Origin: a virus
Lineage: Duplodnaviria; Caudoviricetes
Virus record (IMG/VR): IMGVR_UViG_3300029183_000200
Location: 1 to 40,749 of that record
Strand: one strand, 5' to 3'
Length of the DNA stretch: 40,749 nucleotides
Numbering within the stretch: position 1 is the stretch's first letter; the number at the start of each line of letters is the position of its first letter. The notes beneath the pieces are model-generated. The model had not been told where the DNA came from. It saw nothing but the letters and a program-made list of their open reading frames with translations, and ran no database searches. This document shows, piece after piece, positions 1 to 40,749 of this stretch. The position numbers and the translations under genes were made by a program.

Positions 1-1
1 C

Positions 2-82
2 CTCGATGAGACTCGTCAGGGCAGCGGTAACATCAAGCTGGTGGTGATGACGCTAGATGATTTCTTAGCGTGGAATGGGTAG
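2..82 (+). CDS. 3' end of a truncated gene, possibly a Holliday-junction resolvase-like nuclease
   Basis: Frame reads LDETRQGSGNIKLVVMTLDDFLAWNG*; the LVVMxLxDF ending resembles small phage PD-(D/E)XK resolvases. Confidence 0.35.
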   Translation, partial: LDETRQGSGNIKLVVMTLDDFLAWNG

Positions 83-115
83 GGCTTACCTATCTCGATA
101 CGCTAGAATGATGTT

Positions 116-240
116 GTCTAGCTTCGTTAGGGCGTTGCCCTGCCCACAGCAGCGGCACGGTGCATAGTGTCTGGCTGCCGGTACGCCTCACCGGTGCTGC
201 GCTAACGTAGGCCAGAGTTGGGGGCTTCGGCCCCCTTCTT
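116..240 (+). ncRNA. putative small structured RNA
   Basis: Nested stems CGTTAG(125-130)/CTAACG(202-207), GCAGC(149-153)/GCTGC(196-200), CCGGT(178-182)/ACCGG(190-194); TAGAAT at 104-109; terminator follows. Confidence 0.45.
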
Positions 241-242
241 TG
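220..242 (+). terminator. intrinsic terminator
   Basis: GGGGGC-TTCG-GCCCCC followed by TTCTTT. Confidence 0.75.
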
Positions 243-306
243 ATAAAATAGAACTGCCCCCGAAGTGGATTTTCAGGGGCAGAAGTCACAGGAAAAGAAG
301 GTTCCC

Positions 307-756
307 ATGACCACATCTCATTCTATACCGCCCAGACTCTTCCGATATGTTGAGGTCAGCCTGAACGGGTGCCTGACGTGGAAAGGCAGGTCGCTAACTT
401 CCGGCTATGGCCGTTTCTACCACAAAGGCAAGCGTTGGAGAGCGCACAGGTTTTTCTACGAGCGACTGGTCGGCCCTATCCCTGATAGCCTAGAACTCGA
501 TCACCTGTGCCGTAACAGACTCTGTGTCAACCATAGACATCTTGAAGCGGTAACACACGCAGAAAATGTACGCAGAGGGGAAGCAGGCAAGCATTCTCCT
601 GAGAAACCACCTCAAACTCATTGCAAGCGGGGCCATGAAATGGCAGGCAGGAACTTAGTCATCATGCCTGCCGTAAGCAGAGGCCGGAGGTACACTCGGC
701 GCAAATGTCGAGCATGCCACAACTTAAGAGACCGCCTCTACAGCCGCCGGAGGTAA
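307..756 (+). CDS. HNH endonuclease (HNH_3/homing type) with C-terminal Cys/His domain
   Basis: GYGRF, AHR, LDHLCRNRLCVNHRHLEAVTHAEN, THCKRGH, CRAC; ATG at 307 preferred over GTG at 265, which lies inside a hairpin. Confidence 0.9.
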   Translation: MTTSHSIPPRLFRYVEVSLNGCLTWKGRSLTSGYGRFYHKGKRWRAHRFFYERLVGPIPDSLELDHLCRNRLCVNHRHLEAVTHAENVRRGEAGKHSPEKPPQTHCKRGHEMAGRNLVIMPAVSRGRRYTRRKCRACHNLRDRLYSRRR

Positions 757-768
757 ACTACATATAAC

Positions 769-875
769 GGTGTTTTGGCGGCGGCGTTAAATCCCGAAGC
801 CGTGAGAGAGCCGCCTGGTTGCAACTGGGCAGAGCGCAAAATGCAGGACAGGGTATTCCTGCCCGCCACAGCACC
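769..875 (+). ncRNA. tRNA-like (non-canonical) structured RNA A
   Basis: Closing stem 769-781/863-875 abuts a T-arm-like stem GCAGGA(843-848)/TCCTGC(857-862); two inner hairpins; no canonical TTCG loop. Confidence 0.45.
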
Positions 876-884
876 TATTTAGCA

Positions 885-964
885 GTAGCCGGGGTGAAAA
901 GGCGATCCGGCCGCGCCTAAGACTCCAAGAGCAATAAACGGGAGCGTTAGCCCCGGCTACTCCA
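885..964 (+). ncRNA. structured RNA B ending in T-CCA
   Basis: Perfect 10-bp stem GTAGCCGGGG/CCCCGGCTAC followed by TCCA; inner hairpins GGCG/CGCC and CTCC/GGAG. Confidence 0.5.
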
Positions 965-1043
965 TTCCAAACTAGAACCCTGTTCGGAACAGCATTCCAA
1001 AGCTACTGGACAGTTTCAAGTGTTTCGATGTCGCTGTCAGGGT

Positions 1044-1610
1044 TTACTGTGCAGCGATCAACGCTTCCAGTTCAGCAATACGAGCGTTCAGTTCGTCTAT
1101 CAGTAGCAGAGAGTTGAACTGCGCCTCGATCACAGCGTCTAGTGTCAACCTTTGGGCATCAGCAGCCTCTTGCATATCACTAGAGATCGCAGCTGTGGAT
1201 GCCTGGTGACTGTTGAAGATCCCCTGAAGCTGGTCAATCCCAGAGTTCATAGACGTAACAGCAGAGTCCATCTGTGTGACACGAGTCCCGGAATCAGTTC
1301 CCCATTGCTGCAGCGACTGGTTCAATGAACTGTTGAGGGCCTGGTTCTCTGCAAGCCACACTTCAAAGTCCAGCCAGCTCTGAGCATTAGTTGTCTGAAG
1401 CAGTTCGTTTTGTGCATTGATCGCCCTAGTACGTTCGTGCTCTGCAGTTATCTCGTTGATCCACAACTGCCAGTCAAACGGTTGTCCGGTACGAGGATCT
1501 ATCAAGCCGGGATCAGGAGTAGGGGTGGAGACTTGCGCTCTTGCCTGCGGAGTTGTGCAGGACACAGTAGCTACAGCGAGGATGAATGTAAGAAGTATCA
1601 GGTATCTCAT
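1044..1610 (-). CDS. secreted or lipid-anchored coiled-coil protein (188 aa)
   Basis: GGGAG RBS then MRYLILLTFILAVATVS-C signal/lipobox-like N-terminus; long heptad-rich helical C-terminal half. Confidence 0.7.
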   Translation of the reverse strand: MRYLILLTFILAVATVSCTTPQARAQVSTPTPDPGLIDPRTGQPFDWQLWINEITAEHERTRAINAQNELLQTTNAQSWLDFEVWLAENQALNSSLNQSLQQWGTDSGTRVTQMDSAVTSMNSGIDQLQGIFNSHQASTAAISSDMQEAADAQRLTLDAVIEAQFNSLLLIDELNARIAELEALIAAQ

Positions 1611-1726
1611 GATGTTTGTGCTCCCGGCCAGAACGGTTACGCCGGATTGTCTGACCGGGAACCCCAACCTATTTAGCTACACCAGCGTTAAGTAACTTCC
1701 TCATTGCCTTGTATTAGCCGACAGAA

Positions 1727-1825
1727 TCAGCTACCGCGTGTCATCGTTGACCGCGGAACATTAACCCGCGTTGCAAACAAGTACGCCAACCCGATAAAAC
1801 CCGTGAGAAGAATCAACCGTTTCAT
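1727..1825 (-). CDS. 32-aa single-TM peptide coupled to the tatC stop
   Basis: MKRLILLTGFIGLAYLFATRVNVPRSTMTRGS*; ATGA overlap with tatC stop; below the ORF-track cutoff. Confidence 0.55.
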   Translation of the reverse strand: MKRLILLTGFIGLAYLFATRVNVPRSTMTRGS

Positions 1826-2718
1826 ACCCGCCTGAACACCTTTCGTATCACAGCTTTAGGACGACTCAAAATCCATCTTACAAGACGCCCCAGACTTCTC
1901 ATCCACAGGTAGTCTCCCTCTGACGGATGCGCTGCCCACGCAAGGAACAACCCGACCTGGTACAGCAAGAGCATCGGCCCAGCAACAAACGCCCATGTCC
2001 ACGGATCTGAGGTCGGCGTGATAATCCCAGCAAAGATCATCATTGCTATGGTGGCGTAGACCGACAGGCTCTTCATCTTCCGGTACGACAAAATGTGCAT
2101 CCGTGAGAGCAGGTACATCACAAGCGGGATCTGGAAGATAACGCCCAGCCAGAACATCAGCTTAAGGATCAGTTCGATGTATTGAGGGAGCGTAATCAGC
2201 GCAACCGCCACACCGTCTGCGAAGTTCAGCAGAAACCGCAGGCTGACCTCAAGCAATATGTAGTAGGCGAACGCCGCTCCAGCGATGAAGAGAACGATGG
2301 ACGTTGGCAGGAAGACCAGCAAGAACCGCTGGTACTTCGGAGGCAGCGTAGGCCGGAAGATGTAGTACAGGCCGAACACAGCAAACGGTGCTGCAGTCAC
2401 AAACCCGCCCAACACGCCGACATTGAGCGTTGTAGCTAGAGGATCGGTCGGTGCTGTAAAAACCGGCGCACCATCAAACGGAGAGAGCCTGCCGTCAGCC
2501 GGAGCCAGCAGCCACCTGAATACATCCTTGTGCTTTATCAGCGTGAACGCACCGCCGGCAAAACCAACCACCGTCACCACTACCAGAACTCGAACTATGC
2601 GCCGCCCGAACCGGAGGAATACATCGCGGTCAGGAAGCCACCCAAAGAGATAGACTATGAGCCGGTTTACAAGCCTGCTGAGAGCATTCCAGTCACCGGG
2701 TTCGGGCGCAGTAACCAC
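1822..2718 (-). CDS. tatC: TatC-family membrane protein (divergent)
   Basis: About six TM segments, PVFTAPTD loop, LFIAGAAFAYYIL, GVIFQIPLV, AGIITPTSDP, PMLLLYQVG match the TatC pattern. Confidence 0.92.
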   Translation of the reverse strand: MVTAPEPGDWNALSRLVNRLIVYLFGWLPDRDVFLRFGRRIVRVLVVVTVVGFAGGAFTLIKHKDVFRWLLAPADGRLSPFDGAPVFTAPTDPLATTLNVGVLGGFVTAAPFAVFGLYYIFRPTLPPKYQRFLLVFLPTSIVLFIAGAAFAYYILLEVSLRFLLNFADGVAVALITLPQYIELILKLMFWLGVIFQIPLVMYLLSRMHILSYRKMKSLSVYATIAMMIFAGIITPTSDPWTWAFVAGPMLLLYQVGLFLAWAAHPSEGDYLWMRSLGRLVRWILSRPKAVIRKVFRRV

Positions 2719-2825
2719 TACGAGTTCTTATCGCTGCCCCTGCTGAACAGGTTCTCGATCTTTTTCCAGACAACCAGGATAACTACCAGCGCAGCAATGC
2801 CGCCAACAATGTATGCCCACTCCAT
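2718..2825 (-). CDS. 35-aa TM plus amphipathic-helix peptide (TatA-like topology)
   Basis: AAGGA RBS; MEWAYIVGGIAALVVILVVWKKIENLFSRGSDKNS*; TAG overlaps the tatC GTG. Confidence 0.7.
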   Translation of the reverse strand: MEWAYIVGGIAALVVILVVWKKIENLFSRGSDKNS

Positions 2826-2845
2826 AAAGAGTTCCTTTCAGAGAT

Positions 2846-3096
2846 TCAACCCAGAATCTTCCCTAAAGCAGCGACACGCGCTTGCATCGCTTTAGCTTTC
2901 TTTTTGAGGTTATACATGACCATCCACGTACCCGACACAGACACGGTGACGACAAATACGACGGTCTCTACGACCGCGGTAACTTCTTCGCTAAAAAAGA
3001 GGGAGCCGCCTGAACGATCTTTACCGCTCCCACGCCCAGTCCAATAGAGACCAGTGCGTACCAGCCCAACCAGCTAACAGGCCCTAGAACAATCAT
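2846..3096 (-). CDS. membrane protein: 42 aa (3096-2968) or ~83-aa two-TM product via -1 frameshift; holin-like
   Basis: ATGA coupling to the upstream gene; in-phase T TTT TTA; the -1 frame gives a second TM and a basic tail. Confidence 0.6.
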
Positions 3097-3416
3097 TTCT
3101 TTTTCTTCCCAACTATGCCGTCGAAGACCGCATTCACTCCGTCACGCGCCCCTTTGCCGTAGGTGCGAATGGCCTCCCATGCAGGCCCCATCAAGACTTC
3201 TTTGGCACGGTCTCGTATCTCAATCACATTGTCCCTGATCTCTTCAGGGGTCGGCGGCTTAATAGAGGACTCATCTTCGCCCTCTTCTTCTGGCTCAGGT
3301 TCCGGTTCGTTGACCTCAGACTTCAGCTCTGCTGGTTCTTGAGGCTCAGGCTCACCGACTACAAGACGAGGCCCGGTGTTCTCAGGTTCTGGATTCTCTT
3401 CTCTGTGCTGTTCCAT
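3093..3416 (-). CDS. hypothetical protein, Glu/Pro-rich N-terminus and amphipathic basic C-terminus
   Basis: ORF tightly packed in the late operon. Confidence 0.75.
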   Translation of the reverse strand: MEQHREENPEPENTGPRLVVGEPEPQEPAELKSEVNEPEPEPEEEGEDESSIKPPTPEEIRDNVIEIRDRAKEVLMGPAWEAIRTYGKGARDGVNAVFDGIVGKKKK

Positions 3417-3418
3417 AG

Positions 3419-3625
3419 CTAGTCCGCAGTTGGGTCTGTGCGATCAATGTCCGCTCGTTGTGACTCACGATACTTTAGCACGATAGCCCTTACCTGCCTT
3501 CTCACAAACTGCTTGAAGTCATCTGCCGAAGCTGGCGAGTCAAGGCCCATGTGCTGCTGCACCGCAGCCCTGACCTCTGCCACATAAGCATCGGGAATTG
3601 TTATCGAAACGGTCTGATCTGCCAT
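3419..3625 (-). CDS. small hypothetical protein following the fibre gene
   Basis: Operon packing, GGAGG RBS. Confidence 0.7.
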   Translation of the reverse strand: MADQTVSITIPDAYVAEVRAAVQQHMGLDSPASADDFKQFVRRQVRAIVLKYRESQRADIDRTDPTAD

Positions 3626-5002
3626 CTACTTACCCTCCGGTAACGCTTCAAGTTTCTGCTCAAGAGCCATGATCCGCTTTGCCTGCTGCCAGATCGCACC
3701 CGACTGTGCTCTGAGCAGTTGAGAGACATTCAGCAACCCGCCCTCGCTTCTGGGCGTCGAATAGATACCAGCCTCGATCAATGTCCGCTCGTTGTACTTC
3801 ACAAACTCGTCCCATTCGTCACGGATAATCCCTTTACGATTAGAGGTAAGTTCAACCGTGCGAAGTAGCATTGCGTCATCGAAGGAGTCCAGTGCGGTAT
3901 TACCGTCTGTGTCTGACGCATGGATGTCTCCGTTGCCTTTCACAAGGAAGCGCATTGTTCCGCTATTCCGCATCCCAAAGGCGTTACCTGCATTAGCCAC
4001 CGTTGTGATATTTGTCCCGCCATCAGTCACCTGCGAGTTCAACTCTGTCACAGCACGGGATGAGGTCGTGTCTGTAGTGTCGGCTGCTTCTCCAAGTCTT
4101 CCGTTCAAGACAAGAGCACCGTTCGCCCCACCATCCGCATCCTTGTAACCACGAATGCTAAGGCCACCAGATGTCCCCTCAGTCTTTACAAACTCAAAAT
4201 AGGTGTCCGCTTCCGCAAGGCTGGTCATCGCGTGCGAAACATCAGATGATTTACCTGCAAGAATTTGATCGTCACTTGCTCCCTGGTTAAGTGTGAGGCC
4301 AACTGTCATATCGGCATTTGTGGTCTCGCCAATAAGCACCAGACCGTTACTGAACAACGTGTCACCAGATCCCACCACTTGAGGATCAAAGATCAGGTTT
4401 GTGCCGTCGTACTGGATAGAAGCGTCACCGCCAGCACCCAGTATCAATGACGTGTCAGCAGGAATAGTGACCGTCCCAGCCGAGCCGTCCAGTCTCAGGT
4501 ACTCAGTCAGTGAACCGTTGGTTAGCGCAGAAAAGGCAAGGTCTCCATCCTGAGTCCCGCCTGATGCAACCGTAGTCGCTTGCCATGTGAGTCTTGCCTG
4601 TTCGTCCTGATTGCCTGCACTGTCAGATAGCTTCAGAGAGATGTAAGCAAGGTCGTCGTCTGCAGGAGTGGCGCGGTCTCCCTCGAAAGTAGCAACCTCA
4701 ACTGAGGCAACGTCTTCGGAACGGGTGACGATCAACGCCTCAAGGTTCGCTGCGCTCTCGTTCAGGTTCATGTGCGAGACCTGGAACCTGTCTCTGGCCC
4801 GAAGTCTTACGATGTCTGAACCGTTGGTTATCCGAACATCGAACTGTCCGAGCGTCGAATGAGAGATCGCCCAGTTACCTGAAGAATCCGTAGTGGTTGA
4901 CGCACGCTGCGGAGTTGTCGTGTCGATGTCGAACAGCTCTACGGTAGCGTCTTCAATCGCCGAACCCGTGTCATCGACCACCGATCCCCTGAACTCTGGC
5001 AT
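3626..5002 (-). CDS. tail fibre-like protein
   Basis: N-terminal Ig/carboxypeptidase-regulatory-like domain, Gly/Thr/Asp-rich beta strands, C-terminal coiled-coil chaperone-like end (GAIWQ..LEQKLEAL). Confidence 0.7.
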   Translation of the reverse strand: MPEFRGSVVDDTGSAIEDATVELFDIDTTTPQRASTTTDSSGNWAISHSTLGQFDVRITNGSDIVRLRARDRFQVSHMNLNESAANLEALIVTRSEDVASVEVATFEGDRATPADDDLAYISLKLSDSAGNQDEQARLTWQATTVASGGTQDGDLAFSALTNGSLTEYLRLDGSAGTVTIPADTSLILGAGGDASIQYDGTNLIFDPQVVGSGDTLFSNGLVLIGETTNADMTVGLTLNQGASDDQILAGKSSDVSHAMTSLAEADTYFEFVKTEGTSGGLSIRGYKDADGGANGALVLNGRLGEAADTTDTTSSRAVTELNSQVTDGGTNITTVANAGNAFGMRNSGTMRFLVKGNGDIHASDTDGNTALDSFDDAMLLRTVELTSNRKGIIRDEWDEFVKYNERTLIEAGIYSTPRSEGGLLNVSQLLRAQSGAIWQQAKRIMALEQKLEALPEGK

Positions 5003-5004
5003 AT

Positions 5005-5280
5005 CTATCCTCCGATAACCGATCTGAGCGCGGATGAAGCGTCGTCCAGCGCGTCATTCTCTGAGATGAATTGTATATCCGATGCTACCGCTTCTAATGG
5101 ATTGACCTCTCGCCCTACTGCTATCGCTGTTCTGGGGAACGCCACAAGGAAACTCACTCCCGTACCTGCAGGGTTGAACAGGAAATCTCTTGGCTCCCGC
5201 CGACCTGTACGGTGCAGTGCCTGGTAGACGGCATACTCCGCATCAGAACCACCTCTGTCTGTAAACTGCTCAGTAGCCAC
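5005..5280 (-). CDS. small protein with degenerate DUF559/Vsr-like nuclease pattern
   Basis: GSDAEYAVYQAL..DF..VSFL...AIAV pattern. Confidence 0.4.
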   Translation of the reverse strand: MATEQFTDRGGSDAEYAVYQALHRTGRREPRDFLFNPAGTGVSFLVAFPRTAIAVGREVNPLEAVASDIQFISENDALDDASSALRSVIGG

Positions 5281-7181
5281 TACTCAACCGCCCTGTCTGT
5301 ATCAGTGGCCTCTGGCTCGGCAAACGTGACCGTCACAGATCCGTAATCTGTCTGTCCTGATTCCTCTGAAGTCTGAAGGTCTAACGTGTCCATCAGGTAG
5401 ACCTGCTCCCCAGACGAGTCAGCGCGGTACGCCACTTCGATCAGCTTCTTCTTGTTCAAGGAAGTGCGAAGGTTCTTGAACTGGGTGACTGGCGGCACAC
5501 CTGCCACGGGCTTTGTTAAGTCTAGGCTGGCACGTATGCCGTAGAGCGTGGTGATCCGCGGTCTCCATGTAAGCGTCAGCTTGATTAGCTGCGGAGTGTT
5601 CGTAGTCGTTGTGCCGCGGGCAAGCGTAATTTTCCACTTCCATGCCCTGAACGAGACTCCCTGCTTGTTCACATCGTTCGGCAGGCGGTACTTCTTTTCG
5701 CCGCCTTCGTCTTTTGTCGCTATCGTGGTGAACGACTCAACGTAATCGGTGGCGTACTCGATCTTCACCGTCTCATCAGTCGTAGGGTTCAGCGTCTCGA
5801 CAATGGCGGAGAGGGCTAGCTTCTGGTGGTTGTGCATGTTCATGTCGAACCACGGCGACTCCAAAACAGCCTCGTCTCCGAACTCTGAATCCGTCACCTG
5901 TAGCGGGTTCACAACGTCCACAGGAAGCTGCATGTAGTAGACACGCTGGTTAGCCGCCCACCACAGCCTGTAAGAGTTGTACGCGTTACCTACGACTCCT
6001 GCGGTAATCCCACGGGCAGACTCACCTGAGAGCCACTTGAACTCCCAGCCACGTTCGTTCCAGCCCAGTATCGACGAGAACCCTGTCTGTGACCCGAAGG
6101 TGACTCCGTGATGAAACCTGACACCACGGGATGCGCGCGTAGAGAGCGAGGAAACAGACTGTGCGGTGGAGGCATCCAGAAGTGCCAGCAAATCGTTGTG
6201 CGAGCCTATCAGGGACGTTATTACGCCCCTTTTGTCAGAAGGCATACCGTGGTCAAGGTCTGGGCCAACTGTCTGAACTACGGTCTGGTCTGAGCCTGCC
6301 TGGAATGAGTAGACCGCATTACCTGCTGATGTGAAGATCCTGCCACGCCATACTTCCGCACCCTTACCGCCGTCTGGGTGGACAGGGAGTTGAAGGTCAG
6401 TCGGCACAAACCTTGCGTTCTCTTCGTCATGAACAAGGATGCCCTGATTCGTGACTGCATAGATGTGCTCGTTACGGTCTGGGCCGCGAGCGACAAGTAG
6501 TTTGGTGACGCTACCCGGTGGCAGTTGAAGCTGAGCATCAGCCGTCCATGTCTCTGTCAGGTCGTCCGTGTAGTACATCTGGCCTGTATTGGTGATGCCC
6601 CAAAGAAGGTCTGCCCAGAAGACAACGTACTTGATTGCCTGCCCGGTGTTCTCTGCCCACGTAGACGAGTTGGTTGCGTAGTCAACATCTGTGCCGTTGG
6701 CGATCACCAGCGTCTCTGTGCCGTTCAGCAGTCCGACAGCAGAATCAGTAGCGGATGCCGCTAGCATGCGTACGCTCGAACCCCATGAATCTGTCGAAGA
6801 GTCGTACACATGAACAGCGGTTCCGTAGGTGGCGAAGACCTCGTCTTGAAAGATGGTCAGTGTGTCAATATTTGTCGCAGTTCCAGCCGCAGTAAGGACT
6901 GCCCTGCGTGGCAGGATGAACGTGTCCTTGTACCGTAGTTGTCCGGTTGACCACCACACGCGCCGAACATCGTCGGGTATGTCTCCGCGCTCGACGCCGA
7001 TACCGTCGCGGAAGTCGCCCAAAGAGAACTCCGAAGCGAGGGGGTTGGACGAGTCTGAGAAGTCTCCTATTGTGACCTTGCCGGGCTGCCTTGAGGCGAG
7101 GAAGTTCTGAACGCGCCCGTTCAGCCGGTACGTCTTCCGGTCGATGCGGATCAGGTTCTCTTCTATCGGCTGAGAGGTCAT
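5280..7181 (-). CDS. tail nozzle/tubular protein B-like (beta-propeller)
   Basis: 633 aa, Trp/Asp-rich beta repeats, located downstream of the adaptor. Confidence 0.6.
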   Translation of the reverse strand: MTSQPIEENLIRIDRKTYRLNGRVQNFLASRQPGKVTIGDFSDSSNPLASEFSLGDFRDGIGVERGDIPDDVRRVWWSTGQLRYKDTFILPRRAVLTAAGTATNIDTLTIFQDEVFATYGTAVHVYDSSTDSWGSSVRMLAASATDSAVGLLNGTETLVIANGTDVDYATNSSTWAENTGQAIKYVVFWADLLWGITNTGQMYYTDDLTETWTADAQLQLPPGSVTKLLVARGPDRNEHIYAVTNQGILVHDEENARFVPTDLQLPVHPDGGKGAEVWRGRIFTSAGNAVYSFQAGSDQTVVQTVGPDLDHGMPSDKRGVITSLIGSHNDLLALLDASTAQSVSSLSTRASRGVRFHHGVTFGSQTGFSSILGWNERGWEFKWLSGESARGITAGVVGNAYNSYRLWWAANQRVYYMQLPVDVVNPLQVTDSEFGDEAVLESPWFDMNMHNHQKLALSAIVETLNPTTDETVKIEYATDYVESFTTIATKDEGGEKKYRLPNDVNKQGVSFRAWKWKITLARGTTTTNTPQLIKLTLTWRPRITTLYGIRASLDLTKPVAGVPPVTQFKNLRTSLNKKKLIEVAYRADSSGEQVYLMDTLDLQTSEESGQTDYGSVTVTFAEPEATDTDRAVE

Positions 7182-7837
7182 TACGGGAAGTGCCTGTATC
7201 CAATGGCTCGCACCGTGAACTGGGACATACCGCTAGATAGGTCGTCGTTCACCACGCTAACCAGCCTGTCTTGAGTGCCACGGCCTATCCTTAAACCGCC
7301 AGGAACTGCCTCTCCAATAGGTATCGACACCAGCGTTCCGTCAGCGTTAGTTGAGAAATCAGTCAACTCCCACGTAGTAGTCGTGTTCCCATACCCGAAG
7401 TCTGTGCCTGACTGAAGGATGATCTCACCGCCAGTGGTCGCCTTTTCGATGATGAAGGTCTCAACTCCAGCCTCTTCCACTTTCAAATCCCAACCTGTAC
7501 CAAGAGCGGCAATCCCGCCAAAGTCTCCGTGAGAGACGTTACCTGATGCATCAGCAAGGAATACGACCAGCCGTGTAAGCCTGACATCATAATCTTCACT
7601 GGAGTCGATAAAAAACTCCTGCGCTGTTACGGAACCGTCCACAGTCATATTTGTGGTTCCAGACCCGGCTCCAGTCGAGCCCAGCAGCTTGTTGAAATAC
7701 TGGAATCGAGAAGGCATCCCGATATCTGGCGGGTCGCCAGGATGAACTTCAACTCTTAGAGAGTTGTCATCACCAACAAGAGCCTGACGCTCTGCGCCAG
7801 ACTGCTTATTACGCCCCTTTATACCGACATCTATCAC
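7181..7837 (-). CDS. putative virion structural protein
   Basis: Beta-rich, Gly/Thr/Asp-rich, in tail cluster. Confidence 0.6.
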   Translation of the reverse strand: MIDVGIKGRNKQSGAERQALVGDDNSLRVEVHPGDPPDIGMPSRFQYFNKLLGSTGAGSGTTNMTVDGSVTAQEFFIDSSEDYDVRLTRLVVFLADASGNVSHGDFGGIAALGTGWDLKVEEAGVETFIIEKATTGGEIILQSGTDFGYGNTTTTWELTDFSTNADGTLVSIPIGEAVPGGLRIGRGTQDRLVSVVNDDLSSGMSQFTVRAIGYRHFP

Positions 7838-8436
7838 TAGATGATGTCCTCTGGGATAACCTCGAAGAAACTAATTCGAGCCTGCGCAACGCCTGATGTG
7901 TGGTCGGAAGTAATGCGCAGCTCTAGCGAGTTCTGGTTCCCAAGAATGACAGAGCCTTCCTTGCGGAAGACATGCTCCTCACCCTCCTCCTTGACGTAGT
8001 GCCTGTCAATCTCGGTAAACGTACCTGTCATCGTCGGATTGTTATCATAGGTCGTGACAGAAGCAACGTTCCCCGAAGCCTGGTTCATATTGACCGGCGT
8101 GACTTCTGTGCCGCCCGACGACCTGCTACGCCCAAAACCTAAATCCCAGTAGGTAGCCACGTCTGGAACGGCAGTGCCACCCGCGAAGTCGAGGAACTGC
8201 ATCCTGATATATGTGACGACAACCCACTTTGTAGATGAGGTGTTCTGCAGAGATAGCACTGTATGAGTCGAGTTGTTCACCGAAGCAAAGTCACCCTGAA
8301 CCTGATAGCTTCTGCCATCTGTGAGCGAGACGGCAAACTGTGGTGCTCTTGAAAGAGAAACAACATTTATCTGCCCTCGGGTATTCACCGTAGCAACGTT
8401 GCTTTTCCCGCCACCGTCAAGGATCTGAATAGCCAT
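7837..8436 (-). CDS. putative virion structural protein (paralog of 8437-9027)
   Basis: IxDGxG..VxxRxx N-terminus and NxNxxSxN motif shared with the neighbour. Confidence 0.6.
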   Translation of the reverse strand: MAIQILDGGGKSNVATVNTRGQINVVSLSRAPQFAVSLTDGRSYQVQGDFASVNNSTHTVLSLQNTSSTKWVVVTYIRMQFLDFAGGTAVPDVATYWDLGFGRSRSSGGTEVTPVNMNQASGNVASVTTYDNNPTMTGTFTEIDRHYVKEEGEEHVFRKEGSVILGNQNSLELRITSDHTSGVAQARISFFEVIPEDII

Positions 8437-9027
8437 TTAACTAGTCTCCGCTGTATCTCGCAGGTGACATATCACTGCGGCATAAACTTTTGCGCTCCCA
8501 GACGAAAGCGAAGGGTCATATCGAAGCCCAAAAGCCTTGTTCGGCGGGACAACAAATTCAAACCCTGCAAATAGTCGCCCTGTTCCGTGGTAGAAAAGGG
8601 CGATGTCCGTGCCGCCTGTCAGAGTTTCACCGCTTGCGCCCTTGTAAAACTGGCCCGATAGAGCATTGGCAGAACCGAGGTTTCGGTTCGCATTCATATC
8701 GACATCAACGGCACTAGAAATAACCGTGCCAGCAGTAGGGTCTGAAACCGCATAAAGTTCCCCGCTGTTCGACTGGGACGCGGCTGAACCGACACCGAGA
8801 GCTATCGACTCAATTACAAGATCCTGGTCGTTATCTGTATTCTTGATATAAAGAAGCGATGTCTCTGCCGAAATAGTGACGTTGCCGGTATTGATATTGA
8901 ACGCTTCTCCAAGAAGTGTTGAGTCCAAATTAGGTGAACGCGTAACCCCTTCTATGGAAAGACGATTGCGTGTATCAACACGGACGTGATTACTTGTCCC
9001 AGTACCGTCCCTGATAGTGTCTGGCAT
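8437..9027 (-). CDS. putative virion structural protein (paralog of 7837-8436)
   Basis: IRDGTG..VRVDTRNRL, LYIKN, NRNLGSAN. Confidence 0.6.
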   Translation of the reverse strand: MPDTIRDGTGTSNHVRVDTRNRLSIEGVTRSPNLDSTLLGEAFNINTGNVTISAETSLLYIKNTDNDQDLVIESIALGVGSAASQSNSGELYAVSDPTAGTVISSAVDVDMNANRNLGSANALSGQFYKGASGETLTGGTDIALFYHGTGRLFAGFEFVVPPNKAFGLRYDPSLSSGSAKVYAAVICHLRDTAETS

Positions 9028-9230
9028 CAGACAGTCCTCTCTTCCGTTTCTAGCTGAACGCCAGTAATAATGCTCATCTGCGACTGAAGCCTTTCCAAGA
9101 CCTCGTAGTTCTTACCTGACTCAAGTAAAATCTGTTCAAGCGTGAGCAGCGTCGATTCTCCAGCAACCTTCCGTTCTCCACCTAAATCCATATCACCGCT
9201 CCTTAACAGCCACGAAGTCCAACTGGTCAC
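9027..9230 (-). CDS. small hypothetical protein
   Basis: Operon packing; helical C-terminus. Confidence 0.5.
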   Translation of the reverse strand: MTSWTSWLLRSGDMDLGGERKVAGESTLLTLEQILLESGKNYEVLERLQSQMSIITGVQLETEERTV

Positions 9231-9486
9231 TAGAACCGCCAGAACCCCAGACGTAGATAGAGTTAGCGTCTATCGTGACCGGACTAAAGTCCCAGTTCTC
9301 AGACTCGCCTGCGTTCAGCTTTAACGCTTCGGTGGCTCCGGCTGAAGAGTCATCCTCAACGTAAACAGCACCGGTATTGTCAGAACGAGCGATAAGACGC
9401 AAAGCCATCAACTGAGGAGTTGCCCTCGTAAACAGCTGAGTGGGCGTTGCTGTGACCGCTATTGAACTGATAGTTAAACTGGGCAT
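9193..9486 (-). CDS. small beta-sandwich virion protein
   Basis: A..NTGAVYV....L.AGES pattern common in phage structural clusters. Confidence 0.6.
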   Translation of the reverse strand: MPSLTISSIAVTATPTQLFTRATPQLMALRLIARSDNTGAVYVEDDSSAGATEALKLNAGESENWDFSPVTIDANSIYVWGSGGSSDQLDFVAVKER

Positions 9487-9494
9487 TCACATTC

Positions 9495-10808
9495 CTATGC
9501 CAGCGCGTACTTGCTTGTCAGACCCGCAAAGTCAGATCCGACAGTTGCCTTTGAACCTGCGTCCGTCAGGTCTGCAGACGAGTTGCCGTCGAACATATTT
9601 CCGTCAATAAACACATCCGTCAGACTGGCGTCGTTCTCAATGTTGACTCCAGTGGCACAACTGTAAATCTGATTCCCCTGTATCAAGGTCTGGTCAATAG
9701 TCCCTGAGACGATCTCAATCTGGATACCGTTGCCAGGTGAGTTATCCACGTTCTTGATCTGGTTTCCTGTAACAGTTACATGGTCAGCGTCGATTATGTG
9801 GATTCCACGCGATGCATCAGCAGCACCGTCGAGGATGTTGCCATTAATCAAGATTCCATCTGAGCCTTGTACCCGAATCAAGCTACGACCTGAGTCCTGA
9901 ACAGTACAACCGACTACCTTGAACCCGGCATTCCCATCGCCGTTGATCCGAACGTTATCTGCAGATGTTCCACCAGAGTCGAAGCAATAGGCTCCTGAAA
10001 TAACACCGTTTTCTGAATCCTGGACAAGAATGTTGTGAGAATCGGATGGGCTTCGGTACACGCCGCCGATGCACTGAGACTCGTCGCCTTCCATGAAGAG
10101 GTTGCTCTCTGTGTTCGAGTAGGAGTGGCAGGCGTTGACGATGCAACCTGGGCCGATATGGAATCCGTGGTGAGAGTTGCTGTACGCCCTGCAGTTTGTA
10201 AGCACGGCTCCGTCGTCAGGAGTGCCGATGGTAAATCCGTCCGCTGGCCTGAAGCCGTCTCCGTCTGTGCCTGTCCGCTGACCGGCATCGTGCGAGACGC
10301 AGTTGTTTATATACCAACGAGCACTACCACCTGTATCGTCTATGGAGACAAGGTTGTGGTGCGGCGCGTGGGACAGCTCAACATTGGTCATCCAGAAGTC
10401 TGTGAGGTTCTGGAACCGAATCCCGTGGAAATCTTCTGATGTTGAAAGGCCTCCGAAGTTAAGACGAAGGTTGTCTATTCTGATAAATGAGTTGCCGCCA
10501 CTGGTATCTGAGTTCTGGATACGGTGATACGAACCGTCAACCCATGTCAACGTTGCAGCACGCGGGCCACTACTCATCAACGTGGTGTTGCTTGGGATCG
10601 TCAGCCCAGCAGAGAGTGAAAAGTCATCCCCGTAGACTTCAACCGCACCAAAGCCCTCTGCGGAGGCTTCGTCCAATGCGGCCTGTATCTGAACATCGTC
10701 TGCGGTTCCGTCACAGACGTATGCCGATTTCCTGCGAACCTCGTCTGGCGCGCCAACAGAAGCCACTACGAACTGTGGTTGTGAACGATATGCGTTACGA
10801 GTTGCCAT
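9495..10808 (-). CDS. right-handed beta-helix (pectate-lyase-like) tailspike
   Basis: CDGTADDVQIQAALD N-cap and repeated GN/N-ladder beta-helix coils. Confidence 0.85.
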   Translation of the reverse strand: MATRNAYRSQPQFVVASVGAPDEVRRKSAYVCDGTADDVQIQAALDEASAEGFGAVEVYGDDFSLSAGLTIPSNTTLMSSGPRAATLTWVDGSYHRIQNSDTSGGNSFIRIDNLRLNFGGLSTSEDFHGIRFQNLTDFWMTNVELSHAPHHNLVSIDDTGGSARWYINNCVSHDAGQRTGTDGDGFRPADGFTIGTPDDGAVLTNCRAYSNSHHGFHIGPGCIVNACHSYSNTESNLFMEGDESQCIGGVYRSPSDSHNILVQDSENGVISGAYCFDSGGTSADNVRINGDGNAGFKVVGCTVQDSGRSLIRVQGSDGILINGNILDGAADASRGIHIIDADHVTVTGNQIKNVDNSPGNGIQIEIVSGTIDQTLIQGNQIYSCATGVNIENDASLTDVFIDGNMFDGNSSADLTDAGSKATVGSDFAGLTSKYALA

Positions 10809-12076
10809 TAAGCATCATCTACCCATCTGATTCCGGTCGGGCTGTGTATCCGCCTGCGCCAGTCAATTGCCAACTGCATCAGCCTGTCTGCCTCGATGTG
10901 AGCAGCCTCACGGTTAGAAGCGTTCCTGTCACCTCGCGCACGCATAAGCTGGGCAGTCGCATAGTTGATGATGTACTCAGGGTCTACGTCGCAGGAATCC
11001 GTGTCAGAAGCTAACTCTGTTGGCTTCTTACGTCCTGTAATCCTGAGAAGTGCGTGCCGTGCCTCCCATCGAGCAGAACGCTCAAAGACAAGTTCACGGG
11101 AATCCTTGTCGATATTCCAGAAGTTACGGTGAATGGGAGTCCATACCTCTGAGTTGTCCAGAGTCCCTTCAATACCGTCTATCCAGATGGTCGCTGCACC
11201 GATGTCAGTCGTGTACTTGATGCCGACTGAGATGATGGCGGAATCAGATTCAGGATTCGCAAGCGCAACCCGGCAGCGAGTCCACTCGCCAGCGGTCAAC
11301 GCAGGGAAGTCCAGAAGTTCTGTCTCCGTTCCTGCGCTCGCAGTTGTAGAGAGGATTAGTTGAAGGTCACCAGCAGTAGTTGTAACAGTAGACTTCGCCC
11401 ACCATTCCACATGCGTCATACCTGAAAGGTCTACGGTGCTGACGTTCTCAGATGCAATGATGTCGTTTGCAGCAAGCCCCGCAGCCAGGACAAACTTGTT
11501 CGAGCCAGAGCCTTCTCGGTAGTCCTCGTCGTCCAGAGATGCCGTAACGTCCGTGTCCACCAGTTCAGACCAGACCGCATCAGCGTTGTCTATGTCCTCG
11601 CGGTCGTACCTGTCCCTGTAATCAACCCTGCGTATGCCGACAACAGCGGTTGGTATCGAGTAGGTTGTCAACTTCGTTGAGGTATGGATGGAGGTGTCTG
11701 TGCTAGGTGGCGATGCCTTACGAGTCACAGCGCGTATGGCTTCGTTAATCGCATCGTGAACACGAGCTGGAGGCATGTCCTCGTCCCAGAGTTCGTAGGT
11801 CACGCCAGAGGCAATCGTCGAACCCATCGCTGTTCTTAGGACACCGGTTTTCGGCCCACCTGTGAACTCTTCGACTATGCGGATAGAGCCGTCGTTATCG
11901 CCAGAGGCCTGTACGAAGTGCTTGCCGTTCGCAAATCCGTCACTGTTTGGGAGTTCCGTATCGGCGAACGAAGAGGTTGTACCCGCGGAAGTAGTCGATG
12001 ACACAACGACCGCACCTAAACGGTAGCCAATAGTCTGCCGTATCTGCTTCCTTGTCTGCGCCGCGATGACCGCCAC
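10808..12076 (-). CDS. tail adaptor/tubular protein A-like with inserted beta domain
   Basis: AINEAIR helix and C-terminal DVDPEYIINYATA helix typical of podovirus adaptors. Confidence 0.6.
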   Translation of the reverse strand: MAVIAAQTRKQIRQTIGYRLGAVVVSSTTSAGTTSSFADTELPNSDGFANGKHFVQASGDNDGSIRIVEEFTGGPKTGVLRTAMGSTIASGVTYELWDEDMPPARVHDAINEAIRAVTRKASPPSTDTSIHTSTKLTTYSIPTAVVGIRRVDYRDRYDREDIDNADAVWSELVDTDVTASLDDEDYREGSGSNKFVLAAGLAANDIIASENVSTVDLSGMTHVEWWAKSTVTTTAGDLQLILSTTASAGTETELLDFPALTAGEWTRCRVALANPESDSAIISVGIKYTTDIGAATIWIDGIEGTLDNSEVWTPIHRNFWNIDKDSRELVFERSARWEARHALLRITGRKKPTELASDTDSCDVDPEYIINYATAQLMRARGDRNASNREAAHIEADRLMQLAIDWRRRIHSPTGIRWVDDA

Positions 12077-12078
12077 GT

Positions 12079-12822
12079 TTACTCCTTCGCCAGATCAGGG
12101 TGCTCTCGCTTGTTGTGGTGGTAGAACTTCATGCGAAGGCCAGCCGCGTTCTTGGCGTCCAGTATGTCTCCGCAATTGATGCACTCTGCAGACGCTCCCA
12201 CACCGCTCTCGTTGGTCTCTGCCTCTGGTGCAGGCTGAGAAACCGTAGTGGCTACTCCGTTACCGTTCTGGCTGATAGCAAGCCGGATCAACTCGTCCTG
12301 ACGCCTGCGGTCTTCCTCACGCTCTTTGCGCTCTTCATACTCACGGATAGCCGTGTGCTCTCGCCCGTGCTTCCTGCGGACATGCTGTTCGGCCTCGAAC
12401 GGCGAGATCAGGTTGGACTTCTGGCATTCAGGGAACCCGAACTCACGGGAGACTTCTGCCCTGTCTGAGTCCTTGTGCAGCCAGCAGAGATGCTTGCCAG
12501 ATGCAGGCCGGTAGCCGGGGTCTCGCGTGGTGAACACAAGGCTTCCGGTCTCTGGGTCACGCTTGCGCAGTTGAGCGCGGAGCATGTTGTTGTTCACAAG
12601 CGAAGGATCGCCTGTGCGGAGGTCATATACATAAGACCAGCCTGCGGTCTTGAGTGAGGATGCGCCCATCGCCCCAACAGCGTGCTCGTCTGTCTTGAGC
12701 ACAGTGCCCGGCTTTACAGAGCCAAGATTAGGCTCTTCGGCAGGCTCCGCTTCCAGAACCTGCTGTTCAAGTTCGGTCGTCATGTCCTTCTCTTCGATGA
12801 AGAATCCACCTTTAGTCGTCAT
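12079..12822 (-). CDS. hypothetical protein with Zn-finger-like motifs
   Basis: CWLH..C..HVRRKH and CINC..HHNKREH. Confidence 0.7.
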   Translation of the reverse strand: MTTKGGFFIEEKDMTTELEQQVLEAEPAEEPNLGSVKPGTVLKTDEHAVGAMGASSLKTAGWSYVYDLRTGDPSLVNNNMLRAQLRKRDPETGSLVFTTRDPGYRPASGKHLCWLHKDSDRAEVSREFGFPECQKSNLISPFEAEQHVRRKHGREHTAIREYEERKEREEDRRRQDELIRLAISQNGNGVATTVSQPAPEAETNESGVGASAECINCGDILDAKNAAGLRMKFYHHNKREHPDLAKE

Positions 12823-12824
12823 AT

Positions 12825-13232
12825 CTACGCTCCCTTAAACTGCGGGCCTTTTCGCTTCCTCTGGTCTTGAAGCATCTCGTAGGCGGTTTCAAGTTCCTTC
12901 CGGTCTTCAAACAGTCGTGGTACGTCCTGCGTGTCGAAGCGGGGGTAGCGCGCCTCTTCGATAATCCCCACGGCTTCGGCAACAGTGTGTTCTGACCACG
13001 CTCGACCCTGCTCCATCCCTCCAGTCTTTACCTGTAGTTCAGTAGCACCGGCAAAGTCTTTTGCCAGCCCCAGATCCTCGACGTACTCCGCAATCTGGTC
13101 ATTCCTCCCGACGAGAATGTACCGATACCTGCGAAGACTCCGAGAATCCGGGGCGGGCTTGTTGATTTCGTAGATGAGATAGCAAGGCTCGTTAGGTAGA
13201 ACCCAGTCTGTCCCTGCTACCGCATTACTCAT
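12825..13232 (-). CDS. hypothetical protein
   Basis: Operon packing. Confidence 0.75.
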   Translation of the reverse strand: MSNAVAGTDWVLPNEPCYLIYEINKPAPDSRSLRRYRYILVGRNDQIAEYVEDLGLAKDFAGATELQVKTGGMEQGRAWSEHTVAEAVGIIEEARYPRFDTQDVPRLFEDRKELETAYEMLQDQRKRKGPQFKGA

Positions 13233-13234
13233 CT

Positions 13235-13972
13235 TTAGCGAGTCCAGTCCCTTGCTGCCCTCACCAGGAGGTAGTCAGCGTCTAGAGTCTCAATCGCTGC
13301 ACCAGCTGCCTGAACCATTACGTAGGCAGCAAAGTTGGTCGTGGTTGCAACAGCACCTGCAAGAGTCTTCTTGAGGTCTCCGTTGATGTACCAGCGAGCC
13401 GTTCCGTTGGTGTCGATCTCCACACGGAGGATGTCAAACTCTCCAGCCACAGCATCTACACCTGTAGTCAGGGCTGTTGAGTCAGTCACACCAGCAGACG
13501 TACCGCCGTTGTGAACCGTGTGCCACTCTTCGTCAGAGGTCAGTGCAGCGTCCAAAAGGAAGCCACACAGATCTGAGTCTGAAAGAGTGACCGTTGTGGT
13601 TGCACCCGTTGCCGGGGCGATTGCTGTTGCAGCTGCGTCATCCGAGAACCCGACGAAGATGGTCTTGGTGTCGAGGTCTGGCGCATTTACGCGAGCTTCC
13701 ATCACCATCGTTCCGTTCAGCGCAGGGCTGAAGGACTGGGATGTTCCCACTGCCAGCGAGTGAGCAGCTTCGTTTGTGGTCGTAAGACGGATAACTCCGC
13801 TCTGACCTGTTGCGCCGTTCTGGATCAATGCTCCTGAGTCGGTCTCAGCGATTCCCTGTCCAAAGACTCGAAAATCGCCCAGTGCAACTTCACCAGCGGT
13901 GTCCGCGGCAAGCGTACCCACCGTGAAGTCGTTGTAGAGCATGATCTTGCCGACTGCACCATCTGTAGTCAT
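13235..13972 (-). CDS. putative minor capsid/decoration protein (lectin-like beta sandwich)
   Basis: AGGAG RBS before ATG at 13972; LRVEID..ARWYING; two genes downstream of the MCP. Confidence 0.55.
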   Translation of the reverse strand: MTTDGAVGKIMLYNDFTVGTLAADTAGEVALGDFRVFGQGIAETDSGALIQNGATGQSGVIRLTTTNEAAHSLAVGTSQSFSPALNGTMVMEARVNAPDLDTKTIFVGFSDDAAATAIAPATGATTTVTLSDSDLCGFLLDAALTSDEEWHTVHNGGTSAGVTDSTALTTGVDAVAGEFDILRVEIDTNGTARWYINGDLKKTLAGAVATTTNFAAYVMVQAAGAAIETLDADYLLVRAARDWTR

Positions 13973-14020
13973 CTTGTTTTTCTCCTGCCCCTGCACCGAT
14001 CTGCCGACCGGTTTGAGTGG

Positions 14021-14350
14021 CTAGCTTTCAACAGACAGTTTTGCCTGTTTCTCGTCCTTTGCAGGCTCTTCGTCCTGCTTCTTCAACTTCTTCTTGGCCC
14101 AGCTGACAGGCTTGGATTTAGGGTTTACCTCTTCCTCAGCCTCTGGCTCTTCAACTACTTCTCCCTCGACGACAGGAGCATCGTTGGAACCAGCTACAAC
14201 ACCCTTCGCAATCGAGCCGTCTGCAAGTCGCAGGTTGACCCGGTTGGAAGCAGCATCGTAGATGTCCACAATCGTTGCGTCCTCGTCGTTGTAGGAGATC
14301 GTGTCTCCAAGAGCGACCACGCTGCCATCTAATGTTTTTACTTTTGGCAT
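14021..14350 (-). CDS. hypothetical protein, small beta-barrel-like N-terminus plus charged tail
   Basis: GGAG RBS, follows the MCP. Confidence 0.7.
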   Translation of the reverse strand: MPKVKTLDGSVVALGDTISYNDEDATIVDIYDAASNRVNLRLADGSIAKGVVAGSNDAPVVEGEVVEEPEAEEEVNPKSKPVSWAKKKLKKQDEEPAKDEKQAKLSVES

Positions 14351-14361
14351 CAGGTCACTCC

Positions 14362-15252
14362 TTATGAAGTCGGCGCAGTTGCGTCACCGATCAGCTCGAA
14401 GCCCCAGTTTCCTGCAGACCTCTCACCGTAGGCGTACTCGTCGTAGTGGAACATGCTTGTTGCTCCACCGCCGATGTGCGGCTCTTCACGGGTCTTGACG
14501 TAAGGAACGCGCCCCTGCACAAGCACAAGTGCCTGCTTGTGGAACACGCCACCCTTAGCGTCGCTTGAAGCGTCGATGGTCAGGTTGCCGTCTTCCTTAA
14601 TCATGACACCGCCGATGTTTCCGCGAAGTCCGTTCTGGAAGGTCTGTGTGGCAAGTCCCTGCTCGATCTGCTCGCTCAGAGCACCAGAAGTCGGGTTGAG
14701 AATCTCGTCTTCCCAGTCCTTGATCTGAAAGCCGTGGAACACACCGAAGTATTGATTCTCCGGTGGTGCAGGCTCGGTCTGGTTGGAACTGATGCGGTAG
14801 CGCGCTGCCCTGATATGCCCTGAGGTCAGGGCAGAACCAGCGGCTCCAAGCTGAGTCGTAAAGCCGTCAATAGCGGTCAGGCCGTCTTCGTCCTTCTTGC
14901 GCTCTATGGCGTTCTGCGCAAGTCGCCCGGTTCGAGCGAAGGCTTTTGAACTGATCCGAATGCCGACTCGGTCAGTGATGAGTGTCTGGATACCAATGAC
15001 AGTCGGTTCGACGCTGAAGAGCGTGTCTTCCAACTGCTGCGGGTTGTCCAGTTCTGTGTTTTCAGTCACTGCCTGGGCAGAAAGCTGCTCAAGGCTGATC
15101 TCGTTCCAGACCGTTCCCGTGTTTCGGGCAAGGGTCACACGGTCTACTGACGATGTCATCACCTGTGCCTGCTCACGCACAATGCGCGCCTCGGCAATCA
15201 TCGTAGGTATTGAATCAGCAAGTGACTGGGTCGTGGTGTTTCCAGCGGCCAG
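14362..15252 (-). CDS. major capsid protein (CTG start proposed)
   Basis: Follows the scaffold; capsid-like length and motifs (NAIERKKDEDGL, GNIGGVMIKEDGN, YAYGE); AGGAGG lies 8 nt before the in-frame CTG at 15252. Confidence 0.85.
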   Translation of the reverse strand: MAAGNTTTQSLADSIPTMIAEARIVREQAQVMTSSVDRVTLARNTGTVWNEISLEQLSAQAVTENTELDNPQQLEDTLFSVEPTVIGIQTLITDRVGIRISSKAFARTGRLAQNAIERKKDEDGLTAIDGFTTQLGAAGSALTSGHIRAARYRISSNQTEPAPPENQYFGVFHGFQIKDWEDEILNPTSGALSEQIEQGLATQTFQNGLRGNIGGVMIKEDGNLTIDASSDAKGGVFHKQALVLVQGRVPYVKTREEPHIGGGATSMFHYDEYAYGERSAGNWGFELIGDATAPTS

Positions 15253-15269
15253 TTTCTAATCCTCCTGCG

Positions 15270-16160
15270 TTAACTGAAGCCCATTCGCTTTCGGATAGCC
15301 TGGTACTCTTCCATGCTCACCGAAGGGTCTCCATCGGCAAATGCTGCGATCTTCTGCTGGTCGGTCATGGCTCCGTCAGAACCACCACCTGAGTCCAGTT
15401 GGTTCGCCTCACCGCCTGAAGGCACTTCTGCCTGCTTAACGCTGTTTAGTTCCTGTGATTGTTTAGAGAGTTCCCCGAGACGCTTCGCCATCTCCGTCAT
15501 AGCTTCTGGCGTTTGAGCAGTCCTGAGAAACCGGATGTCTTCTTCTGGGACGCCGTGCTCTTGTGCTAGTGCAACAGCAGCCTGACGATTCCCAAGTTCG
15601 TTGTTCTCGCCCCTTAGCTTCTGAAGTTCAGCCTCGGCGCGGTCTGCACGCTGCTTGTCATCCCATGCAGCTTTGATGAGGTTCAGTTCAACAGCGGCAA
15701 TCCTCTGGGCTTCGTCTTCAGCAAGCCCCTGTGTCTGCCAGTGTTGAGATCGTTCCCTCTGTTTCTGCGCTACTGAGATGTCTAACTGCTGCGCTTCAAG
15801 GACAGCCTGTGCCTGTTGAAAACGCTCTTCTGCAGCCTGTCTTGCAGCAATGTCCTCCTGCCGTTGCTTCTCAATGTCTGAGATGCGCTTGTCCAAGCCC
15901 TGTCGAACTTTGGCAAGTTCTGCCTCATGCTCTTCACGGGCTATGGTCTCAGCAGGTGTTTCTGCGGAAGTCTCTTCGGTCTGAGCCGCCCCATCAGTTG
16001 CGTCAGTAGCCGCCCCTTCTGCTTCAGGTTGCCGCCCCTGTTCTTCTATTGGCTCGTCTGAGGCCAGCGAGACCTCGTTTGGAGCCAGATCAGGAGTTGC
16101 TTCCGTTACTTCGGGAGTTGCATCTTCCGTCTGCGGAGTTGCTTCATTCTGAGTGACCAT
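15270..16160 (-). CDS. capsid scaffolding protein
   Basis: Acidic N-terminus, coiled coil, directly upstream of the MCP. Confidence 0.75.
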   Translation of the reverse strand: MVTQNEATPQTEDATPEVTEATPDLAPNEVSLASDEPIEEQGRQPEAEGAATDATDGAAQTEETSAETPAETIAREEHEAELAKVRQGLDKRISDIEKQRQEDIAARQAAEERFQQAQAVLEAQQLDISVAQKQRERSQHWQTQGLAEDEAQRIAAVELNLIKAAWDDKQRADRAEAELQKLRGENNELGNRQAAVALAQEHGVPEEDIRFLRTAQTPEAMTEMAKRLGELSKQSQELNSVKQAEVPSGGEANQLDSGGGSDGAMTDQQKIAAFADGDPSVSMEEYQAIRKRMGFS

Positions 16161-16171
16161 AAGTTCCTCAA

Positions 16172-16218
16172 ATAAAAAAGCCCTGCCTCGGCTCCACAGG
16201 AGTCGAAAAACAGGACTA
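16172..16218 (-). terminator. terminator-like hairpin in the scaffold leader
   Basis: Minus strand AGTCCTG..TCGACTCC-TGT-GGAGCCGA..CAGGGCT then TTTTTT. Confidence 0.55.
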
Positions 16219-16262
16219 AGCCTTCAAATAGTTAAATTGACCGCACCACGGGCACGATGGCG

Positions 16263-16466
16263 TTAGTTTACATCATCTCCTTTTTCTGTAAGAGTCACAT
16301 GGTTCCAATGTCCGCACTCGCATTGTATCGAGAGCGGGTTCCCCATTACATTCTTGCGGCCTGCCTTCACGACAAGCGCGCCGTTGTGCTCTATCGCGAG
16401 CAACTTCTTTGTGCAACTGATGCACTTGTGGGCTATGCCGGTCTCCTGAACAGAAAATGTGGTCAC
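16263..16466 (-). CDS. Com-like zinc-ribbon protein
   Basis: CISCTKKLL...IQCECGHWN. Confidence 0.6.
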   Translation of the reverse strand: MTTFSVQETGIAHKCISCTKKLLAIEHNGALVVKAGRKNVMGNPLSIQCECGHWNHVTLTEKGDDVN

Positions 16467-19400
16467 TCTAGTTCCCCGCGCCTTTGTAACTCTTGCTCTA
16501 TAGCCCTGACAACAAACGGCTGGTTCAGCCTGCGAGCGTCTTCAAGCCTCGCCTGGAGCACAGGGGTGAACTGCCCGCGCAGGTTGCCGAACCTGAGAAG
16601 GTCTTCGCCGCGCCTACGCTCCAGTTCTGCTGCGACACCCTCTGCGAACTCAGGTCGCTCTTCAACCAGTTCCCTCAGTTCGGAATTTCTCAGGGATCGG
16701 AAGTTGACCCCAGATGTTTGGGCGATCTGACCAGTAACTCCAAGTCTGGACTCAGCGGCAGGGAATACGTTTTGCAGTGCTGGCACGCCCTCACTCGCCG
16801 CACCAACAGCGGCTTGCACACCAATCGGTGCTCCGAGATCCAAAGCCGCTTGCCCGACCCTCTGCCCCGGTGTCTGCAACGGTTCGCCAAAGAAGTTCTC
16901 CCCTGAACCTAGTTGGTTATGAATTGCTCTTGGAAGCACGTTTGTCCTCGCGCCAGCTGCAGATAGCGGGTCTAACGCCCAGTTGAAGGCTGTGTCCATC
17001 TGACCCACTATGTCCATGTGAACCGGAAGGTCGTTCCTGCCGCGGACGAACGGCATCTCCGGTGAAAGGAAGCGAGTGTTGTATCCCGGTGCAAAAGGCG
17101 TAAACCCATTGTCGGTGTCTATCGGGTTGTAAGAGCCGGATGGCAATGCCTTCCCTGTTGCGGCAAAGTGAATGGCGTTTGCTATCCCTGCCATAAAGAT
17201 GAACATGCCGACGTACCACTGGGCAAACTGCTGGAAGTGAGGGTTTCGTGACGCACGAAAACTTGTCAGCCCTGACCGACCAAACCCGGGGCGAGTTTTT
17301 TGTACGTCTACACCCAACGCCCTGATAGCACCGCGTATCAATGACTCAGACTCATTTGTTGAGAAGATGACCGATCTGGTTAGAGACCTCAAGTCGTCGC
17401 CAGCAAACCGCATGATGGTCTGCCAGTCTCCCAGAGTGGAGAACATGACGTTGACCTGGTCTGCTGCGGCTCCTGCGATCTGCTGAACTGTCCAGTCCGG
17501 GTGCTGCCGCCTGAGCGATGGGATGATGAAGTTCTTCAGTGCATGAGTTTGAGCAACGGTGTACACACCCTCGAACAGTCCTCTCTCGAAGAAGTTCTTG
17601 GCATCGTTCAACCCGTTCAGAACTTGGTTACGACCTTCAGCACCAACCGCTTCGTCTATGTGGTCTAGGAACGCGCGCTGGATAACTGAACGGTCTCCAG
17701 TGACTTCCCATCCGTTCTCAACAACATCTCTCAGAGAGATCTTGAAGTTCTTGTAGAGTGGCTTACCTGACAGCAACTCTTTCTGAAGGCTCTCACGCGC
17801 TGCAGGCCACCACTGGGCACGGAACATCTGCGCAACCATCGAAGGTGCTTTCAGGAAGTTCCCTCGTACCAATGATTCGGGCGCAAAGAGAGAGCCGCCA
17901 GCACGGGATACGAAGTCGATGTGCTGGAAGAACGATGCAAGCAGCTTCCCGCGCTTGAGAGCATTAGAGCCAGTCTCAAACTTCCTGAGCCATTCCTTGT
18001 TCGTCCTGCCGCCACCCCATAGAGTCTCCATCTCGTCTGCTATCCGATTTGGAGTGGCAAACCTCTGAGAGAAGATGGTGTTCCCGTTGTCAGCAATAGC
18101 GACAGGGCGACCCTCGAATGCAGGGCCTATCTTTGGCACTCTCCAGCCTTCAGGAGCCTCGTCTATCGACTTAACCAACCCATGCTGCTTCAGGATATGA
18201 ATGGCCTTGACCTGTTCCCTGTACTCGACACCAGCAAGTCGGCGCATCGACATCATTGCAAACGGGTTCCACGATGCAGGTTCCAGCCCTGAGTCTAGGA
18301 GTTCAGTAAACGTTGCATCAGTTCGCGGCCTCGTAAATCCCGGTCGAGTACCAACGGATGAAGCTCCCTGTTGCGGACGCTGCTTCCAGCCGCGGGGAAA
18401 GTAATCAGGATGGGCAGCCATCCTAGCAACAAAGTTCTCTGCGTCCAGCCCAAACATCTGAACATTGTCCTGGCGACCTTTTTCAAGGAACCGGAGCATG
18501 TCCTGAGTTTCTGCATCTATAAGCCTCTTGAGATCAAGATACACGATCTGGAACTCTTCTGGTAACTGCCGCCAGTCAAACTCTCCATGCAACGCTTTGA
18601 ACAGGTTTTCCATCTCAGGAGTACGAGTGTTCGCATTCCTAATACCAGCCTGCCTGAGAAGGTCTTCTCCCTGTTTGAACGACTCGTTGATCTGAAGTCG
18701 CTCAAGGTTCCGAGCACCTGACCACTTCCTGAACACACCGGTCTGTACCGATTCATGTACCGGGATCTGGAAGTCGTCGCCCATAGCAACATGCGGCTGG
18801 CGCGGAGGCGGGATGTCATCGCCGCCCATGATTGCTGTGCCGGGCTTGCGCGGTGGAGGGTTCCCGCCTGCTGCCTGCTGGACACGCGCTGCCGCAATCT
18901 CCTGTTCTAGCTGAGCGAGTTCGTTGTCAATGGAGGATGCTGGAGTATCCGGTGCGGTGCGGGCAATCGTCTCCTGAGCCTGCTCTACTTCTCTTGCTAT
19001 GCGTGGAGTGGAGTCACCAGTCTGCTGAACAGTCTCTGCTGCAGCGCGGAAAGTCTGGCGAGAATCAGAAAGATTTGCTAATTGAGTTTGCAGATTTCTT
19101 AGTTCGCCCCGAAGTTGCGATATCGAAGGAGTGTTGACATCCCTGAACACGCGCTGGCGTGCCTGTTGAACAATAAGAGGGTCTATACCTGCAAACCAGT
19201 CCGGTTCTGTCGGGTTCAGTCCTTCATGTCGGGCAACCGCCCTTACCTCTTGATTTGTCAGCCCCCTCGCCCATGACGGCCTGATAAGAGAGCCGCTTTC
19301 CTGCTCGATCTGAAGAGACAGCTCGTCTATGCGGCTGGCAATCCTGTCGGTTTCAGGGATGTTCTGCATGAATGTATCGACATCATCAACCTGCGTCGTC

Positions 19401-20299
19401 GAAACGCGGTCGAACCCACCTGAAGCTGATGGCCTGAACTCATCCACAATGTCCAACGCTTCAGCCTGTCCGACAGGACTAACCTCGTCTATCGCACGGC
19501 GCACCTGAGTGCCGTCTGGGAGAACTTCTGTGACGGTACGTGCCGTGTTTCGTGCAGCGGATTCAGCGGCTTCTCTTGCAGCAGTGCGAACAACTCGGCC
19601 TGTTCGTGAGGCCAGTGCTGCGCCCGGAACTACGTTAAGCGGATCGAACACAACCTCTGCTCCGACCTTGACCGGGGTTGGAATGTCCGACTCGTTAAAT
19701 GCGTCTCTGCTAGGCTGAAGCAGGATTTGCTCTCTGAGCGATGCTTCCTGCCGTCGTCGCTGGACATCTGATACAAACCGCTCAAAAGCGTCATCGCCGG
19801 GAATAACCGGCCCGACTACCGGAGCAACAATCGTCTCGGTTCCAAGCGAACCTCCGGTCTGTGCTAACGCCTCTGAGGCATCTAGAAGATCAGCGACGCG
19901 CTGAACATCATCTCTTGCCCCAGGCCTTATGCGAGGGTCATCGGGGTTAACAAGTATCGACAAATCCTCTGCAGCAGATTGTCCCTGTTGCCTGAATGGA
20001 CGAGTTCCCGGCTCAAGCACATTCTCTTCTATTGCACGCCCTGCGCCCAGCGCACCCCTGCCTGCGGCTCCAGCAGCACGCCCTATGGTCTGGTCGAAGA
20101 AGTTTCTGAACAGGTTCTCTTTCGGCTCGCCTGTCTGCGCCTCCAGTTCAGTCGCCTGAGCATCGACATGCGTGAACAGCTTACGAACAGCATCGGGGTC
20201 TTCAAGGTTCAGCCTGCCCTCTCCACCGGAAACCTGTTGAGCCACAGCATCTGCGAACTGCAGAAACTGCGGGTCTACGTTTAGAGGGCGTGAAACCAA
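16463..20299 (-). CDS. large internal virion/ejection-type protein (1278 aa)
   Basis: Large helical protein between portal and scaffold; DPLN motif; TTG start. Confidence 0.6.
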   Translation of the reverse strand: MVSRPLNVDPQFLQFADAVAQQVSGGEGRLNLEDPDAVRKLFTHVDAQATELEAQTGEPKENLFRNFFDQTIGRAAGAAGRGALGAGRAIEENVLEPGTRPFRQQGQSAAEDLSILVNPDDPRIRPGARDDVQRVADLLDASEALAQTGGSLGTETIVAPVVGPVIPGDDAFERFVSDVQRRRQEASLREQILLQPSRDAFNESDIPTPVKVGAEVVFDPLNVVPGAALASRTGRVVRTAAREAAESAARNTARTVTEVLPDGTQVRRAIDEVSPVGQAEALDIVDEFRPSASGGFDRVSTTQVDDVDTFMQNIPETDRIASRIDELSLQIEQESGSLIRPSWARGLTNQEVRAVARHEGLNPTEPDWFAGIDPLIVQQARQRVFRDVNTPSISQLRGELRNLQTQLANLSDSRQTFRAAAETVQQTGDSTPRIAREVEQAQETIARTAPDTPASSIDNELAQLEQEIAAARVQQAAGGNPPPRKPGTAIMGGDDIPPPRQPHVAMGDDFQIPVHESVQTGVFRKWSGARNLERLQINESFKQGEDLLRQAGIRNANTRTPEMENLFKALHGEFDWRQLPEEFQIVYLDLKRLIDAETQDMLRFLEKGRQDNVQMFGLDAENFVARMAAHPDYFPRGWKQRPQQGASSVGTRPGFTRPRTDATFTELLDSGLEPASWNPFAMMSMRRLAGVEYREQVKAIHILKQHGLVKSIDEAPEGWRVPKIGPAFEGRPVAIADNGNTIFSQRFATPNRIADEMETLWGGGRTNKEWLRKFETGSNALKRGKLLASFFQHIDFVSRAGGSLFAPESLVRGNFLKAPSMVAQMFRAQWWPAARESLQKELLSGKPLYKNFKISLRDVVENGWEVTGDRSVIQRAFLDHIDEAVGAEGRNQVLNGLNDAKNFFERGLFEGVYTVAQTHALKNFIIPSLRRQHPDWTVQQIAGAAADQVNVMFSTLGDWQTIMRFAGDDLRSLTRSVIFSTNESESLIRGAIRALGVDVQKTRPGFGRSGLTSFRASRNPHFQQFAQWYVGMFIFMAGIANAIHFAATGKALPSGSYNPIDTDNGFTPFAPGYNTRFLSPEMPFVRGRNDLPVHMDIVGQMDTAFNWALDPLSAAGARTNVLPRAIHNQLGSGENFFGEPLQTPGQRVGQAALDLGAPIGVQAAVGAASEGVPALQNVFPAAESRLGVTGQIAQTSGVNFRSLRNSELRELVEERPEFAEGVAAELERRRGEDLLRFGNLRGQFTPVLQARLEDARRLNQPFVVRAIEQELQRRGELE

Positions 20300-20548
20300 T
20301 TAAACCTCTTGTTCCTGCGGTTCTTCCCAGTACAAAGTCACATGCTTGTGAGGCTCGTCAGGATAGTCATGCTCGTCACCGCATGGATTATCCGCATCAT
20401 GGTGGTATGAACGGATATCCTCCACATAAGGCTTGTCTCCCCATTCTCTCCGTAGGCTCTTGCGAGCCAACTTCATTGCTCTGCGTTCAATATTTGGAGT
20501 AGATATCTTGTCTGCAATTACAGTGACGACTCCAAGAGTGTTACTCAT
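20300..20548 (-). CDS. hypothetical protein
   Basis: ORF fills the gap exactly; AAGGTG RBS. Confidence 0.65.
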   Translation of the reverse strand: MSNTLGVVTVIADKISTPNIERRAMKLARKSLRREWGDKPYVEDIRSYHHDADNPCGDEHDYPDEPHKHVTLYWEEPQEQEV

Positions 20549-20556
20549 ATTTCACC

Positions 20557-20889
20557 TTACGAATCGAATAAGAACCTTGCCGCTGACGTAAGCCCTGACT
20601 GCCTGTTAGGCCTCTCCCTTCTGAACTGCCTGCCAAAGTCTAAGTTATTGACGAAATCCGTAAACGACTCTTCTGGCGTCAGTCCTGCCTCAAAGCTGTT
20701 GCCTAACTCCCCGAGGAAATCGTTGACTACCCGGTTGAAAAGTCCAGAAAACAGGTCTCTCTGAGAACCAGTCTGAAGGAATTCAGGCCGAGCCTGCTCG
20801 AAGATCGTGCGCAGTCCTTCCTGCGTACCTTCAAGGTCTTGCAGGTTGAACGGATTGCTGTTGTCTTCTGAGAAAGGCTGGCTGACCAT
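20557..20889 (-). CDS. hypothetical (putative ejection) protein
   Basis: Operon packing, Phe/Gln-rich. Confidence 0.65.
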   Translation of the reverse strand: MVSQPFSEDNSNPFNLQDLEGTQEGLRTIFEQARPEFLQTGSQRDLFSGLFNRVVNDFLGELGNSFEAGLTPEESFTDFVNNLDFGRQFRRERPNRQSGLTSAARFLFDS

Positions 20890-20892
20890 TTG

Positions 20893-21813
20893 CTAGATAC
20901 CGAACTGTCTTGCTGAGAAGTCGAAAAAGTTGTCCGGTGCGACACCACGCGCCAACCCTCTCTCGAACCTGTCGCTAAAGCTAGAGTTTGTCGGGTTGAA
21001 CAGGTTGGCTACGAACGCCCCGAACCGGTTCTGAGACGCAGCGCGAGCGAGGTCTCTTACCTGGTTAAAGGCGTTCTGTCCCTGCTGAGTCCCAATGTCC
21101 GGTGACAGGAACAGTGAGGCTTCTGGATTGCCCTGTGCTGCACGGTTTCTGACATCGTTAAAGACATCAAGGGCAATCGAACTTGCTTCTGGCAAACGAT
21201 TTGCAAAGAACGCTTCCAACGCACCGGCCTGCTCACCGATAGGAGCCAGTGCCCCGGCACGTGAGCCTACAGTCAAAGCCGGAGAGAGGCGGTTGAACGC
21301 CTGATTCAGCGTGCTTCCTAGTGGCCCTTCAGGATTGAACCCGCGACTCTGAAGTGCATTCTGGAACGATGCGAACGGGAAGTTCTGCACATCCACAGGC
21401 AACTCGCCGGGAGGCACTGAACCGGAAGGAGGACTGCCCACTCCAGAACCACCGGGGTTCAAAGGGTTGGGGATAGACCCTCCGCCCGGCAGAGGCTGAC
21501 CGTCAGGGCCAAGCGGGCCTGTGCCTGGAGTGTCTGGGTTGACGCCCCCGATGCCAGTGCCGATAGCCTCTCTTATGTCATCTATGGTTTCCTGCGTGGA
21601 GCCTGGCCCTTCCCGCTGAAAGAAAACATCTCCCGCCTGCAGATCTGCGGCTGTAGCAGTCCCAACCAGTTGAGCACCCGCAATGACTTCCTGTGGCGAC
21701 TGCGTCTCAGAAGTAAGACTTGGAAGCCTCTGGCTGAGAATCCTGCGGGCTTCAGCCTCAGTAGACGCTTCAACGAATACTCGGCCTATTCCCGGCACTT
21801 GAAATACGAACAT
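20893..21813 (-). CDS. putative ejection/internal protein with Gly-Pro linker
   Basis: AGGAG RBS, directly downstream of the portal. Confidence 0.6.
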   Translation of the reverse strand: MFVFQVPGIGRVFVEASTEAEARRILSQRLPSLTSETQSPQEVIAGAQLVGTATAADLQAGDVFFQREGPGSTQETIDDIREAIGTGIGGVNPDTPGTGPLGPDGQPLPGGGSIPNPLNPGGSGVGSPPSGSVPPGELPVDVQNFPFASFQNALQSRGFNPEGPLGSTLNQAFNRLSPALTVGSRAGALAPIGEQAGALEAFFANRLPEASSIALDVFNDVRNRAAQGNPEASLFLSPDIGTQQGQNAFNQVRDLARAASQNRFGAFVANLFNPTNSSFSDRFERGLARGVAPDNFFDFSARQFGI

Positions 21814-21825
21814 TGCTAAATCTCC

Positions 21826-23787
21826 TTATCCGAACTGCTGTGTCTGTTCGGGAGTAGCAAGAGTTATCCCGATTGAGTTCGCCGCTGCCTCTCGGCTCTG
21901 GCGTGGTGCTGAAGTGTTAAATCCTGCGTCTGGTGATGGCTGAACCGATCCCGGTGCAACGCCTGAAAGCCCGAATAGCCGAGGATCTATGTTCCTGAGC
22001 GGGTCTTGAGCCTCCGGGTTGGCACTCTGGTCGGTCTGTCTCTGTGCGCCTGCAGTAATGGCCTGCAACGGGTTCTGGAACAGCATCGTGAGGAACGCTA
22101 TCTTCTGAGCGAACCTCTGCATAGCCTCGTCATTGATTAGCTTCTGCATCTCACGTTCCAGTTCCTCGACAGTCGCCTCGTCTCCCCGGCGTTCTGCAGC
22201 AACCATTTGGGTCGTAAGAAGCATGTTCGGCGTGGAAGTGCGCGCCATCTGGGCGAAGATGCGCTCTGCCTCAAGGTCTGAGTCCTGCATCTTGAGAATA
22301 TCTTCCCATGCCGTGAAGTGAGATACCAGCGGCATCCCGTTCGGCCCCGGCTGCGTGGCAAGTTGTGCGGCAAGCCAGCGTTCCTGCTGATCCTGCGGCC
22401 TCTCCGCTACCAACTCTACCGTGATCCTGTCCCTGCCATTAATATCCTCTGGCTTGATCGTCCTGACAAAGCCCTTGCGGTCGCGCGTGCGTCCTGAGAC
22501 CTTGATCGGCTTGTACCGCCCTGTCTCAAACTGAGATGCCAACGCTTCCAGCCCTGCCTCTAAGCAGGACTCGATTGGACGGACGAACGGCTCAAGTCTC
22601 TGCGCTTCTGCCGCTCCGAGAATAGCGAGAGCATTACCTGAGAGCGGAGACGGGATTCGACCGAAGGACTGCGGAGGGAGTGTTGCGTCTGAGAACTCTG
22701 CGTCGGCAAGAGCCTGCATCGAGTCCACATCGCGGGTCATCTCCTGAACCTGAAGCGGAACTATGTCCTCACCGTTCTCAGTCGAAAGAGAAATCTCGGT
22801 CGTATCCTCGTCGATGTCGCCCTCGATCTCCTTCTCTCCGTCGAGAGACATAACCTTCTGTATCTGCATGACAGAACGGCGCGCCATCGTCAAACGGTAC
22901 GAATTTAGCCGATTGATGTAAGGGACAAGGTTCCTGACAGGAGCGAACACCGACTGCGCGAAATGCTCAATATCGCTGATCTGGATGGATTCCGTGGAGT
23001 CCTCTCGCAGTGTCATGTTGCCGCTACCCGTGGAGTGAGCACCGACTGCGCGTGCGACTATCGGAAACCGTTTGGCAAAGGTGTCTGCGGGGCGTTTTGC
23101 CCACTTTCCTTCGACAATCACAGCATTCCAGAACTTGCCGTCTTCCTTCCAGTAATAGTCAGTGACCTGGTGGGTCTGTGACTCGTCCTCATCCTGTTCG
23201 TCCTCGAAAGTGAACTTCGGGTACTCCGCACGAATGGATGCCCGGTCTCGGCGCGTGATAATGGCAGCGGCAACCGGACCGCGGTCTCCGAATTGGATAA
23301 GCAATTGCCGCGGCTTGATAGGTGTTATGTCAACTATCGTCTCGCCGTCAGAGTCTTTCCTGAGCAGGAAGCGCGCTGCAACGTACCCGCCCTGCACAAT
23401 GGCGTTCAGGGCAAGCTGCGTCCTGAGCGGCTGTGCTCCAGAGTCCTCTAGCTTTTGGTCAGCAATCTTGAGCATTCCGATTGAGAGGCGTTCGTAGTTC
23501 TCGTCCTTCTCACGTTCCTCACGGGAGTCGTGATCCATCTCGGTGCGGATGATCTGGTTTGCGCCTGCAATGACGCCTATCAGCTTGTCAGCGACGATAC
23601 GTGGCTTTGAAGATGTGAACGCTTCTTCTGCACGCACTCCGTCGCCCCTGGGCGGGATGAACGGCTTCAGGTTGTAGAGTTCCCAGTCATCGTCCATGAC
23701 GCGGAAACGTGCTCCCCATGCGTTCTCACGCCGCGAGACCCAGTCGAGGATCTGTTCAATCTTCTTCTTGCCTGTAGATGGAGGCAT
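21826..23787 (-). CDS. portal protein
   Basis: 653 aa directly after TerL; LPPQSFG..LSGNAL motif and helical C-terminus. Confidence 0.85.
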   Translation of the reverse strand: MPPSTGKKKIEQILDWVSRRENAWGARFRVMDDDWELYNLKPFIPPRGDGVRAEEAFTSSKPRIVADKLIGVIAGANQIIRTEMDHDSREEREKDENYERLSIGMLKIADQKLEDSGAQPLRTQLALNAIVQGGYVAARFLLRKDSDGETIVDITPIKPRQLLIQFGDRGPVAAAIITRRDRASIRAEYPKFTFEDEQDEDESQTHQVTDYYWKEDGKFWNAVIVEGKWAKRPADTFAKRFPIVARAVGAHSTGSGNMTLREDSTESIQISDIEHFAQSVFAPVRNLVPYINRLNSYRLTMARRSVMQIQKVMSLDGEKEIEGDIDEDTTEISLSTENGEDIVPLQVQEMTRDVDSMQALADAEFSDATLPPQSFGRIPSPLSGNALAILGAAEAQRLEPFVRPIESCLEAGLEALASQFETGRYKPIKVSGRTRDRKGFVRTIKPEDINGRDRITVELVAERPQDQQERWLAAQLATQPGPNGMPLVSHFTAWEDILKMQDSDLEAERIFAQMARTSTPNMLLTTQMVAAERRGDEATVEELEREMQKLINDEAMQRFAQKIAFLTMLFQNPLQAITAGAQRQTDQSANPEAQDPLRNIDPRLFGLSGVAPGSVQPSPDAGFNTSAPRQSREAAANSIGITLATPEQTQQFG

Positions 23788-25436
23788 TAGCTCGCTCGTC
23801 TCATTTCACGGATGATGTCGCGGACATCTCTGGAAGCACGGTTCCGCTTTTTCTGCTTGATCTTCGAGGACTTTCTGCCAGTAAGTGTATGCCCTAACTG
23901 GTTTATGAACAGATAGGTGAGCGCGCGCACAGCGTCACAGTATTTATCTTCGGGCGTCTTGCCTATTACCTGTCCTGTGCGGTCAGTCGCCCACCTGTAC
24001 GGATGGATCTCCCCCGAATTGGGGTGTCCTGCCGGATACGGCATCCCGCCAAATTCAGCTGCCGCGCCCATCATCGAAGGTGAGATTGCAAACACCGGCT
24101 GTCCACAATTGGAGTCTACGCAGAGGTTGAGCATCGACTGCATCCGGTAGATGCCAGGAAGGATGTTGACCTTCTCTGACATGCAGACCATACCGGTCTC
24201 TTTGCGCCAAACCTCTTTAACCGGGTCTGATGCTCCTGCATGGTACGTTCCTGCAATGTCAATAACGCCGACCTTGTGCGGATTCTTCCACCAGAACCGA
24301 CCCATTGCGATCTCGCAGATCTTCTCGTTCTTCAGTTTCGTCTCGTATATCTCGTCAATGCCCCAGAAGTGCTGTCTACCGCAGGGGAGATGCCGACGTT
24401 GCACGACCTCTACTGCATACGACGAGGGCTGGCCTGAGAAGCCGGGGTCGATGCCGATAAGCACAGGCTCTTCAGGGTTGTACTCCGCATCTTCTGGAAG
24501 GATGTGAACGGTCGGGTCGAACGTCTCGAACACCCTGCCCTTTGGCGGCGATGGAATGGCTAAGACACGTTCCTTGTACTCGTCTTCTGAGAGGTCGGCG
24601 CGCATCTGCCGTATCTCTGGGTCTCGGTCTCCCTTCTTATAGATGAAGATGTTGGAGAACGAGGGCATTGAGAACGACTTGGCGTTATCTCTTGTCTGGT
24701 TTGCAGGGAGTTGCCACTTCGAGTAGAGCGTGGGATACCAGCCTGTCGAACCCTCAAAGGTCGAGATCATGATGATCGCACCGTAGCCGGGGAAGTCAGC
24801 GCGGGCGCGGGCGACACGGGAGCGAAGCCGGGTGTACGTATCGTAGGTGCAGATTGCGGCCTCGCAGAGCAGGACGAACACCGGTGATTCCATCCTGAGC
24901 GCAGCCATGCCGTCGTCTGATGACTTGGTCTTTATCTTGAAGACGCCGCCTGGAACCTGAATGTGAATCTCGCCAGGATCTACCTTCGAGTCGGCCTTGA
25001 GAATGGTCAGGTTCTTGGTCTGGTTGAGCCACGTTTTCAGGTACTCGAACTCACGAGATGTCTGCTCGTATGATGCACCGACCAGCCATGCGACTTCGTT
25101 AGCCGCCCTGCGTGAGCCGTTTGCGTGCTCCCCGAGAAAGGCCAAAAGAATCATGTACGCCTTCATCGCGCCTGTGAATGACTTTCCTACCTGCTCGCCA
25201 CCGGCTACGAGGCATGTGAGGTGGTCGTCTTCGAGAATGTCCAGCTGGTAGTTGTACGGGTCTTGCAGAGGCTTGCCGAGTTTCTTTCCGCACACGTGGC
25301 AGTTCTCCCCTGTAGGGACGTACCCGCACTTCCGGTGTTTGACATAGTCGGACGGCTCGAAGTCGCGCCAGATGGCCTTCTGCATAGCATCAATGGGGAA
25401 CTGGTGCAGGTTCGTCCTTGTGTCTGCCGTGACCAT
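23787..25436 (-). CDS. terminase large subunit
   Basis: Walker A GGEQVGKS, Walker B VLLCEAA, coupling motif STFEG, RNase H-like IGIDPG and DKYCDAVRAL. Confidence 0.93.
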   Translation of the reverse strand: MVTADTRTNLHQFPIDAMQKAIWRDFEPSDYVKHRKCGYVPTGENCHVCGKKLGKPLQDPYNYQLDILEDDHLTCLVAGGEQVGKSFTGAMKAYMILLAFLGEHANGSRRAANEVAWLVGASYEQTSREFEYLKTWLNQTKNLTILKADSKVDPGEIHIQVPGGVFKIKTKSSDDGMAALRMESPVFVLLCEAAICTYDTYTRLRSRVARARADFPGYGAIIMISTFEGSTGWYPTLYSKWQLPANQTRDNAKSFSMPSFSNIFIYKKGDRDPEIRQMRADLSEDEYKERVLAIPSPPKGRVFETFDPTVHILPEDAEYNPEEPVLIGIDPGFSGQPSSYAVEVVQRRHLPCGRQHFWGIDEIYETKLKNEKICEIAMGRFWWKNPHKVGVIDIAGTYHAGASDPVKEVWRKETGMVCMSEKVNILPGIYRMQSMLNLCVDSNCGQPVFAISPSMMGAAAEFGGMPYPAGHPNSGEIHPYRWATDRTGQVIGKTPEDKYCDAVRALTYLFINQLGHTLTGRKSSKIKQKKRNRASRDVRDIIREMRRAS

Positions 25437-25771
25437 TAAGCGATCTCCGGTTCGATAAAGATTTCCAGCTTTTCGGCTGATGAGTTCGGATAGGTCTGGA
25501 TTGCCCCGCTTACGAACGTGACCTCAAACTCACCTTTGTACGTACCGGGAGTATCTGTGTCTCCCGAAGCCCACGTATATTTGACGATTCCAGACGCCTC
25601 CGTGACAGAGGTTACGGACTGCTCTGAGACCTTGACGACACCGCCTATGTCTGACATTGAGAACACGATGGTCGCACCGGTTACGTCTACTGCGTTATTG
25701 TCGCCGTCCTTCAGGGTTACCTGCAGGTCTGGCGAGGTATCGTTCTGCTTCATGAAAAACTGTGGCATCAC
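25436..25771 (-). CDS. BppU N-terminal-like protein (copy 3)
   Basis: MKQNDTSP..LKD..G.V.Y.W..GDTDTPG.Y.GEF.VT....TYPN. Confidence 0.75.
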   Translation of the reverse strand: MMPQFFMKQNDTSPDLQVTLKDGDNNAVDVTGATIVFSMSDIGGVVKVSEQSVTSVTEASGIVKYTWASGDTDTPGTYKGEFEVTFVSGAIQTYPNSSAEKLEIFIEPEIA

Positions 25772-26094
25772 GCGATTTCAGGCTCGATAATGACTTCAAT
25801 CTGCTTCTCTTTTGAGTTCGGGTACGAAGTAACATCTCCCGCAAGGTTCGTGACCTTAAACTCTCCGAGATAGTTACCCGGTGTGTCCGTATCTCCCGCA
25901 GCCCAGTCGTAGCGGACGGTTCCTGAAGGCCCATCGACTATCGTTGCAGCTGCGTTGAACTTCCTGTTCCCGCCAGAAGCGAGTCCAAAGAAGACGGAAA
26001 ACCCGGTAAGATTCTCGACGTTGCCCTCTCCGTCTTTCAGGACAGCCTGAATTGAAGGGGATGTGTCATTTTCCTTGATGTAGAACTTCGGCAT
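25768..26094 (-). CDS. BppU N-terminal-like protein (copy 2)
   Basis: IKENDTSP..GTVRYDWAAGDTDTPGNYLGEFKVT..SYPN. Confidence 0.75.
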   Translation of the reverse strand: MPKFYIKENDTSPSIQAVLKDGEGNVENLTGFSVFFGLASGGNRKFNAAATIVDGPSGTVRYDWAAGDTDTPGNYLGEFKVTNLAGDVTSYPNSKEKQIEVIIEPEIA

Positions 26095-26435
26095 CAGAAG
26101 ACCCTCTCTTCGACGATGACGTTCAGCTGCTCAGAGCGTGCGTTGGGCCATGTCCTGACGGTTCCATCTGAGAACGTGACCTGGAACTCTCCCTTGAACG
26201 TACCTGGTGAGGTAAGAACACCGGTCTCCCAGAAGTAACTGACGATGCCGAGAGCGGGATTAGGCACAGATGCAGGCCGGTTATTGATATTCCCGACGTT
26301 GCCTCCAATGTCAGACATGGAGAAGACGACGGTTGCATCTGTCAGGTCGATTGCGTTCTCGTCGCCGTCGAGAAGCGTGGCCTCGATAGCAGGGAGGTCG
26401 TCTGAGTCTTTTATGTAGAAGAACGATTCTGCCAT
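26094..26435 (-). CDS. BppU N-terminal-like protein (copy 1)
   Basis: IKDSDDLP..GIVSYFW..PGTFKGEFQVTF..TWPN. Confidence 0.75.
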   Translation of the reverse strand: MAESFFYIKDSDDLPAIEATLLDGDENAIDLTDATVVFSMSDIGGNVGNINNRPASVPNPALGIVSYFWETGVLTSPGTFKGEFQVTFSDGTVRTWPNARSEQLNVIVEERVF

Positions 26436-26437
26436 TT

Positions 26438-26626
26438 CTATTCAGTGACCACTGAGTTCTGCGATGCGACCAGTATCGTCTCAGTTGCTGATTCCTTGAG
26501 TCGCATTTTCATCTTCTGGTTTGTGGGGAGAACGACGACCCTTAGCGGCATCGCGGTCGGCGGCTCTGCGCCGCTGATCTCACCAGCTGCGAATCCGAGG
26601 TTGAGCAACCATCCGAGAGCAGCCAT
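26438..26626 (-). CDS. small hypothetical protein
   Basis: Operon packing; hydrophobic N-terminus MAALGWLLNLGFA. Confidence 0.65.
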   Translation of the reverse strand: MAALGWLLNLGFAAGEISGAEPPTAMPLRVVVLPTNQKMKMRLKESATETILVASQNSVVTE

Positions 26627-26628
26627 CT

Positions 26629-28359
26629 CTAGTCCTTGTAAATAATGATGCCGCCAGCTTCATTTGCTCCCGGCGCGCCCGCAGTTGTACCAGAACCGGT
26701 CGTAACAGCGACGGAGAGGGCGGTTGAGAACTGGATTCCTCCTTGCGGTACTGGAATGGTGATACCAGCTACGTCTGAGTCGGCATTTGCCGGAATCGGG
26801 AAGTTCATATCTGGCGCAGTCGTTCCGACCGTGACCGTATTTGTGTTGAACAACTGAACCCAGAGCGGAGCCGCAGTTGCGTTCCAGAAGTACATATATG
26901 ACACGGTGCAGGCAGATGATGCAACGTCCTCTTCTGATTCGTCGAGGTCGATTGACGAGAAGAATGAGTTGCCTCCCTGGTGAGATGCTGCCGCCGAAGT
27001 CCATACGCCACCGTCGTCTGATACGTGGAGCGGTTCGTAATCTCCGTCAGTTCCCGAAACAGCTGCAGGGGCGGTATCACGGACGGCAAGAGCCATGACA
27101 CCGACATCGCCGGAGGAATGGGTGGCATCTTCTGCTTTGGCAAGATCCCCTGCAGCCGTAGTAGCTGCGCCGATTGTGACTTCACCGATTGTGTTAGAAC
27201 CTGTCTGAAGCGTGGACTGGACTGCAAATGTGCCACCGTTGTCCACGGTGATCGAATTTCCACCGTCTGAGATATGGACTGCGCCATCAGTGTCGATAGC
27301 GATAGCACCTGCATCGTTCGCATCAACTGACTGGGTTCCGGCAAAACCCATAATCATCACACCCGAAGAGGTTCCGAGCGTGAATGCAGCGTCGTCTACG
27401 TGAACTACGTTGTCGATGAGTTGAAGGGCAGTGAGGGCGTCTCCGTCAACCTGAGTAGCGAACGTACCGCCGTTATCGACCGTAATCGAGTTGCCGCCGT
27501 CCGCAATCGTTACATCTGCGTCCTGACCGACGATCTGGGCGTCCACATGGAGCCTGCGGTCGGTTGACATCGCAACGACACCGACATCGCCTGAATCGAC
27601 TGCATCAGCGGTCACAAACCCCATCATGGGAGTTCCAGCACCGGTTCCTGCTGTGAACGAGCCGTCGTCAGTTGCAGAAGTGCCGCCCGACCCGGCAGCG
27701 TTCGTGACCCTCAGTTCACCGTCTGCGTTTACGGAAAACGGAACATAATCGCCGTCTGCGCCGAAATCAACCTGAGAGTCCTGTCTGACTCCGAGCAGCA
27801 TGACACCAGCGTCACCAGAGTTGTGAACGGAGTCTTCGGCATGAACGATGGATGAGTTGTCGATGGTGACATCGTTATTGCCACCGAGATCGACTGTGAC
27901 TGAGCCTGAGATCGAGACGGTTCCATCGACGGTGATTGCACCGCCGCCGTCGTCTATGGAGAGAGTGGAGCCGTTGTCATCGACTGAGAGGACGCCTGTG
28001 GTGTCTGAGGCGATTGTGACGCGGAGGGTTCCGTTGTCGACTGTTCCGTTTCCGAGATCGACAGCATTCCCAGCGAGTTCTGCGATTTCGACGTAGACCG
28101 CACCGACATCGTTGACCTGTATTGGAGCGTAGTCGCCGTCCGTCCCCGCAAGTGCTGCGAGGGTGTCGTTGCGGACAGCGAGCGACATGATGCCGTGCTC
28201 GCCAGAAGAGTGTTGAGTATCTTCTGCTTTTGAGAGTGCTTCGGTGGTTCCGTTACCTGAAGCGGTGAGTTTAACTTCCTGGTAGTGGACTCCACCTTCG
28301 TCCTGCGTGGCTAAAGTTGCGCCACCGGAACCGGAGTTCAGTTCAATTGTGTCAACCAA
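26629..28359 (-). CDS. repeat-rich fibre-like structural protein (576 aa)
   Basis: Three AED..H.SG..G.M.L.VR.D..G.DGDY repeats plus other internal repeats; C-terminal beta-sandwich. Confidence 0.7.
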   Translation of the reverse strand: MVDTIELNSGSGGATLATQDEGGVHYQEVKLTASGNGTTEALSKAEDTQHSSGEHGIMSLAVRNDTLAALAGTDGDYAPIQVNDVGAVYVEIAELAGNAVDLGNGTVDNGTLRVTIASDTTGVLSVDDNGSTLSIDDGGGAITVDGTVSISGSVTVDLGGNNDVTIDNSSIVHAEDSVHNSGDAGVMLLGVRQDSQVDFGADGDYVPFSVNADGELRVTNAAGSGGTSATDDGSFTAGTGAGTPMMGFVTADAVDSGDVGVVAMSTDRRLHVDAQIVGQDADVTIADGGNSITVDNGGTFATQVDGDALTALQLIDNVVHVDDAAFTLGTSSGVMIMGFAGTQSVDANDAGAIAIDTDGAVHISDGGNSITVDNGGTFAVQSTLQTGSNTIGEVTIGAATTAAGDLAKAEDATHSSGDVGVMALAVRDTAPAAVSGTDGDYEPLHVSDDGGVWTSAAASHQGGNSFFSSIDLDESEEDVASSACTVSYMYFWNATAAPLWVQLFNTNTVTVGTTAPDMNFPIPANADSDVAGITIPVPQGGIQFSTALSVAVTTGSGTTAGAPGANEAGGIIIYKD

Positions 28360-28365
28360 GTGACA

Positions 28366-28563
28366 TTACTCGGAGAGAGGCACGGCCTCCAGTTTGTCTG
28401 AGACTGGCTCTTCGGATGTTCGGCCTTGTTCCAACTCGGCAATACGCCTGTCCCGCTCTGTAATCATCCGTGTGAGAATGATCGTCTTCAATCTCTCTTC
28501 TGCAGCGGGCATCTGCTTTAGCAGCTGGTCGTAATCTGCCTGTGTGGGTTCGAGGTTAATCAT
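28366..28563 (-). CDS. small coiled-coil protein
   Basis: AGGAG RBS; helical sequence. Confidence 0.7.
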   Translation of the reverse strand: MINLEPTQADYDQLLKQMPAAEERLKTIILTRMITERDRRIAELEQGRTSEEPVSDKLEAVPLSE

Positions 28564-28613
28564 ACACTCTCCTAAATTTGCGGTTTTAAGGGGTCTGCGA
28601 CGCGGAAATCTCG

Positions 28614-29216
28614 TTATCCGACGCCTGTTGTGGTCAGTGAATACCTTCTTGTATTAGCACCGCCGCCTCCGGCAGTATATTCAATCGTGACGAAAGCCGC
28701 CTCTCCAGCGGTTCCGTCGAACGCTTCCACGTCCCGGTTCTGAACTCCAGCGTTCGTATCCTCCAGAACGACGGTTAAATCTGTGACCCCTGAACCCGTG
28801 GCGTCATCCTCAATCTCCTGGAAGATGGTGTTGAGTTCTGGTGAGGTGAATACTGCACCGGACAGCCAGTTCGACGACCAGTTCGTTGTTGCAGTTGTCC
28901 GAGTGCGGCTTGCCATATCTCCAGCAGCCCAGACAGTCAGGGTCTTTTCCTCGACGCCGTAAACGTCCATCTCTGCTGCGCCACCAGACCCGAATGAAAC
29001 GTCTGTCAGGTCGATGTCGCACCCTGAGTCATAAGTTGCTCCGCTCGGGATGCTGACTCCGTCCCAGATGAGGCCCATGTACTGAATACGAGACGGTGCT
29101 GTGTTGTCTCCGAACTTGAACTCTCCGGTAGCGGTTGCGCTGAATCCTGGAAACCCCGAGTCGGTGTCGTAGGCATCGTGACCTGATGCGCTGATCCTGT
29201 CCGTAACGGTCGTCAT
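28614..29216 (-). CDS. putative structural beta-sandwich protein
   Basis: Acidic and Thr/Gly-rich; C-terminal LTTTGVG. Confidence 0.6.
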   Translation of the reverse strand: MTTVTDRISASGHDAYDTDSGFPGFSATATGEFKFGDNTAPSRIQYMGLIWDGVSIPSGATYDSGCDIDLTDVSFGSGGAAEMDVYGVEEKTLTVWAAGDMASRTRTTATTNWSSNWLSGAVFTSPELNTIFQEIEDDATGSGVTDLTVVLEDTNAGVQNRDVEAFDGTAGEAAFVTIEYTAGGGGANTRRYSLTTTGVG

Positions 29217-29839
29217 CTTCCTGGTCTCTGGTCGCTGATAACACGTGTCAGGGTTCGTTGCCGTCGTTGCCTGACGCCTTCTGTGACGGTTGCGTTCCTT
29301 GTACGGGACATATTCTGCACGGCAAGCGGTAGTTTCAGTCTCTGAGTGGGGCGATCTATCGCAAGATCAGGGTCGCACCTGTCTCCCGTGGCCGTGGGAT
29401 GAGTTGCAATCCAGTCTTCTGCCTGTTCGTAGATCCAATCGACGACATCCGATTCTGAATAGGTTCCGACAGAGAATTTGTTGGGCCAATGAATGCGGAC
29501 AAGGCTCCCGTTTCGGGTCTCGTATTTGTCGTCTCCGTTAGCCCAGTGAGCAGCGTGCGTGTCCGTAGGAAGGTTCTCAGGCCCCTCGTATTCTCCCGCA
29601 AACCCGCGACAGAAGAATTGACCGGTTCCGTCTCTTAAATACCGAATTCGCTTCTCAAGGATGGGGGTTCCGACCCATCTGAGAAGGTCGCCAGCCCTGA
29701 AATCGTTGACAACTGTAGGAGGATCGCCGTCTATGCGATTCTGCTCCGTGGGCCAGTACCGAGCACAGAAATAGACCCAATTCCGACCCGGACGGTCGAT
29801 CTGCTGCAAAAGGTCAATCTCGATATGCCAGTCAGCCAT
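29213..29839 (-). CDS. hypothetical protein
   Basis: ATGA coupling to the next gene. Confidence 0.7.
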   Translation of the reverse strand: MADWHIEIDLLQQIDRPGRNWVYFCARYWPTEQNRIDGDPPTVVNDFRAGDLLRWVGTPILEKRIRYLRDGTGQFFCRGFAGEYEGPENLPTDTHAAHWANGDDKYETRNGSLVRIHWPNKFSVGTYSESDVVDWIYEQAEDWIATHPTATGDRCDPDLAIDRPTQRLKLPLAVQNMSRTRNATVTEGVRQRRQRTLTRVISDQRPGR

Positions 29840-29867
29840 GCCCTATTTCTTCGGCTTTCGCTTGCCT

Positions 29868-30128
29868 TTATTCGTTCGTGGCATCTTCCACAACCTTTAC
29901 TTCTATCGGTTCATCATTAGCCCGGTCGTCCTCGAACTTCTGGACAATCTTTCTGAAATCCTTCTGCGTAACCCGAACAAACTCTCCCCCGAAATGAACC
30001 CGGTAACTTCTCGCCCGAGAACCCTCCTGTGAAAACTCCCGAACCTCCAACGATGTGACAACAGAAAGGTTCAGCCAACGCTCAGATATCTCGTCCTGCA
30101 TCGACTCGACTTTAATCAGATCCATCAA
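29868..30128 (-). CDS. hypothetical protein
   Basis: Operon packing. Confidence 0.6.
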   Translation of the reverse strand: MMDLIKVESMQDEISERWLNLSVVTSLEVREFSQEGSRARSYRVHFGGEFVRVTQKDFRKIVQKFEDDRANDEPIEVKVVEDATNE

Positions 30129-30400
30129 TCCCCGTTCCTGATCTTGTCTAGCATCTGAAGGACTTCAGTGCGGCTAATTTCATCAGATGACGCTCCCAGA
30201 TTAAAAGACTCCTCGACAATCTTCGCCGCTCTCTCTCGTTCTTTCGTGAGAGTAGGAAGATGATCCGCAGGGTTCAGGTGGACAAACTCGCCCGTGAAGT
30301 GCAAATACTCCGGTAGACCGCCTTCCTGTCTCCAAACCGCGTGTTCCTCAGACTTCTGCCCCTCCAAAATAGGATGCCCGCAAACGTAACAGTCAGTCAT
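30125..30400 (-). CDS. hypothetical protein (CxxC)
   Basis: ATG at 30400 overlaps the upstream TGA; MTDCYVCGH. Confidence 0.6.
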   Translation of the reverse strand: MTDCYVCGHPILEGQKSEEHAVWRQEGGLPEYLHFTGEFVHLNPADHLPTLTKERERAAKIVEESFNLGASSDEISRTEVLQMLDKIRNGD

Positions 30401-30678
30401 GAAGTAACGTCCACATTCCCAGATGGACTCGTCATCCAGAGATCGTTCGGCAGATTCCCAATCTCTATTGGTGGCATGTCTCCAATGGCAAAAATATGAT
30501 CCTGAACCCACTTACGAGGCGGAAATGGATCATCCGGGTAGTGGTTCCGGTCACAGGGAATACGCTGAATAGCAGGCCTCTCACCCAGAACCTCGTTGAT
30601 CGCATCCCGAAGCTCCCGCAACTCCTCCAAATCACCCTTCATCTCAGCAATCTTCTTCAGCAAATCAGACCTCTTCAA
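30397..30678 (-). CDS. hypothetical protein
   Basis: TTG start at 30678 after GGGGGTG; helical N-terminus. Confidence 0.55.
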   Translation of the reverse strand: MKRSDLLKKIAEMKGDLEELRELRDAINEVLGERPAIQRIPCDRNHYPDDPFPPRKWVQDHIFAIGDMPPIEIGNLPNDLWMTSPSGNVDVTS

Positions 30679-30767
30679 GACAAAATCACCCCCAACAAAA
30701 GCCAGGTGAAAAGCACGAGCAACGGAACCCCGACAATAACCAGCCATTCCGAACGCTCAATATTCAC
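30675..30767 (-). CDS. 30-aa single-TM peptide
   Basis: MNIERSEWLVIVGVPLLVLFTWLLLGVILS*; TTGA overlap with the next gene. Confidence 0.45.
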   Translation of the reverse strand: MNIERSEWLVIVGVPLLVLFTWLLLGVILS

Positions 30768-30877
30768 ACCAAACCCAAAACCTTTTCTAAATCCCCAGAG
30801 GTGAACAAATCCCAAAATGTTCTCCAAGAAATTCAGAGGTGGGTATATTTATATCAGAACCCAAAACTCGCCAAGAA

Positions 30878-31384
30878 CTACCCCCCGGCCTCGGTATTCC
30901 CCAGCATCTTTCCTGTTTCCCTGCTTTTCTGAGCTTCCAGAGCCGCGGAATCCGCTGACTCCCTGGCTGTCTGCAACCGCTGCATCTCTGCTCCCAAATA
31001 TGAGAAAAGCTCAGCTTCATCGCGGGAGAGTCTGCGGTCACTGGTCAACGCTCCAATGTGCCTGCCGATTAGCTCCTGACCCTTGAAAGCAGCACTCCAG
31101 CTTTCAGATGCGCGAGCCTCGCTAACCATCTCAAGCGTGTCACGTAACCAGTCAGCGTGGGAATACTCAACCTGAACTGCGAGAGTTGCTTGTTTCCGTT
31201 TAATTGCAGCAACAACTTTAGGTTCTTTCAGGAGATTAGTTGCTTGAGCGTGAGCTGACTTTTGGGAGTAACCGGCTTTAACAGCCGCTTGGGTGGCATT
31301 GAAGCCATTTGTGAGGTATTCGCTGATGAACGCTTCATGTCTTGGTAGAAGCGGAGTATTCTCTGCTAGTTTTGCTTGAGGCAT
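30878..31384 (-). CDS. terminase small subunit
   Basis: FISEYL..FNATQAAVKAGYSQKSA...A..LL..P.V. Confidence 0.92.
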   Translation of the reverse strand: MPQAKLAENTPLLPRHEAFISEYLTNGFNATQAAVKAGYSQKSAHAQATNLLKEPKVVAAIKRKQATLAVQVEYSHADWLRDTLEMVSEARASESWSAAFKGQELIGRHIGALTSDRRLSRDEAELFSYLGAEMQRLQTARESADSAALEAQKSRETGKMLGNTEAGG

Positions 31385-31674
31385 GAGACGAGTTTATCGG
31401 ACAGGGTTTGGGTCTGGTTTGGTGGGTTCTTGACCAACCTGATGCCACCAATCAGAGTTCTTTATGCTGGCCTTGCTCTGACTGGGCTCCAATTGCGTCC
31501 TGTATATCGGGAATACACGCCAGCTTATGCTTTCCGCAGTCCTGCTCGTCTATCTTGACGGTAGCTGCGTCCAGCGGGAGAGGAATCGTTCCTACTGGCA
31601 GAATCGTTTTAAGGGCGCAGAGGTTGTAAACAGGTGAGAAAACAACATGCGCCAGGAACGATTCACAGATGATT

Positions 31675-31866
31675 CTAACACCCGCGCTTAACCGCTGCAT
31701 ACACAGTTGTGCGGGATATCTCGTAACGCCTGGATATCTCTGTTATCGACAAGCCCTGCTGGTAGTCCTTACAGATCAACTTGTCACGAGCACGCATCTG
31801 CTTCCTGCGGTGCTTGTGCCACTTCTCTCGACCTTCATTCATTTGCTCAACTGTCAATAAAGGCAA
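31675..31866 (-). CDS. HTH DNA-binding protein (putative repressor/regulator)
   Basis: RDKLICKDYQQGLSITEISRRYEISRTTVY; AGGAG before TTG at 31866; divergent from the early genes. Confidence 0.75.
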   Translation of the reverse strand: MPLLTVEQMNEGREKWHKHRRKQMRARDKLICKDYQQGLSITEISRRYEISRTTVYAAVKRGC

Positions 31867-31880
31867 TTTCGCTCCTATGC

Positions 31881-31910
31881 TTGACACATGTCTTATCTAT
31901 CATGTACAGT
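31881..31910 (+). promoter_or_regulatory. sigma70-type early promoter
   Basis: TTGACA-18 nt-TACAGT at the strand switch. Confidence 0.6.
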
Positions 31911-31953
31911 CTACCACATCAGGGCGGATACACGGCTAACAGGGAGAGAGTAA

Positions 31954-32109
31954 ATGCGCAAACAGCCTTACTGGAAAGGGTTCAAGGCTGAGTACACAGG
32001 CAACTCAAACATGCTCTACGGCGGGAACTTTTGGGAGATTCGCATCCTCGAAGGCCCGCACTCAGGCGAGTTGAAGTGGACACACCACGCACCGGAATTC
32101 TGGGACTAA
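31954..32109 (+). CDS. 51-aa first early protein
   Basis: AGGGAG RBS; MRKQPYWKGFKAEYTG...EFWD*; absent from the ORF track. Confidence 0.65.
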   Translation: MRKQPYWKGFKAEYTGNSNMLYGGNFWEIRILEGPHSGELKWTHHAPEFWD

Positions 32110-32129
32110 GCACAACAGGGAGAGAGACA

Positions 32130-32639
32130 GTGACCACAGACACACAACACGCAAGAGAACAGGCAGAGGCGCAGCTACAGCGCATCAGGGAGATGATGGA
32201 GTGGTTGGAGCATGCTAATACCTGTGAATATGGCGAGTGTGACCACGAATTAGACGACTTAATGCGAGAGTGGGACTTTGCAGACCTGCAAGAGACGCTA
32301 GACCCTGATCGAGCATTGGAAGCCGTTCACAACTCAGCACTTGAGGTTGCAGTGCGTAGCGGTTGGGAATCGCCGCCACTCATGGATACAGGCGAGAGCG
32401 TCGCGGCTGCGGAGTACCGCATCCTGCTATCCACTGGCGGGCCAGCAACACGCATTGTGGGAGAACTGAACGAATACGGAGAGCCTGAGACCGCACGCCT
32501 GGAGTATCAGGACTGGTTCACACCGTGGACGGTCTACGACGCTGAGAATCAGCACATCACACCGGGGCCGGGATGCTGCGAAGACTGTGACGCAGGGTTT
32601 GCCCTAGTCCGCTTCGCTCAACAGTTCATATTCTGTTAA
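32130..32639 (+). CDS. conserved-looking phage early hypothetical protein
   Basis: GTG after AGGGAG; EYRILLSTGGPATRI..LEYQDWFTPW. Confidence 0.75.
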   Translation: MTTDTQHAREQAEAQLQRIREMMEWLEHANTCEYGECDHELDDLMREWDFADLQETLDPDRALEAVHNSALEVAVRSGWESPPLMDTGESVAAAEYRILLSTGGPATRIVGELNEYGEPETARLEYQDWFTPWTVYDAENQHITPGPGCCEDCDAGFALVRFAQQFIFC

Positions 32640-32648
32640 TCTAGAAAT

Positions 32649-33140
32649 ATGTACAGATACATTAATAACCGAGACAGCATAGGCCGCTTCACCAAGCGCA
32701 CACGACCTGTAACGCCAACTCAGACAAGAGCCAGATTCGATGCAAAGGTGAGGCGGCTGCCCTCTGGCTGCCATGAGTGGACAGGCGCGAAAACATCCAG
32801 CGGTTACGGGATTTTTAGTCTGAACGGGAAGCCTGTCACGGTACATAGATGGCTATATCAGCAAGAGCGCGGGGTGCTCCCGCAAACACTACACATAGAC
32901 CATCTATGTCGAAACAAACTGTGCGTCAACGTGGAACACATGGAGGCCGTACCGCAGAGGGTCAACACGCTCAGGGGGACAGGATTTGCAGCTCGTAACG
33001 CCCGCAAAACACATTGCCCTCACGGACACGAACTAGACGGCATCCGGCGATATAAAGGGCGTAGAAATACAAGGTACTGCAAGACCTGTGCCAGGTTGAG
33101 AACGGCACGCAACAAAGCTAAAAAACTCAACGGCGAGTAA
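32649..33140 (+). CDS. HNH endonuclease (same type as 307-756)
   Basis: CHEWTG..GYG..VHR..IDHLCRNKLCVNVEHME..THCPHGH..CKTC. Confidence 0.9.
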   Translation: MYRYINNRDSIGRFTKRTRPVTPTQTRARFDAKVRRLPSGCHEWTGAKTSSGYGIFSLNGKPVTVHRWLYQQERGVLPQTLHIDHLCRNKLCVNVEHMEAVPQRVNTLRGTGFAARNARKTHCPHGHELDGIRRYKGRRNTRYCKTCARLRTARNKAKKLNGE

Positions 33141-33223
33141 GCAATTCAGCACAGGGCACACAATCACGCTGCGCCTTGAACTGAGCGGCTTACGCTCTAC
33201 AACTAAAAGGGAGAGGGCACAAC

Positions 33224-33406
33224 ATGGAAATCACACTAAGCAACGTAGATGCAGACTTGCTAGAACGGCAGCGCAAAACTCTCAATGAAATGCGTCCGGA
33301 AGTACGAGCAGAACTACCACCAAGCCAGAGAGACGCACTCGACGGCATCCTGAACATGCTGGATGCATGGAGTGACGAACTGGCAGAGAGAGCAGATATC
33401 ACGTAG
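33224..33406 (+). CDS. hypothetical protein
   Basis: GGGAG RBS. Confidence 0.7.
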   Translation: MEITLSNVDADLLERQRKTLNEMRPEVRAELPPSQRDALDGILNMLDAWSDELAERADIT

Positions 33407-33520
33407 GACTCTCTCTCCCTACGAAGCGGCTCCCGGTAGTCGCAGATGCCCGCCTGCTTCCTTGCCCCCCTAGCCGTAGGTCTAACAGGGAAGTGGGCGG
33501 GCTACTCAAAGGATTAAGAA

Positions 33521-33772
33521 ATGACAAGTAACAACAAAGTTGAACGTGAGCAACGTGCTTTTTGGGCAGTCAGCGACTATCAAGTACACCATGTTGTCGG
33601 CTACGACTGCCGCCCTAGCACGCCCGATTACTGGTGGGTTCCTGAACTCGGCTACTCCATGCAGGCGGGAACCTCGCTATTTGAACACGAACAGCAAGCC
33701 ATTGATAAAGCACTGGACTCCATCGACAAGGCAATCAAAAACCTTGAACGCCTCAAAGAGAAACTGCAATGA
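33521..33772 (+). CDS. hypothetical protein
   Basis: AAGGA RBS, coupled to the next ORF. Confidence 0.7.
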   Translation: MTSNNKVEREQRAFWAVSDYQVHHVVGYDCRPSTPDYWWVPELGYSMQAGTSLFEHEQQAIDKALDSIDKAIKNLERLKEKLQ

Positions 33773-34074
33773 CCACATCAACACAGACTCCAGAAACTCT
33801 CGTTAGAGAATTGGTAGTCCTGCACAAAGCAAAGGTGATGGAGTGGGGCGAGTGGCATGACCTAAATAACACCCTGGCTGCACGCAAAGTGTGGGCAGAC
33901 TTCTGGAACTCGTCCGTAGAGGCAGAGATACACGCTCTAGGCAAGCTCAAGTCCTACATGGACGCTGCAGGGGCTGTACAGGTCACGTATGGCCCGTACA
34001 GAGCGGTTATCGAGAAGCACGAAGGCGATCCTTTCATCCAGCTATATGAGGGAACGGAGAAGTTGACGTTATGA
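33769..34074 (+). CDS. hypothetical protein
   Basis: ATGA overlaps at both ends. Confidence 0.7.
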   Translation: MTTSTQTPETLVRELVVLHKAKVMEWGEWHDLNNTLAARKVWADFWNSSVEAEIHALGKLKSYMDAAGAVQVTYGPYRAVIEKHEGDPFIQLYEGTEKLTL

Positions 34075-34283
34075 GACCACTAATCCTTCTCGTCCTGGTT
34101 GTAGCTGCTATCGCACTGACAGCGATTACAGCACACGCCCAGACACCCGAGTACTCCCACAGGCTCGCAGAACCCGCATACATCGTTATCTGGGATGAAG
34201 AAGAGATCATCTGCAACGAACGCGAAGGCACTCAGGCTCACGTTGTTGAGTGCATGACACTGGAAAGGTACAGGAGTAGATAG
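34071..34283 (+). CDS. small secreted protein
   Basis: Signal peptide ending AHA-Q. Confidence 0.65.
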   Translation: MRPLILLVLVVAAIALTAITAHAQTPEYSHRLAEPAYIVIWDEEEIICNEREGTQAHVVECMTLERYRSR

Positions 34284-34571
34284 ATGGAAATACGTGAGGC
34301 TGCTCAATCTGCTATCAACACGTTCGGGCCAGGGCCAGAAGGTCTTACTGCCCGCGAGTGGAAAGATGCGGTAGCCAAGCTACAAGCCGCTATTGCAACA
34401 CCTGCACGGTGCGAGGCGGCTCCGGTTGGTGGCTTTTCTGCGGGATGGCAATGCGACCTGCCTGCTAACCACGGCAACAAACACATGGCCTTGATTCTGT
34501 GGCAGCACTACCTAGAAGAACAACCTGTGACCGAAACAATAATGCCTATCAACTGGGAAACGCAGCAATGA
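34284..34571 (+). CDS. hypothetical protein with Cys/His motif
   Basis: C...CDLPANH..KH. Confidence 0.65.
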   Translation: MEIREAAQSAINTFGPGPEGLTAREWKDAVAKLQAAIATPARCEAAPVGGFSAGWQCDLPANHGNKHMALILWQHYLEEQPVTETIMPINWETQQ

Positions 34572-34855
34572 CCCTCTACTACGACCGAGACGACATGGAA
34601 GAAGCTGCTGTAGCGCAGCGGACTGAGAAGGTTAACTTCGCTTATCCGCGTTATCGCAACGGCATGTCACGGAAGCGCGTCGATGAACTCGTGCGTGAAG
34701 ACCGGCATCTTGCTCACATGAAGCACCTTCGTGAATATCACCGCTTTCGAGAGATCAAACCGGATCTAATGTGGCATGAACAAGAAATAGGCGCAGGAAC
34801 CTGGGACACGCGTAACTGCCGCCTGTGGGGAGAAGGGAACTGTAAATGGCAATGA
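34568..34855 (+). CDS. hypothetical protein
   Basis: ATG at 34568 overlaps the upstream TGA. Confidence 0.6.
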   Translation: MTLYYDRDDMEEAAVAQRTEKVNFAYPRYRNGMSRKRVDELVREDRHLAHMKHLREYHRFREIKPDLMWHEQEIGAGTWDTRNCRLWGEGNCKWQ

Positions 34856-35013
34856 AACTCTGGAAACGACTGCACAACTGGTGGCTCGTTAAACGTGGCA
34901 AGCGACATCCGCAGGCCGACGAACTGATCGCTTACGCACAGTGGTACTTCACCGAAGGCCGTAAGCAGTTCGAGTCACCTTATGGGCCAACAAGCGATTG
35001 GGGCAGCAAATGA
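34852..35013 (+). CDS. 53-aa hypothetical protein
   Basis: MKLWKRLHNWW...; ATGA overlaps at both ends. Confidence 0.55.
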   Translation: MKLWKRLHNWWLVKRGKRHPQADELIAYAQWYFTEGRKQFESPYGPTSDWGSK

Positions 35014-35294
35014 CACCAGCAAGAGACCGCACAGTCACGCTAACTGATAAAGGCAGGGAGTACCTGCGTCAAATGCGTAAGCAGAAGAAGCCGCTGACAT
35101 CTCACTCCTCGCGGCTAATGTTAGCTCATGTCGCTGAGTGGGAAGCTAACCGTAACCCAGAGGACTACTGTCCTGAGTGCGCCTATGAACTCGACTCTAT
35201 GGAACTCGGCGTTGAGCGCAGTTCCTTCGGTGATGGCGAGATAGGTTACTACGCCGTGTTCTGCCCGCGATGTAACTGGAGCGAAACATACTAG
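35010..35294 (+). CDS. zinc-ribbon hypothetical protein
   Basis: CPEC...CPRC. Confidence 0.65.
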   Translation: MTPARDRTVTLTDKGREYLRQMRKQKKPLTSHSSRLMLAHVAEWEANRNPEDYCPECAYELDSMELGVERSSFGDGEIGYYAVFCPRCNWSETY

Positions 35295-35318
35295 CTATAA
35301 GCAGATGGGAGAGTAAAC

Positions 35319-35516
35319 GTGGACATCAACGCTGAGTTGGAAGAACTTGAAACAGCAGCACTTAAAGAAGTTGGCCTGCTGCTAGATCGAAGCGCAAGGC
35401 TTATGGAGATCCAAAGGGAGACACGAGAAGCCGAGCAACGACTACAAGGCTACAGAAAGCGGATCGCTAAGTTGAAAGGACAAAGCGCAGATGACATTCA
35501 CGCCAGAACAGATTGA
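35319..35516 (+). CDS. small coiled-coil protein
   Basis: GGGAG RBS, GTG start. Confidence 0.65.
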   Translation: MDINAELEELETAALKEVGLLLDRSARLMEIQRETREAEQRLQGYRKRIAKLKGQSADDIHARTD

Positions 35517-36333
35517 AGCACTAGATGCCAACCTTGACGGTTCAGTTGTCAAAGAGCGACAGGGCTTTAGCTACATCGAAGGCTGGTGGGCTGTTAAAGA
35601 AGCCAACCGTATCTTCGGTCACGGCAACTGGAGCCACAGGATTGATTCAATGAACCCGGTCGTCACTGCCACTCAGGGCAACCCAAATTACGATAACGGA
35701 AAGGGACGACAGGGATACCTAGTCGCCTACACATGCCAGGTCTCGGTGACAGTTAGTACGCCAGACGGAGATGGCAACATTCATTACGGCATCGGCTACG
35801 GAGAAGGTATCGACTACAACAACTGCGGGCAGGCATACGAGGCCGCAGTCAAAGAAGCTGAGACCGATGCCATGAAGCGAGCTCTAAAGAACTGGGGCAA
35901 CCCGTTCGGCCTCGCTCTGTATGACAAAGACCAGTCCAGTGTTGACCGCGTGCCATCAGACAAAGGCTATGGCATCTGCCCAGACCACGGCGTGCCGTAC
36001 TCACTCAGTGACAAACAGAAAGCATCTGGGTTCAGGCCAAGCCACAAAGAAGGCGATGGCTGGTGCGAGAAGCCCGCTGATGCCCCTGAGCCTGCCGCAG
36101 AGCGCAAGCAACCTGAATGGATGACTCCTGAGTACCACGAAGCATCCAACGTGCTCGCACAGCTTTTCGACAACGGCGACCAGCGGCTCCAGTACGTGAA
36201 AGACGTGACCGGCAGAGAAATCGAACACCCTGAAGAAGTCACGACTGAGGAATGGATAAAAGTTAAACAGTCAGCAGTTGGGGATCTTGCTGAGATGAAC
36301 GGCACTGAAGAAGCACAAGAGTTGGACTTTTAG
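35491..36333 (+). CDS. Rad52/Rad22-family single-strand annealing recombinase
   Basis: SYIEGW..EANRIFG..W, AVKEAETDAMKRAL..GNPFGLALYDK. Confidence 0.92.
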   Translation: MTFTPEQIEALDANLDGSVVKERQGFSYIEGWWAVKEANRIFGHGNWSHRIDSMNPVVTATQGNPNYDNGKGRQGYLVAYTCQVSVTVSTPDGDGNIHYGIGYGEGIDYNNCGQAYEAAVKEAETDAMKRALKNWGNPFGLALYDKDQSSVDRVPSDKGYGICPDHGVPYSLSDKQKASGFRPSHKEGDGWCEKPADAPEPAAERKQPEWMTPEYHEASNVLAQLFDNGDQRLQYVKDVTGREIEHPEEVTTEEWIKVKQSAVGDLAEMNGTEEAQELDF

Positions 36334-36340
36334 AAAGATC

Positions 36341-36829
36341 ATGCAGAAAGCTCAGTACAGAAACGCATACATAGACACCTACGAGCACAAGGACACAGGC
36401 TGCCACATCGCACCTTCATGCCTGAACTGCCCCCTAGAAAGATGTGTTCTTGAAGGCAGGCTCAACTTCTCTGCACGCAGCCTCAGATGGGCACGGATCT
36501 GGCGGCTTGTTCAGGCTGGCATGAAAGTAGTTGAGGTCGCAAGACAGATGAGAGTCTCTGAGCGCACGGTATCCAGGGTCAAACAGTTCAAGGGAGTCAT
36601 GCCAATGCCGAACCACCCAACGGATATCGAAGACGGCAAAGGCGCACACATCCATGCACTAGAACGTGTGCATTACAAGCCCTACAAGGCCGCTATAGCC
36701 TTCAGGAAGCCCACACACATAGTTACCTACCCTCAGTCCTGTCCTCGGTGCTCTGCAGGGGCCACGGTCGATTTCAGGAAAAGAACAGCAGCCTGCCAGC
36801 TTAGGTGTGGGTGGGAGTTTGGGGGATAG
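36341..36829 (+). CDS. Cys-cluster plus HTH regulator with C-terminal Zn ribbon
   Basis: DTGCHIAPSCLNCPLERC, VARQMRVSERTVSR, CPRC..CQLRC. Confidence 0.75.
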   Translation: MQKAQYRNAYIDTYEHKDTGCHIAPSCLNCPLERCVLEGRLNFSARSLRWARIWRLVQAGMKVVEVARQMRVSERTVSRVKQFKGVMPMPNHPTDIEDGKGAHIHALERVHYKPYKAAIAFRKPTHIVTYPQSCPRCSAGATVDFRKRTAACQLRCGWEFGG

Positions 36830-37048
36830 ATGGAGATCGTAATTCGTCCTGCTAATTGGAACGGCTGGGAAGGTATCAATGAAGCAACTGCCCATTGCCG
36901 CTGCGGATTCACCTATCGAATCCGCATGAAGTTCAAGAATGAGACAGGGGGGCTGATGCGCATTCATGATCGAGTTTGCCCTTCCTGCAAAACAACAGAC
37001 ACACGGAAGGTCGAGTCTGATCCTGAAACTTTCACGCTCGGAAGCTAG
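36830..37048 (+). CDS. zinc-ribbon protein
   Basis: CRC...CPSC. Confidence 0.65.
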   Translation: MEIVIRPANWNGWEGINEATAHCRCGFTYRIRMKFKNETGGLMRIHDRVCPSCKTTDTRKVESDPETFTLGS

Positions 37049-37066
37049 TGACAGTGCCAAAGGAGG

Positions 37067-37096
37067 TTGAATCTACAGAATAGTGTGTGCTAGGGT
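37067..37096 (+). promoter_or_regulatory. putative promoter
   Basis: TTGAAT-18 nt-TAGGGT with TGn extension. Confidence 0.4.
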
Positions 37097-37154
37097 TCAC
37101 CCTGTGTCACATTGATTAGGTATTATGTAGTTGCGTCACGCGTCGCTCGCACAG

Positions 37155-37206
37155 ACCGCTCCGGACATGCCTAATCAGTATGTGACACACCGGAGCGGTT
37201 TTTTAT
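37155..37206 (+). terminator. terminator/attenuator hairpin
   Basis: ACCGCTCCGG(37155-37164)/CCGGAGCGGT(37190-37199) then a T-run. Confidence 0.7.
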
Positions 37207-37214
37207 TGCTCCAA

Positions 37215-37610
37215 AAACTGTGAGGCTGACAGCAGAACAGCCTGGGGCTACGAGCCGGATACCTTATCCAGACCGCAGCTACATACCTGACAACTCAATA
37301 TCGAAGATGGCGGCAACGCGACAGCACGTTGGGATTGTCTTCGGTGGTGGAAGCAAACGGCACGCTGTCAGAGGCCACAAGTTTTGCTCACAGACACCGA
37401 AGGGAGCCGGGTGGGTTAACCGGCCCGCCATCTTTATGTCGAAACCGCAGCAGTCACGGTCTGAAGACACGGACTCTGCAAAACCGCAGGCCGCAATGCG
37501 TATGAACGGCGGGGATGAAGCGACGAACTCACGGTGAGCCGTCATGCTTTTTCTCTCTTGCCCCTTCCGGGGGGTAGGGGGGATTCTGCTCTGAATCTTC
37601 GGTGTCCGTC
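37215..37610 (+). ncRNA. putative large structured RNA / origin region
   Basis: Many nested stems (e.g. 37303-37313/37425-37435, 37339-37346/37395-37402), no convincing protein ORF, G6-TA-G6 at 37569-37582. Confidence 0.5.
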
Positions 37611-37623
37611 ATGGAGAAAACAA

Positions 37624-38076
37624 GTGACTTCAAAGAGAACTTGGGGAGAAAGAAACACTAGAAGACTTGCTAGAGCTAGAAGACAAGCAGCAAGAACTTC
37701 AGGAAACTCAGTGTTAAGGATTCGGTCTAAGTCTTTGTATCCAGACCGTGACCCTGAAGAACTCAACGGCCCTGTCATTGTGAAGGTTCCTGGCAAAGAG
37801 CCTGTTGAACAGAAGCAGATAGATGAACGGGATCAGAGGCGTTACGCATCAGGTCCACTCAGAGCAAGGGTTCTTCTACGGGACAACTATCGGTGTCGGT
37901 ACTGCGGCACTGGCGTTGAGAATGACACAGCAAACGTCGATCACGTTATTCCGTGGAAGTACGGCGGGCAGACTCGAATGAGAAACCTCGTGACCTGCTG
38001 TAGAGATTGCAACCGGCGTAAAGGCAACAACACATGGAAGCCAACGAAGATTCAGCGTCGAAGAAAGAATCGTTAG
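37624..38076 (+). CDS. HNH endonuclease (McrA-like) with Arg-rich N-terminal helix
   Basis: RDNYRCRYCG..VDHVIP..GG....NLVTCCRDCNRRKG; GGAG before GTG at 37624. Confidence 0.88.
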   Translation: MTSKRTWGERNTRRLARARRQAARTSGNSVLRIRSKSLYPDRDPEELNGPVIVKVPGKEPVEQKQIDERDQRRYASGPLRARVLLRDNYRCRYCGTGVENDTANVDHVIPWKYGGQTRMRNLVTCCRDCNRRKGNNTWKPTKIQRRRKNR

Positions 38077-38093
38077 CGTTAGGGATAGCTTAG

Positions 38094-38261
38094 ATGAGAA
38101 ATGTATTAGCTTTAGTTCTTGGGGCATTTGTCGGCTTTCTGTTAGCTGAGAGTTATGGCATTGACTGGCGATGGATTGTGGCTCTTGCAGTAAGCCACTT
38201 AGCTGCACATGTTGCTAGTGGCGGTACGCTGTCCGACTTGATGCCTAAGAAGAACCCGTAA
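38094..38261 (+). CDS. 55-aa two-TM membrane protein
   Basis: MRNVLALVLGAFVGFLLAESYGIDWRWIVALAVSHLAAHVAS...; absent from the ORF track. Confidence 0.55.
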   Translation: MRNVLALVLGAFVGFLLAESYGIDWRWIVALAVSHLAAHVASGGTLSDLMPKKNP

Positions 38262-38308
38262 CTGAACAGGAATAAGCAACGGATTTCGTAATTAAGGGAG
38301 ACTTACAG

Positions 38309-38527
38309 ATGGGCAAAGTTGAAGAACTGCTTAACGCTCCATGTGTTCCCATCAAGATGCCACTCACTGGTAGGCCGTGGTCTTATACAGCCTGCCTCCA
38401 CTGTGGCAGCAACACGATCTACCAGTGCACGCCTGTTGTTAAGCAGCGCATTCAAGACGAACTAGCGTTGGAGGAAGCGAATGACAAACATCCCACCAGA
38501 AATCACCAAAGCCCCAGACGGATATGA
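38309..38527 (+). CDS. hypothetical protein
   Basis: GGGAG RBS, CxxC. Confidence 0.6.
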   Translation: MGKVEELLNAPCVPIKMPLTGRPWSYTACLHCGSNTIYQCTPVVKQRIQDELALEEANDKHPTRNHQSPRRI

Positions 38528-38816
38528 GTGGACTGGAGATGTGAGACTTTCAGTTGAAGGTGAGGCAGGAGCCGGGTTTGAGGACGGCAAGTGGAAGGTT
38601 TATGACGGACCTTCAAGTATTCGGGTTCCCATCCTACGCAAGATCAAGCCGGAGACTGTGATGGTGGAGTTGCCGAGGAGCACCTTTAACTACATCAAAG
38701 ATGCATCGGTAGAGCAGGGGGATCACACAGGGCCAATGAAGCTGACATTAACTGGCAACCCCGCCTTCGAGTTGCGAAGGGCCTGCAGAGAAGCAGAGGA
38801 AGCCGATGCCGAATGA
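38481..38816 (+). CDS. hypothetical protein
   Basis: GGAGG RBS. Confidence 0.7.
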   Translation: MTNIPPEITKAPDGYEWTGDVRLSVEGEAGAGFEDGKWKVYDGPSSIRVPILRKIKPETVMVELPRSTFNYIKDASVEQGDHTGPMKLTLTGNPAFELRRACREAEEADAE

Positions 38817-38985
38817 ACTGGACATGTGTGCGCAACTACGGAACCTAGAGTATCCAATAGCACATGAAGCCGCTGAAGAGATCGAACGACTTGAGAAGGC
38901 ACTAACCGAAGTTGCGCGCACTGTCTGCCACGAATGCGAGGCTCCCGATATGGCTATCGCAGCACTGGAGCGCAACAATGACTGA
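38806..38985 (+). CDS. 59-aa hypothetical protein
   Basis: GAGG RBS; EAAEEIERLE motif common in small phage proteins. Confidence 0.6.
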   Translation: MPNELDMCAQLRNLEYPIAHEAAEEIERLEKALTEVARTVCHECEAPDMAIAALERNND

Positions 38986-39082
38986 CATCATCATCAATAT
39001 CTCGCTTTTCTTCGGTGTTGTAGTTTTTGGATTCAGCCTGCCCGATGTGATACGAGTACTGCTAAGAGGTATTAACAGATGA
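38978..39082 (+). CDS. 34-aa membrane peptide with FG..LP hinge
   Basis: GGAG RBS; MTDIIINISLFFGVVVFGFSLPDVIRVLLRGINR*; ATGA coupling. Confidence 0.6.
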   Translation: MTDIIINISLFFGVVVFGFSLPDVIRVLLRGINR

Positions 39083-39450
39083 CTCTTGACCTCAACCCGC
39101 AACGACCTAACCACTGGCCTGAGTGTCCGTGTGAACGCTGCTCGTACTGGAGAACACGCGATGCCTATGTCGCACGCGTCTCCCGCAGCACAGACCCTCA
39201 GACCTCACACGAAGCTGAAGACCACATCAACAAGTCAGGATCTCGCTCAAAGCAAGTAGCAAAGTTCCTGAACGCTGTCAGAGAACACGAGGGAGCAACC
39301 TCTGGAGAGTTAGCAGAAGCTGTCGGCCTGACTATGTACGAGGCCAGCAAGAGACTGGCAGACCTGGAGAACGCTGGAAAGATTCGCAAGGGAGAACCCC
39401 GCGTGTGGGAAGGCTCAGGAAGGAAGCAGTCAACGTGGTGGCTCCGGTAA
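39079..39450 (+). CDS. winged-HTH DNA-binding protein
   Basis: TDPQTSHEA, GATSGELA..ASKRLADLE..G. Confidence 0.8.
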   Translation: MTLDLNPQRPNHWPECPCERCSYWRTRDAYVARVSRSTDPQTSHEAEDHINKSGSRSKQVAKFLNAVREHEGATSGELAEAVGLTMYEASKRLADLENAGKIRKGEPRVWEGSGRKQSTWWLR

Positions 39451-40010
39451 ACAGAATCCGCATGTGTATTCATTGTCGCAACCAGTACCGCGACTCGGAA
39501 GATCACTACTGGGAATGCCCTGCTATAGAACAACGCGGGTATGGGCGGCAAATCACAAACAGAAAGCACCGAGAGGTGGAGGAGCTTAAAGATGAGCTGA
39601 ACCGAATACTTAACAACCTTATGTCCCTTTGTGAAAGATGTGGAGGAATTGGATGGAGAAGGCTCTGTTTTGACTGCGAAGACGCGCAGGACGCTATTGA
39701 AAAAGAAGCAAAGCGCCGTCTCGTAGAACACCCACGGTACGGCGGGCCGACCTTTTATCAGTGCTGCGGAGACGAACGCAAAGGTTCGTGGGGATGGAAC
39801 CGAGAATCTATCTGTGAACCCTGCCGTGACAGGTACGCTCGCTCATGGAGGCGAAAACAAATCAGGTCTGAGAAAGTGCAAGAAGCACACAGAAAGCAAG
39901 CAGAAAGAGATAAAGAATGGCTAAGAAAAGCAAGGATGTCGTACCGGGAAGCAAAAGCACTGGTGCAGAATCGGAGGCTCGGAGCCTCGACTACGCAAGG
40001 TCAGGCGTAA
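39435..40010 (+). CDS. Cys-rich hypothetical protein
   Basis: Multiple CxxC; AGGAAG before GTG. Confidence 0.6.
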   Translation: MVAPVNRIRMCIHCRNQYRDSEDHYWECPAIEQRGYGRQITNRKHREVEELKDELNRILNNLMSLCERCGGIGWRRLCFDCEDAQDAIEKEAKRRLVEHPRYGGPTFYQCCGDERKGSWGWNRESICEPCRDRYARSWRRKQIRSEKVQEAHRKQAERDKEWLRKARMSYREAKALVQNRRLGASTTQGQA

Positions 40011-40219
40011 AGAACTCAGAGGACTTCGCAAACATGATGTCCGCAATGATGAGCGACATCATCGAAGGCAAACTCAACCCGCAGACAGCCAATGCTGCCA
40101 TCAACGCAGGCGGCAAACTGCTGAAGGTTGTCGAGATGGAATACAAGTACGGCGGGCAGTCCAGCACGGGCAAGCCAAAGGTTCCAACGCTCGCATTAGC
40201 CGACCGGAGCGGGGGATAA
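39917..40219 (+). CDS. hypothetical protein
   Basis: Helical ANAAINAGGKLLKVVEMEYKY; overlaps the upstream ORF by 94 nt. Confidence 0.65.
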   Translation: MAKKSKDVVPGSKSTGAESEARSLDYARSGVKNSEDFANMMSAMMSDIIEGKLNPQTANAAINAGGKLLKVVEMEYKYGGQSSTGKPKVPTLALADRSGG

Positions 40220-40237
40220 CCCTCGCTCGCCAGCCTC

Positions 40238-40612
40238 ATGAAGGAAGCAGAGTACATGGTGGTTGAAGTAACAAAAGAGCAAGAGGCAAGGTTTGAGTGC
40301 GGCCTTCGAGGCTGGGATTTCCACGGCTATGACGAAGCCAACCATCCTCACCAGTTGCAGGTAGTCATCCCGCCGACAAGAGGCACGGTTCACGTTACAC
40401 CGCTCAACATCGACACAGCAGAAGGCCGAGAGGCAGCGTGCGAACTGATGAAGTCCGATGTTCTGTGGGACGGCCTCAACTGGGCCGCTTATCGCCTCGT
40501 CGATTTTGAAGGGTTCTCGGAATATGAAGTTGTGCTAGACAAGACGCGGGTCGGTGCAATCAAGGCCGCATGGCTCTCAGCAGTAAAGGCAAGTGAAGAT
40601 GCCAGTAGCTAG
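40238..40612 (+). CDS. hypothetical protein
   Basis: Operon packing. Confidence 0.6.
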   Translation: MKEAEYMVVEVTKEQEARFECGLRGWDFHGYDEANHPHQLQVVIPPTRGTVHVTPLNIDTAEGREAACELMKSDVLWDGLNWAAYRLVDFEGFSEYEVVLDKTRVGAIKAAWLSAVKASEDASS

Positions 40613-40749
40613 CCGCGAAGAACTAATACAACTGATGAAGGCTATCCACAGAGTCAACTCAGGTGTCAATGAAAACTGGGATCATCCAGACCCGCACATC
40701 AGAGAAACGCTCCGTGAATATATGTCTATTTGGATCGTGACTGGGAAAC
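40599..40749 (+). CDS. truncated hypothetical protein
   Basis: MPVASREELIQLMKAIHR... open to the window end. Confidence 0.5.
   Translation, partial: MPVASREELIQLMKAIHRVNSGVNENWDHPDPHIRETLREYMSIWIVTGK

Follow-up and report, generated by a model that had tools for sequence, protein, structure and literature searches.

A TatC-containing gene cassette at the late-operon end of phages linked to Dehalococcoidia: a candidate lysis module

Background

Deep waters harbour SAR202-type bacteria in abundance. Holins and antiholins of the lambda S105/S107 type are small membrane proteins with charged tails, encoded at the end of the late operon, with two products per gene. Huge phages may carry tat genes, although a literature look-up did not confirm this. 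In TatC of the Tat translocase, H12, E15, F94 and E103 make up the twin-arginine pocket, T208 and Q215 serve in TatA/B docking, and the TatBC complex thins the membrane to an extreme degree (PMC13323110, excerpt). Point variants give cargo-independent TatA assembly (PMC10092561, excerpt).

Gene organization

The window, that is, the whole stretch of DNA analysed, is IMG/VR record IMGVR_UViG_3300029183_000200 at its full length (40,749 nt; linear, without end repeats, CheckV 100%). This complete phage genome bears on its minus strand the gene series A, B, C, tatC, D and a lipoprotein-like ORF, all six of which lie where a preliminary description had put them. The stops and starts of neighbouring ORFs overlap or nearly abut, except for gaps of 120 nt and 20 nt. 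The series sits 3' of a 458-aa tail-fibre-like gene and a 68-aa gene, which bears out its earlier assignment to the end of the late operon, behind the tail fibre. The features are as follows.

3626..5002, minus strand: tail-fibre-like gene, 458 aa (upstream context), clustering with the Peptidase_S74-bearing fibres of relatives
3093..3416, minus strand: gene A, 107 aa, part of the core cassette, without a known family
2968..3096, minus strand: gene B zero frame, 42 aa (short product), one membrane helix and a basic tail
2992..2998, minus strand: U_UUU_UUA heptamer where gene B changes frame, probably a programmed -1 frameshift or slippage site
2846..2992, minus strand: gene B -1 frame, 48 codons, a second helix of mild hydrophobicity plus an amphipathic basic one
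2718..2825, minus strand: gene C, 35 aa, N-terminal Glu, one membrane helix and a basic tail
1822..2718, minus strand: TatC-fold protein, 298 aa, PF00902 E-value 5e-41, six-helix fold
1727..1825, minus strand: gene D, 32-aa membrane peptide, optional, overlapping the tatC stop
1044..1610, minus strand: lipoprotein-like ORF with a coiled-coil C-terminus, 188 aa from ATG (207 aa from TTG at 1667)
939..955, minus strand: terminator-like hairpin by consensus match only, likely the late-operon end

As four terminator-like sites were found versus 2.5 in shuffles, the hairpin at 955-939 is weak on its own.

The assembly was checked against contigs from four public runs of one study, one of which is possibly the source of the record. 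These contigs have no insertions or deletions at positions 600-5600. A single contig covers 1075-5600 and so bridges the cassette and the tail fibre; an alternative stretch at 1017-1075 occurs in this contig and in one other run. The danger raised in the preliminary description, that host DNA had been misassembled onto the phage, is largely ruled out by the bridging contigs and by the 13 other viral records that carry the cassette.

Conservation of the cassette

The 13 other records with a cassette-type tatC were found in an alignment-based scan of viral contigs. A scan with the window TatC as sole query gave zero matches, and those with individual B proteins yielded 0, 2 and 2 loci, three of them in records already known. 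The window terminase is matched by only two of the 13 carriers, a tape measure is present in one carrier record, and the genomes have few genes in common besides the cassette, which is thus carried by unlike phages. The carriers are a widespread group of aquatic phages. Genes A, B and C are missing at all 134 ordinary tatC loci. INPHARED contains 14 records with weak TatC matches (<30% identity), several of them bacterial-sized and annotated with an ordinary tatC; none is cassette-like, judged by score alone. A PHROGs search of the window ORFs points to an unnamed TatC-like family (PHROG 36238). We found no published description of such a TatC-based phage module, in keeping with the earlier statement that no system like it had been described.

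The conserved core is the four genes A-B-C-tatC. This part of the cassette as first outlined stands, whereas the 32-aa peptide proves optional and the lipoprotein an orphan. D look-alikes follow tatC only in L002 and L006 among 35 other tatC genes examined, four of which are short on the flank. Of 264 candidates, only a 98% copy of the lipoprotein itself matches it, and neither Pfam nor PHROGs assigns the lipoprotein to a family. Being an orphan in a phage of a monoderm host, it was rejected as a spanin-like part of the core.

The TatC protein

The phage protein is assigned to the TatC family by its PF00902 match and six-helix fold. Its predicted model (pLDDT 87) aligns with six of seven chains of solved TatC at TM 0.80-0.85, depending on the target, with a Foldseek E-value of 3e-9 to 4b4a and 9e01, and bears extra N- and C-terminal helices. 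Residue numbers are what we take to be E. coli numbering, with positions mapped by motif on L094. The window protein has F37, R40, I120 and Y129 at the positions of H12, E15, F94 and E103; T234/P235/D238 of TM5-6 are retained, and W242 stands at the Q215 position. Across the phage clade, H12 is present in 3/62 rows (176/178 in other TatC rows), E15 in 0/62 (177/179), F94 in 3/70 (182/182) and E103 in 8/70 (177/182). The T208 position is T or S in 70/70 clade rows, P209 is kept in 70/70 and D211 in 69/70, and Q215 is found in 45/70 (121/181 in other rows). The full fold and the periplasmic loops are conserved in the clade, and the former pocket region forms a consistent basic surface (net charge +4.6 vs +0.5).

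In sequence and predicted structure, the phage TatC retains its fold along with the TatA/B docking loop but has lost the twin-arginine pocket. This loss of the signal-peptide site, missed in the preliminary description, is the key feature of the protein, and because of it the phage TatC is not a normal Tat translocase. Among 590 called phage proteins there is no convincing twin-arginine cargo, the one candidate being a doubtful 86-aa match, and the first eight genomes contain only two larger proteins with an N-terminal hydrophobic stretch. The earlier suggestion of dedicated Tat export of the normal kind is not supported, given the lost pocket and the lack of cargo among these phage proteins.

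The TatCs found with the cassette form one well-supported clade, sister to a Dehalococcoidia TatC (support 97/85), with a stem length of 0.82. The tree thus indicates a single origin next to Dehalococcoidia TatC. The dN/dS of tatC is mostly about 0.1 (0-0.26 in listed pairs), which rules out decay. Together with the 13 other viral records, these values answer the concern that tatC might be sporadic or decaying; the module is, as had been claimed, phage-borne, Tat-derived, conserved and under purifying selection.

Genes A, B and C

Gene A encodes a protein with an acidic low-complexity N-terminus, an amphipathic helical C-terminus, a basic tail and no membrane span. A family A profile built without the window row matches window A at 41.5 bits (shuffle maximum 6.7). 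The mean net charge of the family is -6, and dN/dS among relatives is 0.12-0.32. Gene A has no family match in Pfam or PHROGs, and kinship to TatA/B was rejected after profile comparison. ESM Atlas searches with A and B returned only sub-threshold matches, all unnamed.

Family B comprises 122 clusters at 50% identity. The window zero frame matches the N-terminal half of the family (16.1 bits, reached by 0/60 shuffles) and the -1 frame its C-terminal half (21.4 bits); a read-through with X scores 39.5 bits, with 0/60 shuffles as high. The -1 frame completes an 83-aa long product ending at 2846. In four records an X_XXY_YYZ heptamer marks a conserved frame change, the two frames being conserved as well, and L001, L058 and L025 have the identical frame change at a T6 run. 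Since three of the four records form one clade (support 98/95), the frameshift is possibly of one origin. A sequencing error at the T6 run is rejected by the same change in other records and by the contigs of the four runs, which show no indel. A degenerate DNA pattern found further frameshift sites at 0/209 loci. A hairpin 3' of the heptamer is non-significant in the window (z -0.3 to -0.7); z reaches -3.3 in L001 only and is -1.2 or weaker in the other three. The structure model of B, with two helices, is of low confidence (pTM 0.31), and its likeness to TatA/B is weak.

The layout of gene C resembles that of TatA/TatB, and the protein is likely a TatC partner. Window C occupies the same position as family C, and is divergent (3.6 bits to the C profile, with 2/60 shuffles as high). 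Family C scores 25.3 against the host TatA/B profile versus 13.2 when shuffled, and its match to the host TatB profile is 79%; this likeness hinges on the 3/21 rows that keep an MGxxE start. Neither C nor B matches PF02416, which has zero matches in 25 small proteins and none in five complete genomes.

Host

A cassette-bearing contig is binned in the Dehalococcoidia genome G470, which has both phage-type and ordinary TatC, and a related phage is integrated as a prophage in the Dehalococcoidia genome G127, in which murG was not found. In 15 such Dehalococcoidia genomes murG was not found above the cut-off. A search with the B profile detected no cassette-bearing prophage in a long host contig (0/401 genomes). 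The hosts retain ordinary tatA, tatB and tatC, in the operon order rlmD/maf-like gene, tatB, tatC. SAR202 is described as being without peptidoglycan synthesis (PMC10444878, excerpt). The earlier premise that Dehalococcoidia lack peptidoglycan holds for orders 10-25, SAR202 included, but not for the class as a whole (PMC10284905, excerpt). The host is likely a peptidoglycan-free member of the class.

The candidate lysis slot

The cassette is downstream of and co-oriented with capsid and tail genes in the window and in all 11 IMG/VR records with upstream sequence, and the strand switches within 2.7 kb in nine of these 11. The cassettes of L014 and L201 are placed behind small non-structural genes. 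No lysin, holin or spanin family was found by Pfam and PHROGs among the 59 window ORFs, as the preliminary description had stated for endolysins; the negative holds for all 59 + 126 + 127 + 135 proteins screened from 14 records. The best holin family, Phage_holin_3_6, stays under the cut-off (E-values 0.046 and 0.18), and PHROGs has zero matches for ten small cassette proteins. A PHROG 'endolysin' label on a G005 protein was rejected, as the protein is a tape measure, for which seven families rank higher. A holin-endolysin pair elsewhere, which would have spoken against the idea, did not turn up in four further records with a completeness rating of 100%. Hydrolases of a novel type escape Pfam, and the unannotated genes could include an S-layer-degrading protein.

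In tatC-less relatives, other small membrane proteins occupy the same slot. The commonest alternative module is in none of the 14 tatC phages, and the cassette and other membrane modules are mutually exclusive. The expected anti-correlation of tatC with endolysins did not appear, because a lysin was found in neither group. Of five complete relatives without tatC, one (G554) lacks a membrane gene behind its last fibre gene. Given this empty slot and the lack of endolysin common to tatC-less relatives, the slot may be accessory and lysis encoded elsewhere. The slot argument is circumstantial, and small holins alone would be a cheaper route to rupture of a wall-less cell.

Proposed model and alternatives

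The proposed model is as follows. C (perhaps B or host TatA) would dock on TM5-6 of the phage TatC. The docked complex would thin the bilayer, as TatBC does, and, with no signal gate, would build up to the point of membrane failure. Timing may be set by the short and long B products in a holin/antiholin-like manner, and A, being soluble, may have a regulatory or scaffolding role. In a cell that has no wall to be digested, failure of the membrane would by itself be enough. We put the probability that A-B-C-tatC is a late, cargo-independent, membrane-breaching module that frees virions from a likely wall-less Dehalococcoidia host at roughly 45%. This reading draws on the late-operon position, the unlike carriers, the absence of a lysin, slot exclusion, pocket loss, selection and the host links; the W at the Q215 position of the window TatC and the divergent window C count against it. 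Somewhat more tentatively, the cassette may represent a new class of lysis, in which a captured, ungated, frameshift-timed translocase replaces holin-endolysin in SAR202-type phages and is interchangeable with at least two undescribed slot modules.

The main rival, a rather unlikely one, is that the pocket-dead TatC and C enter or titrate host TatABC and stop or distort the export of folded proteins that belong to the envelope or to respiration, which would serve superinfection exclusion, resource diversion or S-layer weakening before exit. A lost pocket beside a kept TatA/B docking loop is a dominant-negative profile, the hosts keep ordinary Tat genes (both TatC types occurring in G470), and pocket-dead units of haloarchaeal TatCt are proposed to need pairing with working TatC (PMC13673990, excerpt). 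However, such a poison would not need dedicated A and B, yet all three small genes are under selection; the late-operon end is late for host takeover, and the long divergence (stem 0.82) speaks against a need to fit host subunits. It is improbable that the cassette is instead a private exporter or insertase, moving a protein without a twin-arginine signal (for example A, B or an unrecognised S-layer opener), with a holin-like role towards some hidden lytic factor. The TatC fold, periplasmic loops and D211 are kept, and the basic surface could bind the acidic A, but no conserved exported cargo was found beyond the few candidates given above, and the genomes have few genes in common outside the cassette.

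Quite improbable, too, is an accessory module with no role in exit, which would lower the potential or alter the membrane against rival-phage DNA entry or host defence. Its patchy distribution (TatC in 0/28 larger adaptor-related records, five of them at least 90% complete), the empty slot in G554 and the different contexts in L014 and L201 would agree with such a role; the slot nevertheless nearly always contains a membrane module of some kind, and the complete tatC genomes show no further recognisable lysis candidate. Auxiliary Tat genes of the ordinary type, boosting export by the host, would explain the matched family and fold and the host genes as nearest relatives. With the signal-binding residues gone, A, B and C missing at ordinary tatC loci and a different host operon, this explanation is highly improbable and, like host DNA joined by error, already largely refuted.

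Comparison with known systems

For the exit of tailed phages from peptidoglycan-free cells, a poorly described process, the cassette provides a concrete, cloneable candidate. Its TatC is a natural experiment in which the pocket has been removed and the fold and docking loop kept clade-wide, and a cargo-free complex makes the membrane-thinning model directly testable. Should it act by poisoning Tat instead, it would count as an inhibitor that a phage directs at a general export pathway. On either reading, a phage group linked to Dehalococcoidia is described, along with further unknown membrane modules in the slot.

The cassette shares with the Tat translocase (Dehalococcoidia tatB-tatC) the TatC fold, the TM5-6 docking loop, the tree neighbourhood and a small single-span partner with an N-terminal Glu directly upstream of tatC. 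It differs in having no twin-arginine pocket, PF02416 member or twin-arginine cargo and in adding genes A and B, terminal helices and a late-operon setting. The 14-helix haloarchaeal TatCt, with inactive RR sites, likewise lacks F94/E103 and is a proposed structural subunit; it is cellular, fused and accompanied by a working TatCo, whereas the phage TatC is a single unit from a different lineage and has no functional TatC next to it (PMC13673990, excerpt). Tailed viruses of wall-less archaea face the same exit through membrane and S-layer; in the excerpt of PMC10791045 their lysis genes are unidentified and no role of TatC is described, and the phage host here is bacterial. With lambda-type holin/antiholin pairs the cassette shares the late-operon-end position, membrane proteins with charged tails and two products of one gene. 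Unlike them it has no endolysin, spanin or holin match (best E-value 0.046) and includes a six-helix scaffold, and the two products arise from a frameshift in gene B rather than from a dual start.

Cassette structure and conservation

The six ORFs claimed in the preliminary description are all found at 1044-3416 of the window, a linear record of 40,749 nt without terminal repeats (completeness rating 100%), whose terminase, capsid-like and tail genes lie on the minus strand:

1822-3416, minus strand: genes A (107 aa), B (42/83 aa), C (35 aa) and tatC (298 aa)
1727-1825, downstream of tatC: 32-aa peptide
1044-1610, downstream of tatC: lipoprotein-like ORF

The 298-aa ORF is TatC by Pfam (E-value: 5e-41) and by predicted fold (pLDDT 87; Foldseek E-value: 3e-9). 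Contigs from four runs of a single study are free of indels over 600-5600, and one read contig spans 1075-5600. The tail-fibre junction and the T6 run (the slippage site in B) are therefore real, and the concern that host DNA was misassembled onto the phage is not borne out. At 1017-1075, the end of the lipoprotein gene, 57 bases are swapped for 278 others in contigs of two runs (a strain variant). The record's final bases (40730-40749) recur as loose ends of read contigs and are probably a library linker remnant. Three tandem paralogues (25436-26435; 108-113 aa) with Ig-like/BppU-N matches lie directly upstream of the large terminase gene.

A TatC protein search gave 127 matches, with 37 close relatives (at least 139 bits) before scores drop to named cellular TatC. 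Scanning with an alignment brought up 13 IMG/VR contigs with TatC, 11 of them including upstream sequence; metagenome and genome loci with such a tatC also occur among the matches listed. The same small-gene trio, in the order A, B, C, recurs upstream of phage-type tatC genes across relatives, bearing out the neighbourhood conservation that had been proposed for checking. Profiles of A, B and C, seeded with 15-17 of the genes, match 16 non-seed loci versus 0/134 ordinary tatC loci. The exceptions among the 11 viral loci are L011 (B divergent) and L006 (C undetected). Family B comprises 122 clusters at 50% identity. Window A and both halves of window B outscore all 60 shuffles against the family profiles; window C, with a weak profile match, is assigned by position and layout. 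The 32-aa peptide (look-alikes at two other loci only) and the lipoprotein (an orphan) had been counted as cassette parts and are removed here. Judged by sequence, the conserved core is A, B, C and tatC.

Among the listed pairs (>60% identical, mutually non-independent, the window in none), dN/dS is 0-0.26 for tatC, 0.12-0.32 for A, 0.05-0.42 for B and 0.02-0.18 for C. The tatC values argue against a decaying gene with dN/dS near 1. Some loci vary in layout: an HNH-like gene (190 aa) sits between B and C at L009:8929-9501, leaving the cassette unbroken, C is present in two copies in L027, and L010 and L030 have an additional membrane gene between A and B.

An identical -1 change at a U_UUU_UUN heptamer splits B in the window and in three other loci (L001, L025 and L058); 22 other aligned B genes are contiguous. 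Both frames are homologous to family B, and half-length matches sharing the junction motif are also found among database proteins. Because three of the four split-B records form one clade, the split likely had a single origin and was kept over long divergence. A stimulatory hairpin is significant in L001 only. At the corresponding position, L011 carries a stand-alone 36-aa membrane peptide.

TatC pocket and partners

Residues are given in E. coli TatC numbering, placed on the phage protein by motif. Among 70 cassette-type rows (partly redundant, rows <190 aa left out), H12 is present in 3/62, E15 in 0/62, F94 in 3/70 and E103 in 8/70, versus near-complete conservation in 182 other TatC rows. 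Three basal cassette-type rows retain H12 and F94, which suggests stepwise loss of the pocket. The TM5-6 loop is retained (T/S208 70/70, P209 70/70, D211 69/70, Q215 45/70). According to one study, E15, F94, E103 and H12 bind the twin-arginine motif, T208 and Q215 pair with TatB E8, and the membrane thins from 38 to 26 Å around TatBC (PMC13323110).

In C, the N-terminal Glu is near-invariant, one helix spans the membrane and a run of glycines is usual. Against host TatB the C profile gives a 79% match and outscores shuffles, but not after removal of three rows with an MGxxE start. The tail of B shows a weak likeness to the TatA/B amphipathic helix. Neither B nor C matches PF02416.

Origin and host

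Cassette-type TatC rows group in a single clade, both in a quick tree (115 rows, SH-aLRT 100) and in a more careful 55-row tree omitting long branches and near-duplicates (100/100). In this phylogeny, which the preliminary description had called for, the clade has a long stem and is sister to Dehalococcoidia L095 (97/85; root not inferred, cellular rows picked by query similarity). Host operons have an ordinary tatB-tatC pair with every signal residue present. Of 151 genomes of that Dehalococcoidia order, one (G470) contains, alongside a normal tatC, a 3.5-kb contig with the complete cassette, a weak link to this host; another cassette (L097) comes from a 2.2-kb contig assigned to a Gemmatimonadaceae bin. 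The stronger link is a relative that has six proteins in common with the window (28-45% identity) and is integrated in a 1.36-Mb contig of the Dehalococcoidia genome G127. It lies near tRNA-Arg and an integrase-like gene, and lacks the tatC cassette. This prophage of the window's phage group (G127:C4:783850-820000; L316, L317) has a 92-aa coiled-coil protein and a 44-aa two-helix peptide in the slot after the tail genes; two tRNA-Ile calls are at ~791.0 and ~820.9 kb.

murG is above cut-off in 0/15 such Dehalococcoidia genomes (completeness unstated), with two weak sub-threshold matches. The earlier generalization that Dehalococcoidia lack peptidoglycan holds for SAR202 and orders 10-25, where its synthesis is absent, and not for orders 1-9, which keep it, according to two papers (PMC10444878, PMC10284905). 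The B profile has no matches in 401 Dehalococcoidia genomes, a sample without a positive control.

Genomic position and alternative slot occupants

In the window and in 11/11 viral records, the cassette comes after the capsid and tail genes and shares their strand; its carriers differ in terminase and tail type. L014 and L201 have upstream genes of other kinds. As first noted, no endolysin is recognizable: lysin, holin and spanin families are matched by 0/59 window ORFs. Lysin families are likewise absent among 126, 127 and 135 cluster representatives in the 13 cassette records (four rated 100% complete; ORFs of at least 70-80 aa selected on codon score, with possible truncation of genes at cut points, final 0.5-5 kb of four records not gene-called).

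The suggested anti-correlation of tatC with endolysins does not hold, as five complete tatC-less genomes show no lysin either (150/159 representatives plus three more scanned, six short ones left out); endolysin absence thus goes with the group and probably with its host. In 80 of the 125 relatives found by their adaptor protein, the cassette is present in three within the available flank, most flanks being too short, and TatC is found in 0/28 longer adaptor-related records. One type of tatC-less slot encodes a two-helix peptide (52-68 aa) and a membrane-anchored protein (310-440 aa), seen in 0/14 tatC phages; other types encode various small hydrophobic proteins, and that of G554, a complete relative, has no membrane module. 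The cassette is thus one of three or more modules that occupy the slot to the exclusion of one another.

The two-helix "RPQ" type (L246:9710-11510, L259:18307-20039, L265:16394-17467, L267:19085-20602, L269:17409-19309, L277:16569-18175) has a conserved Gly/Thr-rich domain in the larger protein, often also encodes a coiled-coil peptide that spans the membrane at its C-terminus, and is without a Pfam family. It is a second, undescribed candidate exit system. A GxxTxxEW protein of 73-95 aa lies close to the slot in tatC and RPQ-type phages (L001:11583-11804, L003 ~11523-11810, L277:17518-17736; 40% identity between L001 and L277). Sugar-modification clusters (epimerase, cytidylyltransferase, NeuB, SIS, methyltransferases, radical SAM), possibly for virion glycosylation, lie amid virion genes in G007 (L176:3269-8954) and G009 (L203:15530-L204:2288). 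Capsid and fibre homologues occur twice in the 64.6-kb G011 (L182-L185), a possible concatemer or chimera whose stated completeness is therefore doubtful.

Proposed role

The best-supported model, to which we give a probability of roughly 0.45, is that the cassette would release virions by breaching the membrane independently of cargo. It draws on the late position, the swap-out by holin-like modules and a host that probably has no wall to digest. The TatC scaffold, known to thin membranes, would act after losing its gate; complex formation, leakage and timing are presumed. TatA assembly can be made cargo-independent by point variants, according to PMC10092561.

That the cassette instead poisons host Tat is doubtful; haloarchaeal TatCt offers a precedent for pocket-dead subunits (PMC13673990). 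A private exporter is unlikely, and an accessory membrane module, in a slot that G554 leaves without one, is improbable. The cassette is real and conserved, and an ordinary gene or artefact is very improbable.

Comparison with known systems

The full-text literature search, over partly accessible sources, returned no description of a phage TatC or of lysis of peptidoglycan-free Dehalococcoidia (an annotation-table mention is possible), and a term search of a 2026 Tat evolution review returned no phage or viral TatC. This agrees with the preliminary description, which knew of no such system, and the cassette is apparently undescribed so far. Its sequence places the phage protein in the TatC family, yet it differs from the Tat translocase in failing the translocase test; the cassette likewise fails the test for a holin-endolysin cassette.

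What the first reader, a model, noticed from the sequence alone, without database searches (positions are those of the whole stretch)
1822..2718. TatC has lost the twin-arginine binding site but kept the TatA/B-docking half
Manual alignment to E. coli TatC: HLIELRKR becomes VFLRFGRR (H12, E15, R17 lost) and WAFIAPALYKHERR becomes YYIFRPTLPPKYQR (F94, E103 lost). The C-terminal ITPTSDP (D211 equivalent), FQIP and PM.LLY motifs remain. It also has an extra basic amphipathic tail (WMRSLGRLVRWIL) reminiscent of a TatA/B amphipathic helix. Inference: neofunctionalised as a signal-independent activator or dominant-negative sink for TatA.
Basis: partly seen in the sequence, partly recalled or inferred. 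Interest (0 to 1): 0.85.

Follow-up and report, generated by a model that had tools for sequence, protein, structure and literature searches.

The report
Phage cassette built on signal-blind TatC
A family of tailed phages that likely infect wall-less Dehalococcoidia bacteria carries a four-gene cassette built around a captured protein-export subunit (TatC) whose signal-reading residues are replaced, and it likely uses this cassette to open the host membrane and escape, in the gene slot where sister phages keep an unrelated, weakly holin-like membrane module.

Summary
Observation confirmed and much wider than one gene. The window is a 40.7-kb tailed phage. ORF 1822-2718(-) is a TatC-fold protein of a 75-sequence clade nested in Dehalococcoidia TatC. 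Of 67 full-length members, 56 lack all of H12, E15, F94 and E103 and none keeps more than two; 46 of 46 Dehalococcoidia TatCs keep all four. New residues are conserved in their place, T208 and D211 stay, and a basic amphipathic tail is added.

The gene closes a conserved cassette at the end of the virion operon: soluble gene A, membrane gene B (split at a -1 slippery site here and in two relatives), TatA/B-anchor-like gene C, then TatC. Sister phages hold an unrelated membrane module with a weak holin match in that slot (28 versus 18 records, none with both). No endolysin was found in seven genomes, and the nearest host genomes lack peptidoglycan markers.

Best reading, inferred and untested: a signal-independent, Tat-derived membrane-opening module for lysis (0.45). 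Rivals: private translocase (0.22), host-Tat blocker (0.2).

The parts
1822..2718 (-). TatC-derived membrane protein (TatC*), 298 aa, six transmembrane helices plus an N-terminal helix and a C-terminal basic amphipathic tail; its GTG start overlaps the stop of gene C
2587..2619 (-). Remodelled N-terminal signal-binding segment (residues 34-44): H12->F, L13->G, E15->R; clade consensus F 50/67, G 48/67, R or K 58/67
2332..2361 (-). Remodelled TM2-TM3 loop (residues 120-129): F94->I (clade L 63/75), E103->Y (clade E only 9/75)
1993..2019 (-). TM5-TM6 turn (residues 234-242): T208, P209, D211 kept; Q215 is W here (clade Q 45/71)
1825..1938 (-). 38-residue basic amphipathic C-terminal tail, modelled as a helix (residues 270-297)
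2718..2825 (-). Gene C: 35-aa single-pass membrane peptide with an acidic residue before the helix; the family aligns weakly with the TatA/TatB membrane anchor, with no TatA hinge or amphipathic-helix motif
2968..3096 (-). Gene B, zero-frame ORF (42 aa): first hydrophobic helix, matching positions 2-28 of the gene B family profile
2992..2998 (-). In-frame slippery heptamer U_UUU_UUA, candidate programmed -1 frameshift; the same T run is in contigs of three runs of one study
2846..2991 (-). Gene B, -1 frame continuation: second hydrophobic helix and basic helix, matching positions 31-75 of the family profile
3093..3416 (-). Gene A: 107-aa soluble protein with an acidic low-complexity N-half and a conserved helical C-half; no known family; its stop overlaps the start of gene B
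3419..7181 (-). Context: last presumed virion (tail) genes of the late operon, which run into gene A with gaps of 0-2 bases; the 633-aa gene at 5280-7181 was the marker used to collect sister phages

Best explanation
This is a phage TatC whose twin-arginine-binding residues are replaced, the last gene of a conserved four-gene cassette at the end of the virion operon, and it likely works with its three neighbours as a signal-independent membrane-opening module that would release progeny from a host that likely has no peptidoglycan. Shown: fold, clade, residue replacement, cassette order, position, and exchange with another membrane module. Inferred steps: (1) the cassette is co-expressed late; (2) TatC* forms the membrane-thinning cup, with gene C filling the TM5/TM6 site that TatB normally holds, which frees it from host control; (3) gene B (hydrophobic helices plus a basic amphipathic helix) and the new TatC tail play the membrane-weakening role of TatA, possibly with host TatA; (4) because no export signal is read, opening is not tied to cargo and does not reseal, so the cell depolarises and ruptures; (5) gene A and the short/long ratio of gene B set the timing (least supported step).
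For: Genes A, B and C were found upstream of TatC* in 25, 25 and 23 of 25 loci chosen for having enough upstream DNA (most of these loci helped build the A and C profiles; the two low C scores still have a small membrane ORF there). The cassette follows the tail genes in podovirus-like loci and in loci with other tail gene sets. Among sister phages collected by a tail gene, 18 loci hold module M and/or H in this slot (16 both, 2 M only) and 28 records hold TatC*; none holds both. The tail-gene tree needs at least 3 changes of module, and L001 (TatC*) is 78% identical in the tail protein to L215 and L253, which carry M+H. H is a 51-59 aa two-helix protein with weak holin matches: PHROG 785 at E 3e-4 and 6e-4 in 2 of 4 tested, PF16083 at E 0.006 in 1 of 6. 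No endolysin or holin family was hit in 59 window ORFs, 28 window ORFs in PHROGs or 277 ORFs of six relatives. Host: TatC* nests among Dehalococcoidia TatCs, and a prophage of this family is integrated in a genome of that class. Five near genomes and the lysogen have no MurD over cut-off; the five have no transglycosylase. SAR202 and Dehalococcoidales lack peptidoglycan synthesis (10.1101/2021.08.23.457424, passages). Tat transport is modelled as local membrane disruption and depolarisation by TatA docking at TM5/TM6 with D211 (PMC13673990 section 10), and D211 and T208 are kept in 69 of 71.
Against: No functional data. The holin matches of H are weak, below Pfam's cut-off and expected for small hydrophobic proteins; M has no family or fold match, so the slot's identity as a lysis slot is inferred. 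Ends of late operons also collect unrelated accessory genes (own knowledge). Absence of endolysin is expected for any phage of a wall-less host, and ORFs under 95 aa were not scanned in the relatives. Gene B resembles the TatA/B amphipathic helix only weakly (hhalign 16-17, not above shuffles; 19.8 versus shuffle maximum 16.5 with 105 rows, probability 15%). A 300-residue TatC is a costly way to make a lesion that a 60-aa holin can make. In E. coli, E15G and F94L were built and are not in the table of inactivating changes (PMC3712464, passages), so some cargo recognition may survive or have changed. Exclusivity was seen on 10-kb flanks for the M/H phages, not whole genomes, and some loci are near-copies.
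Confidence: 0.45

Rival explanations
1. Private translocase or insertase: TatC*, gene C and gene B form a minimal Tat-like machine with a rewired pocket that exports or inserts one phage protein carrying a non-twin-arginine, perhaps acidic, signal (gene A or gene B itself).
For: The pocket is replaced by conserved new residues, with charge reversal E15->R/K in 58 of 67; N-terminal net charge is +5 versus +2 in hosts. Gene A is net acidic in 17 of 22. The periplasmic cap, P48, G121, F169, P172 and D211 stay conserved.
Against: No conserved folded cargo travels with the cassette. Gene A is net basic in 5 of 22 and largely low-complexity. Gene C lacks the TatA hinge and amphipathic motif. It does not explain the exchange with M+H unless the exported protein is itself lytic, in which case it merges with the best reading.
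Confidence: 0.22
2. Host-Tat blocker: TatC* joins host TatC trimers or binds host TatA/TatB and stops twin-arginine export, for superinfection exclusion or host shut-off.
For: E. coli TatC F94A/E103A cannot bind signal peptides yet still cross-links to TatB at the polar cluster (PMC5577447, passages). T208 and D211 are kept in 69 of 71 and Q215 in 45 of 71.
Against: It brings three conserved partners that a simple sink would not need. It is tightly coupled to the virion operon, with no sigma-70-like promoter found in 700-4000. Q215 and E170 are lost in this copy. It alternates with an unrelated membrane module that has nothing of Tat.
Confidence: 0.2
3. Helper subunit as in haloarchaea: a signal-blind TatC* pairs with host TatC in an asymmetric but active translocase and sustains host export during infection (auxiliary gene).
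For: Haloarchaeal TatCt lacks F94 and E103 in both halves and is proposed to work with intact TatCo (PMC13673990 section 11).
Against: Late-operon position, two partner families of unknown kind, the long divergent stem (0.82 changes per column) and exchange with M+H.
Confidence: 0.07
4. A decaying captured host gene or a misbinned cellular paralog without function in the phage.
For: Gene B is split in this genome, which could be pseudogenisation.
Against: 75 sequences form the clade, 37 database relatives have 36-78% identity, and column conservation is similar to host TatC. The clade is found in 13 viral records; the single hit among the best 80 genome loci is a 2-kb contig with the same cassette (L017). 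Gene B was found in 0 of 401 Dehalococcoidia genomes.
Confidence: 0.02

Closest known systems
TatC, twin-arginine translocase receptor (PF00902, TIGR00945), Dehalococcoidia type
   Same: Six-helix fold, periplasmic cap with P48, TM4 G-x-x-F-x-x-P, TM5/TM6 turn T208-P209-D211; nearest sequences are Dehalococcoidia TatCs with a similar cap.
   Different: H12, E15, F94 and E103 replaced clade-wide; long basic amphipathic tail; viral; flanked by genes A, B and C instead of recognisable tatA and tatB.
Haloarchaeal TatCt (14-helix double TatC)
   Same: Natural TatC domains that lack F94 and E103 (PMC13673990 section 11).
   Different: TatCt is a chromosomal fusion encoded beside an intact TatCo and essential for export. 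TatC* is a single domain of separate origin, viral, with no intact TatC beside it.
Phage lysis cassettes (holin, antiholin, endolysin, spanin)
   Same: Position at the end of the late operon, small membrane proteins, modular exchange between sister phages, and possibly a short and a long product from one gene (the general features are recalled, not from a call).
   Different: No endolysin, no holin family match in the cassette itself, and the core is a protein-translocase subunit.
PHROG 36238 (unknown function) and tatC hits in the INPHARED phage collection
   Same: TatC-like sequence in phage databases: PHROG match E 3e-14; 14 records by tblastn.
   Different: All 14 are under 30% identical; those with annotation look like host chromosomal contigs. 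None was shown to belong to this clade; their context was not opened.

Membership tests
TatC receptor (PF00902 / TIGR00945) | Profile score above curated cut-off | tested here: met
   PF00902 141.2 versus 25.1; TIGR00945 133.1 versus 132.7, marginal
TatC receptor (PF00902 / TIGR00945) | Six-transmembrane TatC fold | tested here: met
   AlphaFold2 pLDDT 87; Foldseek matches only TatC at E<=0.001
TatC receptor (PF00902 / TIGR00945) | Twin-arginine binding residues H12, E15, F94, E103 | tested here: not met
   F37, R40, I120, Y129 in this protein; clade 3/67, 0/67, 3/75, 9/75 versus 46/46 each
TatC receptor (PF00902 / TIGR00945) | TM5/TM6 polar cluster for TatA/B (T208, Q215) and D211 | tested here: inconclusive
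   T208 and D211 kept; Q215 is W here, Q in 45 of 71 of the clade
TatC receptor (PF00902 / TIGR00945) | Supports export of twin-arginine substrates | not testable with these tools
   needs complementation of a tatC deletion
TatA/TatB family (for gene C) | Short N-terminal membrane helix with a polar residue at position 8 | tested here: met
   hhalign 24.9 over 14 columns versus shuffle maximum 16.6; E or D in the first 12 residues in 26 of 26; weak
TatA/TatB family (for gene C) | Hinge (FG or GP) followed by the conserved amphipathic helix; Pfam TatA/B match | tested here: not met
   alignment stops after the membrane helix; 0 of 26 members hit a TatA/B family at E<=1
TatA/TatB family (for gene B) | Homology to the TatA/B helix-hinge-amphipathic helix unit | tested here: inconclusive
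   not above shuffles with 21 rows; 19.8 versus 16.5 with 105 rows, probability 15%; no Pfam TatA/B hit
Haloarchaeal TatCt | 14-helix fusion of two TatC domains beside an intact TatCo | tested here: not met
   298 aa single domain; one TatC hit in the window
Holin-endolysin lysis cassette | Position at the end of the late operon with small membrane proteins | tested here: met
Holin-endolysin lysis cassette | Endolysin gene, and a holin family match in the cassette | tested here: not met
   no endolysin hit in 59 + 277 ORFs; only single weak holin hits for genes B and C (1 of 21 at E 0.18, 1 of 26 at E 0.046)
Holin-endolysin lysis cassette | Timed lethal membrane lesion on expression | not testable with these tools
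   needs expression tests
Programmed -1 ribosomal frameshift (gene B) | In-frame X_XXY_YYZ heptamer that joins two homologous halves, recurring in relatives | tested here: met
   window, L001, L139; halves match profile positions 2-28 and 31-75, 0 of 300 shuffles as high; none of 23 intact genes has such a heptamer at the junction
Programmed -1 ribosomal frameshift (gene B) | Downstream stimulatory RNA structure | tested here: not met
   z-scores -0.61, -1.67, 0.04

The most novel reading that the evidence does not exclude
Phages of peptidoglycan-less Dehalococcoidia (SAR202-like) turned the host's Tat export machine into an endolysin-free lysis device: a signal-blind TatC scaffold, a TatA/B-derived plug, a frameshift-tuned membrane-weakening subunit and an acidic soluble trigger. 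It is one of several interchangeable exit modules for wall-less bacteria, and a natural cargo-uncoupled Tat pore.
Probability: 0.4. Interest if true: 0.92.

Novelty: categorically new. Interest (0 to 1): 0.8.

Why it matters
I found no description of how tailed phages leave bacteria that lack peptidoglycan in this group, nor of a phage-encoded TatC (the 2026 Tat review PMC13673990 has 0 uses of 'virus' and no phage TatC among its 'phage' passages). These searches cover an open-access library only. The cassette gives named genes to test for lysis of such hosts and points to the M+H module as a second candidate. For Tat biology it is a natural experiment: a TatC lineage that lost cargo recognition stepwise (basal members keep H12 and F94 only) while keeping the cap, TM4 and D211. 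That makes the debated question of whether TatC plus TatA-type helices disrupt the membrane without cargo directly testable. Under any of the top three readings it is an undescribed kind of phage use of the Tat system.

Tried and rejected
Misalignment as the cause of the missing residues: rejected by flanking anchors and 46 host controls. Host-lineage trait: rejected, Dehalococcoidia TatCs keep all four residues. Assembly error at the gene B T run: unlikely; contigs of runs X1, X3 and X4 bridge it without gaps, though all are one study and X1 may be the source. Complex prediction of TatC* + gene C + gene A residues 45-107, partner gene A: no answer, score 0.00, neither support nor evidence against. 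No RNA holder listed for the region. Atlas searches for genes A and B gave nothing usable. Pfam scans of genes A, B and C gave no consistent family. Homology of the TatC* tail to the basic N-terminal helices of M: 13.8 versus shuffle maximum 12.8, too weak to claim. Fold of M: pLDDT 62, helical N-part and beta-rich C-part, no PDB match at E<=0.001. M and H have no match in INPHARED. No stimulatory hairpin after the slippery site. Single-protein scans of viral contigs with TatC* or P0004 found nothing, so the context of the two closest relatives (78% and 59%) was not seen. The G124 prophage and L206 carry neither module but other small membrane ORFs in the slot. The careful tree did not finish; the quick tree was used and no one-clade test was run. 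The 'all-cell' column wrongly includes two phage fragments (L012, L013), so I used only the 46-row Dehalococcoidia column. Earlier-findings look-ups returned nothing. No supplementary files were read; bioRxiv supplements are closed and could hold per-genome peptidoglycan tables.

Full report
WHAT THE WINDOW IS. The window is a whole virus record of 40,749 bases. It has a terminase small subunit (PF03592), a large terminase (PHROG 2), a weak capsid match and tail-like genes in one long minus-strand operon, and a Rad52-like recombinase and HNH genes on the plus strand. The ORF in question is near the far end of that operon.

THE OBSERVATION. ORF 1822-2718(-) encodes 298 aa that passes PF00902 and only just passes TIGR00945. 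Its AlphaFold2 model (pLDDT 87) matches only TatC structures. Aligned with E. coli TatC from NC_000913, H12, E15, R17, F94 and E103 are F37, R40, V42, I120 and Y129. T208, P209 and D211 are kept, but E170, Q215 and E227 are Q196, W242 and Q254. F94 and E103 are called the key twin-arginine binding residues in PMC13673990 (section 11 read), and the F94A/E103A variant cannot bind signal peptides but still holds TatB (PMC5577447, passages). Against over-reading single changes: E15G and F94L were built in E. coli and are not in the table of inactivating substitutions, while F94S, E103G, E103K and Q215R are (PMC3712464, passages).

A CLADE, NOT AN ODD COPY. The protein search gave 48 hits at E<=1e-20 among 6,006 candidates: itself, 37 close relatives and 10 ordinary TatCs. 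A tree of the 219 distinct sequences, minus gappy rows, puts 75 in one clade on a long stem (some rows are the same gene seen as protein and as locus). In a 63-row quick IQ-TREE run, 20 of 20 clade rows form one group (SH-aLRT 100, stem 0.82). With four Dehalococcoidia TatCs it is separated from the rest at 96, and those share a similar cap segment. Residue counts, clade versus 46 Dehalococcoidia loci picked by record title: H12 3/67 versus 46/46, E15 0/67 versus 46/46, F94 3/75 versus 46/46, E103 9/75 versus 46/46; P48 70/70, T208 69/71, D211 69/71, Q215 45/71, E170 51/72. Of 67 full-length members, 56 keep none of the four signal residues, 8 keep one and 3 keep two. The three with two keep H12 and F94, and the two of them in the tree branch at the base, which suggests stepwise loss. 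The replacements are themselves conserved (F 50/67, G 48/67, R/K 58/67, L 63/75), so the pocket was rebuilt and made basic rather than left to decay. A basic amphipathic tail of 25 aa or more is present in 63 of 71 versus 2 of 46.

THE CASSETTE. Upstream of TatC* lie three small genes in fixed order. Gene A (3093-3416) is soluble, mostly acidic, with a conserved helical C-half. Gene B has two hydrophobic helices and a basic helix; its family has 126 clusters at 50% identity. Gene C (2718-2825) is a single-helix peptide; some members begin like TatA/B, and the family profile aligns with the membrane anchor of host TatA/B (score 24.9 over 14 columns, shuffle maximum 16.6) but lacks the hinge and amphipathic motif. 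In 25 loci chosen for enough upstream DNA, A, B and C scored in 25, 25 and 23 (partly by construction). The window's own A, C and both halves of B each beat 300 of 300 shuffles against profiles built without them. The genes overlap or abut from the tail genes through to TatC*, except for a 20-base gap between B and C, and no sigma-70-like promoter was found, so late co-expression is inferred.

GENE B IS SPLIT AT A SLIPPERY SITE. In the window, L001 and L139 gene B stops early in frame 0 and continues in the -1 frame from an in-frame U_UUU_UUA/C heptamer. None of 23 intact genes has such a heptamer at that junction; one has one near its end. L183 and L197 are split near the same place in the +1 frame without such a heptamer, making 5 split of 29 inspected. 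Further half-proteins appear among the 126 representatives, two of them with the same PFF junction residues (DNA not seen). The T run is in contigs of three runs of one study. No stimulatory structure was found. Programmed recoding to a short and a long product is likely but unproven.

THE SLOT. Using a tail gene as marker I fetched the best 80 of 229 sister loci. Most end too soon. Of those that reach far enough, 18 hold a different module in the same place: M, a 330-490 aa membrane protein (all 18), and H, a 51-59 aa two-helix protein (16 of them). TatC* was found in 28 records (10 largely whole records and 18 shorter loci); none had M or H, and no M/H locus had TatC* within its 10-kb flank; 58 loci had neither. 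The two modules are interleaved on the tail-gene tree (at least 3 changes; 31 rows, 5 loci skipped), and L001 with TatC* is 78% identical to L215 and L253 with M+H. H has weak holin matches (PHROG 785, E 3e-4 and 6e-4, 2 of 4; PF16083, E 0.006, 1 of 6). M has no family or fold match. L206 and a prophage carry yet other small membrane ORFs there. Record G009 holds two different virion modules, each ending in a TatC* cassette.

HOST AND ENVELOPE. A prophage of this family, with shared portal-like, terminase and tail proteins, is integrated in a 1.36-Mb contig of 1 of 401 genomes of the class of the nearest TatC donors. That genome has one ordinary TatC and no MurD. Five genomes with near TatCs have no MurD over cut-off and no transglycosylase, while 10 of 14 controls pass (completeness unknown). 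SAR202 and Dehalococcoidales lack peptidoglycan synthesis (10.1101/2021.08.23.457424, passages). No endolysin or holin family was hit in the window or in 277 of the 326 ORFs of 95 aa or more listed for six relatives (cassette genes and overlapping shadow ORFs were left out). The host of this exact phage is inferred, not shown.

MECHANISM. Tat transport is modelled as TatC-triggered, TatA-mediated local membrane disruption at TM5/TM6, with D211 sensing the potential (PMC13673990 sections 7 and 10). A TatC that keeps this side, drops cargo reading, adds a basic amphipathic tail, supplies its own TatA/B-like anchor and sits where sister phages keep a weakly holin-like module is most simply read as a cargo-uncoupled membrane opener used for exit from a wall-less cell (0.45). 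A private translocase with a rewired pocket (0.22) and a blocker of host Tat (0.2) remain open. All functional steps are inference.

COMPARISON AND NOVELTY. It is TatC-derived but fails the defining signal-binding test, so it should not be filed as a working TatC receptor. The one natural precedent I found for signal-blind TatC is haloarchaeal TatCt; the same review says bacterial second TatCs keep the site. Searches for phage TatC and for lysis of these hosts were seen as listings only and showed no paper on this. on TatA toxicity gave nothing I used. The cassette as a system matches nothing I could find, hence 'categorically new', with the function unproven. Interest 0.8.

Noticed in passing
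window 1044-1610 (-): 188-aa protein with a lipoprotein-like signal (lipobox judged by eye) and a long coiled-coil-like body directly after TatC*, spanin-like in layout; no Pfam or PHROG match and not shared with the other cassette loci examined.
   Followed up: partly
L253:15935-17236, L235:15917-16966 and 16 other loci: Module M+H: an undescribed 330-490 aa membrane protein (basic amphipathic N-part, beta-rich C-part) with a two-helix holin-like peptide; a second candidate exit module for wall-less hosts.
   Followed up: partly
L001:11583-11807, L253:17263-17481, L235:15625-15804: A 60-75 aa helical protein family sits next to both kinds of module in many phages; function unknown.
   Followed up: no
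G124:C4 about 784000-818000 (L273-L275): Integrated prophage of this phage family in a Dehalococcoidia-class genome, with an integrase-like gene and a third set of small membrane ORFs in the slot.
   Followed up: partly
G009 (L011, L181-L183): 64.6-kb viral record with two different virion gene sets, each ending in a TatC* cassette; may be a chimera of two phages.
   Followed up: no
L002:10857-11402 and L003:10908-11471 (-): A DedA/VTT-domain membrane protein (PF09335) converges on TatC* in two phages.
   Followed up: no
L007:11-2703 and L177:3269-5028 (G004): Sugar-synthesis cluster (NeuB, cytidylyltransferase, epimerase, methyltransferase) inside a phage virion operon.
   Followed up: no
L003:9056-9175, L012, L013, L099, L101, L115, L197, L267: A tiny very basic peptide (about 26-40 aa) recurs near the end of the late operon in many family members.
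   Followed up: no
window 932-1075: Strain variation just downstream of the operon: contigs of runs X2 and X3 replace 57 bases at 1017-1075 with 278 other letters; short repeats near 900-992.
   Followed up: no
L107:494-601 and 617-760; L110:305-502: Gene C is duplicated in L107; L110 has an extra membrane ORF between genes A and B.
   Followed up: no
window 25436-26435 (-): Three tandem paralogous 108-113 aa genes with weak BppU N-terminal matches between the terminase and a long repeat protein.
   Followed up: no

Follow-up and report, generated by a model that had tools for sequence, protein, structure and literature searches.

What is the purpose of the long gap ahead of the HNH endonuclease gene in this tailed-phage genome: does it start replication, or does it govern the genes that follow? 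A preliminary description had taken positions 37215-37610, with their hairpins and a G6-TA-G6 run, for a candidate RNA-primed replication origin standing in for an initiator, or else for a new non-coding RNA. The window, meaning the whole stretch of DNA analysed here (40,749 nt), is identical to its IMG/VR record (IMGVR_UViG_3300029183_000200), which is classed as linear.

Genome context and completeness

The - strand carries the late genes, among them those for TerL (23787-25436) and TerS (30878-31384), and the + strand, from ~32 kb, the early genes, most of which have no family match in PHROGs or Pfam. The genes around the gap are the following:

35491-36333, +: Sak/Rad52 recombinase, in the early region
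36341-36829, +: HTH protein with an N-terminal Cys cluster
36830-37048: zinc-ribbon-like ORF, followed by a gap of 575 nt and then by the HNH endonuclease gene
37624-38076, +: stand-alone HNH endonuclease of 150 aa (Pfam HNH_5/HNH) with an Arg-rich N-terminus

The host is likely a member of the Chloroflexota. The Atlas clusters nearest to the HTH protein are mostly from Chloroflexota (scores <0.9, a lead only), and a prophage found in 1 of 401 genomes (class of a Dehalococcoidia genome) has six late proteins in common with the window, including TerL. The single nearest cluster to the HTH protein is auto-named "Middle operon regulator" (score 0.88, likewise only a lead), and the protein is a candidate to recognise the TGTGWCACA pair at 37103 and 37181. 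Elsewhere in the genome, a full TatC is encoded at 1822-2718 (-) (Pfam E 5e-41; NCBIfam above the cut-off). It closes the late operon, a position expected to hold lysis genes, but PHROGs, Pfam, and NCBIfam scans of the window ORFs recognised neither a lysin nor a holin. Just upstream of TerL, at 25436-26435 (-), are three tandem paralogous ORFs of ~110 aa, all belonging to phrog_1627.

Scans of 56 ORFs against PHROGs and of 40 against Pfam turned up no initiator, helicase, primase, or polymerase. The last 15 bases of the contig (40735-40749) are an amplification primer, although the record is nonetheless rated complete, and in all three runs examined, contigs extend past 40734, by 560 and 752 nt in two of them. 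This continuation has no counterpart inside the window and was not recovered from IMG/VR. With the contig truncated at 40734 and followed by unseen sequence, replication genes, an initiator included, could sit in the gap beyond that position. A drop in contig depth across 36947-37598 in run X1 and missing cover in run X3 were not taken as findings, since the library has primer tails and depth is given per contig.

Extent and folding of the structured block

The structured element spans ~37101-37623 and is thus larger than first described, with 110 nt added on the 5′ side; its 3′ limit is the ribosome-binding site of the HNH gene. Homology to P0003 begins at codon 37624, whose SD duplex of -6.4 compares with -2.0 at 37534; with this GTG as the most likely start and its SD at 37613-37616, the block ends at the HNH start site. 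Its features are as follows:

37101-37123, +: 5′ antiterminator strand, ~21-bp pairing with 37167-37189 (-39.9 kcal/mol)
37103-37111, +: palindrome TGTGTCACA, within the antiterminator strand
37112-37135, +: long-range "lock" segment, which can later pair with 37274-37296 (p 0.77)
37153-37205, +: intrinsic-terminator-like hairpin, with an inner hairpin, a 3′ bulge, and then T6 (z -5.2 to -5.6)
37220-37537, +: orphan ORF of 105 codons that overlaps the block, its stop overlapping a GTG in the HNH frame (GTGA); translation putative
37303-37435, +: four-way junction, formed by an 11-bp closing stem and the arms 37314-37331, 37338-37403, and 37406-37424
37393-37402, +: switch strand, pairing with 37339-37346 (conformer A) or 37597-37606 (conformer B)
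37453-37475, +: strand complementary to HNH coding sequence at 37730-37752 (11 perfect pairs; 83% over 23 nt)
37548-37583, +: hairpin of a pyrimidine tract, C4, a loop, and G6-TA-G6 (z -3.6, on the + strand only)
37613-37626, +: SD GGAG (37613-37616) and GTG 37624, the likely start of the HNH gene

The helices named in the preliminary description are all present: AGGCTG/CAGCCT at 37223-37228/37238-37243, the GGCT/AGCC and GGATA/TATCC hairpins where it had placed them, the 11-bp stem 37303-37313/37425-37435 (10 Watson-Crick pairs plus one G-U) enclosing CTTCGGTG (37339-37346) paired with CACCGAAG (37395-37402), GCCGG/CCGGC at 37406-37410/37420-37424, and ACGGC/GCCGT with T5 at 37548-37552. The G6-TA-G6 run lies at 37569-37582, and the second partner of 37393-37402, at 37597-37606, is perfect. 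Three features were absent from that description, namely a third junction hairpin (37314-37331), the terminator/antiterminator block (37101-37205), and the pairing of the G-run with 37551-37566.

The suggestion of one large structured region held in that the stretch folds better than its shuffles overall, but the folding is uneven. The 396 nt of 37215-37610 give moderate values of z -2.45 on the + strand and -3.20 on the - strand. By parts (+/-), the junction at 37300-37440 gives -3.2/-4.1, 37215-37300 gives -1.7/-1.3, the G hairpin (37545-37590) gives -3.6 on the + strand but only -0.7 on the - strand, and 37440-37545 is at chance (0.0/-0.9). At the 150-nt scale, segments starting in or just before 37215-37610 rank 57th to 240th of 542 for folding, so other parts of the genome are more strongly folded. 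The wider region 37095-37760, which was picked after looking, reaches z -5.6 (20 shuffles) and contains five perfect helices of at least 10 bp, versus 0.4 ± 0.5 expected (30 shuffles). Two other folded, non-coding or weakly coding stretches were noted in the genome, at 33400-33520 (+), in the early region, and at 31560-31720, near divergent promoters (z -3.8 and -2.9, respectively); a sigma-70 promoter at 31881 scores 10/12.

To place the block among known elements, Rfam was searched across the window and gave zero matches at E≤1, including over the junction (37303-37435), and ARAGORN found nothing. Searches by blastn against phages and plasmids returned chance matches only; exact element patterns in IMG/VR gave zero matches in one search and three in another, all within long ORFs on the C-rich strand; and nhmmer searches of 109 and then 251 loci recovered the G-run word as the sole match. 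A one-sequence covariance model of the junction found only itself at E<3 in the window plus 99 loci, and matched none of 151 Dehalococcoidia-class genomes. Neighboring genes led no further: the Sak/Rad52 search reached no viral relative, the early region is missing from the TerL relatives L003-L005, and the prophage of genome G110 has the head-tail module in common with the window but not the early genes or the element. In the literature searched (largely open-access, main text without supplements), there was no description of the element or of the word in phage origins, and the texts matching the G-run word were, among the matches listed, all mitochondrial genome papers but one. The stretch is a real, uncatalogued structured element for which no homologue was reached.

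At the 5′ end, the terminator-like hairpin and the 21-bp antiterminator are mutually exclusive. The best partner of 37165-37190 in the whole window is 37101-37123 (-28.7, versus -24.4 for the next), and part of this helix stems from the two copies of the TGTGWCACA palindrome (37103-37111 and 37181-37189), the sole copies in the window, which might just as well be operators at the DNA level. Snapshots of co-transcriptional folding give the antiterminator p 0.86-0.99 for a 3′ end at 37190; with the 3′ end at 37203, the terminator is favoured at equilibrium for five of six 5′-end choices, so that read-through would need kinetic trapping. A simple terminator scan with a loop limit of 8 nt gave no flag at 37153-37205. 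A lone -10-like TATTAT is present at 37121-37126 (+). Across the element, neither strand gave a complete sigma-70 promoter at 9/12, nor did the surroundings of 37112-37135 at 8/12; the sites returned were weak 8/12 ones, in a scan that also missed ColE1's own forward promoter. The motif A[AG]ACCGC, a pattern picked after looking, has four + strand copies within 330 nt (37153, 37270, 37442, and 37481) out of 18 on the entire + strand, and one inverted copy in the terminator arm (37195-37201); these may serve as binding sites for a protein or offer the 3′ arm of the terminator another strand to pair with.

Further downstream, the four-way junction folds at z -3.8, with helix probabilities of 0.82-0.99. 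The switch proposed from the second partner of 37393-37402 is energetically plausible, with ensemble energies of -167.2 and -165.5 kcal/mol, conformer B lying 1.7 kcal/mol above A and making up 0-7% at equilibrium. Forcing 37393-37402 onto 37597-37606 opens the junction and covers part of the SD region, but the effect on the SD is small: from conformer A to B, the unpaired probability falls from 0.74 to 0.49 for 37613-37620 and from 0.56 to 0.46 for GGAG, a modest difference in accessibility. The strand at 37453-37475 is likewise complementary to 37269-37275, and the probability of its helix is 0.10 or 0.99, depending on the ends folded. The G-run forms the 3′ arm of a hairpin with 37551-37566 that relies on G-U pairs, both G6 runs being predicted to be paired in RNA (unpaired probability 0.19 and 0.02), and the pyrimidine tract of this hairpin can alternatively pair with the HNH SD (p 0.45 in 37540-37650, 0.0 in longer contexts).

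Leader, origin, and other readings of the block

The reading that we favor, tentatively and without calling it probable, is that 37101-37623 is a terminator-gated leader RNA of the IsrK/P4 kind that limits expression of the HNH gene and the early genes downstream. Transcripts arriving from the upstream early operon would fold the antiterminator (37101-37123/37167-37189) before the 3′ arm of the terminator emerges, and would read through. A transcript from a putative promoter near 37135 would lack the antiterminator strand and would be expected to stop at the U-run, giving an RNA of ~70 nt whose inner loop would be antisense to the antiterminator strand and which could act in trans, like IsrK or the P4 CI RNA. 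The presumed read-through RNA would toggle between the two near-equal folds, one of which would put 37393-37402 beside the HNH start, partly over the SD region; translation of the 105-codon ORF, if any, could be linked by the GTGA overlap to that of the HNH frame, and the bistable long RNA may in this way tune the HNH gene and the downstream early genes.

Relatives of the HNH endonuclease in the viral, metagenome, and genome contigs scanned come from distant loci only, none with similar DNA. Among 16 loci whose upstream DNA was inspected, four chosen by eye (L006, L011, L013, and L018) have a hairpin-plus-U-run leader ahead of the HNH gene (z -4.3 to -6.1). In L006, the closest locus, promoter, leader, and HNH gene are directly adjacent and there is no long block, while in L013 and L018 a further 240-260 nt behind the leader fold at chance (z +0.6 and -1.1), so that the long block is without a real analogue. 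Complementarity of the 5′ strand to the inner loop was significant in one of five relatives tested (L011). In L018, positions 120-480 hold a promoter, a terminator-like hairpin, and a multi-hairpin block before the HNH relative (z -4.4, no Rfam match). The phage itself has an HNH_3 gene at 307-756; upstream of it, 60-300 (+) folds at z -5.2, with a terminator-like hairpin at its end, and downstream, 755-1040 (+) has long stems but z -1.0. The stretches around this gene are possibly a second HNH leader or an intron-like element. Three ideas were dropped: paired G-runs as a general trait of leaders in this HNH subfamily (a non-coding one occurs upstream in only 1 of 10 distinct loci), the 5′ hairpin as the sort of leader that initiator genes usually have (1 of 39 initiator loci had a hairpin with a T-run at z<-3), and the ORF before the HNH gene in L016 as an initiator (no PHROG match).

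The arguments for a leader are the terminator, at z -5.6, the antiterminator seen in the snapshots, the two near-equal conformers, and the ending of the block at an SD, together with the leaders before four HNH relatives and the folded stretch upstream of the phage's other HNH gene. Against it stand the lack of a promoter found for the short RNA, a terminator favored at equilibrium, and the small change at the SD, as well as complementarity in a single relative, the want of a long-block analogue, and the rarity of paired G-runs among the HNH loci. The G-run hairpin is unexplained by the leader model, except as a competitor of the anti-SD tract.

It is around this hairpin that the main rival is built, an RNA-primed origin, which we consider rather unlikely and which is compatible with the same terminator gate. 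A read-through RNA of ~450 nt would prime rightward DNA synthesis by way of a persistent R-loop or an RNA-DNA G-quadruplex at 37569-37582, with trimming by RNase H, and the attenuator would set the frequency. The word itself points toward replication. It occurs once in the window, with 0.01 expected; its 14-mer is identical to teleost mitochondrial CSB-2 as given in PMC3739747; and it is the reverse of a C-run word carried in phage initiator genes, although here it lies outside any initiator gene. The pattern C4-loop-G6-TA-G5 was found in ~920 viral stretches, of which 120 were retrieved. Among 80 flanked loci, 67 have the word in an ORF of at least 180 aa on the C-rich strand, one on the G-rich strand only, and 12 on neither. 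From 66 complete ORFs, 51 were scanned after 15 near-duplicate-looking or truncated ones were left out, and 43 of these, which are not fully independent, match initiator, DnaD-like, or primosomal PHROGs; the remaining eight comprise one terminase, one with only unknown families, and six with no match. Within the initiator ORFs, the word falls in all three reading frames (21/19/3) and is thus kept as a nucleotide signal. Kept across frames in many unrelated phage initiator genes and equal to teleost CSB-2, the word stands here outside any gene, with all three - strand frames interrupted by stops around it, which makes the locus a clean test of the word's function.

Other observations agree with an RNA-primed origin, namely the lack of an initiator, primase, helicase, or polymerase among the 56 ORFs scanned, the HNH relative in L012 that directly follows a DnaC-like loader gene, and the recurrence of CTTCGGTG at a distance of 258 nt, near the 247 nt that separate the G6 runs of ColE1, which may be coincidence. 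If the + strand is transcribed here, as we infer from gene direction, the G-run falls in the rightward transcript, as described for CSB II (PMC6317783). Several findings tell against such an origin. Sequence is missing where the early region ends; folding predicts both G-runs to be paired; a second G6 ~250 nt upstream and an A5 after the G-run are absent; and neither similarity to ColE1 (best E 0.18) nor a convincing counter-transcript promoter was found. A GC-skew check gave no significant step at the element (p 0.07-0.24), with the cumulative minimum at 31149, near the coding-strand switch, and skew was dropped as evidence for an origin. Nor is a role proven for the word in initiator genes themselves. 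What endures of the origin first proposed is its structure, a plausible alternative helix, and a G-run linked to replication signals, set against the differing ColE1 geometry, the paired G-runs, the flat skew, and the upstream terminator; an upstream terminator and an end at the HNH start fit a regulatory leader at least as well.

The word is also found away from initiator genes. Other viruses carry it in non-coding stretches that are rich in hairpins and have no long ORF across the word, in L124 (~330 nt beside the match at 2501), L138 (2150-2540), L156 (2250-2530, just before an SSB-like gene), and L178 (2400-2750); those of L124, L138, and L156 have no credible Rfam match, and all four are candidates for a class of initiator-free origin elements. 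In the host stretch G110 C4 827056-847702, six hairpin-plus-G-run words are dispersed within 60 kb as REP-like elements, of which five are repeats of ~40 nt that hardly differ from one another, so the word is not origin-specific. Given these non-coding hairpin regions and host repeats, the word points to an origin but does not prove one. A bolder form of RNA priming, unlikely in our estimate, is that the phage swapped its initiator protein for an attenuator-gated primer RNA and retained, of the initiator-gene origin, nothing but the C-run/G-run core, turned so that the G-run is transcribed and forms an R-loop in the style of CSB II. Were it true, a dsDNA phage would be using the replication-primer word of vertebrate mitochondria, and a function would be suggested for a word found in hundreds of initiator genes; R-loop priming would mean initiator-free replication in small tailed phages, linked to mitochondrial primer formation.

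Alternatively, and quite improbably, the signal acts or once acted at the DNA level, 37530-37612 being an inverted remnant of the origin core of an initiator gene. If active, it would be a single-stranded DNA hairpin or a helicase-loading site, and the surrounding stems would be single-strand initiation structures. The - strand translates to an initiator-linker-like peptide around PPYPP/PPTP and folds as DNA at z -5.5, the same word occurs in the four non-coding viral stretches above, one of them before an SSB-like gene, and ARRPOF and GEBRO offer precedents for structured replication regions that may act as single-stranded DNA, as described in PMC5737381. However, the iteron array is lacking (one repeated 9-mer beside the window's word, whereas all 43 initiator loci have an array, with a median of 10), as is any pronounced AT-rich tract (A fraction 0.40 at the word, versus 0.50 ± 0.12), the G hairpin needs G-U pairs and is significant on the + strand only, and six similar words are dispersed over 60 kb of the G110 host.

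It is very improbable that the block is an orphan 105-aa gene, translationally coupled to the HNH gene, with ordinary terminator hairpins and stems that are partly due to chance. The frame is open and overlaps the HNH frame at GTGA, most early genes of the phage likewise have no family match, and codon usage resembles that of real genes: it beats shuffles at p 0.01-0.02 under all-gene and late-gene models (p 0.16-0.25 under the early-gene model), and the score of 0.065 falls in the range of real genes (in-frame 0.17 ± 0.08, off-frame -0.23 ± 0.12). Even so, this codon signal is weak, at p about 0.01, and a frame as long arises in 23% of shuffles (P 0.23). The ORF is absent from the gene calls, has no SD at any of its three possible starts, and has zero homologues in 5.8 billion proteins and 1.84 billion representatives; moreover, the five 10-bp helices far exceed chance, and homology of the HNH protein begins at 37624, with an SD of its own.

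Least probable of all is a stand-alone RNA bound by the Arg-rich HNH protein as a guide or scaffold, whose G-run, directly complementary to the initiator C-run of other phages, could aim the nuclease at their initiator genes: the Arg-rich N-terminal stretch is conserved in P0003, and in the PDB the protein best matches Cas9 proteins, an IscB, and HNH-domain proteins 730-940 aa long, but these matches span the generic HNH domain only, no RuvC or RRXRR domain was detected by Pfam in the 150 aa, the IscB model scores 53 bits on the HNH part only, far under its cut-off of 175, Rfam gave no HEARO match, and the closest HNH locus, L006, lacks the long block.

Comparison with known systems

Lambda-type origins lie inside initiator genes. 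The block carries the C-run/loop/G4 word of such genes, but outside an initiator ORF, opposite to transcription, and without an iteron array. ColE1 replicates from a structured RNA II transcript with an alternative-fold switch and no initiator, as described in PMC5043065 and PMC5935869, and resembles the block in a structured transcript of ~450-500 nt, in G6 runs near the 3′ end, and in the fold switch. In ColE1 (NC_001371), however, the G6 runs are at 928 and 1175, 247 nt apart, and are followed by A5 at 1193, whereas here they are at 37569 and 37577, 2 nt apart, with no A5 and with a terminator at the 5′ end; ColE1 also has a promoter ~550 bp upstream and a promoter for the antisense RNA I, as against the weak 8/12 sites found here. 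Priming in ColE1 goes through a persistent R-loop, processing by RNase H, and extension by Pol I, and at CSB II a hybrid RNA-DNA G-quadruplex forms, with termination just beyond it. With CSB II, the block has in common the C6-TA-C6/G6-TA-G6 word and a G-rich strand in the presumed transcript, going by the accounts in PMC6317783 and PMC3739747, but its G-run is the 3′ arm of a hairpin and has no T-run of at least 5 after it. The omega-RNA of HEARO/IscB, as described in PMC9755519, is likewise a structured RNA adjoining an Arg-rich HNH ORF; IscB has RuvC and HNH with an RRXRR/PLMP region, in contrast to the small HNH protein of the window. On the features tested, the block falls outside the ColE1, lambda-type, and HEARO families.

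Control of phage HNH genes by hairpins at the ribosome-binding site is established, according to PMC2988022, and the T-even genes treated there (I-TevI, I-TevII, I-TevIII, segB, and mobE) resemble the present case in that an RNA structure abuts the SD of a nuclease gene and an anti-SD tract is available. The block is much larger and multi-domain, no nested late promoter was found in it, and sequestration of the SD is predicted only in a short context (p 0.45).

The closest functional parallels are the leaders of Gifsy-1 (IsrK-orf45-anrP) and P4 (seqA/CI RNA/seqC), which, as described in PMC4825925, have a terminator-ended short RNA, of the kind predicted here, and a small ORF ahead of the regulated gene; IsrK also has a read-through isoform with two near-isoenergetic folds (-85.66 versus -84.21), comparable to the 1.7 kcal/mol gap here, and in P4 the leader system gates replication genes. 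The hairpin with T6 is present and would close a putative short RNA as an intrinsic terminator, and internal complementarity of the P4/IsrK type occurs three times (37167-37189/37101-37123, 37393-37402/37597-37606, and 37453-37463/37742-37752). The differences are equally plain: no sequence or Rfam family match links the block to P4 CI, P1 c4, or IsrK; an HNH endonuclease gene lies downstream rather than icd/kil-antirepressor genes; the inner loop of the terminator is complementary to the upstream strand rather than to the small ORF; and the block is ~420 nt long and ends in a G-run hairpin, with no promoter identified. By analogy, then, the element would work like an IsrK/P4 leader while standing outside that family, having no model match and another gene downstream. 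If it is a leader, the ways in which phages are known to restrain nucleases and early genes would gain a large terminator/antiterminator and bistable RNA not catalogued before, in a little-studied phage lineage whose host is likely Chloroflexota.
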